From: Caecitellus pseudoparvulus
Taxonomy: Eukaryota; Protista; Bigyra: Bicosoecida
Reading direction: 5' to 3'
Assembly (NCBI GenBank): GCA_965644315.1
Contig: CBFFRQ010000023.1
Location: 1 to 58,771 of the forward strand
DNA length: 58,771 nt
A program made the translations under genes and the position numbers. Position 1 is the stretch's first letter; every line of letters starts with the position of its first letter. Below are positions 1 to 58,771 of the stretch, in pieces. The notes under the pieces were generated by a model. The model had not been told where the DNA came from and made no database searches. It worked only from the letters and a program-made list of their open reading frames with translations.

Positions 1-135
1 TACTTCCGAGGCAGGGCATGTGTCAAGGACATGCCCACCCCAAACCCCAGAAACGCAAAGAAGTGTCGCTTAGAAAGAGCTGCCTACGACGCAGCCGCAA
101 CTCCTGCCCCTTTCGGGGAAAGGAAGCGTTCTGCC

Positions 136-500
136 CCTACGACCTGTGGAGGGGCTTGGATGGTTTGAATGCATTTCTAACGAAACACACTCACCTGGGG
201 ACCACCGAGAGCGCCACGGGGGCCATGCGCTCGACACCGGTGTGTCGCATCCGCTGGCACCCCGTGCCCGAAGGCGTTCGGCGACCGGTGTCCCACCCAC
301 GCCTGTAAGAAGGGCAAGGAAAAAACTTTGTGTTGAACCCTTGCTGGAGGATAAAGAACTCAATGCTTCCGATGTCGTGAGCGAAGGAGAAGGAGATGGA
401 AGTGCACGCATACCGAGCTTGTGCAAAGCTCTCCCCCTCCCTCGCTCCGTTGCAGAACCTGCGTTTCCGGGCCCCCTGGGGGCCCGGACAACTAAAGTTG
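136..500 (+). repeat. Structured repeat module, copy A (two hairpin domains separated by an A-rich linker); candidate ncRNA or cis-element
   Basis: Near-identical to 3699-4076, and its 3' half matches 9232-9362. Long imperfect hairpin at ~198-293 (GGGAC..GTCCC, ACGGGG/CCCCGT, GACAC/GTGTC); hairpins gagcga..tcgctc, ccgggcccc/ggggcccgg and acaact/agttgt. Confidence 0.8.
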
Positions 501-859
501 TCCTGCCTTCCAAGTCTGCGGCAATCGCGATTGAAAGTGCTGCTCATCAACCCTTGCGATATCTTGGCCGGGACAAGAAGTTTCGATGTGCAGCTAGCGT
601 GCTCTGGGGCAGGCTGTACTTTGATGTCCGGATCAGCGACGCGTACTCTGCAGCTGGCTCAGTGCAACATCAGTTTACGCTTTATGAGCTGTACTTGCAG
701 CTCCTTGATACATACCAATGTAGCCACACTCGCCACTTCAAATTTGTTGTTGTACGCGCTCTCATGCACCCTACTGTGCTTTTGTGTCACACCGTGGCGA
801 GACGTGCCCCGCGTTTCGCCCGAGCTTCGAATGTCCGCGGCTAAAGCCAAGCCTTGTAC

Positions 860-1115
860 CGCAAGATGGGCTAGGCCATAACAGTGGTCTGCACGTCGCT
901 GGAATGTGTATCTTCCACTTTTCGTCGTGCCAGGCAAAGTTGTTGAGCGTGTCTTGCACACAGTAACGTGGACTTCTTTCGAAGGACCTTGCATTGGGCA
1001 CACTCTTCATCAATCTCTCAGGAATTGAAAGACTAAGGACTTACGAACAGAGTACCTGCAGGGAAGACAACTTGGCTCGCCAAACTCCGGTGCGCACAGC
1101 CTATGCTGCAGCCAC
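860..1115 (+). pseudogene. Degenerate ORF of the unidentified 'GPCIG' family, copy A
   Basis: Translates, with a frameshift, to QWSARRWNVYLP..VERVLHTVTWTSFEGPCIGHTL / CREDNLARQTPVRTAYAAA. This matches 16350-16720(-): QWSDRIWGFLVP..VERELHTVAHSPAGGPCIGHVL..CHADNRARQLQVWHAYQKA. Confidence 0.65.
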
Positions 1116-1129
1116 CCGGCGAGTGGAAA

Positions 1130-1680
1130 AGCCTGCCCTCGACGACGGGAGGTTTTGGGTCTAGTCTGAGGTTCGGCCAAACCGTTCGCTACTCCGAACT
1201 GCTTCGCTGGAAGCAGAGCTCAAGGTATACAGCACCCCTCAAGCCCGCAGTGCCAAAGATCGCGGACACTGTGCCTACACTTTGTTTGCGTTGGCAAGAA
1301 GCGCACTTGCCGCGCGTCGCTTGGGCCTGGACGCGGAGTGTCTCCCGCACGCTGCCCGGCGCGGCTGAGGTCAACGACCTCCCCACCGCCTGGGAGGTGG
1401 CGACTCTCTTCAGGCAGGGGCTCGCGGCGGCCGCAGTTCGAGACAGACTTCTGCCAGCGGCTCCTGTCTTGTTGGAATCAATGCTCGATTCCCAGGCGGC
1501 CGCTACGATGGTCGGGAAAGGATACTCGGTTCGGTCGGAACCGACAACCGAGATGTGCAGGACCTTGGCGCTCATCCAGGAGCGCCATCGGGTGCGCATC
1601 GTTCTGAGGTGGGTGAGGCGACGGTGGAATTGGCAGGCATGTCGCCTCTCACACCCCGAAACGGTGGAGTTGTCGTCCCT
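1130..1680 (+). mobile_element. DIRS/Ngaro-type RNase H fragment
   Basis: Motifs TAWEVATL, LDSQAAATMVGKGYS and VLRWVRRRWNWQACRLS match the RNase HI of YR retrotransposons (E; D-S-x-x-A..KGxS; WV-x-R-x-x-N-x-x-A-D-x-LS). The last Asp is replaced by Cys. Confidence 0.65.
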
Positions 1681-3489
1681 TTGGTCTCCTCCCACGGCGA
1701 GATCCGAACTAGCCGGGGAAGACTTCAAAAGCCATGGACCACGTGGGATCTGGAGGTGCCTCGAGCTGGATCAGGCGACGGGCGGGAGCAGCAGCAGGGG
1801 AGACCCCTCCCTGCTGTCGCACGGGATTCCACTGCACACTGAGGTGCTGTGCGCACAGTTGTATTGCATTCGACACGAAAGCCAAAGCACCTTTGGTTGT
1901 GGGGAATTGAAGCAGCAGTTTCATGCCCAGACGACGTGCCCCCTCAGAGTTACTGTCCACGGGTACAGAGCGATGAAGGTACAGAGATCTCACGGTGTTC
2001 TCTGCGAATGAGTGGCGCTGGGACAATGGGGGTGGTCAATGAAGACACCCATCCGCGATATCAACACTGAACAGTGGGAGTGCTCATCCACTGCCTCGCC
2101 TGGGCCTTCTCCACGGCCCCACGCTCCTCAGCAGAGCGGGGTCAACGTGCCTGTCTTGGACCACGGCCGTCCGACCCCCCCCCCCCCCCCACGGGCAACC
2201 TTTGTTCGTGGAGATCGAATGTCTTCATCGCCCCTTCCGAACCTTGAGCCACTACTCTTGGCTCTCAAGCGGGCAAAGGCAGCAATGTTCAATAGGGCCG
2301 CCGCCCCCTCATCTCAAGCAGCAGCATGTTCGTGTAATTCTACACAGGACGTCATGATGAAGTGGAGTTGCAGCGCTGTACGTGATGAGGTTGAGGATCA
2401 CTCATGCTGCGGAGTTTGAATTCACCAACGGCGCTCCGCTGTACCCGCAATTCTGTCACACGCTCAGGCGTGAGAGGTCCCAGAGAGAGTCTCTTCGTAG
2501 GAGCAGGGGAGGTTGATATCTCAAGTTCACTTGCAGACTCATCGTCTCCACTGCCAGCGGCAGCCGCTGTCCGAGTGTGGCCTTCAGCGAGCACAAAACA
2601 TGAGCTGATTTCACCCTCCTCACAAGAGGGCTTGAATTCACTCTTGACGGCAGTGTTGAACGCGGCGCTTATAGATGAGCCTGAAGGTTGCAATTTCTCA
2701 ACCGAATGCTCTGCACAATACAAAATGCATTTCGGATGTTTTCATCACGTCTTGTACGGATCTGACCGTTGTTGCTAATTGTTTGCATCCATCCATACTT
2801 CAACAGGCTTAGAGCCGCAGCCCACTTTTGAACCATGATAAACATGTCATCTTGTTGTGCGTGTGCTATAATGAACAAATTCAGTTCAAGGAGTGGTCTG
2901 GTGGGTGATGGGGGAAGCAATGAAGGTGAAAGTGAAGGAGAAGGGCGATGCTTTAAATCGTCTGACTTTCGCTCAATTATGGGGCTCAAGTTGGCACAGC
3001 TATCAGGTAATACAATCTACGTACACTATACACACTGATCTATCTGTCTTTGTGCTGATATTCGCATGCTGTGACGCGAACAGGGGCTCAACTGGAGCAA
3101 GGCGAAACTCCGGCAAAACGCCAGGGGCAAAAAGAGGCCGACAACCGCAAAAACAACGTATACTGCATGGTCCTTTCACCGAGAGCTGGACGACCCTCTG
3201 TTCAATCGCTGAGCTTGTCCGCGAGATGAGCACAGCGTTGCTAAAAGAGTGTGCGGACGAGATGCGAGACACAGTCCTTGCGAGGCGCATCCACGCACAT
3301 GCCCGGAGTGGCGTACCGCTTAGACAGCGGGCTGCCAAACGGAAACCCAGTCCTAAGCTTGCAGCCATAGGCTTAGGTCACCTTCTTAACTCTGAGGCTG
3401 AATGCTGCACGTACTTGGGGATGGGCAGCAAGGCCGCGCGGCACCTCATCGACGGGGTCATCCACAGCATTCAAGCTGACAAACTTGCA

Positions 3490-3645
3490 GACCCCAAGCT
3501 CCTTTCAGCAACTGTCACATACTCCCCGGAAGTTCGGATCGCTGCTTCCGTGATGCGGGTACGGGGGGTGCGTTCACGTGAGATAAGCTTGCTATTTAGA
3601 TGCTCCTCCCAATCCGTTCAACGCTGGACTGCCGATCTGCTACCT
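3490..3645 (+). mobile_element. Transposase-type helix-turn-helix fragment, truncated at a TIR
   Basis: YSPEVRIAASVMRVRGVRSREISLLFRCSSQSVQRW fits an IS630/Tc1-like HTH pattern; it lies within ORF 2893..3870. Confidence 0.5.
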
Positions 3646-3698
3646 TACAGTTACCCCGGTGTAGATTGTGCAGTCAAATTGAAATGTTGCATTCTGTT

Positions 3699-4076
3699 CC
3701 TACGACCTGTGGAGGGGCTGGACGATATGAATGCATTTCTCACGAAACACACTCACCTGGGGACCACCGAGAACGCCACGGGGGCCATGCGCTCGACACC
3801 GGTGTGTCGCATCCGCTGGCACCCCGTGCCCGAAGGCGTTCGGCGACCGGTGTCCCACCCACCCCTGTAAAAGGGAGACAAAAGAAGAAAAAAAATATCC
3901 GGGTATCGAACCCGTAGCTTGGCGATAAAGCACAGACTGCTTCCGATGCCGTGAGCGAGAGAGAAGGAGATGAAAGTGCACAGGCACTGAGCCTGTGCAC
4001 AGCTCTCCCCCTCCCTCGCTCCGTTGCAGAACCTGCGTTTCCGCCCCCCCCGGGGGCCCGGATAACTAAAGTTGTT
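3699..4076 (+). repeat. Structured repeat module, copy B
   Basis: Aligns with 136-500; perfect stems gaacgcc/ggcgttc and gtgcacaggc/gcctgtgcac. Confidence 0.8.
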
Positions 4077-4978
4077 GCCCGAGCTTGGTTGCGCAAATAA
4101 AGAGCGACGTTGCGCTCGGGAAGCCTTAGAAGCCCCTCTGTAAGTGCGACATCAAGTTCATGGCTCTGTGGCAAGGAGCATCTTGACACACCTGTTGCAC
4201 CAATGGCATCTAAAGCTTGCCATGGCAGATACAATCCCATATCCTGTGCCTTCGGTATGCACACCGTCCGTTTTGGCACTGCATCAGCCTCAGCCGCTGT
4301 CTGAGCCAAAGCAGGCAACGCAGAGTTCAGAAAATGTTGAAATGGAGAGGACGAGTTACTTGTCATTGACGGGGTAAGCGTTGTGTCCCCTCCTGGCGCG
4401 TTGACCTGCCGTAAAAGGAACTTGTGTGCAGCCTGCAAAAAGCGAAACGCCACGTCAAAGACCAACTGACTACACACGCGCGTCAGTCCATCCAAATACA
4501 TTCTACGTACCATAAACACAAGCCCCGCAATCACGTTAGCAGTATCCTTTGGTTTAAAGCTCACTGAAACGGCGGGGCGTGCGCATTTGGTGCGGCCTTC
4601 GAAGCAGCATGAAACGCCAACGGCGGACGAACTTTTGAAGCCAGGTGTGGCACAATTTCTGGGAACTGACGAGAAACGATGCAGTGGTAGCACGAGAGTA
4701 CACAAGTACACATAGTCGCGCTGGAAAATTATGACATTGACGTGAGCAAACCTGATGAATCGAGTATGTGCTGCGGAGGTCATTGAGCAAACTCAAATTG
4801 CTAACCGAAGCTGATAGACGTGTCCGTCAGACAAGATACATTTTTGCCAGACTATTGTTGGTGATGACCCTTTCAGTCACACACACCTAAGTACCCCGCG
4901 CGCTTTCAACAAAATGATCCCAGTCACCACACAATTTGGACCCCTTGCGAAATCAGGCTATGGTACGCACCCCCTGTA

Positions 4979-5757
4979 GTGCTGAACCACATACGCGCAC
5001 ACTACCCATGGTTGCGAGTTCTCTTTGTGGTGGCCAACTGTACGAGCTTCCTTCAAGTTTGCGACGTGTCCATAGACAAACCCTTCAAGGGGCTGTTGAC
5101 TGAGCTGTACACGCGCTGGCGTGCGAGGAGAGCCGCTGCGGCAGCCGCTACCGGCAGAGCAGAATCACCGTTGGGTATGAAAGAAGCCAAGGCAGCCATG
5201 GCCCGGTTTGTCTAAGCGGCCAACTCCGCCATCCACCCTGACGTGGTTCTAAATGGAGTGCGCCGCACTGGACTGGGCAGCATTTGGACCGAGGAGGGGG
5301 CCAGCCAAGCCATCGAGGATGCCCGCTGTCTGATTGAGGACGGCTCTTTGTGGTGGCCGATCTCGCCCAAAGACTCTGTTGTAAAACGAGGAGAAGTACC
5401 AGTTGAGGTGGTGGACCAGGCCGCCGCAGATGCCAAGGCGGCAAGTGTTGGGGGCAAGACGAGAGTGCGGGAGGGGAAAGCAACTGGGACAGCCACCCGC
5501 AAGTACAAGTGCAGCGTGTGCAAGTGCGCCGGGCACACCAAGCGCACTTGCACGGCCACGTATACACTTTCTGTGGAGCGCACACCAGGCACCGCCAAGG
5601 CCCCACGCGGCCTTCCAAGCCCGACTCTGACCCTTGGACGCCTCTGCCCCCCTGAACAATGATGGTGTATAAAGAATGCACAATGTATTTACAGACACCA
5701 TACGCACCTCCACTGCCCAATCTTACACCTGCACAAACTATAACCGGGTGTACTGTA
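4979..5757 (+). mobile_element. pogo/Tigger DDE_1 transposase 3' fragment with CCHC knuckle and right TIR
   Basis: LFVVANCTSFLQVCDVSIDKPFK is the DDE_1 third-Asp motif, followed by VLNGVRRTGL and CSVCKCAGHTKRTC. In-frame stop at 5213-5215. Ends ...ataaccgggtgtactg|TA, a pogo-type TIR. Confidence 0.75.
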
Positions 5758-5892
5758 TATGTCGACTTTCTCTAAAAGCAACTCAAAAAATTTCTCAAGT
5801 TGCTTTTTCCGTGCAGACTACTGGTACATACATTTTGATTGTGCAAGATTTCATTCTGACTGCACATTCTACACAAGGGTAACTGTAAGAAC

Positions 5893-6450
5893 ATGAGTGC
5901 TTGGGAGGACACGGAGCGTTGTGCCAAGGCTGAGGAGCTTCGAAACGGTGTGAATGGGGATGGCGCCACCCTCAGCGACGGTGCTGTGCGGGTCCTGGAG
6001 GCGCACCTGGCATCCAAGCCGGTTCGGCGGAATGCGGCCGCCAACGCAATTGTGCGCGCGCTGCGCTCAGTGACAGCCCAGACTGTGTTGAACGGCATTC
6101 GTGCTTCAGGGATGTCGCGTGTCTGGGACGCGGCTACGAGGCTGGAGCTGTGGAACTTGGCACACGAGAGAGATGCAAGCGGTGCACTGTGGAGCAAGCT
6201 GACACCGCGGGGCATGCCCTTGGCCGAAGGTGTCGCTGCCGAGGCAACACCAGCACTGGTAGCGAGCGAAGGTTCTGCTGCTGGTGCTGGCGGGGGAGAT
6301 GAGCATCAGCGTGGAAAGAAGCGCCCTCGGGAACAAGGCGCGAAACAGGCCAGGACATGCGGCTGGTGCAGGCACACGGGCCACGACAGGCACAACTGTC
6401 TCATTCACAAGCAGGGCCTGCCCGCCGCCAAGGGAGCGCGGTACAAGTGA
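5893..6450 (+). mobile_element. Second pogo-like transposase C-terminal fragment with CCHC knuckle
   Basis: TVLNGIRASGMSRVW..GALW aligns with VVLNGVRRTGLGSIW..GSLW; CGWCRHTGHDRHNC. Confidence 0.6.
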
Positions 6451-6999
6451 AGTGGCAGGAGCGCTTGCCCAGGTGCGCCTAAACCACAGAATGCATTGCA
6501 GCTGCCCCATGCTCACACTTGCGGCCTGCTGCCCAAAATCAATCAACAAGACGTACTATCAACAAACGTCCAGGTACGGAAGAGCTTGCAAGAAACGGAG
6601 ACCTTTTGAGCGTCTATGAAAATGGCTTCCACCTTCTGAAGAAGCTGAGTTGCGTGCACCCTTCGGTAAGGGTTGCCATCAGTGCTGGAGTCCCGCAGAA
6701 CACAAGTGGTCAACACAGCCCTGCGCCGCGTCAAGCTCGTGCTTGGGCCGGTCGCACATTCAGGCTGGCTGCGGTTCATGCGGTCCAAATGTGCTTCGAA
6801 CTCATCATGGCCCTTGATCCTAAGCTTCTCGGGGCGTTTGTGGAAGAGCCAGACACCCAGATCGACTCTTCCAGTGAAAGCACACCTTCTCATGATGAAG
6901 CCGAAGCGACAGACGTTCTGTTGGGGAAATCCGGCAGTAATCAACCATGTGACAGCCCTGTCGATGGCACTGCACTCTCTGGTGACGGGCCTGGCACAG

Positions 7000-7591
7000 T
7001 CTCGACACCCTCCCATTTCCCGGCCACATAATCCACAACGTCGTCCCCAAGTACAACAACGTTGGGTGGCCCATGGAGAACACACAACCCACAGGAGATG
7101 TGCTGTCCGACTTGTTGAAGGCCTTGAATACATCCATACTGGCATTGAAGAACCTCTGTGCACGTGCAGGGATGCTCATGAGCTGACGTCGTTACACAAC
7201 GAAACGCCACTTTGAAGCGTATTTCAAGCCTGAACTTGGTGCCCTTTGCAGCCTGCTGCCTTGCACACTCGTAGAACAAAGCCACTACTTGCGGGTTTTG
7301 GGCCTTGGTCCACGTCTTGCCGTCTAGTCCCAAAGCGCCGTCCTCTTGCATGGTTGCAACCACATTCAAAAGGCAGTCAGAAACTGTGGATGATCCCAAC
7401 GTAGGGGTCATGTCCCACAGCATTGGGAATGCATCTGCAGCGTACATCCCTATCAGAAACGCGCGCTGGGAGCGCTCAGTACCGGCGATGTCTACAACTG
7501 TAGATATGGCGCTTTCGGGCGTGGCAGGGGTGCTTCGCCTGCTTTGCCGTGTGGGCCGTACGCTTGCCATGGCTGCAGCACCTTGAAGCAA
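7000..7591 (-). pseudogene. Unknown-family ORF (PTLGSS family), frameshifted
   Basis: SQRAFL..PTLGSSTVSDCLLNVVATMQED..WT, then in another frame QRFFNASMDVFK; homologous to 7943-8500(+). Confidence 0.55.
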
Positions 7592-7942
7592 ACAATGCAG
7601 AGCAAAAATGATTGTCGCAACGTGTCTGCAAAATGCTGCTCAACTCATGCTTGAGAAGTGTAGGTGTAAGAAGACTGCTTAGTGCATTTCGGCGTGAGTG
7701 GTGTTTGTGGCGCGCGTTTCGAAGTGAAACACCCCCCCATGCCGGAAAGTCTTAGGCCTTCTGGCACAAGGGGGATTTACTGGGGCAAAGGACGAGGGGG
7801 TCCCACGGTTAGGGGTTTGATATCACGCGCTTATTTTTGTCAAGAATGCATTTCTGCCACTGTTGCACATAAAATGACTACAGTTCGCGCAATCGTTCGT
7901 TTTCTGCAAGCTCTCTCAGCGCATCCTGCAGCAAAGCAAGTC

Positions 7943-8500
7943 ATGAGACGCACTCGGAGAGGTGGAGCAGCCGCCACACCTCCCGCATCGGAGGCCTCCG
8001 AGGGCTCCCAGGTCGACAGCGTAGCGGTGTTGGAGTCTCAACGCCATTTCCTCAAGCAAGTCTTCACCCAACAGAATTTCTCTACGCTGTACAACCTCAA
8101 ACCAACCCTGGGCAGCAGCTCGCCGTCCGACGTGCTGCTGCCCGTTGTGGCCGGCATGCGAGAAGACAAAATGGTTCGCGCATCTGGCGCTTCCTGGACA
8201 CCAGATGAGGACGCGGAAGTTCTGAGTGAGTTCCTGTCCTAGGCGCGCTCTGGAACAGGAGAGGGTGACAAGTGACGCGTGGAGGTGAGAGACATTGCGA
8301 GCACTTTCCACTCAAGTTCCGCTCTCGGGGGCGAGCCTTCACTGCCCTTCCCTTTGTTCAGAGATTCTTCAAGGCATCTGTGGATGCGTACAAAGAGCAT
8401 CATTCCATGTCAGGTTTGGGTGGGGATCCACTCCCTGTTGGCATCACAGTCAGCCTCGCGCCCAATGAGGTGGTCCTGCGACGACAGGTGCAGGGTGAAC
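7943..8500 (+). pseudogene. Unknown-family ORF (PTLGSS family), interrupted
   Basis: SQRHFL..PTLGSSSPSDVLLPVVAGMRED..WT, stop at 8240-8242, then QRFFKASVDAYK. Confidence 0.55.
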
Positions 8501-9231
8501 CCCTTCTCGTAGCAGATGCACTATCCGAGGTCGAGCAACGCGCTGTGCAGGAGCGGACTGTCTGGCAAACAGGCACAAACTGCTCCGCGGACCTGTCGGG
8601 ACAGCTCGGCCCGACTCGTGGGAGAGAATTGTACCGGCGATGCAGTTGCTTTGAGCCCCACTCGTGGAGGGCCAGTTTTAGCCCTGCCACGCTTTCCCCC
8701 CTTCTGGTGGAACCGACACCACCAGTGCCAGCAGTACGGGTTTCAGTCCCACCACTGTGTCCATCAACCTCTGTCCACTCACCACCCAATAAGCCACCGC
8801 ATTCATCGATGGTAGCAATTTCTGGTGGATCTGTGGCGCGCTGGTTCGCTACGGGATTGACCCCTGAGTATGGAGTTGCGGAAATGGGCGCTCCTGACGA
8901 TAATTGCAGCGGACAGTAGTAGCAGCGCGTACCCTCCAGCGAAGCTTGCTGACTTGGCGAAATCGGAACCCGATATCCTACATGACTTGACAAAGTATGA
9001 AGCCAAAGAACGCCGACTTGCACAAATGGCAAACAGAGGATGGAAGACAGGAATTAGACGAAGGTATGCTGAAGTCATTGCCGGTGGTCACCAGTCAGCA
9101 AGAGTCGATGGTAGCGTGTGGGTGCAACCAGACACTCGAGCTTAGGTCAAGGCACCGTTGAGCGGAATTCCTGCTTTGGCTCCACAAAGGCCAAGAGGCC
9201 GAGCATACAATGAAAAGAACCAACATGTTTC

Positions 9232-9362
9232 CTGTGCCGTGAGCGAGGGAGAAGAAGACGAAAGTGCGCACAAGCCGAGCCTGCGCACAGCCCCCCCCCT
9301 CCCTCGCTCCGTTACAGAACCTACGTTTCCAGGTCCGCATGGGACCTGGAGAACTGAAGTTC
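9232..9362 (+). repeat. Structured repeat module, copy C (3' domain only)
   Basis: gtgagcgagggagaag..ctccctcgctccgttacagaacctacgtttcc matches copies A/B; stems show compensatory changes. Confidence 0.75.
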
Positions 9363-9669
9363 CGCTCTTGAGTTCGAGGGTATCGTGCATCGGCCATGGG
9401 TCTCTCTCACTGGCACTTGGCATCGTCTCTCAAGTTCCGCGAGGAACTCAGCCCTTCGAAAAAGGCTCTCAGTGCTCATGATGGCTTGTGCAGACTGCGG
9501 AATTCCGGCAGAAAAGGTTCATGCCAATCACCGGCTTGTAGAACAAGCACAGTCCCTCCTTCTCAACATTTTAGGAGGCGTGATCACAATCACCGTCGAC
9601 TAGACAACACCGACAACACACGTGTCGTACACAGTCTGCCAGCCAGATCTTTACATCAGATGATGAACG

Positions 9670-10020
9670 CAGTGGAACTGCATGGCTCTGCAGGTGAACG
9701 TCGCCCTCTTGGACGCCCCGAGCGCGCCATGGGGTGACAGGACATGGACTGTTCTCGACCTCCATGCACGGCCTGCCCTTGCAGCAGAGAAAGAGGAAGG
9801 GGGAGGGCAGCTGGTCATGCTGCCCGCAGCATCAGATGGCGGACCGTGCATTGGTGCAGTGCAGCTTTGCGATCCATTTGGAAAGTCATCCCGTACTTCA
9901 AGACACTTCAGACAGTACAATGACTGTGTCTCTCGAGCGATCAGAAGGAAGTACTCCGAGATGGTATCCGCAGGAACTGAATGTGCTGAGTCCGATGGCA
10001 GTATGTAGATTGCGAACACT
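9670..10020 (+). pseudogene. 'GPCIG' family ORF, copy C
   Basis: PWGDRTW..DGGPCIGAVQL..IRRKYSEMVSAG..DGSM. The same C-terminal motif occurs at 8990-9140 (IRRRYAEVIAGG..DGSVWV). Confidence 0.6.
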
Positions 10021-10626
10021 GTCAGGGGTTCGGTGTTAGCGGGCACAACTAGCCCAGAGGTCTTTCGCTGCAAAGTACGAACTCGGGCGACTGAGCAGGT
10101 ACATCAGTTTGCGTTCCTCAAAGAAGCACCAGGACCGTTTGGCCCAGCAGCTGTCCAGTACCTACATACGTTGACTCCCATAGGATCTCCGGTACAGATA
10201 AGGAAGACCACATACCAGATGAAAGCTACCAGAAGATCTTCTGTCCGTGAAGCAGCTCCTCGTCATCGTCTATCGTCAGGAGCTAGGCAAGGAGCTTCTC
10301 TTCCCGCCAATCAAGTCGCAAGCGCCAAAAAAGCTGAGGCTTTACAACATTTTCACGGCGACTTCTAGGGAGTATCCTTTCATCATTGCCCCGTGTGCAG
10401 TGAGTGTAGACCATGCTGGAACACTATCGTGTCTGGAGGAGAAGAATGCCGAACATAAGAATGCCCGGTCACTCCCTTCCGAAATGTTTGACAAAAAGCC
10501 CACAGTGCATTTTCTTGCCTCACCAGGCTACAAGCTGGTCCACGCGCGGCACGCTTCACACTTGAGCGCGCTTCAGGGTGGGGGGCAGAGCCTGCAGCTT
10601 TTTCTGGGCGCCGTACGGCAGTGTGC

Positions 10627-11165
10627 CTAGGCTTCCGGCAATACCCACACACGTACTTTCGGAGTGGTGATAATAATCACGCCGGACTTGGCAGGGTTGA
10701 TGGATAGCCCCACCCGGGCTCCCACAGCTTTGACTTCCTGGAGCATGAGGTGGAGGGCAGTGGCAGATGTGGCAAGGCAGGCAAGGTCATCAGCATAGAG
10801 GGTGTGGCTGACGATGCCTGCTGGGGTTGGAATACCCACGCCAGGGATTCGTTCGTAAGCCATTTCACCTAGCCTGTGTGACAAGACATCCACGGCAATC
10901 TTGAACAGAGGCGGGGAAAGAGTTCCACCCTGTGGGACCCCATTTGTGATAGGTAGGGGCCTGCACAGACCGTGTTTAGTGTTGATGGAGACAGAGGCGC
11001 GGCTCATGTACTCCTTCACGAGAGTCAGGAGCGGGGTTGGCAGCCGGGCAGCCTCGAGGATCCCAGCCACAGCTCCGTGTGAGACCGAGTCGAAGGCACC
11101 CTTGAAGTCAACGAAGAGGACAAGGGCGTGGGAGGGTGAGCTGCGAGACCTGATGTATCCGTAGA
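10627..11165 (-). mobile_element. Non-LTR retrotransposon reverse transcriptase fragment
   Basis: LFVDFKGAFDSVSH, GVPQGGTLSPPLF, LYADDL and GLSINPAKS are canonical LINE RT motifs (domains 3-6). Confidence 0.92.
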
Positions 11166-11167
11166 CG

Positions 11168-11690
11168 GGCAGTTCTTTCCTCCGGCCACAGGGCCAGAGG
11201 TCGCAGCTGTTGGGCCTGCTGCACCCGCAGCTGCTGCGCTGACTTCTACAGATTCAGTCGTAGTCGCACCGTTCTGGAGCACGACATCCAATGTAGAGGT
11301 TGTGCTCCATAACTTCCCAGCGGTCAGGAGCGCCTTTACCGCCGCAAGTGCCTCCTGTTTGCCCGCAGGATGCCATACGCTGTCAAGTCCTGTTTTTCGG
11401 ACTCCGTTGATGACGATAGACCTGTCCATGTCCCCCAGTGCCACTACAACTGCCCGAGCCACCTGCAGTTGAAGCTGTGGGATAGACCGCACACTCAGTC
11501 CAGCCCTCCGCTGCCGGATCCGCCACTCACGGATTTTGCGTTCAACGCCGACCTTCAGCGCCTTGATGATTCTAACATGTGCAACCTGAAGGAAGCTCGT
11601 ACATCGGGCTGGGACAAATGCGAGCTGAATCCGCGAGTACCTGTCACGCAGCCAGAGCACCATCTCAGCACTTGCACCCGATACACCTAC
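11168..11690 (-). mobile_element. pogo DDE_1 transposase 3' fragment (third copy)
   Basis: LAFVPARCTSFLQVAHVRIIKALK and IVINGVRKTGLDSVW..GKLW; homologous to 4979-5662. Confidence 0.7.
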
Positions 11691-11704
11691 AGCGCCACCA
11701 GTGT

Positions 11705-11950
11705 CTGCCGGTACCCCGTGGGCGTTTGCCACGGAAAAGGAGCTCGCGGTAACGGTGCTGGTTCTGTTCTCAGGAGGCAGTGAACTGGAGCTGGTTCGCC
11801 AGGTGGGACGCAGCGTACGCACTCTGTGGCGTGTTGTGCGTCGTGTTGTCACATGCTTGTGCGTTTTGGGCGCCCCCAAGTACATAAGGTGGCCAGCATC
11901 CCTCGATGAATGGCAGGTGGCTGAAGAGTTCTTCGCAGCTAGCAAGGGTA
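11705..11950 (+). mobile_element. PIF/Harbinger transposase N-terminal (HTH) fragment
   Basis: EKELAVTVLVLFSGGSELELVRQVGRSVRTLWRVVRRVVTCLCVLGAPKYIRWPASLDEW..F fits the Harbinger/HARBI1 region just before the DDE domain. Confidence 0.6.
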
Positions 11951-12680
11951 GGATGGTGGGCCCGCTGCGGGCAAGTAAGGTTATTGAGTGGGCCCGACAC
12001 CAAGTGACGACGGGAGCTTGCTCGTCGTGGTCGGCTGGCGACAAGCTCAAGGCCCTGCTGGCCGCCGTGAACTCATGGTGCATCCCCGTCGAGAGCCTGA
12101 GCAGGGTGGGCATGACGCTCACGAAGGCGCTGGCCAGGATGAAACCGAGCCCACCGGTGCAGCACCGTGAACACGTGCCCATGAGCAAGCTTCGTAAGAC
12201 GGTGGACGCTCTGGGCGGACGCCCCAAGCTATAAGCCTGCCTGCTGATTGGATTCTGGGCCATGATGCGCGCTGGTGAGCTGCTACACCTGGAATGGGCC
12301 GACATCACCTTTACAAGACGCGACGGCGTATGGGTGGTGACGGGCAGGCATGGGGACAAGACGCATCACCACCAGGACAGGCAATGATCCGTCCCCAGTT
12401 CCCCAGAGAGGGCGCGCGCGTTCGATCACCTCCTGGCGGAGGCAGTCCGAGGAAAAGGCCGCGTGCTCTCGACCCAGGACGGGGCGGACATAACCGCAGC
12501 GTTGAAGGCGCACACCGGGGTCGGCCTCGGAGGCCTGCGGTCAGGCTGCCACAGGTTCTGGGTCCAGCAAGGGCTCCCAGCAGCGGCCATCCACCAACAG
12601 GGAGGGTGGGCCCCGACCTCGAACGTTCCCAGCCTCTACTACTGGGGGCGGTCCGGGGTAGGGTACAGTCTGCTGCGGGA
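11950..12680 (+). pseudogene. Tyrosine recombinase of a DIRS/Ngaro- or Crypton-type element, disabled
   Basis: Read through stops at 12232 and 12385: GFWAMMRAGELLHLEWADI (catalytic R), GDKT (K), GGLRSG (HxxR-like), QQGGW, SLYY (Y). Confidence 0.8.
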
Positions 12681-13308
12681 CGCCATGCGGGGCAATAGGC
12701 GGCCCAGTCAGGACTCGGGTCGCAGCGAGGCTTCCTCACGGACAGGGGGCACAACAAAGTGGGGGGGTACTCAGAGGACCGGGTCCCTGAGCTCCACCCC
12801 TCCGTCCGGCACCGCACGGCCAAGGAGAGGAGAGGATTGCCCTCCCCGGCGTCGACCGATGGCCAACACCGGTCAGTGGCCCCCCTGGGGGGGGGGGAGG
12901 GGGGGCAAGATGCAAGGGTAAACGATGTGAGATGTACGCCTTAACACCTTGGGGCCACCTGGTATGGGAACCCGCCGACTGCAGCACGCCGGTGCGGAGC
13001 GCGGGGTCACTGTGGTGTCGGGCGATCTGGCAAGGATGCATTGACAACAATGCATTCTAATACCACACCACCCGCTCGAGCGTTCAGAAGAACTTCCCTG
13101 TGCCGGAAATTCTTACATTTCGTTCCAAGCATTCTCTTGCAAGTCGCACACCAGCACCTCTCGCCCTCCCTCTGCCGCCTCGAGTTGCATAGAGAGTGCC
13201 GAGTACTGGTATCCGTCCTGGGAGGACGCTCAGGGCGAGTGCCTCACCCTGCACGAGGTGAGGCGCCGCCAGAGCGAACGCTTCGCTGCGGTCTAGGACT
13301 TTTCTTCC

Positions 13309-14040
13309 GTGGACACCCCCTTTGAATTTTTCAAGCTACTGGCGTCTTCCAAGGAGCAGTCTCTCAGCAGAGATCATGCGAAGCAAATCGGCAGCCCACT
13401 CGAGCCATGCGACACGCGCACGATGGAGGCGTTGCAGGCCATGTTGGACATCGCCAGAGAGCTGCTCGGAGTACTCCGCGACCACGCATACAGCCTTGCG
13501 CGAGATGTACCGCAGCTTCTAGTGGACGCGAAGTGGCATACGCTAGGTTGCCCGCAGCTGTACATCGTTGCAGCCGTGCTAGGGCCGATGTGGACCTACC
13601 TGCGAGGGGAGGACGGCTGCGCCATAAGCTGGGGCTTCGTCACGAGGGCATTCCGGGACTCAATGATGAAATGCCAGGAGAACCTGGCGGAGAAGATAGA
13701 AGAACGCGTTGAAGAGGCCCTGCATGCACGTTCACTCCCTGTTGCTGTTACTGCTGCTGCTGGTGCCACTGCAACGCACTCTGTCGCGATGGACAGTGGC
13801 ACGGAAGGCCAGGTGGGGGGCACCAAGCGCCCACGTGACACACTCGGAGGGTTTTCATGGCTTGCCTACGAATGAGCTGCCTTGGCCGACCCCGTGCACG
13901 TGCCCAGCAACTGGGGCGGCGAAGGGTTTCACTTCAAAGGACGCGTGAGCGGTACCAAACGCTGCCAAAAGAGCCGGTCAAGGTGCAGAATCTGACCGCC
14001 AAGGGGTTCCTATGTTTCTACACCCCGCCAATGTTGCAGT
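13309..14040 (+). mobile_element. Possible hAT transposase C-terminal remnant
   Basis: LYIVAAVLGP resembles the hAT 'A-x-x-LDPR' motif; downstream ERYQTLPKEP..FLCFY resembles the start of the dimerisation domain. Weak match. Confidence 0.35.
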
Positions 14041-14217
14041 AATACGAGCTCGAGCCTCTGAGGACACAGGAGCACCCCGCGTTGAAGGGACTGCGTCTCC
14101 GCGTAGGGCTCAGGTGCACACGGAAACTACATTATCCGTTGTAGCAACTGAACGAGCAGCAGCTGCGGAACTTGCTCCTTTGCCAAAGGAAAATGGTGCA
14201 CCAAAAGTACGCAAGCG

Positions 14218-15164
14218 TCAGGCTTTGCTTCCGAAGGATCTGCTGCAATCGTTGAGGCGAGACTTCGTCGAGGCTTGTATGAGCCACGGGTTGTCCATAG
14301 ACCACTTGACAGTACCCCCCTTCCTTTGCCCCCGAAGAACCCCCTTCTGCCGGGTGGCAGGCACCTTGGCAGCCTCTATATCCTCCATGGAGGTGGTCAC
14401 ATGGTCAATCACATCGTGCGGGACCTGTCCACCGCTTGCGTCGGCGCGCCGGTTCGAGAATGTGGCCAACTCAGCCGCCTGCAATTCCTTAGGCTCTGGC
14501 ATACCCTTGCCTGCCTCCTTGGTTGTTTGGATTACTTCCAGCTCCGCCCTCTTCCTCGTGTTGCGCCAATTGGAGATGGCAGACCTGGATGGCGTAGGCA
14601 GCTCATGAAGTCTGAAATGCTTCGAGCTGCGAGCGACAACGTCCCTGACCGAAGGGCCCACAGTGCTGTCCAAGCACTCCAACTTGATCTCAGCAGGAAT
14701 GTCATAAGTCCCCTGGGCAGCTCACTTGATAGTCTGGGGGCTTGCGAGTGTCTGTGCAGATTCCTTTTCCGCACGCACTTGATCCAGAGCTCGTAGAGTT
14801 GCTCTGCGGCGCTCTGACACGCGCCGTATTTCTTCGACTTCAAACTGATGCCCAGTCTGTGCGCGAGATGTGACAAATCGCATCATGATCTGCGGCGAGG
14901 TTGCGGCGTTGCTATGGGCCGATGTCTAGAACGCCACCAGGCCTCAGATGAAAGCCAATCCGCCCATCCGATCCACACTGCTCAACTAATTGACACGATG
15001 ATGATTGATTATTTGAGCGCAAAATGAAAAAGTGCACAAAAATTCCAGCCTAGGTGAGTGTTAATGTGAATAGAGACAAAACAACGGACAGTTTGATGAT
15101 CTTTCGATTGCCAAGATTGAACAATAGCGAACGCTTTTGTCTACAACGACCCTACGTTACTGTA
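14218..15164 (-). mobile_element. 5' end of a TA-flanked DNA transposon with an HTH-like ORF
   Basis: The minus strand begins TA|CAGTAACG near 15164; an AT-richer leader follows, then frameshifted ORFs containing VRDVVAR..PSRSAISNWR (HTH-like). Confidence 0.35.
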
Positions 15165-16349
15165 CCCTCACGAACACCCAGACGATAAATTGCTCCAGAC
15201 ATTCTCCACGCGCTTGCCTTGTTTCCAAAGGCAGCCCAGGTCGATGACGGCATCAAGGTGGCGAACTCCTTCTTGTCGGGGTGCGACTGCACCCCATTCT
15301 TGGACGGTGTTTGTTACAGGACACTGTTCGTAGAGGCCAACGGAATTGGGCCCGCTGAGTCATGGCGCACCAATGATGGGCAGAGGCTGTGGCAGCTTGT
15401 CTCGTGCCGCCGGCACCAGCAGCACACCGTGGTGATGGGCTGCCAGCTGTCCAGAACACACCACCACTCCCCAAGTCAGGACTTGCACTGTCATCGTTGT
15501 CTTCTTCATCACCCATGTCACGACCTCGTCTACAGGCGGCGTCAGGAAGACGTGTAGTGCTTGACGCATCACAGCGCTTCACAGTGCGGAAAGGCAAACG
15601 ACCCGAAAGCTTCCAGTTGTTCCTTAGCGCTTGTCTTCATCCCCCTGACGATGCTTGCCGCAAGGGCAGCAGTCCAGAGTTGTCTGGATGGTGTTGGTTC
15701 TGCCGGGGAACATGAGGGAATAGCTGAGCTGCGCCAATGCACGGGCCTGCAGCGGGTTTCAAGGGGACAAGGAGCCACTGTCAGCGATCGACAGCAGCAG
15801 CCCCCGCTTGCAGTCCTGGTCTTCGGGAAGCAGGAGCAGCGTTGGTCGATTGCTGTTTTCTGTAGCCTGCAATACTCCATCGACGGTTGCTTCATGGTGT
15901 GCTTGGGTTGTGGTGAAGGACTTGCGCTCGCTCACGAGCCGGCTTGCTATCCAGCAGCTCCGTAAGGCGAGGGCAGACACAGTTCGTGCAACACCCGGAA
16001 AGAAGGGTGCGTCTGATGCACAAGCCCGGGTTTTTCTCCGAACGGTTGAATATCGGGGAGGACGGAGGCTCGCCCTTGCGTGGCCATCGCCGGCGATGTG
16101 GCGCCTCGCTCGGGCGAGACGCATGCTGTTCGTTTTCGACACTGCTTGTGCAAGGGCTCCTGTATCTTGGTCATGTATACATTTGGAGAGGGCCTCTTGA
16201 ACTACGACGAATGCCGCCTCATCCGGTTGGGCTGGCAGAGCACAGATGGTGGGCGCTCTATACCCATGCACTTGTGTGTACGAACAGGCCACAGCTGCAG
16301 GCATGTATCTGGGAAGCCGGCGTCCAAGGGTGGAAGTCCTTTGTGGTCC

Positions 16350-16720
16350 GTGTCCTTGAAAAGACTCGGCTAGGATCCAAAGTCTACCATCTTTGAATGC
16401 TGTCCTGGCTCCTGCTTTCACAGCCTTCTGGTATGCATGCCAAACTTGGAGTTGTCGTGCTCGGTTGTCAGCATGACATGCTCTTTGAATACGTACAGTT
16501 TGACGTGAGATGCTACTTCGGGTGATCAACAGCACATGTCCAATGCAAGGGCCGCCAGCAGGCGAGTGTGCCACTGTGTGCAGCTCTCGTTCAACTCCTG
16601 CCTCTCCGAGCTCAGTGCTGAGTGGGACCAAGAACCCCCAAATGCGGTCTGACCACTGAGCAGGGCCTTTCGAGGTACACTTCATGTCCATACTGATCAC
16701 ACAGTGTGCCGGCACTTGGG
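16350..16720 (-). pseudogene. 'GPCIG' family ORF, copy D
   Basis: Within ORF 15759..16772: QWSDRIW..GGPCIGHVLL..HAYQKAVKAG..KDGRLWI. Confidence 0.65.
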
Positions 16721-17871
16721 CGATGTTCTTGGGCGTGGTGGATCGAGTGCTAAGACGCTGGTTCAAATGCATTTCACTGGAATGAGTCGATGAGACATGA
16801 AAATCGGCACAAAGGCACGCCGTGGCGAGGGGTGAGAGATGATGGTTGCAAGCATGGGATCGGTGTCTGTCGTTCTACGTCAAATGCATTGGCGCCGTGA
16901 GTGCAGCTTGGAGAAGAGCAGCTGATCGGCAGCTCACCCACTGCGCAAAGTGTTTGAAGGGACGGCACAAATATTTGAGGATGTATTCAAGTTTATTCAT
17001 TTTCCCTTGTGGTGGTGTCAGATATCGAGCCCACCTGCAGCTCCCTCTGTGTGTGTATGACGAAGTTGTGCTCGAGGCCAAGTCCTCCTTTGACCGACCG
17101 ACCCAAGCACCATCGCGTGATCAGGGTGAATGCAATTCAGAACTGAGCTTGCAAGCTGTAGCCAGTACAGTGTGTTGCCCTGCTTGGCCAACCGGAGTCC
17201 ACGCCGGCGCGGTTAAAGTTCGTACCACTGGTTGTAAAGCAATGATGGGTCTCTTCTTGCAACATATTGCAGATGTGTTTTGTGGTGTATCCTTGTTTGC
17301 TGCGGCTCGTGCGTTCGGGAGTGAGTCAGCACACTGCAAACCCGATCCGCAAACTGGTGCATACCCGCCTTGGCGATTCGGCCATCAACCTACTCCGCGG
17401 ATCGAACGCGCTTATTCTCCAACATAGTCCGGACTTTTGCTGCAGCAACGACAGTCTCCACGAGGTAAACAATTTGGCTCTCCCTGCGAACTGTATACCT
17501 CATAGTTCCAAACCGTGTTCTGATTCTGTGGCTGAAGCTCTTGATGTGGTGTGTGGCATTCTCAACACCTGTCCAGAGCTACGTAGTCATCCTACTTCGC
17601 ATCTCACAAACAAGTGTGATATCAGCAGCTGCGTCAAGCTGTTTCACTGAAAGGGGGCTAGCACTCGCTTCACAGCTTCGCAGACAAGCTATCGCTGGGC
17701 TGTCAGAGACTCGCAAGGACGTGCTAGATGAAGTTCGCGCCGCAATGGCGAACGCACCACCAGTCAGCACGCCCAGCACGAGCATGCGGAGGGCAAGCGC
17801 CGGCGCGCTAGCGCGCCGGAAACTGCGCCTGAGGCCACCCCCCAGCCGCATTCGCTGGAGGAGGCGCTAGC

Positions 17872-19146
17872 ATGGTTCATGGCTCCAAGGAAGCAGCATC
17901 CGCGGTCCGGTGCCGAACACTCGACTCCTTGTTTTTGTGGGATTCGACATCATGCAAAGTGCTGGCCTACAAGCCTGATGTGCGGTCCTTCGAGTTCCCG
18001 GACGAAGAAGATCGGGGGAACTCTTTCAGCTTTGCATTTGATGCGCGCTCTGGGAATCCTGTTGTCGACCTTGGAACATTCTCCAACCCTCTCGCCGAGA
18101 GCCTCCTGTTTCTGGAAGATCAGCAGCAGGGCGAAGGAGGAGCGCACGCCGCTGCCGGAGCTGGTGCGGCCTGCTCCGCCCAGCACGCCACGCAAGCAAC
18201 AGTTGCGTGCATTGCCCTTCCAGAACATACTCGAGTGCTGGTTGGAGACTCCAAAGCCTTCAAGGGCAAGCTCACTCAGCTTGTGGCCGGTTTCGGAGGC
18301 GAGCCGCGCGTTCTGCTGCGCTTGGTTGGCGACCTCAAACGCTGCGAACACCTGGATGCAGAAGAGACTCTCAAGGTGGTCAGTGAACTTGTCGCTGATA
18401 TCATCAAGGAACGAAGCAAGTCCTTGAAGCAACACTTGGTCGAGTGGCTGGGTTCGCGGGCAGGAGGAGACGCCAAGCTGCCACTCAAGAACCTGCTGCG
18501 GCTGGTGGCAGACGCCACTGCGCCAAGCCCGCAGTATCCATACTTGCGCCGATGCACTGAGAGCCCCTTTCGTGGGTCTGATCTTGCATTCAGAATCGCA
18601 ACTCATGCGATGCTCTCCTTGTCCGGAGAGGTTTCGTGTGGGGCGTCCCAGGACCACCTTGACGATATGTGGGCAAGCAACATGGTCGAGGGAAACGCTC
18701 CCATAGTAACTGACCTTTTCGAGAGCCAAGTTGGCGTGCTGCTCTACATGGGCTTATTTGGTGGATTGCACGTGAATTTGACAGAGCAGGCGGAGGAGCT
18801 CGATCTGCATGAGGCGTGGGCCAGTGGGAGCTTCTTCGAAGGTATGCAAGCCGCTGCGCACAGCGAGCGCATCCTCGAACGCTTGGGCTCGACGAAGGAC
18901 TCCAGCGGCATCAACCAAGATCATATCACCACGCTGCATGAACTGAAAGTCAACCAGGTGCTCTTGATTCACACCCAACGCAACTTTCCTGGTGTTGACT
19001 TCTTGGCCTTCAAATGGGTCAAGCGGGGTGAACGCATGATCCTTCAAGTCGCCATTGTGGAGGGGACGACGTCGACGCTTCCCGACCATGCCGGAAAGCG
19101 AAGACCTTGCGCACGCGGTGCGGACCTGCGCCAGGTTTGCATGTGA
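17872..19146 (+). CDS. Crinkler/RHS (CR)-type protein with a C-terminal restriction-endonuclease-fold domain; probably frameshifted at the 3' end (may continue to 19411)
   Basis: 424-aa ORF. LLIHTQRNFPGVDFLAF..QVAIVEGTTSTLPDH matches the 'NFP-x-x-D...(Q/E)-x-T...H' CR-REase signature. Confidence 0.55.
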   Translation: MVHGSKEAASAVRCRTLDSLFLWDSTSCKVLAYKPDVRSFEFPDEEDRGNSFSFAFDARSGNPVVDLGTFSNPLAESLLFLEDQQQGEGGAHAAAGAGAACSAQHATQATVACIALPEHTRVLVGDSKAFKGKLTQLVAGFGGEPRVLLRLVGDLKRCEHLDAEETLKVVSELVADIIKERSKSLKQHLVEWLGSRAGGDAKLPLKNLLRLVADATAPSPQYPYLRRCTESPFRGSDLAFRIATHAMLSLSGEVSCGASQDHLDDMWASNMVEGNAPIVTDLFESQVGVLLYMGLFGGLHVNLTEQAEELDLHEAWASGSFFEGMQAAAHSERILERLGSTKDSSGINQDHITTLHELKVNQVLLIHTQRNFPGVDFLAFKWVKRGERMILQVAIVEGTTSTLPDHAGKRRPCARGADLRQVCM

Positions 19147-19559
19147 CCCTCAGCGGGGCTGGCAAGCCTGGCCGTCCGAGAATCTGGCCGCCTGGCAGAC
19201 GGCGCGCCAGCTGCCGCAGGATGTCACCGTCGGGCAGCTTGTCCAACACTGCCGTGACAGGGGCTGGTTGGATGAGCCGGCGGCTAAGATGGTCGCGTTC
19301 TTCCCATGGAACGCCGGGGCCGAGGGCTGGGGGAAGTGGGGCTCAGCTGATCCGCCAGCTGAGCAGCCTGCCTGTTCCGCTGGCAGCGCAGAGGCTCAGC
19401 ATCTGCGCTAGGGGACATTGCCTTCATCGCCTTAGTGACCAGCTGCTTCCTTGCCAGCTGTTTATGTTGGAGCACGCGTTTTACCGCACTACGTACCTCC
19501 TGGCACGCGTCTTGCACCTCGTCCAAAGTGGCCCCCTCTAGCAGGACCTTGGCGTAATT

Positions 19560-19963
19560 CCAAGGATCTGGAGCTTCGGCAGCTGCTGAATGCGCTGCAG
19601 GGGGCCGTGGGCGTGTTGCTGCGCTTCACGCATGGGAGAGCAGTGCCTTGGCCTCGCGACGCGTGCTGCCTGGCCCAGTGGATGGCTCGAGCGGCCACCC
19701 TGTTCCAGATCTTCAGCAATGAACTCAGAAGACTGGGCCGGGTGGCCCAGCCACTCACCTTCACCAAGCTACATATCGCGCAACAGTTGGTGCTCGACAT
19801 GCATTGGTTCGGTAGCCTGGAGGCGGTCGATACCGACAACGGCGAAACTCTACACACGCGGATCAACCGCGTCCTCCGCAAGATTCACCGTGGAAGGCAG
19901 GACGTCCTCTCCATGCTGGCGGAAAGGGTCTGCCTCATGCAGGCCATGAGCTGCGTGCGGTGA
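19560..19963 (+). mobile_element. Plavaka/CMC(EnSpm)-like transposase C-terminal fragment
   Basis: FTKLHIAQQLVLDMHWFGSLEAVDTDNGETLH matches the K-x-H...FG...T...E-x-x-H motif around the catalytic Glu. Confidence 0.6.
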
Positions 19964-20018
19964 TGATTACCTCCAGCTCTTGGCGACTCTGCGCCAAGGT
20001 GGGGAGCTCAAGGCTGCG

Positions 20019-20618
20019 CTAAGGGGCTGCTGGCGCCGATGCTCTGATAGCTTCAGCGGCTTCAGCCCCTTGCTTGTGCTCTTCAAGCACCCGAGCCACT
20101 GCTGCTGAGTATGTCGCTGGGTCGAGGGCAGCTGCCTGGATGCCATGCAGCTGCTCTCCTAGCCCAGCGGCCAAGTCGTAGCCAATGCCCGACATACCGT
20201 TGGCATTTTGCATGGACGCGAGGTGCTCAGCGGCATTGGGAATGGCTTGGACGAGATGAACCCAAGCCTTTGTCAGTTTGAAGTTGGTGTCAGCGATGGC
20301 CCCCACCCCCACGGCGAAGACAACTACATCTGAATACGGTACCAAACCGTACGACGATGATCGTGTGCCAGGGGTGGGGGGCAGCTTGGTGGGAGTAAGC
20401 GTCAGGGAGAGCTGGTCGCCGGCCTCGACGTGTCCGGTGAAGAGGTGCTCGGCCAGCACAACCTCGCCTGGGCGTGCGCCGACAGAGCGGGCAAGCTTGG
20501 TGCGGCAGGCCCTAGACAGGACAATGTCAACAATGTCTCGCTGGGGCGACTCTTGGTACACTTCAAATGGGACAGGTGGGGGGGGCTGTCTCTCCCCGTC
20601 GATCTCAAGCTCAAGCAT
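20019..20618 (-). CDS. Hypothetical protein (possibly TE-derived)
   Basis: 199-aa ATG-initiated ORF with protein-like composition; no motif recognised. Confidence 0.35.
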   Translation of the reverse strand: MLELEIDGERQPPPPVPFEVYQESPQRDIVDIVLSRACRTKLARSVGARPGEVVLAEHLFTGHVEAGDQLSLTLTPTKLPPTPGTRSSSYGLVPYSDVVVFAVGVGAIADTNFKLTKAWVHLVQAIPNAAEHLASMQNANGMSGIGYDLAAGLGEQLHGIQAAALDPATYSAAVARVLEEHKQGAEAAEAIRASAPAAP

Positions 20619-21886
20619 TGCCGTCGCCTTCAGGCCTTCAACGGCAAGGTCCAGGGGGCTGACGAACTATGCGGTTCAGCAGAGTGGGCGGCTCACCGGT
20701 GTGCCAGGGCTTTATGGGCCACCAAGTGAATGCTGACCAACGGGACCACGATGGAGTGGTCCAGTCAGATTCAAAAGCTTGAATGGGCCTCGGCAAGAGC
20801 CAACGCAAGCCCCCAGGCACAAGAGGGGGGTGGGATACATGAATCTATGCACCCCAGTCTCCCAGCACGACGGGGGCGGCTCCCAAGCGAACAGAGGCTG
20901 AGACGACAGCCCAGTTCGGCGGCAAGAGGCCCGGGGGAAGCCCCCCTTTGTGTTCTCCGCCAAAACACAGTGAGAATATTCTTGCGTAGAGGACTACAAT
21001 ACATTCAATAGTCCTCTATACAAGATTACCCTCACAATGTCTTGGCGGACACCAAACATGCTGCAGCGGAGCGCTGCAGCGCAGAGCCTGCAAAGCAGCT
21101 GCTTCCACAAACTCTGGAGATAGGTTCCCGTGCAAACCTGGTGCAGCTGCGCCCTCCTCGGGGCTCTGGACACGGCAAGAGACAGGTGGTGGAGAGCAGA
21201 AGACCGGCTCCGGGGCTGGCAGCCGAAGCCCTGGAAAGAACAGGAAATCTGCTTCTAGGTCACCTTGATCATGTTCTTGTGGCACCAAATCATGTGTTAT
21301 GGCCACGGCTTCTTGCTCTGTGGCACGGGTAGGCGAAGGTTTGTCCTGCCGTTTCGAGTGAAACGCCGCGTGCACCACACTGCTCACGCACACGCACCCT
21401 CTGCTGCCGTGGTGGCACGGCACGCCTAACAATGACAAGTCCCAAACTTGTTCGTTTCATAGGAGCGCCAGAGGCGCTTGTCAGAGGGGCAGTGGTCGTG
21501 AAAGCCACTCACGAAGGGTGAGCTGTGGCGGCCTTGCTGCGCAGCACGGCATGCACTGCATCGGTGCGGCTGACGCTGCCAAGACGCGCAGCTGCCCTGC
21601 ACCTTTTCACTTTGATACAGTGCCATGACAGCACTCGAGGGCACATAGCGGCGTCCTGGTTTGGGTGGCGCGGAGTCGTTCTTCGGCGCGTGGAGGCGTC
21701 CGCTGGTGCTGGTGCTGGTGTTGGTGGATGGCACACTCAAAACAATGCCACCTTGTTTGAGATCAACACAAAGGCGCCTGAAGAAGGTTTTTTATTCAAT
21801 TTAAGTTTTGATGCCAATGGCACTTATGCCACCCGGCTCGGTCCGTTCCTCTTGAGCAGAATGCTCTGCACATTGCCCGCACATGA

Positions 21887-23794
<1,908 letters not shown>

Positions 23795-23836
23795 CAAACA
23801 CAAAAACACCTCCCTTGCAATGCATGCCTGCTGCCT

Positions 23837-26800
23837 TCACCTGCGCTTGCGCTTGATGGCCTCCTGCACGCTGTGCACGAGAGCGGACAAGCGGTCCACA
23901 ACAAAGGCCAGGCGGCGGGGGGCGCCGTCATCCCCCACACTGTGCACCACCACCATGCCGGGAATGGTGTGTTTGAGCGTGAGGCGCTTGAGGCTGCTCA
24001 GGCTCCAGCGTGCCTCGGCGTCCATGCGCTGCAAGTCCACGGCCAACATGAAAGGAGCCTGGGGCGACGTGGTGCCTGCTGGGCTGTCCCCATCCACGTC
24101 CACTGCCACCCGCCCCGTCAGACTGCCCGACATGCCGGGCGGGTCTGTGGTGGGTGCGTGTGTGTCGTGCAGGGCGTCGGCACAGTGCAGGGGGCATAGG
24201 CGTGGGCGCAGCACCAGCAGGTGAGACTTGGTCAGCACCAGGAAGCGCCGGTCGGGGAGGAGGGAGGGGGACATCAGGTGCCGCCCCTCGTGCCCGCCTG
24301 CCCGCTGCAGCGCCGCGTACACCTCGTCACTGGCGACCAGCGTCGCGCCGAACACGGGGCGGGAGGCGTCCTTCAAGGAGAGGCAGAGGAAGGCGCCACA
24401 GCCCAGGGGCAGGGAGTGTGCCGCGTCCATGTCGCCGCCCCCTTCTGGCGCAGCGTGCGGGTCCAGGTGTGAAGCATCCCCTGCTGTCCAGGTCGCCCCC
24501 AGCTGCTGCAGGGGCAGGCAGCCGACTTTGGGCGTGGCCAGCTGCTGCAGCACGCGGGCGTGCAGCAGTTCGGTCAGGTCTCCCCGCGGCAGGCGCCCTT
24601 GCAAGGTGGACAGGGGAGACGTGTCGCTCGCTCTGCCTCGGACTGGGGGCGGCGTCCCCCCTGTGCCTCGCTTGGTACTCCACTGGCGCAGGCGGCTGAA
24701 CAGTCCACGCTTGGTCGGCTTGTCCTCGGCAGGGGGCGGCGGTGGTGTTGCAGGAGGTGGACTGGCTGCCTCCGGGCTCAGCCACGAGTACAGGTCGGCA
24801 TAGGCCAGCAGGAAGGGCGACACGCTGGCGCCTTCTCCCGCCAGACTGTCGCACTGGGCCTCGAAGAAGGCGTCATCCGGCACGTGCACTGACAGGTCTG
24901 GGCTGGGAGCACGCCCTCCTTGGGCAGAGGAGGTGCTGGGAGTCGAGGCTGAGCCCCCACCCTGGGCTCCCGCAAAGCTGCCTCGCCGCTGCCGCCCCTG
25001 CTCTGTGGAGCTCAGCAACTCATGGGAGGTGCTGGCTCGGCCACGGGTGCCCGTGCTGGCGCCACGTACAGGGCCACTGGACGAGGCGGACCGTGGGCGA
25101 GAGGGCGAGGGGACTCCGCCCCCCAGCTGCCGGGAGCGGTGCAGAGCGCTGAGGGCGGAGGGGGTGTGGACAGTGTTGGGGTTGGGCGGCACTGGCGCCG
25201 AAGCTTCGCGCAGTGCTGGGTGTGTGGGGGCGCTGGCGGGGGAGCCGCCCGTCGTCGTGGCGGCTGCGCTGGCGCCATCAAAAGCCCGTGTGTCAGGGCT
25301 GGTGTCCCCCGGCAGGGAGCCCTCGGTCCCGCCACGAGAGCGAGGCGTGGAGGTGGGAGCCTGGGATGTGGTGGAGCAGGCGTGCTCGCCGCCGCCGCTG
25401 GCAGCGGCAAAGGCAGCCGCGTCCGAGGAGGGCGTCGGTGTCACAACTTCAGGTCGTGTGAACAGACTGGACACGAGGCGCTGCGCGAGGGATGTGGAGG
25501 TGGGCCCGCCGCCCGCCTCGCCCGCTGTCTCCTCCGCCGCCTCCTCCACAGGCAGCTCAGACTCCACGAGCAAGTCGGCCGTGGCGGCGTCCCCCTGTCG
25601 CTGGCGCAGGGCTGCATACCCTCCCTGCACTTCACTCACGTACTTGAAGCCCCGCTGCAGCAGGAACAACACCACCAGCCGTGTGACGTCCTCAGCCGAG
25701 TAGTCGTCGCCCTCCTGCCCGCTCACCAGGGCAGACGCGTGGGCCCCAGCACCACCCCCCCCTGCATCCTCCGCTTTCCGGCGCCTGCGCCACGACTTGG
25801 GCAGGTGCAGCATGCCCAGCCGCCTGGCTCCTGAGCCGCCGCCCTCACTTGCGGCCCCACGCTCCTGCCGCCCATCCTGCAAGTCGGAGATGTCCCCCGG
25901 CACCAAGAGTGCAGTGGGGTCCAGGGGGGGCGCCGGCGCAGACCCCGTGTAGTACGCCTTGGAGGTGTCCCCCTCCCCCATGACGGCCAGGTGCTGCCCC
26001 TGCAGCGCCCCCAGCATGGCCGTCAGGGGGTCCAGCGCAGATGGGTCCAGCAGGGCCCGGGGGTCCAGGTGCAGGGCTGTGGGCAAGTGGCCCGCCGCCC
26101 ACTCCCCCGCTGGGCGACAGTCCACGACGAAGTACTTGGGCGCGACAGGCACTGTCACGCCAGCTGCTGCGGCGGGCGGAGCCGCATCCCCCATGCCTGG
26201 CTGACTGGCCAGCAGCTCCCCAACGCTGACCTTGGCACACACGCGCTCCTCCAGCCGGGCAAGGAGGGGGCCGGACACGGGTCGGCCGGGGGCGTAGCAC
26301 ACGACGAAGAGCAGGTCGCGCAGCGACACGGGCGAGGCGAGGTACAGCTGCCCCGCCAGCAGGCACACCTCCCGGATGTGCTGTGCGTCTCGGAACTGCA
26401 GGCGGGAGATGCCGCCCAGCAGGTTTGAGTAGGCGTCCCCCCCCGCGCCCTGGGCCCACTTCTCGATGGCGTCGGCGTGGCTCATGAGGAATGCCACAGC
26501 GACAAAGTGCAGGATCTCAGGGCCAAGCGGCGCCTGCACCTGGGCCTCTGCGCCGCCCTCGTCGGACCACGTGGCCACTTCGGGGGGCGGGACGCAGGGG
26601 GGCCGTGTCCGGTGCCCGCTCGCGTCCCGGCCCGAGCCATGCCACAGCAGGAAGTCCCACAGCACCAGCAGCGGCGCCGGCTCCAGCATGCGTGCGAACA
26701 TGGTGATGATCCACGGCGTCGCGTACAGCTCGGGGGGGATGTCATGCGTGTCCAGCAGCGTGCACATCCACGGGCAGTGGTACTGCAGCGTCAGCCGGAA

Positions 26801-27539
26801 CAGCCGGAAGGAGCACTGCAACGACACGAAATCGTCGTCCTCCGCGTACATCGTGGGCAAGAACTGTGGGGGGGGGGGGGGGCACAGTGCAGTGTGTGGG
26901 ACAAGCAAGGCAGAGGGCGTCGCGGGCTCGGCACGCACCTTGGCCACAGTGCGCTCCAGCATCTGGTACACGACGGCGTCAGGGGCCACGCGCTCCACTG
27001 CCTCTGCGTCCACGGTGCCTGTGCCGGCGGACTCCACGTCCTCGGCGCCGCCCTCCCACCCTGCTCGGTCCGCCAGCCCAGCCGCGGCGGCGAGCACAAA
27101 GGGCGGCAGCAGCTCGTTCAGGCCCTGCTTGTACACGACGGAGCGGTTCTTGACGTAGTAAGTCATGACACGGCGAATACGGGCCCTCATTTCGTCCGTC
27201 TTGAACAGGGGGTGCCCTGCTCGTGTCTGCAGCAGGCAAGTGCGCCTGGGTGTCGAAGAAGCAAGGTGAGAGCAGGCCAGCGCTGCCCACGCACCCGTTC
27301 GGCATCCACACGAATGACACGCTGATTTGGCAGGTCCTGCTTGGTGGCAGCGATGCGCTGGTTCATCAAGTCATGGCTCGTGGAGTCCACGCTGCAGGGG
27401 GAGCGGCCAGCGCGAGGGATGTGAAGTGGGAGCGTGCAGGCGCAAAATCCGCACCGCCGCACCCGAGCAGCTGCTTCCACAAGGCCAGCCGCCTGCTGGG
27501 CTTCACCGCTGGCCAGAGGACGGTGTCCACATACTCCAT
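23837..27539 (-). CDS. TBC (RabGAP) plus rhodanese-domain protein, TBC1D23-like
   Basis: RLALWKQLLG, NQRVIRVDAER, YKQGLNELL, PELYATPWIITMFAR, VVDCRPAGEWAAGHL, VSEVQGGY. Several short introns; exon boundaries approximate. Confidence 0.85.
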
Positions 27540-28319
27540 TGTGCGCAGTGAGGCTGGGCTGTGACCAAGCCCCAACGCATGCCCACGAGGCACAAGCGGG
27601 CACGGCGCAGACAAACACCGGGGGCTGCGCTGCGTTCACGCTCGCAAAGCCAGGGCGGGCGACCAGCTTTTGAATCCAGTGCTGGGTTGACGCCCCTGCC
27701 TCGAGCAAAGGGTGGGCGTTGGGATTGTGGTTGATCGTCGTGCATGCGTGCGCTGGGCACGACTGCCGCCGTGGCGCTCGCAACTCGCTCCCACACGGCA
27801 CATTTCCGCAGCAGTGCATTTGTGCGCTGACAGATGATCGACACTGTGCGCACTTGCTCGCGTGTCTGCGCCAACGCGTGTGTGGGCTGACGCTGGAGTT
27901 CCCTACTTGCGGTGTTTGCGTCGCTCGGGCTGCCTGCCAACCCAGTCAGCCGCAGCCTGCACGCCCGCCCGGCACACTGAGGCCCCTGCTGTGGGCCAGT
28001 TCTTGGGCAAGTACACCCGGTCGTGGGCACTGTTGTGACCGGCATGCAGAGCTCTTCGTCGCGCATCCTACCGGGTGCTCAGAGCAAAGCCAGCCTGGCT
28101 TCCTCTCGAAGGGGCGGCGGTGCTGGCGGCACCTCCAAGCAAGCACTGGTGCGTGGCGGGCCCAGGAAGCGTGTTTTTGTGCGATGCTCTTTGTATTTCA
28201 TGTGTCCCCTGGCACTGCAAGGGACGGCGGGCCCCCTGGCAGGGGCTGCAAACGGCGAGCGGCGTTGCGATCTCAGCTCGGTGCCTGCCCGGCACGCCAG
28301 CACGCCCCGGCCCTGCGCA

Positions 28320-31300
28320 GAAAGACAAGCCCGTCATTCGTGACGAGCATGGGAATGACGTGACACCTGCCTCCCTCCTGGCTGAGGACCCGAAGGATGA
28401 AGGCGTGAGTAAGTTCTTCTCGTTCAACCCCGGCACTGGCGAGAGCAAGCAAGGGGGCGAGGAGGACGATGCGTTCTCCGTCGGCGCCGCCTCCATTCGT
28501 AGTGGAGAGGCGTCAGAGGGGGAGGAGGAGATGCCTGCCACGGCTGCAGGGGCTGGTGGCTGGGGTGGCGACACGGCAGCCCCCGCCGCCTCGCTGGAGT
28601 CCCAGCCAGGCCCCGCCAGTGCAAGCAGTGCCCACCCCCGCCTGACCGAGGCTGAGCTGGCTGCCACGGTGACACTGACGCTGGAGGAGACGGACACGCT
28701 GACGGACCTGTTCATCCCCTCCTCTGTCGTCATGGTGGCGACGGAGGCGGCGGCGGCGGCAGAGGAGGCCAACGCCCGATACACTGCGTACCGCACCGTC
28801 ATCGCCCGGGGAGGGGAGGGCTACACCACCACCGCTGCCCAGACGCTGGCGGGGCCTTCCTCCCGCTCCATGGCCAACAAGCGCGTGCAGACGGCGTCGC
28901 CCACCATGGTGTCTTCGGGCGTGCAGGCCACGGCGTGGGGCATCGCGGACGCCGTCGCGGCAGCCGGGGACGGGGACGCGGAGGAGGAGGAGGAGGCGTT
29001 GGGGGGGGACCCCGCCGCCACGACGGGGGGGGGTGGCGAGGATACCTCTGCCGCTGCTGCTTCTGTGGCGGCGCAGGTGCGCCACGTGCTGACGGCGGGG
29101 GAGGCCGCCCCAGGTTTCCTGCTGGACGAGGTGGGGTCCGTGGTCATCCGACCCGTGGGGGTGCCTGACGGAGGTGCGGCAGATGCCGGGCCGGGTGGCC
29201 GTCGTCGTCGTCGGCCTCGAGACGCTGCCAGTCTGGGCGTGTCTGTGGGGGAGGCGCGGGCGGTGGCGCCACCCCCCGCCCCCAGCGCCTCTGCCGCCTC
29301 CCTGCCGGACCTGGCTGGCAGCACACTGCTGGGGTCTGGCGCCGTGCACTCCAGCACCGGAGGCGGCCTCCTGGCCTCCTCCCAGCACAGCACCCTGCAG
29401 GACGGCGGGGAGGCCCACGGGGACGGCGCCGCGGTGGAGGCCACGCCAGGCAGCACTTGGGCGACAGTGGCCACCGCCAAGGAGGCCGCCGCCGTGCTGG
29501 GCTCTCGGCGCCTGCTGTCCTCCCTGCGCATCGTGGAGCAGGCTGTGCAGCAGAACCTGTATCACCACGCACACAGGCTGTACCGGGCCCGGGCAGGGGC
29601 CGAGGCGCTGGAGGGGCTGCTGCTGTCCCTGGGCCTGTCAGTGGACCGGGGGTCCCCCGAGGAGGACATGGGCGGCCTGGCGGGCATCACATCTGTGGGC
29701 AGTGGCACTGCCCACCACGCCTCGCTCTCTGCAGAGGGTGGCGGGGTGCTGGATGCCGGCGGGGGGCTGCTGGATGCCGGCGGGCTGGAAGAGGGCGATG
29801 AGGAGGACGATGAGGAGGAGGGTGGCGGTCTGAGCAGTGCCCCCCTGAGCTCGGCGGCGCACTCCAGTGCCATGAGCGAGGCGTCTGACGGCGAGGAGGG
29901 GCCCGGCGACGGACACAGCGGCGTGCCTGGCGGCGGCGGCGGCGGCGGGGGGGATGACGCCTCCTCCTCCGGGGAGGTGGATGAGGCCACCACCCTCGTG
30001 AACATGCTGGGCGCGGGGCTGGCCACGGACGGCGTGCCGGGCCTCCTGCGCCTCTTCACGTACACCTGCCCTGCCCTGGTGGGGCGCAACGTCACGAGCC
30101 TCGTGTGGAACACCGTGAACACCGACCTCCTGGCGGCGGGGTACGGCCCGGGGCAGTACACGCCCGACGCCGCGGCTCCCGGTGCCCTGGCCCTGTGGAG
30201 CATGACCAACCCCTCCTACCCCCAGGCAGTGGTGACCCTCCCCGTGGGCGTCATGGCCCTGGACTTCTCGTCGCAGCACGGCAACCTGCTGGCGGCGGGG
30301 TACTACGACGGGCGAGTGGCGGTGTTCGACGTGGCGGCGCTGCTGGCAGGCACCGCCTCCGGCCCCAACATCGTGTCAGACCCGCTGGGGCGGGAGGCAC
30401 ACAGTGAGCCCGTGTGGCAGGTGAAGTGGGTGACGTGGGACGAGGCGGGGCAGGAGCGCATCGTCAGCGTGTCCACCGACGGCCGTGTGAACGAGTGGAG
30501 CTTGAAGAAGGGCCTGCAAGGCAAGCGGCTGATGGAGGTGCGGCGGCGGCGGGAGGTGGGCCCAGCGCCCGCAGCGGGCGGCGGCACTGGCGTCCCCACC
30601 CCCGCCACCTCTTCCGCCAACATTTCGGGTCTGTCCGCGACGGAGGCCGCCGCCATCGTCAAGGGCGACGTGCCGGCGGACCCCATCGAGGCCGCCCTGG
30701 CCAAGAAGAGCTCCAAGGAGCGGCAGCGAGCCCTGGCCGCCCTGGCCAACAAGGGCCCCAAGGGGGGCCAGGCCGGCGCCGACTCCGTCATCACCTCAAC
30801 TGCCGCCGCCCTCTGCGTGGACTTTCCCTGGAGCGACCCCACGCGGTACCTGGTGGGGGTGGAGGACGGCACGATGCACCAGTGCAGCGTCAGCTACACT
30901 GACAGCCCCCTGGAGTCGTACGCGGCGCACGCGGGCCCCCTGAACCGCCTGCGCATCTCGCCGTACTACCCCACCGCAGTCCTCACCGCGTCAGCTGACT
31001 GGACCGTCAAGCTGTGGGACCTCCGAGACACGTCCGGGGTGGATGAGTCTGCCACGGCAGCTGGGGGGGCCTCTGCCGCGGGTGGCGCCTCCTCTGCCGC
31101 CGGAGGGGGGGGCTCCTCTGCCGCCGGGCGGGGGGGCACCGGCGGCCAGGGTGGCGGCGGGGCTGGCGCCACGGGGACCCCCTACGTCACTGACACCTGT
31201 CGCTCCGCCGTGTCTGACGTGGCGTGGAGCCCCACGGTGGCCACGCGGTTTGTGTGTGTGGATGAGGACGGCTGGATCCGCCTGTGGCAGGTGGGCTCCT

Positions 31301-31752
31301 CTGGCCAGCCCATGCTGGAGCACCGGGCCACGGCGCCCCCCCCCGGACAGGAGGAGGCGGGGGGCTTCATGGCCACCCTGCGGCGCAAGCTGGGCAAGTC
31401 AGCAGCAGGGGGCGGTGGAGGCGACGACGCAGATGGCGCAGGTGGCGCCGACGACGCCTTGGGCCTGGCTCTGGGCATGACGGCGGAGGAGGAGGAAGAG
31501 GGCGGTGCAGGGGGGGGTGAGGGCAGGGGCAAGGCCGTGGCCATCACGCTGGCCCCGCAGAAGCTGTCCTGCGTCGTGTTCGCGCCGAACGCGCCGGTGC
31601 TGGTGACGGGGGACAGCATGGGGCGTGTGGATGTGTACCGCCTGATGGGGCGGGCCGCCACCAGCACCCTCATGGGCCTGACAGCCATGGAGCAGACCGA
31701 GGCGCTGTACTTCGCCATGCACCCAGACGAGAAGGACCTGGGCGAGCTGTGA
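28320..31752 (+). CDS. WDR78: WD40 axonemal dynein intermediate chain, WDR78/DNAI4 (IC138)-like; 5' exon(s) probably further upstream
   Basis: VIRDEHGNDVTP, TLTLEETDT, IVEQAVQQN, NTDLLAAGYG, WSMTNPSYP, HSEPVWQVKW, VSVSTDGRV, LTASADWTVKLW. Confidence 0.85.
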
Positions 31753-31784
31753 TGAGGCAAGGGGCAGGAGCAGAAGCATTGAAT

Positions 31785-32130
31785 TCAATCGGCCTCCTTG
31801 CCCGTGCTCTCGGCTGGTGGCGCCTCCGCAGCCAGCTTGGCCTTGACTTCCTGTGCCGTGGCGGCCTTGGCCAGCTCCTCGGCAGCCTTGGCTGTCTTGG
31901 CGGCCAGCGCCTCGTCGTGGCGGGCCTCTGCGCTGCTCATGCGCGCCTCCAACTTGGCCTTGATGGCGTCAGGGGTCTTTGCTGAGTGGTGTTCCTGGGC
32001 ACGTGCCGCCAGGCGGGCCTGCGATGGCGAGCGCCAGGCACACCTTCCTCGTGCAGTGCCGTTGCGCATCACCACGCCTTCCACTCACCTGCACGCCTTT
32101 CAGCTCTTCCGTCTTGCCTTCCGCAGCCAT
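31785..32130 (-). CDS. Small helical (stathmin-like coiled-coil) protein, with one intron
   Basis: MAAEGKTEELK, then a GCGTGCAGGTGAGT donor region; second exon SPSQARLAARAQEHH..KAKLEARMSSAEARHDEALAAK. Confidence 0.5.
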
Positions 32131-32529
32131 AGTGGCGGACCTGTGAAAGGCGGCATGGTGTCATGCGATGCTAAAGCTGCTCAGACTGCCCGTCTCGCCT
32201 GCTGCTTCTTTGTGGCAGCCGAGCCACGCACAGGGTTGGTGCACTTTGAAAGGGGCAGGTGTGCTGCAAGGGGGCAAGCGTGAACTGGCCGATGTTCACA
32301 AAGGCTGGGATGTGGTGTTGAAGTTGAGTTTGACTCCACCCCTGGGTGTGCGCCTGCGTGCCTGGAGAAGACTGGCGTGTTTGAGGAGCTGGTGCCGATC
32401 CCGGCGCAGTCCTGGCCAGCCGACACTGGCCCCACCACGGCACAAAGCACTGCACGCAGAGACAGGCAGCTCACACAGTGCCCATGGTCCCTCGCCAGAC
32501 CTCAGCAGCCCTTGCCCCGTGCTGCAGCC

Positions 32530-33734
32530 ATGCACCGCCTGCGCACGGCGGCAGCTTGGCGGCGAGGCATGGCCTCCGCAGCCCGCCTGCCCCTGAACCT
32601 GAGCGAGGTCGGGCTGAAAGTGCTGCAGGCGCCAGCAGTGGAGGACAAGATGCGCTGGACGCTGGAGGCGTGGGACGAGCTGGAGCAGCAGGGCACTCTT
32701 GGCCCCTGGCCGCCCACGGAGCATTTGGATGCAGAGCAGGCCGCCTCCCTGCGCAGCATCCCAGACACGGACCTGCCGGGGCTCCCCACCAATGCCGTGC
32801 GGTCCTTGCTCCCAGCATCCGGGTCCTGGGCACCAACCATTTGCAGGGCGTCCCTGCCGGGACACGCTGCAGTGCCCGATCACCCAGCACGGCCCAGCAA
32901 GCCCGAGCTCGTGTCTGGTGCGGAAATTGCCGCCTGCGCGAGACGCCGCCGACCTCGCTGCACCCCCACCCGTGCCTCCTGCAGGCAAGAAGTTCCGCAG
33001 GCCAAAGGTGGCTGCGAACGTGTACCTCCTGCACGCCCTGGCACACGTGGAGTTGAACGCGTGTGGTGCGTGGGGGGCGCCAGTATCGCGGTAGTGGACC
33101 GCCCCTCGCACAAGCGTTGCTGTCATGCGCCGCCTGCACAGATCTGTACTGGGACACCATCGTGCGCTTCTACGATGACGACGTGCCCACGCAGCTCTTC
33201 GTGGACCTGCTGGACATCGCCCGGGACGAGGCCAAACACTTTTCCTGGCTGCAGCAACGCCTGGTCGCACTGGGCAGCGGCTACGGCGCCCTGCCTGCGC
33301 ACAAGGCCCTGTGGGAGCAGGGCCACAGCTCTCGAGGCAGCCTCCTGGCGCGCCTCGCCGTCGTGCCTCTCGTGCAGGAGGCCAAGGCGCTGGATGCCGC
33401 CGACCGACTGAGAGGGCGCATGGTGGGTGCGGGGGATGGGCCCAGTGCGGAGCTCGTGGCGCAGATTTGCGCCGAGGAGGTGGGGCACGTGTACAAGGGC
33501 ATGCAGTGGTTCATTCACCTGTGTCTGGAGCAGGGAGTCCACCCGCCCACCGCCTTCCACGCCCAGGTGGCGCGGCACTGCCCCTCGCCGCTGCCCGGCC
33601 CCTTCAATGAAACCGCCCGCGCTATGGCGGGTATGTGGCCAGAGTGGTTCCGCCCCGTGTCTCGCGGCGGCATGTCGCGGCGGGCCTGGCTCACCATGAA
33701 ACATCATCAAGCGGGAGCGGGTACTCCCCATTGA
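32530..33734 (+). CDS. DUF455 ferritin-like di-iron protein
   Basis: PDHPARP, LLHALAHVELNA, DLYWD, DEAKHF, YGALPAH, PLVQEAKALDA, EEVGHV..WF, GPFNETARAMAG; multiple introns. Confidence 0.88.
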
Positions 33735-35931
33735 AGCAGGCGGTGCAGTGGCCTCTGGCGGTCGTGCGCAGGTATGGCGGTGGCTTGGCCAGGGCGCCCA
33801 GCGTATTACGCGGGGGGGGAGCCCTCGCGGCGTCCCCTGCCTCGCCTTCCATGGCCGGACCAGGTGGACTGGAAGTGTACTCCCCCCCCACGGCCCACCC
33901 CCCCATGCCGCCCGCCTCAGCAGCGTCCCCAGGCGTGCAAATGCCTCGCACAGTGCCTGCCGCCCCGCACAGCTCCGACGGGAAGCCGCTCTGCTCGAGA
34001 GGCACGTCAGTCAGGGTGCTGGTGCTGGGCCCACCCTGCTCTCCCGGTGCCTCCCCTCGCCGGCGGGGCAGTGCCTCTGGGTCCGGGCTACTGGCTGGGG
34101 CGCCGTGCAGGGTGTGGGTGTATGCCGTGAGCGGCTGGGCCTCGGCGCCCAGTGTCACGGCGTGCATCATGCCGTCGTGAGACAGGAATGCCAGGGAGTC
34201 GGCGCCGAGGTACTCTGCGATGCGCGCCACGGAGCCGACGCGGTGGGCGATGAGCTCCTCTGGGGCGCCGATGTCCACACCCATGAAGCAGGGGTGGCGC
34301 AGGGGGGGCGAGGACACACGGATGTGCACCTCCGCCGCCCCTGCCCGGCGCAGCAGGGGCACCATTTGCCGCATGGTGCTGCCACGGACAATGCTGTCGT
34401 CCACCAGCACCACCACCTTCCCGGCGATGTTCTGGGCGAGGGCGTTGAACTTCAACTTGATGGCGTTGTCCCGCATGGCCTGGTCCGGCTGGATGAAGGT
34501 GCGCCCGATGTACCGGTTCTTGCACAGGATCTCCATGTACGGCTTGCCCGCCGCCCCTGCGAACCCGATGCCGGCGGCGAGGGAGCTGTCCGGCACGCCC
34601 GACACGATGTCGGCGTGGGGCACGGGGGACTCCAGCGCCAGCTGGGCGCCCAGGCGCTGCCGGACAGTGTGCACGAGCTGCCCCTCCAGCACCGTGTCGG
34701 GGCGGGAGAAGTAGACGTACTCGAACACACACAGGGCAGGCGGAACAGCCACCTGCTTGGCCGGCAGCGCCCACCACGACGTCACGCCGGATGCGTCCAC
34801 ACGCACGATCTCCCCGGGCATGACCTCTCGCACGAGGGTGTACCCGACCGTGCCCAGAGCACAGGACTCTGAGGAGAGGCAGTACGACACCTGCCCCTCC
34901 TCCACACACGCCCCGATGCACAGCGGCCGCATGCCGAACCGGTCCCGCACCCCGTACAGCGCCTGCCCTGTGAGCAGGGTGAAGGCGAAGGCCCCCTCAC
35001 ACTCCCCCACCAGGGCGGCCAGGCGGAATTCGAAGCTGTCCCCGGGACTGTCAGGGTGCGGCAGCACGCCGCCGCCGCGGCCCGGCGCGGGAACTTCCAC
35101 TTGCACTTCGTCTTGCCCACGCGGCGTGGCCACCCGCACAGCTGCCGGGTCCTCCTTCGCCTCTGCCGCCGCTGCGTCGCCCCCTGCTGCTGCGGGCTGT
35201 TCGGGGCTGGACAGACTCGTGGCGGGCTGCCCCCGGGCAGTGGGCGCCAGGCCACTCCAGCCGCCTGCCTCGGGGAAGTAGTGTGCGAGGAAGGGGTGGT
35301 CGGGGGTCGCCTCCTGCGGCGCCCGCGCCATGCACTGCGCGATGACTTCGCTGTCCGTGTGTGTGAAGAGGCCCACGCCGCGCCGCAGCACGGCCGTGCG
35401 CAGGGCCTTCTGCCGTGTCAGCTGGCCATTGTGGGCCACTGCCACCTGGCCCAAGTCCGTCTCCAGGACGAATGGCTGCGCGTTGGCGGAGATGCTGCCG
35501 CCTGCCGTGGAGTACCGCGTGTGCCCGATGGCGGCGGTGCCGGGCAGGCTGCGGATGGCTTCCTCAGTGAACACTTGAGACACCTGCCACGAGGAGGGGG
35601 GGGCGTGTGGAGGTGCGCACGAGGGTGGATTCACAGGGCGGACCTGTACGCACCAGACCCATGTCTTTGTGCACGTGCATGCGGCCGTTGTGGCACGTGG
35701 CAATGCCTGCAGATTCCTGCCCCCGGTGCTGCAGCGCATACAGCCCGAAGAAAGCCAGCCGGGCAGCCGACCGCTTCACGCAGCGGATCCTGTGGCGAGG
35801 GCAGGGCATTGAACAGAGAGTAAACTTCAGCAGGCCACATTGCCCTCGCACTGGCGAGCCACAACGCACCCAAACACTCCACATTCGTGCTGCGGCTTGT
35901 CGCCGTCGGGGCTGGAATCTTGAGCTGCCAT
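33691..35931 (-). CDS. purF: Amidophosphoribosyltransferase (Fe-S/propeptide type)
   Basis: [79 protein letters not shown]; two 5' introns. Confidence 0.95.
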
Positions 35932-36201
35932 GGCGTAACAGCAGTGGGAAGCAGGTCAACAGTCCAGTGGAGCTGTTCTACGGTTTTCAGGCACGTGCTT
36001 AGAATTCTTGGATGATTTACACGCCCGACAGATCTGTACCACCACCCTTACGGCTGGACAAGGGGTGCTCGGGGGGGCGAGTCGATTTCCGCACCCAGCA
36101 CCAGTTCCCACTGGCGCACACATTCCCCACACCTGCACTTTGGCGCCCCCACAGCCAGCACGCACCTGTACTGCACCCTGAGCACTAGCACAACGTGCAC
36201 G
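35932..36201. promoter_or_regulatory. Candidate bidirectional promoter (purF/purK)
   Basis: 270 bp between divergent ATGs at 35931 and 36202. Function is inferred from position only. Confidence 0.5.
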
Positions 36202-37742
36202 ATGGCAGTGTCCGTGCAGCCGACAGCCGGCACTGCGCAGGATGTGTGGCGGCGCATCGGCATTCTGGGCGGGGGGCAGCTGGGCCTCATGATTGCAGAG
36301 GCTGCGCGGCGGCTGAACGTGCACACAACGGTGCTGGACCCCAACCCTGCATGTCCAGCGTCCTTGGGTGAGTGGCGCCCCACCCCGCCACGGCCTGCCA
36401 CGCCCACCCGGCCAACACCTGCCGCCCGCTCCAGCTGCCGACGCGACTTTGGAGGGCAGTTTCCGGGACGCTGCCCGCATCCGAGACCTAGCCAAGGCGT
36501 GTGACGCGCTGACGGTGGAGATCGAGCACATTGACACCGGTGCCTATGGCGAGGCGGGCCGCGCCTGCGGCATTCCGACGGCGCCCTTGCCGGCCACCGT
36601 GGCTCTGATCCAAGACAAGTTCCTGCAAAAACAGCACTTTGCAGAGCAAGGCGTGCCGCAGGGGCCCTGTCGGTCCGTGGACAGTGCCAAAGAACTGGCG
36701 GTGGCTAGCCAGGTGCGTCAGCTGCGCCGTTCGCGCAGCCCGCGTAGCGGCGAACCAAGTGCCTTCACCTGCGCAGGAACTGGGCTACCCGCTCATGCTC
36801 AAGGCTCGCAAGGGCGCCTACGACGGGCGAGGCAATGCTGTGATAGACTCTGCTGCGTCTGCCGTCTCGGCAGTCGCCAGCCTACTGCCGCCGCCTGCAG
36901 CAGAGGCGTTTGCAGCGGGGCAGCCGGGTGGCGCGGGCTTGTTGTACGTGGAAGGGTGGGTGGCGTTCCAGCGAGAGTTGGCGGTGATGGTGGCGCGCAG
37001 TGCCACGGGGGAGTGTGCAGCATACCCTGTCGTAGAGACCGTGCACAAAGACAGCATCTGCCACGTCGTCATCGCACCTGCTCCCGTGTCTGACGAGGTA
37101 CACGCTGCGGCCACCGCTGCGGCGTTGGCTGCGGTGCAGTGCCTCAGCGGGGCCGGCGTGTTTGGCGTGGAGCTGTTCCACACAGACGCGGGGGCCGTCT
37201 TGCTGAACGAAGTGGCCCCCCGCCCGCACAATTCCGGGCACTACACCATTGAAGCCTGCGAGTGCGACCAGTTCGAGCAGCTCGTGCGGTGTGTACTGGG
37301 GCTACCCCTTGGCTCCACTGCGCTGCGTGTGCCGGCGGCCATCATGGTGAACGTCCTGGGCACGCCGGCGCAAGAAGACGACGACGATGCCGCTTTGCTG
37401 CCCAGTGCCGAGCTTGCCGGCGCTGCCGCCAACCCCCTGTGGAGTGACCCCGCAGCCAAGCAGGTGCTGCTGGCCAGCGGCGTTGCCGAGCCACGCGCAG
37501 TGCAGTCCACGTGGGCCATGTGCCAGCGAGCCTTGGGCGTGCCAGGTGCTGCCGTGCATTGGTATGGCAAGGCAGGCACGCGGCCGGGGCGCAAGGTGGG
37601 CCACATCACCGTCACTGCGCCGAGCCAAGCGGAGGCGTTTCTCCGCGCCGGGCGCGTGCTGGGGCAGGGCCTCGCATCTGAGCCTGCGTATGCCCGGTTC
37701 TTCCCCGCGCCCTCTGACGCGACGGGCAGTGCAGGGAAGTAG
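36202..37742 (+). CDS. purK: PurK-type ATP-grasp (N5-CAIR synthetase / ADE2 N-terminal domain), with no PurE domain
   Basis: IGILGGGQLG, TVEIEHI, IQDKFLQK, AYDGRGN, LNEVAPRPHNSGHYT, WYGKAGTRPGRKVGH; introns 36368-36434 and 36713-36776. Confidence 0.93.
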
Positions 37743-37772
37743 GTGGACCCCTCGCTCGTCTTTGCATTGCGC

Positions 37773-40104
37773 TCAGCCGAGCCTCAGCCCCGGCACGCTG
37801 GACGGCGTTTTTGAGGCGGGCTGGGCCGGCGCGGGTTCCTGCGTCAGAGGCCCGCCAGCCTCCATGCTGCCATCTGCACCCTGCGCCTCCCCCTCCTCCC
37901 CGCCATAGAAATTGTACACGACAATGCAGCAGTCCTCCCCCACGCTGACGATCTGCCGCTCGTCGGGGGCCCACGCCAGCCCCAGCACGCGGGCTGTGTG
38001 CCCTTCCAGCACCTTGCGGGAAATGACCTGCCCTCCAACAGGCGTCACGCCCTGCGTCGCCAACTCCGTGCTCAGCGGCATGAGCTCGTACACAGTGACG
38101 CTGGCGTCGTCCCCTGCTGTCGCCAGGAAACGCCCGGAGGGGGACACTGCCAGCGCATTCACCCGTGCTGCGTTGGGCGCGGGCAGCTCCTGCACGGGCG
38201 TTTCTGGCACGTCCACGTCCCAGCACAGCAGGCGGCCGTCTGCGCCGGCGGTGATGATTTCCTGCTCGCTGTCCCTGCGCTGCGAGATGGCTGTGAGGGC
38301 TGCCGCTGCCGTGGAGGGCAGCTGGTGGCACACCACCTGCCGCTCCGTGCGCAAATCGTACGCAAACACGCAGCGGTCCGCACCCACGCTGTGCAGAATG
38401 GCGGGGGACAGCACGTCAGGCAGCACCTGCAGCACGCCTTTCGTGTGGTCTGCGAACACTGCCACCAATTCGCGTTTGTCCCTGCTCCACACCGCCACGC
38501 GGCAGTCCTCGCCGCCGCTGATGACGGCGAGGGGCGTCAGTGCGAGGCTGGTAGCGGCACCACGGTGCGCTGGCACGTGCCACAGCAACTCCCCCGTTCC
38601 GCCAGTGAACGCGCGCAGCGCACCGTCCTCCCACGCAGACACAATGGACCCATCCAGTGTGTCATCCATGGCCACAGCCGTCACCGCCACGCCGCCGGGG
38701 CCGCGGGAGCTCTGCAGCACGCTGTAGTCGTTCAAATCCCACACGCGCACACGGCCGTCAGCTGACCCCGTCGCAAACACTTCACTTGAGGTCGTGCCGA
38801 AGGCCACACAGGTGACAGGCCCCGTGTGGGCGGCCTCCAACTCCAGGGGGGACAGCGTCACATCCCCAGTGGTCGGGTGACTCCCAACTGCAACCCTGTA
38901 CAGCCGCCCCGCCGCCGTGCCCACCAACAGCCACGACCCGTCTCCCGCCGCGCTGATGGATACGATGCAGCCTGCCAGGTCCACCCGCGCCTGCACAGTC
39001 CAGGAGAGGTCACCCCCCACCACCCGCACCAGGGCGCCCTCGCCCGTGCCGGCGTACACCGCCGCCGGACCCGATGCCAGCGCCGCCTGGGCGATGGCGG
39101 CATCCGCTGCGCTCTGCACAGCTGTGCCAGCGGGCAGGGTGGAGGTGGTGGATGCGGGGGGGGGTGGCACGACGCACAGGGCGTGCACACCCCCTGAGCC
39201 GATGGGGAACGACCCCCTGTACACGTTGGCGGCTGCGGAGAATACGGCCATTTCTCCGCTCTCGGTGCCCGCCAGCACGCTGCCGCTGGTGGGGTGGCGG
39301 TCGTAGGCGCCACACAGGTAAGCACGGTTGTAGCCCGTGCAGGGCATGCCTGCTGGCTCGGCGGAGAGTTTGTAACGCAGCACGCGCACGTCGTAGGTGA
39401 CGGCTGCCTCGTGCACGGAGCTGCCGAGCGAGAAAAAAAGCGTGTACTCCGGGCGGCGGTGGGGGATGGTGACGCCGCCCCAGGCCAGGAAGCCAATGGA
39501 CTTGCCGCACTTCTGCGAGTGCAGCTGCTCCCCCGTCTGCATGTCCCACATGAACAGGCTGTCGTCGGTGCCGGCGGCCACGAGGAAGCGATCGTCCGGC
39601 GCAAACGCCAGGTGCTTCACGCCGTCCCGGATGCCGAAGAGATTGTACACCTGCTTCTTACTGCCTGCATGCCATACGACGACGGGCGCCTCGCGGGTCT
39701 GCGCAGCGCGTGGCGGGCGGGCGGGCGGCGGCGTGAGCTGCAAGCTTCAGTTACGGCAGGGGAGAAACGCCCCGAAACTCCGCAGGGCACTGCGGCCGAC
39801 GCCCAGCACGCACCGCTGCTCGACGGGAGCCCACTTGTCCCGAGGCAATGAGTGTGCCCATGGGCGACAGCACGACGGAGCTGATTGACTCATCGTGCGC
39901 CCTCAGGAACTCCTGCTTGTGTGGGTCCGTCGTGTCCCCGATGGCAACATGGGCGCCTAAACTCGTCACGAACGTGTTGGCTTCCCCCGGGTGCACGTTC
40001 AGCGTGTGCGGGTGCAGCCCTGTGTACCCGATGACATGCTCGATCTCCAGGATGTCTGCGGGTGGCTCCTCGCCGCTGCCCACGATGCCCGGCACTGCCG
40101 CCAT
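37773..40104 (-). CDS. WD40 cilia/flagella protein, CFAP52 (WDR16)-like
   Basis: LEIEHVIGY, QEFLRAHD, IASGQ, FATGSADGRVRVW, VSVGEDCCI; intron near 39700-39790. Confidence 0.8.
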
Positions 40105-40487
40105 GTTGGTGAGCTGGGCTGCGCCACGAGCAGCGGCCTGCTCGGCACGCTGAGAGCGCGAAGGGGGGCGTCGCTGCAGCTCCTGGGCGCACCATGTGTG
40201 CACCGTGTTGTGCAGTGGGGTGGGATGTGCAGTGGGGCTGCGAATGCCCCTGCGGCGTCGATGCGCCCGCGAGGCGCCTGACCAGGCGATAGAGTGGCAA
40301 CTCAAACGCAACCACCCTAGCAAAACTCCTGCATGCTAGAACCCGGCTTCATTAGGTAATTGCTTCACCTCTGCTGCCGAGCATAACTGCATCGTGGTCC
40401 CGAGCGCGCCCTGTCTTGTCGTCGGAGGCGGCTGCCGGGTAGCAATTTCCGCAGGCAGCCGCGGCTACACATCCCGGGCACTGAGCA

Positions 40488-41568
40488 ATGGACGCTTCCC
40501 CGCGGCGGCCTTCTGCGGCTGGTGAAGATGGTGCAGCCCAAGATGGTGTGCCCACCGATGCCGGTGCGTCCTTTGCTCTGCCCTTGCTCCGACACACGCC
40601 CACCCAGTGCACGCCTGGCCCACACAGAGGCGGCCGCCGCCTGGGAGCAGCAGCTGGCGACTGACGAGCAGTACTACGCGAGTGAGGGGCTGCTGGAGGG
40701 CGGGACTCTGTTCGATGACGTGGCCGCCTTTGCTCCCAGAGGACCTGCCCTGGAGGGCGACTTGTTGTCGGGTTTCCACCACGGTCTAGAACGCGACACC
40801 AGCCTGCCAGGTTCAGGGGCAGACTTCTCCGAGAGCCTGCCCGGCATGCCAGGCGCAGGGGAGAGTGTGACTGCGACAGGAAAGGCGCTGGAAGCCGGCC
40901 AGCACGCGCTGCAGGCGCTCACTGCCGCCCTGGAGGCCATTGACGCTCACGAATTCCTACAGCCGCCAAACCCGGCCCAGCTCCAGGGCACCGACAGCCC
41001 GGCGGCACCAGCCAAGCCACGCCCACGGGCCACAGACCCTGCGAAAGGACCTTTGTCTGGAAGAGTCAAGGCGTGTGCACCGTCGGAGCTGGCAGGGCTG
41101 CCACCTGCGCCCGACGCTGCGCCTGGCAGCGGCGCCGAAACGCCGGCGCAGGAAACGACGCACCTGGACGACGACTTTCACGCCTCCATGGTGGCAGGCA
41201 GCGAGGGGGGCGGGGCAGAACCCACCCTTGCAGAAGCGTTTGCGGCAGATCTGCGCGCCATGCGCCCAGTGGAGGCGGATGGCGACGAATCTGAGCCGGG
41301 AGCTGGCGCGGCGGGGCAACGCAGCAAAGAAGGCATTGCCCTGGGCGAGCTGCCACCAGAAGCGCGCCGCACGCCAGGCATGGGACACGATGCACCAGGT
41401 GCATCCTGTGCCGTGACGCCGAGTCGGGAGGAGCTGGAGGCGCACGCTGCAGCCCTGCACTCGCTTGCAGCAGGGGTGCTTGGCAGTGAGGAAGCAGCTG
41501 CGGATTTCGTGCGCAGTGCACTGCACCCAGCCTCTGCCACGACACAGTCCGCTGCGAGTGACAAATGA
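40488..41568 (+). CDS. Hypothetical protein
   Basis: Long GC3-rich open frame (40522..41568); start uncertain, probably with a 5' intron. Confidence 0.55.
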
Positions 41569-41687
41569 AATTGCCTGTACCCATGCCGTGTGTGTGGGCG
41601 GCGTGCAAAGGACGCATTGGCAGTTTCCCAGCCTCGTCGCTTTCTGCAACTGCTCACACACGCGAGCAGGAGCGGAGCGGCGGCAGC

Positions 41688-44663
41688 ATGGCTGAGCCGC
41701 CCAGCGGCGAGGGTAGCCCGGGAAAAGGCCTCGCAGAGTTTGCCATTCACGATGGCTACTTTCAGCTGGGGTCCAAGCAGCTGGAGGCAGAGTACAACAA
41801 GGCCTACATCGTGGACGCCTGCACGCAGCTGTCAGACGCCGAGCCGCGCCTGCGTGCGTCCAACGCGCCCCCCAATGCGCCAGTGGTGCTGGTTGTGTCT
41901 GCGACAGACAGACATGCCTTTGACAAACACCGCTCGCACATGTTTGACTCGGCCAGCAACGCCCGCGCAGCCTGGCAGGCCGCCCTGGACGCGGTGAGCC
42001 AAGTGCACTGCAGGACAGGCAAACGATTTCCGCTGGACACAGACTGCCCCCGCCCTCCCCCTCGCTGCACAGTGGCGGCCCGGCACACCCGTGCCTCAAC
42101 GCATCGCGCAACTTGCCTCCTCTTCCCCCGTCCCTCCTGCGCTGCGGTCCCAGCTGTGGTCGCAGGCCCTGGGTGAGTGACCTGGCGCTGCCTCGAGCGT
42201 TGAAAGCGAGTTACTCCACTCGCCCCGCGCCTCGCCTGCCGCACAGGCAACCCCAGCCACATGACCTCCAAGGCCTATGAAGCCTGTCTGCAGCGCGCCG
42301 TCTTCTCCATGGACCTGGCCGGCCTCGTCAAGGCGGCCGCCGCTCCCCGTGACCGCCCCTCGCCACCCCCCCCCGCCGCGGCGGCCTCTCCCCCCCACGA
42401 CGACGACGACGTGGGGCTACTGACGCCCATCCGCATGCGGGGTGGCGTGGCGGAGGCCATGTCTCTGCCCTCCACACCCTCCTCCTTCTCGTCCACCCCC
42501 ACCCTGCCCTTCCTCAACCGCCTGAACCAGGCTGCCAGCGGGGCCCCCACAGTGCCTGCGGCAGGGGGGGTGGACGCCACCCCCGACAGGGGGGGTGAAG
42601 GGGGGTCCCGCCCCGCCCCCCCGGCTCTGCCTTCCTCCCCAGCGGGGCGCATGACTCAGGTGGCGGGAACCCCCCTCACGGGCGGCGCGAGGGGGGGTGC
42701 CTCGCCCCCCGGCTCCACCCCCCTCCTCGCCCGCATGGCTCGTATGGACACCGTGGTGGGCGGCTCCAGCCTCATGGCTAAGGCGGGCGGGCACCCCCTG
42801 CCGTATTTCGCTGGGGAAGCCACCGTGGAGTGCATCGGCCGCGACCTCAGCCGCACCTTCCCCCACCTGGCGTTCTTCGCAGGGGCCGACGCCGCCGAGC
42901 GACAGCAGCTCGCCAACATCCTCATGGCCTTCTGCTTCTTCCGACCTGACATCGGGTACACGCAGGGCATGTCCTACCTCACCGCAGTGCTGCTCCTGAC
43001 GCTGTCGCCGCCGGGACAGCAGGGGTCGGCGTTCCAGGCGGCACGTCGCAGGCGCCGACGCAAGGCCGGGCACGCCCTCGTGCAGGCCCGGCGGAGGGAG
43101 TACCTGGGCGAGGGGGGTGAGGGGGGGGGTACGCCCCCCCGCCCCACCACCTCGGGCGGCACCACGCCATCCCCCCGCACGACCCCCGCCCCCACCCCCC
43201 TCCTGCGGGGATGGGGGCGGCGGGGGAGGAGGGCGCAGGGGGTGGTGGGCCCACCCCCTCCGCCCCTCGCCCCATGCCCAGTCCCTTCGAGGGTGGGCCC
43301 ACCCCCTCTGCGTCCCCCTCCCCCCGCCGCGCCCCCATGCCCAGCGCCCTGCTCCGGTACGGAGGGGGGGGGGGCGTCTCCCCCCAAGGCACCTTGGCAC
43401 GACGCAGCACAGATCCAGCCCCTGTGGAGCCGGCCGCCACGCCGCCCCACGGCCTCCGCCCCCGCACAGGCAGTGCGGCGTCCCTCGTCTCCGTGGCCAT
43501 GTCGGAGGGGGGGGGGACCCCGGCCCGGGGAGGGGGGGGGTCCCACCCCTCCTTGGCTTCCCTCGGCTGGGAGGGGGTGCCGCCGGCCTGACCCCCCTCC
43601 TCCCTGCCAGTGGGCGCCTGGGCTGCCAACGCCCAAGGGGGTGCAGGGGGTCGCGCCGCTGGACCTGGGCCCACCCCCTGCCCCAGACGGAGGCCCCCCC
43701 GCCCCCCCCTGCCAGCCGTGTGCGCACCCCCATTCACCGAGTCCCCCATCTGGCCTCCGGCATGGCCAGTGGGCGTATTACGGCGGGAGGGGGGGGCGGA
43801 CCCCCCCCTCCCGCCGAACGTCAGCACAGCCCCACCCTGGAGGTGCTACTGCGGGGGGGCGAGCGCGCCCTGCCCGCAGGTGGCGCCACCCATGGGCGGG
43901 CGGGTGACTCCGCCTCCCCCCACGCCCCCTCCCCTCCCCCTCCTCCTCCAGCAGCCTGGCAGCCCTGGCCACAGGGGGGCATGCGTACCTGCGGGGGGGG
44001 GGCGGCGGCACCTCCCCCGCCTCCACCGCCAGCGCCACCTCCGCACCCCCCGAGGTGCAGGGGCGGGGGGTGCCCCAGGTCGGAGGGGGGGGCGGCGACA
44101 TCCCCCCCCTGCACCGCCCCTCCGCCGCCTCCTCCGCTGCCTCCGGCCCCGCGGGGGATGGCTGGACGCTGGAGTCCCGCGTCTTCCGGTGCTTCTCGGC
44201 ACTCGTGGCGTCGCCGCCCGTGCGGCACTTCTTCGCCCTGGACCTGGCCGTCATGGAGGCCTGGTTCGACGCCTTCTACTCCGCCCTGCGCCGGCACTCC
44301 CCCACCGCCGCCGACGCCCTGCCACGGGACGAACTGCCCCCCCACGCATACCTCACCAAGTGGCTCATGACGCTCTTTGCACAGCCGCTGGCGGGGCAGT
44401 TGGAGGTCGTGGTGGTGATCTGGGATCGCGTGTTGCTGCTGGGGCCCGTGGAGATACTCCGCTGCGCCGTCGCCCTCGCCACCACCCTGGCCCCCCTCCT
44501 CGCCCACCTGAACCCCGTCAACCAACAAGCCCTCCTCGCACGGGTGCCGGAAGGCCTCAAGCTGTACGAGGAGGCCTTCTTGCGACAGGTGCGGTCTGTG
44601 CGCCTCACGCCGGGCGAGGCGGCGGCGGCGGATGTGGGGGTGGCCCTGGAGCCCACGGCCTGA
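41688..44663 (+). CDS. TBC (RabGAP) protein, TBC1D12/14-like, with a possible PH-like N-terminus; frame broken in the G/C-homopolymer region
   Basis: IGRDLSRTFP and RPDIGYTQGMSYL (42830-42980); YLTKWLMTLF..IWDRVLL (44350-44440). The intervening region changes frame. Confidence 0.75.
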
Positions 44664-44710
44664 CGAGGCAGCAGCGGCAGAGGCATGCATTCACCAGCAC
44701 CACGGGCCCG

Positions 44711-45956
44711 TCACAGCAAGGCGGCCAGCTGCGCGCGTGTGGCGGTGTCTATGTGCGTGGGGAAGGTGATGTGGAACTTCAGGCGCAGGTCACCCTTGGT
44801 CCCCGGCGCCTTGCTCACCGGCATGCCCTCCCCTGGCACGCGCTTGGTGTAGCCGGGCGAGATGACCTCGTTGCAGGGCACGGAGAGCGTGCGGCCGTCC
44901 AGGGTGCGCACCTGCACGGTGTGGTCGCACAGGGCCTGCTTGAGCGTAATACGCGCCGTGTGCACCAGGTCGTTGCCGTCCCGCTCGAACCGGTCGTGCG
45001 GCTTTTCGCCGATGACAAAGACGATGTCAGCGGGGATGGTGCCGGGCGCCTCGTCGCCCTCCTTCTCGAATGTAATCTTCGTGCCCCGCTTCCACCCAGC
45101 CTTGATCGGCACATCCAGCACCTTCTCAGCCGTGCTCCCGTCGGCCAGGCGCCGCGTCACCTTCAGGTGCTTCGTCGTGCCAGTGTACAGGTCCTCCAGA
45201 GACACGGGCAGCTGCCGCCGGATGGGCGGCGCCTGCTGCGGCCCGCGAGACCGCTGCCCGCGCATGCCGGACATGGGCCCGCCCATGGAGCTGAAAACGG
45301 TGCGGAAGCCACCGCCGCCCAGACCGCCTGCGTCGTCGTCGAAACCCATGGAGCTGAACACGGCAAAGGGGTTGTCTGTACCAAAGAACTTCGCAAACAC
45401 CTCGTTTGGATCGTGGAAACCTGCGCCGCCACCAGAGGAGAAGCCTGCGAAGGGAAGCGGGCAGCGGGAACTGAAACGCTGGAACTTTCTTCACGAAACG
45501 CTGCCGGCCACAGGCACCCGCGCCTCCCCGCGCCGCGAAGAGCCTGCCAGGCACAAAGCAGCCCTGCACGTGGCGAGAACACAAGCCTGCACGCACCTCC
45601 ACCGCCAGAGCCACCTCCTCCAGCGCCCCCGGCCTTCAAGCCTTCCACGCCAAACTGATCGTACACTGCGCGCTTCTCCTTGTCGCTGAGCACTTCGTAC
45701 GCCTCGTTGATCTCCTTGAAGCGCTTCGCAGCCTCCTCCTTCTTGTCGGCATTCTTATCTGGGTGCCACTTCACCGCCAACTTGCGGTACCTGCGCAGGG
45801 TCGACGGAAAGCCAAGTGCTTCCAGCCGCGGCGAGGTGCAGCACATCGATGTTGGGCAGGTTCCGAGGAGAACATTCGGCCACAGCGCACGCACGCCTTC
45901 TTCAAGTCGCCATCCGACGCATCCCGATTCACACCCAACACCTTGTAGTAGTCCAT
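44711..45956 (-). CDS. DnaJ/Hsp40 class B chaperone
   Basis: [25 protein letters not shown] region, [27 protein letters not shown]; two introns. Confidence 0.95.
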
Positions 45957-46427
45957 GGCACACGTGCACAGTGCTCGTGAGCCTGCTCGAGCTCTGCTGT
46001 GCCTGTGTTTGTGCGGAAATTGACACCTGCACACAAGCTGCCAATGCCCTGAGTTTGACCTCGCGCCGATTCACTCCTCGACCCTCGCAATCTGTCTATC
46101 AAATGCTGCGTTGTAGTGGAAGACTGGGAATGTCATTAATATCGTTCGTTGGTAGCTTGGATTTGTCAACAGAACAGCATTGAGTTGCTGCTTCTGGAGT
46201 TTGCCGCCTGGACATCTCCAACCAGCATCACCACACGCACGAAGTCATCCGCCCTTGGGCCTGCAACTCGCACAGGCTGGGATGTGCTAGTCCATACTCA
46301 AACATAGCCGTGCCCGATCCTGCATTCCCTGCCGCACATGAGTTGGCAACAGTCGCACAACTGTCACGGGCCAGTGCCAAGCGACCTCACCAGCGATGAA
46401 AGTTGCTTGCTTGTAAGGGGAGAGGCA

Positions 46428-46700
46428 TCAAATCATGTGCTTCAGGTCATCAAACTTGATGGCACGCTGCCTGAATCTGTCGGGGATCCGGCGATGCCCC
46501 GTCAGAGCCAGCAACTCACGCACCACATCCTCATGGCCACCCAGACAAGCAACCTGGAAGCCAGCCTCCGGTTCGCCCTCGGGCCCGGCGTGGACATCCA
46601 CCTGCCGTGATCCGCTCAGAGCCAACAGCTCACGCACCACATCCACATGCCCATGCCGACAGGCAACCTGGAAAGCTTGCCCAGACTTGTCCCCAGACTC
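46428..46700 (-). pseudogene. Detached C-terminal ankyrin repeats and cap of the ankyrin gene family
   Basis: FQVACRHGHVDVVRELLALSG..RRIPDRFRQRAIKFDDLKHMI* matches the C-terminus of 54422..58414; the 3' flank 46301-46348 matches 54296-54343. Confidence 0.75.
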
Positions 46701-48889
46701 AGCATGTTTAGCTATCTACCATCAAGGTCGGAGGGTGTGGGAGGGGAAGTACCAGTGGTCACTCACGCAGCACCTCAACATGGTCTCCAAGAACGCCTAT
46801 GGCCACGCAATTGCATCCTCTACCTGCGTACATATGCAACATGATATTTGCACATGTTTTGCAGTGCGTGCAGTGCATATTCCAGGCGTAGGGCGCATTA
46901 ACCAGTCCGGAAATTGAAATCCACAACTTTGCGATCTCACGCACCAGGACACGCGCGCACCTTCCGGGGTGCCCCACACAAGGACCTGCAAAGGATACAT
47001 ACAATGCAATGGTGCGTGCGGGGCGGGGCGCGTGCGCTGCGTGGCAGGGCGTGCGCACACTTGTTTTCGGTGCAAAATTGTGCCCCTTCCACGCGCAAGT
47101 CCACAGGGCAGGGCTGTGCACCAACGGCAATGCGAACGCCACGCGCCTGGCCTGTGGACACAATACTGCATGCTCAGCCTACTGCCTGCTGCGCAGTGGC
47201 CAGTTCTGTGCCGTTGGCCTGTGCAGGTTTTGCTGCATAGGCGTGTTGGATGGGCGCCGTCCTCGGCAGGCCTGTTCCAAGCCACCTGCGCACCTTGGCG
47301 CACTGTCAAAGTGTTTCAGGGCATTGGTAGGGCACGTTGCAGTAGTTCCCGCCCAGGCAGGCGCAGCTTCGCTTGCCGTGGCTCAGGGAAGTGCCGCAGT
47401 GCTGAGCCTGGCGCTGGCGTAGTGCATTGCTGGCGTCTCGCTCAGCAGCTCCGTGCTTGTGTAAGCGGGAGAGCTCCAATGGCTTGTGCTACAGAGCCAT
47501 ATGCAAGTCAGTTGCCTGCCCCAGTGCCAAGGCGAAGGGATTTGTGGTGCAGGAAGTGCTGATCGGTCCAGGGCGAGGCCTTGCTTGACGGGCAGGGCAA
47601 GTGCCTGCTAGGCAGCGGTAGGCCGCCCACCTGGGGCTGCATGGTGGGCTGTAGAGTCGTGCATGTGCATGTACCTGGGCTGTATGCGTTGCAGATCGTG
47701 CAGTTGTCCGAGTTGCCGCCGCCGGTCTCGCCGCCGCGCGCGCGCTGCGCCAGCAGCAGCGCGCGGCGGCAGAGGTCGGCGGCAGTCCACTTTCTCCAGA
47801 ACGGCGGCCCAGGCGTCGTAGAACATGCATTGTGGTCCATGCTGGGCCTAGGCATGTGCAGAGGGTGTGCCTCGGCTGCTCATGCCGCCAGCAAGAGCAT
47901 CAGAGTGCCCGTGTCCGTGGCTGGCTGAAACCAACGGAGTCGGAACGAGCCACACCAAAGCCACGTGCAGCAGGTACAAACAGCTGCCTCGCCACACTGC
48001 TGCACCGTGCCATACCTGTACCCTCCTGCGTGCGCGGGCGCCTGCTGGCACCGCCGTCCTTGACCTCCACCGACTCTCCGACCCGGTCTTGCACCACATA
48101 CACACGGTCGTCGGGCTGAGCACTTGTGCCGTTGGTGCAGCATGGCACAGGACTGGGCTGCTATACCGTGTGCACAGGCACTGTTGCATGGGCCAGGCAG
48201 TGCACACGTGACAGAATGTCCGGGTGTGGGCCTGCCTACGGCGTGATGGGCGCAGCGGCTCTCCGGGCCATAGCCAAGCCAAAGTGCAGTGCATGGGCCC
48301 AGCATGATCGCTGCGGCGGTCCCAGGGCTCCATGCCTGCAGTTTGCAGTTTCCGTGCATGTCCGGTGTGCCATGTGGCGGTCGCAGCTGCTGAGGCCACA
48401 CGCGTAGGACTTGGCGCCTGTGGCCGCATCACTCGCACTGGGTGTCGCACCTTCCACAGCGCGCGACCAGGGCAGTGCCGAGGCAGGCGCGTCTCAGGCA
48501 AGACGTGCACGACGCTTCAGCACATGGGAAGGGCAGTGCATGTCGTGCAAGGGCCTGTGGTGGCCGAGGCACTGCGCGGAGGGCTGGTGTGGTGCTTGCA
48601 GTGGAAGGTTCCATTCATGTCCGCTGGCCTGGGCAGGCACATCAGCGATGTCCGTTGCCGCAGCGCCCAGTGCGGCACAGAGAGCGTGAATGCGAAGTCC
48701 CTGTGTGGAGCGCTGGCAATGCATTGCAGATGGGCGTCCACAGGTCGCCTTGGCTGGAAGTCCATGTGGGGCAGGTTGGCCGGTCGGAGGCCAAGGCCGT
48801 TGCCAGGGCAAAGTGCAGGGCATGGGGATGGTAGATAGCGTCTCGCATGCCGCAGGCATGGCCCGGAGGGCCAGAGTATTTTATTTACC

Positions 48890-51195
48890 TCTCGGTCACC
48901 CATCAGAGCCAGCAGCTCACGCACCACTTCCACATGACCATTGCGACAGGCGAGCCGGAAGCCAAACTCACGATCACCATCAGGCCCAGAATGTACATCC
49001 ACGGCTCGATCACCCGTCAGCGCCAGCAGCTCACGCACCACATCCACGTGGCCGTTCAGGCAGGCAAGTCGGAAGCCATACTCAGGATCACCATCAGGCC
49101 CAGCATGCACGTCCACAGCTCGGTCACCCGTCAGTGCCAAAAGCTCGCGCACAACTTCCAAGTGACCGTTCTGACACGCAAGCTGGAATCCTTCCCCAGA
49201 CCTGCCCCCTGGACCAGCATGCACGTCCACGGCTCGATCACCCGTCAGCGCCAGCAGCTCACGCACCACTTCCACATGACCATTCGCACAGGCAAGTCGG
49301 AAGCAAAACTCACGATCACCATCAGGCCCAGAATGTACATCCACGGCTCGATCACCCGTCAGCGCCAGCAGCTCACGAACCACATCCACGTGGCCGTTCA
49401 GACAAGCAAGCTGGAACCCTTGCTCAAACACTTCATCCGCATCTTCGCACCGCAATGCCAGCAGAACACGCACATTCTCAGCGTGGCCTTCACAACATGC
49501 GTCAATAAAGGCTGTATCAAATGAGCCAGCTTGTAAGTATCGGGCTGAGTCAGCCACATCGAAGCTGTTGCATCCACATGTTGCTCCACTCGCACCGGAG
49601 AACGGGTCGATGCTCTTGCGCACAGCGAGGCACGCCATCACATAAGCACCTATGCACCGACTTCCACCGCCTTCAACGGCCTTCAGTGCACGGGCCAACG
49701 CCTGACCACCGCCAACCTCACCACTGCCCACGAACACCTGCCCTGCGCCGCCTGCACCTGCCCCTGCGCCCCCCCCGACACCCAGCACACTCCGCACCAC
49801 GCCTGACACACCCGCACTCCCACCTCCAACACCCGCACCCTCCTGCCCACCGCCTCGCCACACACCAGCACATGCACTCAACAATACCTCGCACCCACCC
49901 CCATCCAGTGCCTCCACCAGATCACCCACACTGCCACTCCCCACACCCACCACCACAAAGCTCCCAACACCCACATCACCCACCTCCACCCCACACGCCT
50001 CCGCCACAGCACATGCCCCCAACACCCGCACAGCCACGCGCTGCTTCACATCCAGACCAACATCGCACCACGCCTCGTCGTCCAAGAACGTGCTCAGCGG
50101 CCACCCCAACTCGCACTGCACCTGCACTGCAATCGTGCTTCGCTCCCCCACTGGCTCATCAGCCCTCACTTGCGAGCAATCATGCTTCAGCGCCACCCGG
50201 TGTGGCCGCTGCGCCATCCGAGGCAGCCCCAGACCGACCCGGACGCCTTCAGCACGTTTCAGCCTCGCCACACTCCCCCTCAACACACCCACACCAACAC
50301 CCAACACCGACGCCCACTCCTCAACGTCCGCAGCGACAGTGCCAGGGTCAGGGACGATGTGACTCTCCACAATGCTCACACTTGCCGTGGCGCTGTTCTT
50401 GCACACCACGCCCTCCGCCACATCAACACCTGACACAGACACCAGCCTCCGACTCGCGATCCCATCACCACACCCCAACAGCCCCCGCAGCTCCTCCACC
50501 GCAGTCGCCGCTGACTCCAAGTGCGCCGCTGCTGCCTCGCTCGTCAGCTCGCCTGCTGCGCCACCACGCAGCCACTCCGCCTGCTGATGCATGAACGCCA
50601 GTGCATCTGCCATGGCATCATCGCCACCGCCGCCACCACCCTCCACACCGGCACCACCCACCGCTGCATCCGCAACCGGCACCTCCCGCTCACCCCACCA
50701 TCGCGTCAAGTCCGCCAGCGCACCCTCCGCACTCACCCCACGCCGCACACTGCCCCACGCACCCACAACATCACCCCACACCGCATCCCCGCTCGGCACG
50801 GCATCCACGCCCACACCAGACACCGCCTGACGCAGCACGCCCATCGCAGCGAAGCACCGGAACGACAAGTACTCCAGCGCGTCACACACCTCCCCTCGAT
50901 CAATCTGCCCTGCCAACACCCCAGCCCGCTCCAACAATGCACCTCCTGCATCACGCAGCAGCTCACCCAGCTCCGCCAGGCTCATGTCCTGGGCGTCTCC
51001 ACCTGCACCAGGTGCTTCTCCTCGACCAATGGCCGCCAGCCCTCGCAGTGCTGCGCCATGCTTCCACTCGCTCCCGGCCATGCACTTCAACTTCTCCAAG
51101 CACTTCGCCACCATCTCCACCTTCGCCCTGTCAAGCCCACCGCCCACCTCGATGTCCACCTCCCCACAGTCAACACTGCTCGATGCCTGCGCCAC
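48890..51195 (-). CDS. Pseudokinase-like plus ankyrin-repeat protein, copy 2 (about 6 repeats; interrupted at ~48890)
   Basis: N-terminal ~520 aa nearly identical to 54422..58414; 38-aa ankyrin units (FxLACxNGHVxVVRELLALTGDRAVDVH). The ORF begins at a CAG acceptor-like site, so the true start is probably upstream. Confidence 0.8.
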
Positions 51196-51551
51196 ACAAC
51201 ATGCTCAGTGCCTCGCGTGTGCCGTCGCAGTCTCACGCTCATACTTATCGCAAGTGCTTTGCCCAGCGCCAAGTGCGCTGAGACAGGCGCCACCGCACCA
51301 CCTACCATTGAACACACCGGAAAACCAGCTCACATGCGCTCCACGTGCACACTTGATCACATGCAATGCATGCAGGTCTCTGAGATACGGGCAGCGCGAG
51401 AGAACCGGGTGAGACGCACGCTGCTGCGGAAATCCCTCCAACTGCAACACCCGACGTTGCACTTTGCTGGCATCCAGCCCCATGACACGTACCTGCGCCG
51501 ACGCAACCTCAAGTCTCCACTAGCAATCGTCCACAGTAATCAATGAAGTGT
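49690..51551. repeat. Segmental duplication, near-identical to 56905-58771
   Basis: Direct sequence match that includes the non-coding upstream region; the window ends inside the second copy. Confidence 0.95.
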
Positions 51552-51644
51552 GAGCATCTCTGCTCATGCTCACCAGGGTGCTGCTCCAACATCGCCCCCC
51601 TCACACCCCCCCCCTCAACACGCACAGCCTTGCATTGACCACGC

Positions 51645-54119
51645 TCACACACCTCCCGCCCCATCCCCCTCGCGACGGCTGCGCGCAAAGTACGGAGTGC
51701 CCGCCTGCTCACCCCGCACAAGGTAGAACGCCTGCTCCTGTGCCTGCCGCGCACCCTCCGCACCCGGCAAGTACGTCACACTGGCGCTGGGCCCCGTCAC
51801 CTGCGTGATCACAGAGGCTGCACTGCCGGACGGCGCCATGCCCGCGCGCCGACCCCCCCGTGCCAGCGCCAGGGCGGCGTAGTTCCCCGGACCCCCGTGT
51901 ATCCCACCCCCCTGCCAATCAAACGTCCCACTGCCCTCACCCGCCTCCTCCGCCACACGCCGCAGCCTCGCGCTGGCGGGGCCCGCAGGCAGATCCGTCC
52001 CCTCCACTTCACTGCTGCTGGCCAGATCCGCGTGCCCGCCACCCCCCACACCGCCGTGCAGGGATGTCTCCAGTGTCCCCGCCGGCAGCTCGTACCGCTG
52101 CAAGGACGTGACGATGGACGGCGCCATGTGCCGTGCCCCCGGCGCCACCGCCGCAGACGCCTTGAACGCCTGCGAGCCATGCAGCCGTGTCTGCACAGGG
52201 GACGGCGGGGCCAGCGGCGCCGGCGTGCCATGGCGCTCAGCCGTCGCTGCCTCCACCAACCGACGCAGCTGCTGCCGTGGCAGCTTGTGCGTCGGCACGG
52301 CGTACGCACGCAGACTGGTGCCGCTGCGACTGCCGCTGCTGCGCCGGGATCGACCTGTCGTCGTGCGTTCCGGGCTGGCCCCGTCACCCTCCTCACCCGC
52401 CGCGGGGGCATGCTCAGAGGTGCCCCGTGACCCCTCCCCCACAGCCCACTCCACACGAGCTAGCGCCTCCTCCTCACCCTCCTCCACACGGTGCCGCGAC
52501 CGGGTCCCCACACCCCGCATGGCCGCCGCCGCCGCCGCCGCACCTGCCGCCGCCGAGGCTGACTTGGTCCCAATGCCGCCCGGCAACGCTGACGCACCCA
52601 GCAGCCCAGCGGCAGCGTCCTCCAGCAGATCCTCCAGTGGCGCATACCCCCCGTGGGCCCGTGCCGTGGCCTGCACGCTGGGCGGGTCGTGACGGTGGGC
52701 TGACGCCGGGCTGCCTGGCGTGATAACGCTCACGGAGGGGGGTGTGCCGGGAGGCGTGCCTGACCCCCCCTCACCCCCCTCACGACCTGACTGCGCACTC
52801 CGACGCACACTCCACTGCCGCCGCTGCAACATGTCACCAGGCGTCACACTGCCCTGCACACACCCGGGCACGGGCCCCCGCAACGTGGCACGCCCCGCCT
52901 CACCCAGGCGCCCCGTGGGACCACCCACCGCGTCCTCACGCGCAAACGCCACAGACGCCGCCAGACGCCGCAGCAGGTGTGGCTGCCCCTCCAACTCGCG
53001 CGGCACACTGCCCAGCACCACACCGTCCACCACCAGTCCACCCCCCCCACTTCCACCACCACCAGCCGCACGAAGCGCTGCACCCCGAGCAGCCAGCGCC
53101 CTCCGACGAGCAGCATGGTCGCGACGACCCCCCTTCCGACCCCCCTGCCCCCCCCCTCCCACCGGCGCCCAGTGCTCCAGAACGGGGTGCTGGTTCATGG
53201 CCGTGTCCATGGGGTCTGCGGGGGGGCGCCAGCTGTACCCCCCCCGCGCCTTCACACGTGCACCCCACTTCCGACGCGCCAGCTGCATGCCCACATGTGC
53301 GTCAGGCCGCGCCCACTTCTGCGTCGCCCACTCCTCCAGCTGGCCCTGACGACCCACCCCCTCCGCGATGCCCGTCGGGTCCAGGCGGATGTCCCCCACC
53401 TCCGCTGACGCCTCCAGCGCCTGACGCGCGTAGCTCCGCGCCATCGCCTGCCGCACACTGCGAGGCGCAGCAGACGTGCCTGCCATGGCCTGGGCCAGCA
53501 CCTCCGACAGCGGGGGCAGGGGGGGACCCCCACCGCCCGCCTCCAACAGCGGCGGCGCCCCCTCCCGCTCTCGCCCACGCTCATACCGACGCAGCATGGC
53601 CAGCATCACACCCTCCTGCTGGTCCTTGTACAGCCGCCCGTCGTACTGCCGACGCAGGTCCAGCTGGCTGATCACCTCCTCTCGCCGCAGGGTGCTCGCA
53701 CGCCGACCTGCCAGCAGGTCCTGCAGCGACGTCGCCTCACCCCCCGCTCGCGGATCGTACCCACCCGCTCCCTCGCGCCCACCCTGCCCCAACGGCACAC
53801 CACCATCGTCCCCCTCGCTGTCACTGCTGCTGCCAGACCCGCTGCCACGTCCGCGCGCAGAGCGTGTGCCCTGCCACGGACCACCCCCCGCACTGCCCCC
53901 ACCACCACCCCCAGTGTGAGCCTGCCGACCACCACTGGCGATGGCAGTGGACACGGGCGCTGCCGGCGCACGGCGCCCCCTGTCGCCGTCCTGCACGCCT
54001 GCCTCGCCAGTCCTGTGCTCACCCTCCTCAAAGTCCTCCAACATGCGTGCCGTGACATCCTCTCGCCGAGCCACATGCCGACGCAGACGACGCAGCCGGC
54101 GCTGCCGTGCCGCCACCAC
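51645..54119 (-). CDS. Hypothetical low-complexity protein
   Basis: 824-codon open frame; no domain recognised; start uncertain. Confidence 0.55.
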   Translation of the reverse strand: MVAARQRRLRRLRRHVARREDVTARMLEDFEEGEHRTGEAGVQDGDRGRRAPAAPVSTAIASGGRQAHTGGGGGGSAGGGPWQGTRSARGRGSGSGSSSDSEGDDGGVPLGQGGREGAGGYDPRAGGEATSLQDLLAGRRASTLRREEVISQLDLRRQYDGRLYKDQQEGVMLAMLRRYERGREREGAPPLLEAGGGGPPLPPLSEVLAQAMAGTSAAPRSVRQAMARSYARQALEASAEVGDIRLDPTGIAEGVGRQGQLEEWATQKWARPDAHVGMQLARRKWGARVKARGGYSWRPPADPMDTAMNQHPVLEHWAPVGGGGQGGRKGGRRDHAARRRALAARGAALRAAGGGGSGGGGLVVDGVVLGSVPRELEGQPHLLRRLAASVAFAREDAVGGPTGRLGEAGRATLRGPVPGCVQGSVTPGDMLQRRQWSVRRSAQSGREGGEGGSGTPPGTPPSVSVITPGSPASAHRHDPPSVQATARAHGGYAPLEDLLEDAAAGLLGASALPGGIGTKSASAAAGAAAAAAAMRGVGTRSRHRVEEGEEEALARVEWAVGEGSRGTSEHAPAAGEEGDGASPERTTTGRSRRSSGSRSGTSLRAYAVPTHKLPRQQLRRLVEAATAERHGTPAPLAPPSPVQTRLHGSQAFKASAAVAPGARHMAPSIVTSLQRYELPAGTLETSLHGGVGGGGHADLASSSEVEGTDLPAGPASARLRRVAEEAGEGSGTFDWQGGGIHGGPGNYAALALARGGRRAGMAPSGSAASVITQVTGPSASVTYLPGAEGARQAQEQAFYLVRGEQAGTPYFARSRREGDGAGGV

Positions 54120-54421
54120 CGCTGGCGCTTCTACCTTTCGAACCTAGTTGCATGGATTGGTCACCGTCACCGCAGTGGGTGACAGTTCCTGGGCATGGCC
54201 GCGTTGACATTTCCATGCCGCTTCTCAGCCCACAAGAGCCCCATCACCTCCAAACGTTCAGCGTGACTTAGCTGGAACGCGCTTGTACGTACGGAAACAT
54301 AGCCGTGCCCGATCCTGCATTCCCTGCCACACATGAGCTGGCACCGGCTACTTCAACGTGGCTGGCTTGAGTCAAGCCACTTCACGAGCTGTGAAAGTTG
54401 CTTCCTTGTGAGGAGAGAGCA

Positions 54422-57400
54422 TCAAATCAAATCATTCAGGCCATCAAACTTGGTCGCACGCTGTCTGATACTGTCGGGAATCCGGCGGTTTCCGCTCAGT
54501 GCCAGCAGCTCACGCACCACACCCGCATGATCTTTTATGCAGGCGGCACGGAAGCCATACTCCCGATCTACGTGCACATCCACGGCCCGATGACCAGTCA
54601 GCGCCAACAGCTCGCGCACCACCTCCACGTGCCCTTCCTGACAGGCAGTTTGGAACCCGCGCTCAGGATCACCCGGTGGCCCAGCGTGCACGTCCACCTC
54701 TCGAGCACCGCTCAGCGCCAGCAGCTCGCGCACCACCTCCACGTGACCATTCTGACATGCGACTCGGAAGCCACACTCGCGATCCGCATGCACATCCACC
54801 TCACGAGCACCGCTCAGCGCCAACAGCTCACGCACCACGTCCAAGTGACCATTCTGGCACGCAGCTTGGAAGGCACGCTCAGGATCACCCGGCGGCCCAG
54901 CATGCACGTCCACCTCACGATGCCCGCTCAGTGCCAACAGCTCGCGCACCACATCTAGATGTCCTTTCTGGCAGGCAGCGATGAAGCAACACTCCCCATC
55001 GACGTGCACGTCCACCTCGCGAGCACCGCTCAGCGCCAACAGCTCGCGCACCACATCTACGTGTCCATTGACACAGGCGAGCTGCAAGGCACGCCCAGGA
55101 TCACCCGGACGCCCGGCGTGCACGTCAACGGCCCGATGCCCGCTCAGCGCCAGCAGCTCGCGCACCATCTTCAGTTGCCCTTTCTGGCAGGCAGCACGAA
55201 AGGCGGCCTCCCGTCCAACATGCACGTCTATTGCTCGATAACCAGTCAGACCCAGAAGCTCACGCACCACCTCAATGTGCCCCTCCTGACAAGCTACTCG
55301 GAAGCCACCCTCCCGATCGACATGCACGTCTACCTCACGAGCACCAGTCAGCCCAAGCAGCTCACGCACCACACCCGCATGACCATTCGCACAGGCAAGT
55401 CGGAAGCCACACTCCCCATCGGCATGCACATCCACCTCACGATGCCCGCTCAGCGCCAACAGCTCGCGCACCACGTCCACGTGACCATTCTGACAGGCAG
55501 CTTGGAACCCACGCTCAGGATCACCCGGTGGCCCAGCATGCACATCCACCTCACGAGCACCAGTCAGCGCCAGCAGCTCACGCACCACCTCCACACGCCC
55601 ATTCTGGCAGGCGGCAACAAAGCCACCCTCCCGACGAACGTGTACGTCCACCTCTCGAGCACCAGTCAGCGCCAGCAGCTCGCGCACCACGTCCAGGTGA
55701 CCATTCTGACAGGCGGCCCGGAAGCCACACTCACGATCCGCATGCACGTCCACCTCACGAGCACCGCTCAGCGCCAACAGCTCGCGCACCACGTCCAAGT
55801 GTCCCTCCTGACAGGCACCTTGGAACCCGCGCTCAGGATCACCCGGCGGCCCAGCATGCACGTCCACCTCACGATGCCCGCTCAGTGCCAACAGCTCGCG
55901 CACCACCTCCAAGTGTCCCTTCTGGCAGGCAGCGATAAAGCCACCCTCCCGACGAATGTGTACGTCCACCTCACGAGCACCAGTCAGCGCCAGCAGCTCA
56001 CGCACCACCTCCACACGCCCATTCTGGCAGGCGGCAACAAAGCCACCCTCCCGACGAACGTGTATGTCAACCTCACGATGCCCGCTCAGCGCCAGCAGCT
56101 CGCGCACCACCTCCACGTGACCATTCTGACAGGCGGCCCGGAAGCCACACTCACGATCCGCATGCACGTCCACCGCTCGATGCCCGCTCAGCGCCAGCAG
56201 CTCGCGCACCACGTCCAGGTGACCATTCTGGCACGCAGTTTGGAAGGCACGCTCGGGATCACCCGGTGGCCCAGCATGCACATCCACCTCGCGAGCACCG
56301 CTCAGTGCCAACAGCTCACGCACCACATCTAGATGTCCTTTCTGGCAGGCAAGTCGGAAGCCACACTCGCGATCCGCATGCACGTCCACCGCTCGATGCC
56401 CGCTCAGCGCCAACAGCTCGCGAACCACGTCCAGGTGTCCCTCCTGACAGGCACCTTGGAAGGCACGCTCAGGATCACCCGGTGGCCCAGCATGCACGTC
56501 CACCTCGCGATGCCCCGTCAGCGCTAGCAACTCACGCACCACCTCTACGTGACCATGCTCACAGGCAAATCGAAAACTTGCTTCGGGCTCGTTCCCGACC
56601 CCTGCATGTACATCCACCGCATTATCACCTGTCAGCGCCAGCAGCTCACGAACCACATCCACATCACCGTCCATACACGCGATATGGAAGACGGCCGTCA
56701 TTTCTTCGTCAAACCTCACTGCTTCACCTGAGAGGCGCTGTCCTGCACCTTGCTCTTTCTGCTCCGCTGCGCGTGATTGCCTCTCCTTCAACCATGCCCC
56801 AATGGCGCGTCCCACATCCTGCAACCCCTCCACCAAAACCCCGCTATCCTCACACGCCATCACATAAGCACCCATGCACCGCCTTTCACCGCCTTCCACG
56901 GCCTCCAGCGCACGGGCCAACGCCTGACCACCGCCAACCTCACCACTGCCCACGAACACCTGCCCTGCGCCGCCTGCACCTGCCCCTGCGCCCCCCCCGA
57001 CGCCCAGCACACTCCGCACCACGCCTGACACACCCGCACTCCCACCTCCAACACCCGCACCCTCCTGCCCACCACCTCGCCACACACCGGCACACGCACT
57101 CAGCAACACCTCGCACCCACCCCCATCCAGTGCCTCCACCAGATCACCCACACTCCCGCTCCCCACACCCACCACCACAAAGCTCCCAACACCCACATCA
57201 CCCACCTCCACCCCACACGCCTCCGCCACAGCACATGCCCCCAACACCCGCACAGCCACGCGCTGCTTCACATCCAGACCAACATCGCACCACGCCTCGT
57301 CGTCCAAGAACGTGCTCAGCGGCCACCCCAACTCACACTGCACCTGCACTGCAATCGTGCTTCGCTCCCCCACCGGCTCGTCAGCCCTCACTTGAGAGCA

Positions 57401-58414
57401 ATCATGCTTCAGCGCCACCCGGTGTGGCCGCTGCGCCATCCGAGGCAGCCCCAGACCGACCCGGACGCCTTCAGCACGCTTCAGCCTCGCCACACTCCCC
57501 CTCAACACACCCACACCAACACCCAACACGGACGCCCACTCTTCAACGTCCGCAGCGACAGTGCCAGGGTCAGGGACGATGTGACTCTCCACAATGCTCA
57601 CACTTGCCGTGGCGCTGTTCTTGCACACCACGCCCTCCGCCACATCAACACCTGACACAGACACCAGCCTCCGACTCGCGATCCCATCACCACACCCCAA
57701 CAGCCCCCGCAGCTCCTCCACCGCAGTCGCCGCTGACTCCAAGTGCGCCGCTGCTGCCTCGCTCGTCAGCTCGCCTGCTGCGCCACCACGCAGCCACTCC
57801 GCCTGCTGATGCATGAACGCCAGTGCATCTGCCATGGCATCATTGCCGCCGCCACTGCCCTCCACACCGGCACCACCCACCGCTGCATCCGCAACAGGCA
57901 CCTCCCGCTCACCCCACCATCGCGTCAAGTCCGCCAGCGCACCCTCCGCACTCACCCCACGCCGCACACTGCCCCACGCACCCACAACATCACCCCACAC
58001 CGCATCCCCGCTCGGCACGGCATCCACGCCCACACCAGACACCGCCTGACGCAGCACGCCCATCGCAGCGAAGCACCGGAACGACAAGTACTCCAGCGCG
58101 TCACACACCTCCCCTCGATCAATCTGCCCTGCCAACACCCCAGCCCGCTCCAACAATGCACCTCCTGCATCACGCAGCAGCTCACCCAGCTCCGCCAGGC
58201 TCATGTCCTGGGCGTCTCCACCTGCACCAGGTGCTTCTCCTCGACCAATGGCCGCCAGCCCTCGCAGTGCTGCGCCATGCTTCCACTCGCTCCCGGCCAT
58301 GCACTTCAACTTCTCCAAGCACTTCGCCACCATCTCCACCTTCGCCCTGTCAAGCCCACCGCCCACCTCGATGTCCACCTCCCCACAGTCAACACTGCTC
58401 GATGCCTGCGCCAC
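54422..58414 (-). CDS. Pseudokinase-like plus ankyrin-repeat protein, copy 1 (21 repeats of 34 or 38 aa)
   Basis: 1330-codon open frame; tandem xxFxxACxxGHxxVVRELLAL(S/T)GxRxVDVH units at ~54422-56690. Confidence 0.88.
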   Translation of the reverse strand: MAQASSSVDCGEVDIEVGGGLDRAKVEMVAKCLEKLKCMAGSEWKHGAALRGLAAIGRGEAPGAGGDAQDMSLAELGELLRDAGGALLERAGVLAGQIDRGEVCDALEYLSFRCFAAMGVLRQAVSGVGVDAVPSGDAVWGDVVGAWGSVRRGVSAEGALADLTRWWGEREVPVADAAVGGAGVEGSGGGNDAMADALAFMHQQAEWLRGGAAGELTSEAAAAHLESAATAVEELRGLLGCGDGIASRRLVSVSGVDVAEGVVCKNSATASVSIVESHIVPDPGTVAADVEEWASVLGVGVGVLRGSVARLKRAEGVRVGLGLPRMAQRPHRVALKHDCSQVRADEPVGERSTIAVQVQCELGWPLSTFLDDEAWCDVGLDVKQRVAVRVLGACAVAEACGVEVGDVGVGSFVVVGVGSGSVGDLVEALDGGGCEVLLSACAGVWRGGGQEGAGVGGGSAGVSGVVRSVLGVGGGAGAGAGGAGQVFVGSGEVGGGQALARALEAVEGGERRCMGAYVMACEDSGVLVEGLQDVGRAIGAWLKERQSRAAEQKEQGAGQRLSGEAVRFDEEMTAVFHIACMDGDVDVVRELLALTGDNAVDVHAGVGNEPEASFRFACEHGHVEVVRELLALTGHREVDVHAGPPGDPERAFQGACQEGHLDVVRELLALSGHRAVDVHADRECGFRLACQKGHLDVVRELLALSGAREVDVHAGPPGDPERAFQTACQNGHLDVVRELLALSGHRAVDVHADRECGFRAACQNGHVEVVRELLALSGHREVDIHVRREGGFVAACQNGRVEVVRELLALTGAREVDVHIRREGGFIAACQKGHLEVVRELLALSGHREVDVHAGPPGDPERGFQGACQEGHLDVVRELLALSGAREVDVHADRECGFRAACQNGHLDVVRELLALTGAREVDVHVRREGGFVAACQNGRVEVVRELLALTGAREVDVHAGPPGDPERGFQAACQNGHVDVVRELLALSGHREVDVHADGECGFRLACANGHAGVVRELLGLTGAREVDVHVDREGGFRVACQEGHIEVVRELLGLTGYRAIDVHVGREAAFRAACQKGQLKMVRELLALSGHRAVDVHAGRPGDPGRALQLACVNGHVDVVRELLALSGAREVDVHVDGECCFIAACQKGHLDVVRELLALSGHREVDVHAGPPGDPERAFQAACQNGHLDVVRELLALSGAREVDVHADRECGFRVACQNGHVEVVRELLALSGAREVDVHAGPPGDPERGFQTACQEGHVEVVRELLALTGHRAVDVHVDREYGFRAACIKDHAGVVRELLALSGNRRIPDSIRQRATKFDGLNDLI

Positions 58415-58771
58415 ACAACATGCTCAGTGCCTCGCGTGTGCCGTCGCAGTCTCACGCTCATACTTATCGCAAGTGCTTTGCCCAGCGCCAAGTGCGCTGA
58501 GACAGGCGCCACCGCACCACCTACCATTGAACACACCGGAAAACCAGCTCACATGCGCTCCACGTGCACACTTGATCACATGCAATGCATGCAGGTCTCT
58601 GAGATACGGGCAGCGCGAGAGAACCGGGTGAGACGCATGCTGCTGCGGAAATCCCTCCCACTACAACACCCGACGTTGCACTTTGCTGGCATCCAGCCCC
58701 ATGACACGTACCTGCGCCGACGCAACCTCAAGTCTCCACTAGCAATCGTCCACAGTAATCAATGAAGTGTG

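Follow-up and report, generated by a model that had tools for sequence, protein, structure and literature searches.

A covarying hairpin module of Caecitellus pseudoparvulus as a probable solo terminal repeat of a Ngaro-type retrotransposon

A hairpin-rich repeat occurs three times in the window analysed here, a stretch of 58,771 nucleotides of Caecitellus pseudoparvulus (contig CBFFRQ010000023.1, positions 1 to 58,771). An earlier note, made from the letters alone, had described it as an unidentified dispersed element, in which a structured RNA of the + strand is coupled to an orphan protein family encoded about 490 nt downstream, and the question is what this module is and whether the neighbouring reading frames have anything to do with it. 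The sequence comparisons below suggest, with a probability that we put at about 0.88, that the module represents the A-B unit of terminal repeats from a tyrosine-recombinase retrotransposon of Ngaro type (DIRS order), read on the minus strand and left as solo relics. The main value of this result is a correction: what appeared to be a structured RNA plus an orphan ORF would be a solo terminal repeat of a retrotransposon, read on the wrong strand.

Copies of the module and their borders

The window contains direct repeats at 118-501, 3681-4075 (86% identical) and 9214-9361 (79%; only the 3' half in terms of the + strand). The repeat, previously placed at about 136-500, 3699-4076 and, in part, 9232-9362, is thus real, and its limits were refined to those of Table 1. 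In copies A and B an A repeat is joined to a B repeat; ORFs are absent from the space between the two, and upstream of the A repeat there is no further B repeat. Copy C consists of an A repeat only. The ends of copy A can be read directly (start ACTTTAG, end GCAGAA). Copy C scored 137 bits with the covariance model; beyond it on the minus strand neither a B repeat nor Ngaro ORFs were matched, and a search for Ngaro coding sequence downstream of it gave weak matches alone (E about 0.01).

Table 1. Features of the window. Ngaro repeat names follow the reading favoured in the text; identities are to the sequences named.
Feature	Position	Strand	Remarks
Copy A, probable solo A-B unit	129-498	-	profile of the module family aligns 501-129
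Copy A, A repeat	~498 to 336	-	
Copy A, pyrimidine tract	~335 to 300	-	
Copy A, B repeat	299 to 129	-	
Copy B, probable solo A-B unit	3692-4072	-	86% identity to copy A
Copy B, B repeat	3692-3861		
Copy B, pyrimidine tract	~3862-3905		
Copy B, A repeat	~3906-4072		
Copy C, probable A repeat alone	9226-9360	-	79% identity to A repeats of copies A and B; 3' (lower-coordinate) side lost
Ngaro-like pol ORF fragment	1316-1720	+	59% amino acid identity to residues 526-660 of C45 ORF2, E 1.9e-40
Left TIR of pogo-like element (other flank of copy B)	3646-3691	+	partner at 5842-5889
Right-hand 900 bp of PIF/Harbinger transposon (flank of copy B)	4073-4972		92% identity to C116:13001-13900 and C92:127127-128026
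Fragment of GIY-YIG gene-family repeat (flank of copy C)	9359-10424	+	80% identity to C180:20103-21167, one gap column in 1066 nt
3' fragment of C45-type Ngaro (recombinase ORF and B repeat)	11958-13094	+	89% nucleotide identity to C45 sense 4487-5628

Elsewhere in the genome, a related contig (C212) carries a near-duplicate of each window copy, at 4648-5048, 33297-33690 and 57638-57762, and one diverged copy lies on contig C50. No further loci were found by BLAST or by a genome-wide covariance-model search in which 150 of 8411 candidates were scored, so that diverged copies may have been missed. With so few loci, the module is not a widely dispersed element; of the earlier description, the origin from a mobile element is retained.

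Unrelated flanks have module-free copies elsewhere, the similarity to which starts exactly at the junction, which marks the module ends as true element ends. At copy B, contigs of other sequencing runs break exactly at 3692 and at 4072/4073 and then continue into different flanks. No target-site duplication was seen at the ends of the three copies. It has been reported that insertions carry at either end a short oligonucleotide of the circle junction (PMC7192593); here AA closes the 5' flanks (ACAA, ACAA, GGAA) and CAGAA the unit, in agreement with the trinucleotide rule quoted in that work, at three sites only.

The neighbouring DNA transposons were considered as owners of the module and rejected. 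The pogo-like element beside copy B has a TA-flanked inverted repeat of 48 nt (88% complementary) and a C-terminal ORF at 5243-5662 that matches a DDE_1 transposase on contig C13, and its terminal sequence continues differently in the other arm and in the C50 copy. Harbinger genes upstream of copy A on C212 suggested that the module could form the right-hand terminus of such an element; the Harbinger copies on C116 and C92 run straight through the junction point, and an inverted repeat matching the module, sought for this reading, was not found.

A reference Ngaro element and its match to the module

A full Ngaro element has the layout A1-[gag-like ORF, RT ORF, recombinase ORF]-B1-A2-B2. A distant covariance-model match (33.5 bits) to an A repeat, situated at the exact end of an element, led to such an element in the same assembly, here called C45. 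By self-comparison it is 5.98 kb long, is present in three copies that are 99-100% identical, and has the layout A1-[ORFs]-B1-A2-B2, i.e. split direct repeats, with A1 at 1-169, B1 at 5461-5632, A2 at 5625-5793 and B2 at 5812-5983 in sense coordinates. The B|A junction of this type reads CAGCAG-AA-CTGCTG. Its ORF2 (713 aa) contains a reverse transcriptase domain (Pfam RVT_1, E 9e-14), which was the only match listed at E≤0.01, no RNase H match being among them; RVT_1 was also found in a second, C22-type Ngaro (E 1.7e-7). ORF3 is kept between Ngaro types (33% identity, E 7e-26). Its Pfam match to Phage_integrase is weak (E 0.16), and no solved structure in the PDB was matched by a sequence-profile search. 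For its AlphaFold model, topoisomerase IB and tyrosine recombinases made up the whole of the 26 best structural matches (Z 5.6-10.9, residues ~66-230), with a mean pLDDT of 51 for the model as a whole and values of 64-87 across most of the matched region. ORF3 is thus predicted to have a tyrosine-recombinase fold, an assignment that rests on a low-confidence model.

When the minus-strand profile of the module was compared with C45 using nhmmer, one collinear match to A2-linker-B2 was obtained (E 2.2e-12), together with matches to B2 alone (2.4e-11) and to B1 (1.3e-7), every time in sense orientation; copy A is collinear with A2, the T-rich linker and B2. Because the minus-strand module aligns end to end with A2, the pyrimidine tract and B2 of C45, copies A and B are taken as probable solo A-B units. 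The repeat lengths agree (B, 171 nt in the module vs 172 nt in C45; A, ~166 vs 169 nt), both families end in CAGAA and start with C-T...GTTG-CC, and their nucleotide similarity is roughly 70%. In addition, four more Ngaro copies from at least one other type share this repeat layout, and in them hairpins, pyrimidine tract and AATGCATT follow one another as they do in the module. The module thus matches the terminal repeat of a known transposable-element family, and the label "unidentified" no longer applies.

No full-length element with the A-B sequence of the module was detected in the assembly by BLAST or among the 150 scored candidates of the covariance-model search, and the parent was therefore inferred from the sister family. 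Three other sequencing runs gave no indication of a full-length parent either, and no B|A junction was present among their listed contig ends. Relics of this type are already known as isolated AB repeats of Ngaro, and the A-B sequence of the module may be a further, extinct type.

Copies A and B would most likely have originated when A1 and A2 of a full element recombined and the interior was lost, as in the formation of solo LTRs, and copy C would be an A repeat that lost all downstream sequence. The window copies are dead relics, 14-21% diverged, and lie amid fragments of other transposons (Table 1). Among these, the pol fragment at 1316-1720 possibly comes from the same lost family as the solo units, on the strand opposite to them, and part of the C45-type fragment (12928-13093) also matches C45 B2. 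A family of about 30 copies with a reverse transcriptase, matching 10673-11125, was set aside as it has no split direct repeats; its elements are ~7.6 kb long and stand in tandem where two copies were resolved (four contig ends examined).

It is conceivable, though improbable, that the A-B unit is instead a small non-autonomous Ngaro derivative without ORFs, moved in trans by the reverse transcriptase and recombinase of autonomous Ngaros. The missing full-length parent would fit such a miniature element, as would the presence of copies A and B in different transposon contexts and the finding that at least three different flanks adjoin the A end, with no B|A junction among the listed contig ends. 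The depth of run X9 over module B is ~5-6 times the neighbouring level, a figure that, being a sum over contigs, does not give a copy number. Moreover, full elements are expected to decay into solo units, which have already been reported for Ngaro (PMC8547959), and 800 bp from copy A there is a pol fragment of a sister family. Finally, with a divergence of 14-21%, the copies here do not point to recent activity in this genome. If the miniature element were nevertheless real, the minimal set of cis signals needed for reverse transcription and recombinase-mediated integration would consist of its conserved hairpins, its pyrimidine tract and AATGCATT. To our knowledge, such signals have been defined for no DIRS-order element.

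Hairpins, folding strand and neighbouring reading frames

The stems of the module do differ between copies in a compensatory manner. CCGGGCC/GGCCCGG of copy A is replaced by CCAGGTCC/GGACCTGG in copy C, GTGCACA of the second stem by GTGCGCA, and in total three pairs have both sides changed between copies A/B and copy C. The three stem changes listed earlier are real as changes; however, the third "stem" (ACAACT/AGTTGT vs GAACT/AGTTC) spans the element end, with about three of its bases coming from the flank. Under the proposed origin, these changes would date from the active life of the source elements and would not have occurred at the present sites.

Compensatory change was also evaluated over four lineages. 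Of 70 pairs, 89% were paired and 20 had both sides changed, compared with a mean of 10.4 in shuffles (maximum 16 in 500) and 3-9 with slid partners. Conserved in both the A and the B repeats of Ngaro elements, the hairpins are kept by compensatory change, and in this respect the earlier note is borne out.

The strand is another matter. It can be seen that, first, both strands fold better than shuffles, with z of -4.5 on the + strand and -7.2 on the minus strand. Secondly, the consensus energy is -48.7 on + vs -63.7 on minus. Thirdly, at seven positions in the stems an A.C mismatch on + corresponds to a G.U or standard pair on minus. The better-folding strand of the module is the sense strand of the element, not the + strand that had been proposed as the RNA strand. 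The A-U to G-U change cited in favour of + is private to copy A of the window and absent from its C212 duplicate. Note that this folding advantage of the sense strand is found in the module family and not in other Ngaro types.

In the sense orientation, the A repeat contains a GC hairpin and a hairpin of roughly 28 bp ahead of the pyrimidine tract, which in the intact relative lies just before the start codon of ORF1, and the B repeat contains a long GC-rich hairpin and a AATGCATT motif near its 3' end. These hairpins would be cis-acting in the sense RNA or cDNA of the element, in priming, strand transfer or packaging.

The reading frames beyond the module tell a different story from the one first proposed. 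The three downstream flanks are mutually unrelated: that of copy A is unknown sequence, that of copy B a Harbinger fragment and that of copy C part of a GIY-YIG gene-family repeat. Sensitive blastn among them found no relation and tblastx nothing collinear; global alignment gave z of 1.3-1.6, i.e. the flanks are not alignable, and Smith-Waterman comparison with the real coding frame of flank C gave z of 1.5. The Harbinger source on C116 and C92 consists of two 3.87-kb elements, 99.9% identical, that encode a DDE_Tnp_4 transposase, and the similarity to flank B starts at 4073. The similarity of flank C to C180 starts at 9359/9360; substitutions between them fall 18/8/33 on codon positions 1, 2 and 3, and the C180 ORF that crosses the junction contains a GIY-YIG domain (E 7e-11). 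When 10 ORFs from the modules and their surroundings and 10 flank ORFs were compared with Pfam, the module ORFs had no match.

Within these flanks, the peptides on which the claimed coupling was based are present, EGPCIG at 981 and GGPCIG at 9838, 480 and 476 nt past the module end. GGPCIG lies in the true coding frame of flank C and is conserved in C180. However, in 5 of 30 shuffles a match of 14/18 nucleotides arose no more than 25 nt to either side of this offset, and the likeness of the two peptides is a chance match. The degenerate motif at ~4575, taken as a third family member, sits in Harbinger sequence, antisense to its second ORF. As two of the unrelated flanks occur elsewhere without the module, with similarity that starts exactly at the module end, the coupling to an orphan ORF family is not upheld, and the neighbouring reading frames belong to other elements. 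The reading frame said to be kept through the module without indels, possibly dual coding, is interrupted in the related Ngaro family by gaps of 2 and 14 columns.

Rfam 15 at gathering thresholds gave no match over the whole window, ribozyme families (hammerhead, HDV-like and others) included, and when the surroundings of the three copies were searched at E≤10, nothing but generic miRNA-precursor matches appeared, on the minus-strand hairpin, at ≤25 bits vs thresholds of 53-105. The absence of a known RNA family, as noted before, is confirmed, and the reading of the module as a free-standing RNA or ribozyme gives way to its homology with the Ngaro A-B unit. A structured RNA gene of the + strand spreading together with a protein family ~490 nt downstream would account for the compensatory changes in the hairpins, for EGPCIG and GGPCIG at almost the same distance beyond copy A and copy C, respectively, and for the position of GGPCIG in a genuinely constrained frame; against unrelated flanks of which those of B and C occur without the module, a minus strand that folds better, no Rfam match and the Ngaro homology, it seems most improbable.

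Equally improbable is an identity as a SINE, as the 3' end of a Helitron (hairpin plus CTRR) or as the solo LTR of a retrotransposon with LTRs. These readings would suit the size of ~380 nt, the single end kept by copy C (readable as a 5' truncation on +), the GC hairpin ~10 nt before CTAA/CTGA near the + strand end, the internal A-rich tract and a chromovirus integrase in the C212 insertion. Against them, TG...CA ends are lacking, no target-site duplication was seen at the three sites, no tRNA, 7SL or 5S head appeared in the Rfam search, not all copies have a CTRR end next to a host T, and the Ngaro homology covers the whole length and both ends. The SINE, LINE-tail and Helitron-end readings were dropped after the minus-strand Ngaro homology had emerged.

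Comparison with known systems

Taken together, the above results favour solo Ngaro A-B units. Even where their sequences are unrelated, the A and B repeats of Ngaro elements have one common order of hairpins, pyrimidine tract and AATGCATT, with covarying stems, and these shared features are concrete candidates for the priming and recombination signals of DIRS-order elements.

The closest parallel is found in Cafeteria burkhardae, for whose Ngaro elements isolated AB repeats have been described in a study that does not discuss the secondary structure of the repeats (Hackl et al. 2021, eLife, PMC8547959). As there, the window units are free of ORFs and have the B repeat after the A repeat, the intact relatives are GC-rich elements of ~6 kb with the layout A1-[ORFs]-B1A2B2, and the host is a marine protist with a high-GC genome of roughly 30 Mb. 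In contrast to the Cafeteria repeats, the A-B sequence of the window has no full-length parent in the assembly.

DIRS-1 of Dictyostelium belongs to the same order of tyrosine-recombinase retrotransposons. It has inverted terminal repeats and an internal complementary region instead of the split direct repeats of the Ngaro element considered here; its internal copy of the joined ends allows the termini to be rebuilt, its 3' hairpin has been proposed as a primer of reverse transcription, and the circle-junction oligonucleotide mentioned above, repeated at the insertion ends, is a further point of comparison (PMC7192593).

The units also resemble the solo LTRs of LTR retrotransposons and endogenous retroviruses, in that they would be relics of recombination between terminal repeats with loss of the interior, and would carry the promoter, leader and 3' signals of the element. 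Unlike solo LTRs, they have no TG...CA ends, showed no target-site duplication at the three sites, are built of two parts, A and B, and would derive from a parent that integrates by a tyrosine recombinase.

Homology of the module to the A-B unit of Ngaro elements

The first 13 kb of the window are a patchwork of transposon fragments, with a G+C content of 54-58% vs 65-75% further in. The repeat described there as a hairpin module by the earlier note was confirmed: 118-501 and 3681-4075 are 86% identical, and 9214-9361 (copy C) matches the + strand 3' part of copies A and B at 79%. BLAST against the 30.6-Mb genome detected six copies, three in the window and three on contig C212. Since C212 is a duplicate or haplotype of the window region, 95-98% identical and differing by large indels, the three copies on it cannot be counted as independent. 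With a covariance model of the module's 3' half, the same six copies were recovered together with one distant match on contig C45, and a later profile search added a diverged copy on contig C50. The A-repeat model also has a weak match (29.9 bits) at 43778-43855 (-); G+C is 76% there, and the match probably reflects no more than a GC-rich hairpin.

The distant C45 match is located at the extreme end of a repeat that has near-identical copies on C177 and C34. This element has the layout A1-[ORFs]-B1A2B2, the split direct repeats by which Ngaro elements of the DIRS order are defined (PMC8547959; PMC7192593). A reverse transcriptase (RT) domain is found in its ORF2 (713 aa). ORF3 (327 aa), conserved between Ngaro types, has a weak Pfam integrase match. 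When its predicted structure was compared with the PDB, the 26 best matches (Z up to 10.9) were without exception type IB topoisomerases or tyrosine recombinases; pLDDT of the model averages 51 and lies at 64-87 in most of the region that matched. The long ORFs are intact in all three copies, which are likely active.

In the alignment, the minus-strand module is collinear with A2, the pyrimidine tract and B2 of the C45 Ngaro. The module-family profile covers all three in one alignment (E 2.2e-12) and gives separate matches to B2 and B1, always in sense orientation. The lengths of B (171 vs 172 nt) and A (about 166 vs 169 nt) are close in the module and the C45 type, and both families start C-T...GTTG-CC and end CAGAA. 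The module and the Ngaro A-B unit are homologous, and the module copies have discrete ends; because of this alignment, the "3' half" of the earlier note is the A repeat and its "5' half" the B repeat. Copies A and B, which lack ORFs and have no B repeat upstream of A, are solo A-B units. In copy C just the A repeat is present, and no Ngaro-like sequence was found after it. The module family is a probably extinct Ngaro family, met in this analysis only as solo units.

Positions of the module copies, of neighboring retroelement fragments and of the reference Ngaro element
Feature	Contig	Position	Remark
Copy A	window	129-498 (-)	solo A-B unit
Copy B	window	3692-4072 (-)	solo A-B unit
Copy C	window	9226-9360 (-)	A repeat
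Ngaro pol fragment	window	1316-1720	59% amino-acid identity to C45 type
C45-type recombinase + B fragment	window	11958-13094	
RT fragment	window	10627-11125 (-)	not Ngaro
C45-type Ngaro	C45	39342-45317	99-100% identical copies, 5.98 kb
C45-type Ngaro	C177	17902-23878	as above
C45-type Ngaro	C34	143802-149781	as above
A1	C45 type, sense	1-169	
B1	C45 type, sense	5461-5632	
A2	C45 type, sense	5625-5793	
B2	C45 type, sense	5812-5983	

For the RT fragment at 10627-11125, some 30 relatives were detected, with identities of roughly 70%. Four were examined (C32:1-10000, C154:1-10000, C151 and C42); they lie in elements at contig ends, adjoined by short tandem repeats in three cases, and C32 carries two copies in tandem, 7.6 kb apart. 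These may be telomere-associated retroelements.

Limits and flanks of the copies

The earlier note had coupled the module to an orphan ORF, marked by an EGPCIG/GGPCIG motif at a fixed distance to the right. However, similarity among the three right-hand flanks was found neither by tblastx nor by sensitive blastn, and z was 1.3-1.6 in global alignment and 1.5 in Smith-Waterman comparison against the real frame of flank C. A 14/18 nucleotide match of the motif type, within ±25 nt of the same offset, arose in 5 of 30 shuffles. The fixed distance is therefore not a property of the module. Flank B (4073-4972) matches two PIF/Harbinger elements on C116 and C92 at 92% identity; the similarity starts exactly at 4073, and upstream of that point these loci have different sequence. 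Flank C (9359-10424) belongs to a GIY-YIG gene family and matches a C180 locus at 80% identity, and here too the similarity starts exactly where the module ends. With one gap in 1066 nt and 18/8/33 substitutions at codon positions 1, 2 and 3, flank C, judged by this pattern, keeps its coding frame; GGPCIG lies within that frame and is conserved in C180.

Contigs of other public sequencing runs, aligned on 1-6000, break exactly at 3692 and at 4072/4073, from where they run on into other sequence. This is independent support for the limits of the A-B unit. In one such run, X9, copy B has a summed depth 5-6 times as high as the sequence around it. A B repeat joined to the A end is seen at none of the contig ends listed for these runs. 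The runs containing the region are all DNA, from coded organisms or marine metagenomes; no RNA run containing it was found among the public runs searched.

Several further observations concern the setting of the copies. The PIF/Harbinger copies (C116:10028-13900 and C92:127127-131000; 3.87 kb, 99.9% identical) encode a DDE_Tnp_4 transposase of 676 aa with an HTH, have additional ORFs on the opposite strand and look recently active. The A fragment of copy C abuts the GIY-YIG-family repeat inside the GIY-YIG domain; both family copies (window 9359 onward and C180:20103-21345) contain stop codons, and their differences are still coding-patterned. Left of copy B lies the TA-flanked terminal inverted repeat of a pogo-like element. 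The pair of such repeats, at 3646-5889, encloses three pieces: the solo unit, a 900-bp Harbinger fragment, and a pogo transposase reduced to its 3' third, with a CCHC knuckle. This composite is not a simple insertion, because the related "empty" sequence on C181 lacks a continuation on the right. On C50 (165283-165646 and 165748-166013), the diverged A-B unit and a tandem repeat of 168 bp are ~100 bp apart; in contigs of other strains (runs X1, X3, X9), a repeat sequence almost identical to this one flanks a better-preserved A-B unit. C212 carries an insertion of ~22 kb at 1035-1039 (C212:5567/27717), these 5 bp occurring in each of the two pieces. Examined over its first 4.4 kb, the insertion encodes an integrase with a chromodomain, and contigs of run X1 have matching ends; it looks like a polymorphic chromovirus (Ty3/gypsy) insertion.

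Hairpin architecture and strand

Four further Ngaro copies of at least one other type (C22, C215, C56 and C80) have the same repeat layout, with about 35% amino-acid identity to the C45 type in ORF2. Their A-B units are unrelated in sequence, but the order of features is the same: a GC hairpin opens A and is followed by a long hairpin, a pyrimidine tract lies where A meets B, and B contains a long GC-rich hairpin, with a AATGCATT motif close to the end. At its B|A junction the C45 type has CAGCAG-AA-CTGCTG, a perfect 6+6 palindrome around AA that may be the recombinase core site. Copy C has a 5+5 palindrome; since the C22-type junction is not palindromic, we do not regard this feature as general.

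The three compensatory stem changes named in the earlier note are present in a six-sequence alignment. Across copies A and B, the C45 type and the C50 copy, taken as four lineages, the 70 consensus pairs are 89% paired and 20 of them have changes on both sides, vs a mean of 10.4 and a maximum of 16 in 500 column shuffles and 3-9 when partners were slid by one to three columns; this contrast is somewhat inflated, as the structure was derived from the same sequences.

Both strands fold better than shuffled controls (z -7.2 for minus, -4.5 for plus). The + strand had been preferred on account of an A-U to G-U change, but this is private to copy A of the window and missing from its C212 duplicate. 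In the six-sequence alignment, seven positions of the long stem are A.C mismatches on the plus strand and G.U or standard pairs on the minus strand, and the consensus energy is -63.7 on minus vs -48.7 on plus. The sense-strand advantage is clear in the module family and absent in other Ngaro types, and therefore does not discriminate between RNA and cDNA as the folding species.

Proposed origin and relation to known elements

Copies A and B would have arisen by A1 x A2 recombination in full-length elements, with loss of the interior. The compensatory differences between copies would be inherited from diverging active source elements rather than evolved in place. In an active element, by position and by analogy to DIRS-1 (PMC7192593), A would serve as leader and B as 3' end; the pyrimidine tract of the C45-type A directly precedes the ORF1 ATG. 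The internal B1-A2 junction would allow the ends to be rebuilt, after which the recombinase would integrate a circular copy (PMC7192593). As candidate signals, the hairpins may act in priming, in strand transfer or in packaging; for DIRS-1, priming from a 3' hairpin has been suggested (PMC7192593). As a relic the module is of a known kind: in Cafeteria, the same origin by A1/A2 recombination was proposed for isolated AB repeats (PMC8547959). Only two points are new, namely a probably extinct Ngaro family seen here solely as solo units and a hairpin architecture common to A-B units.
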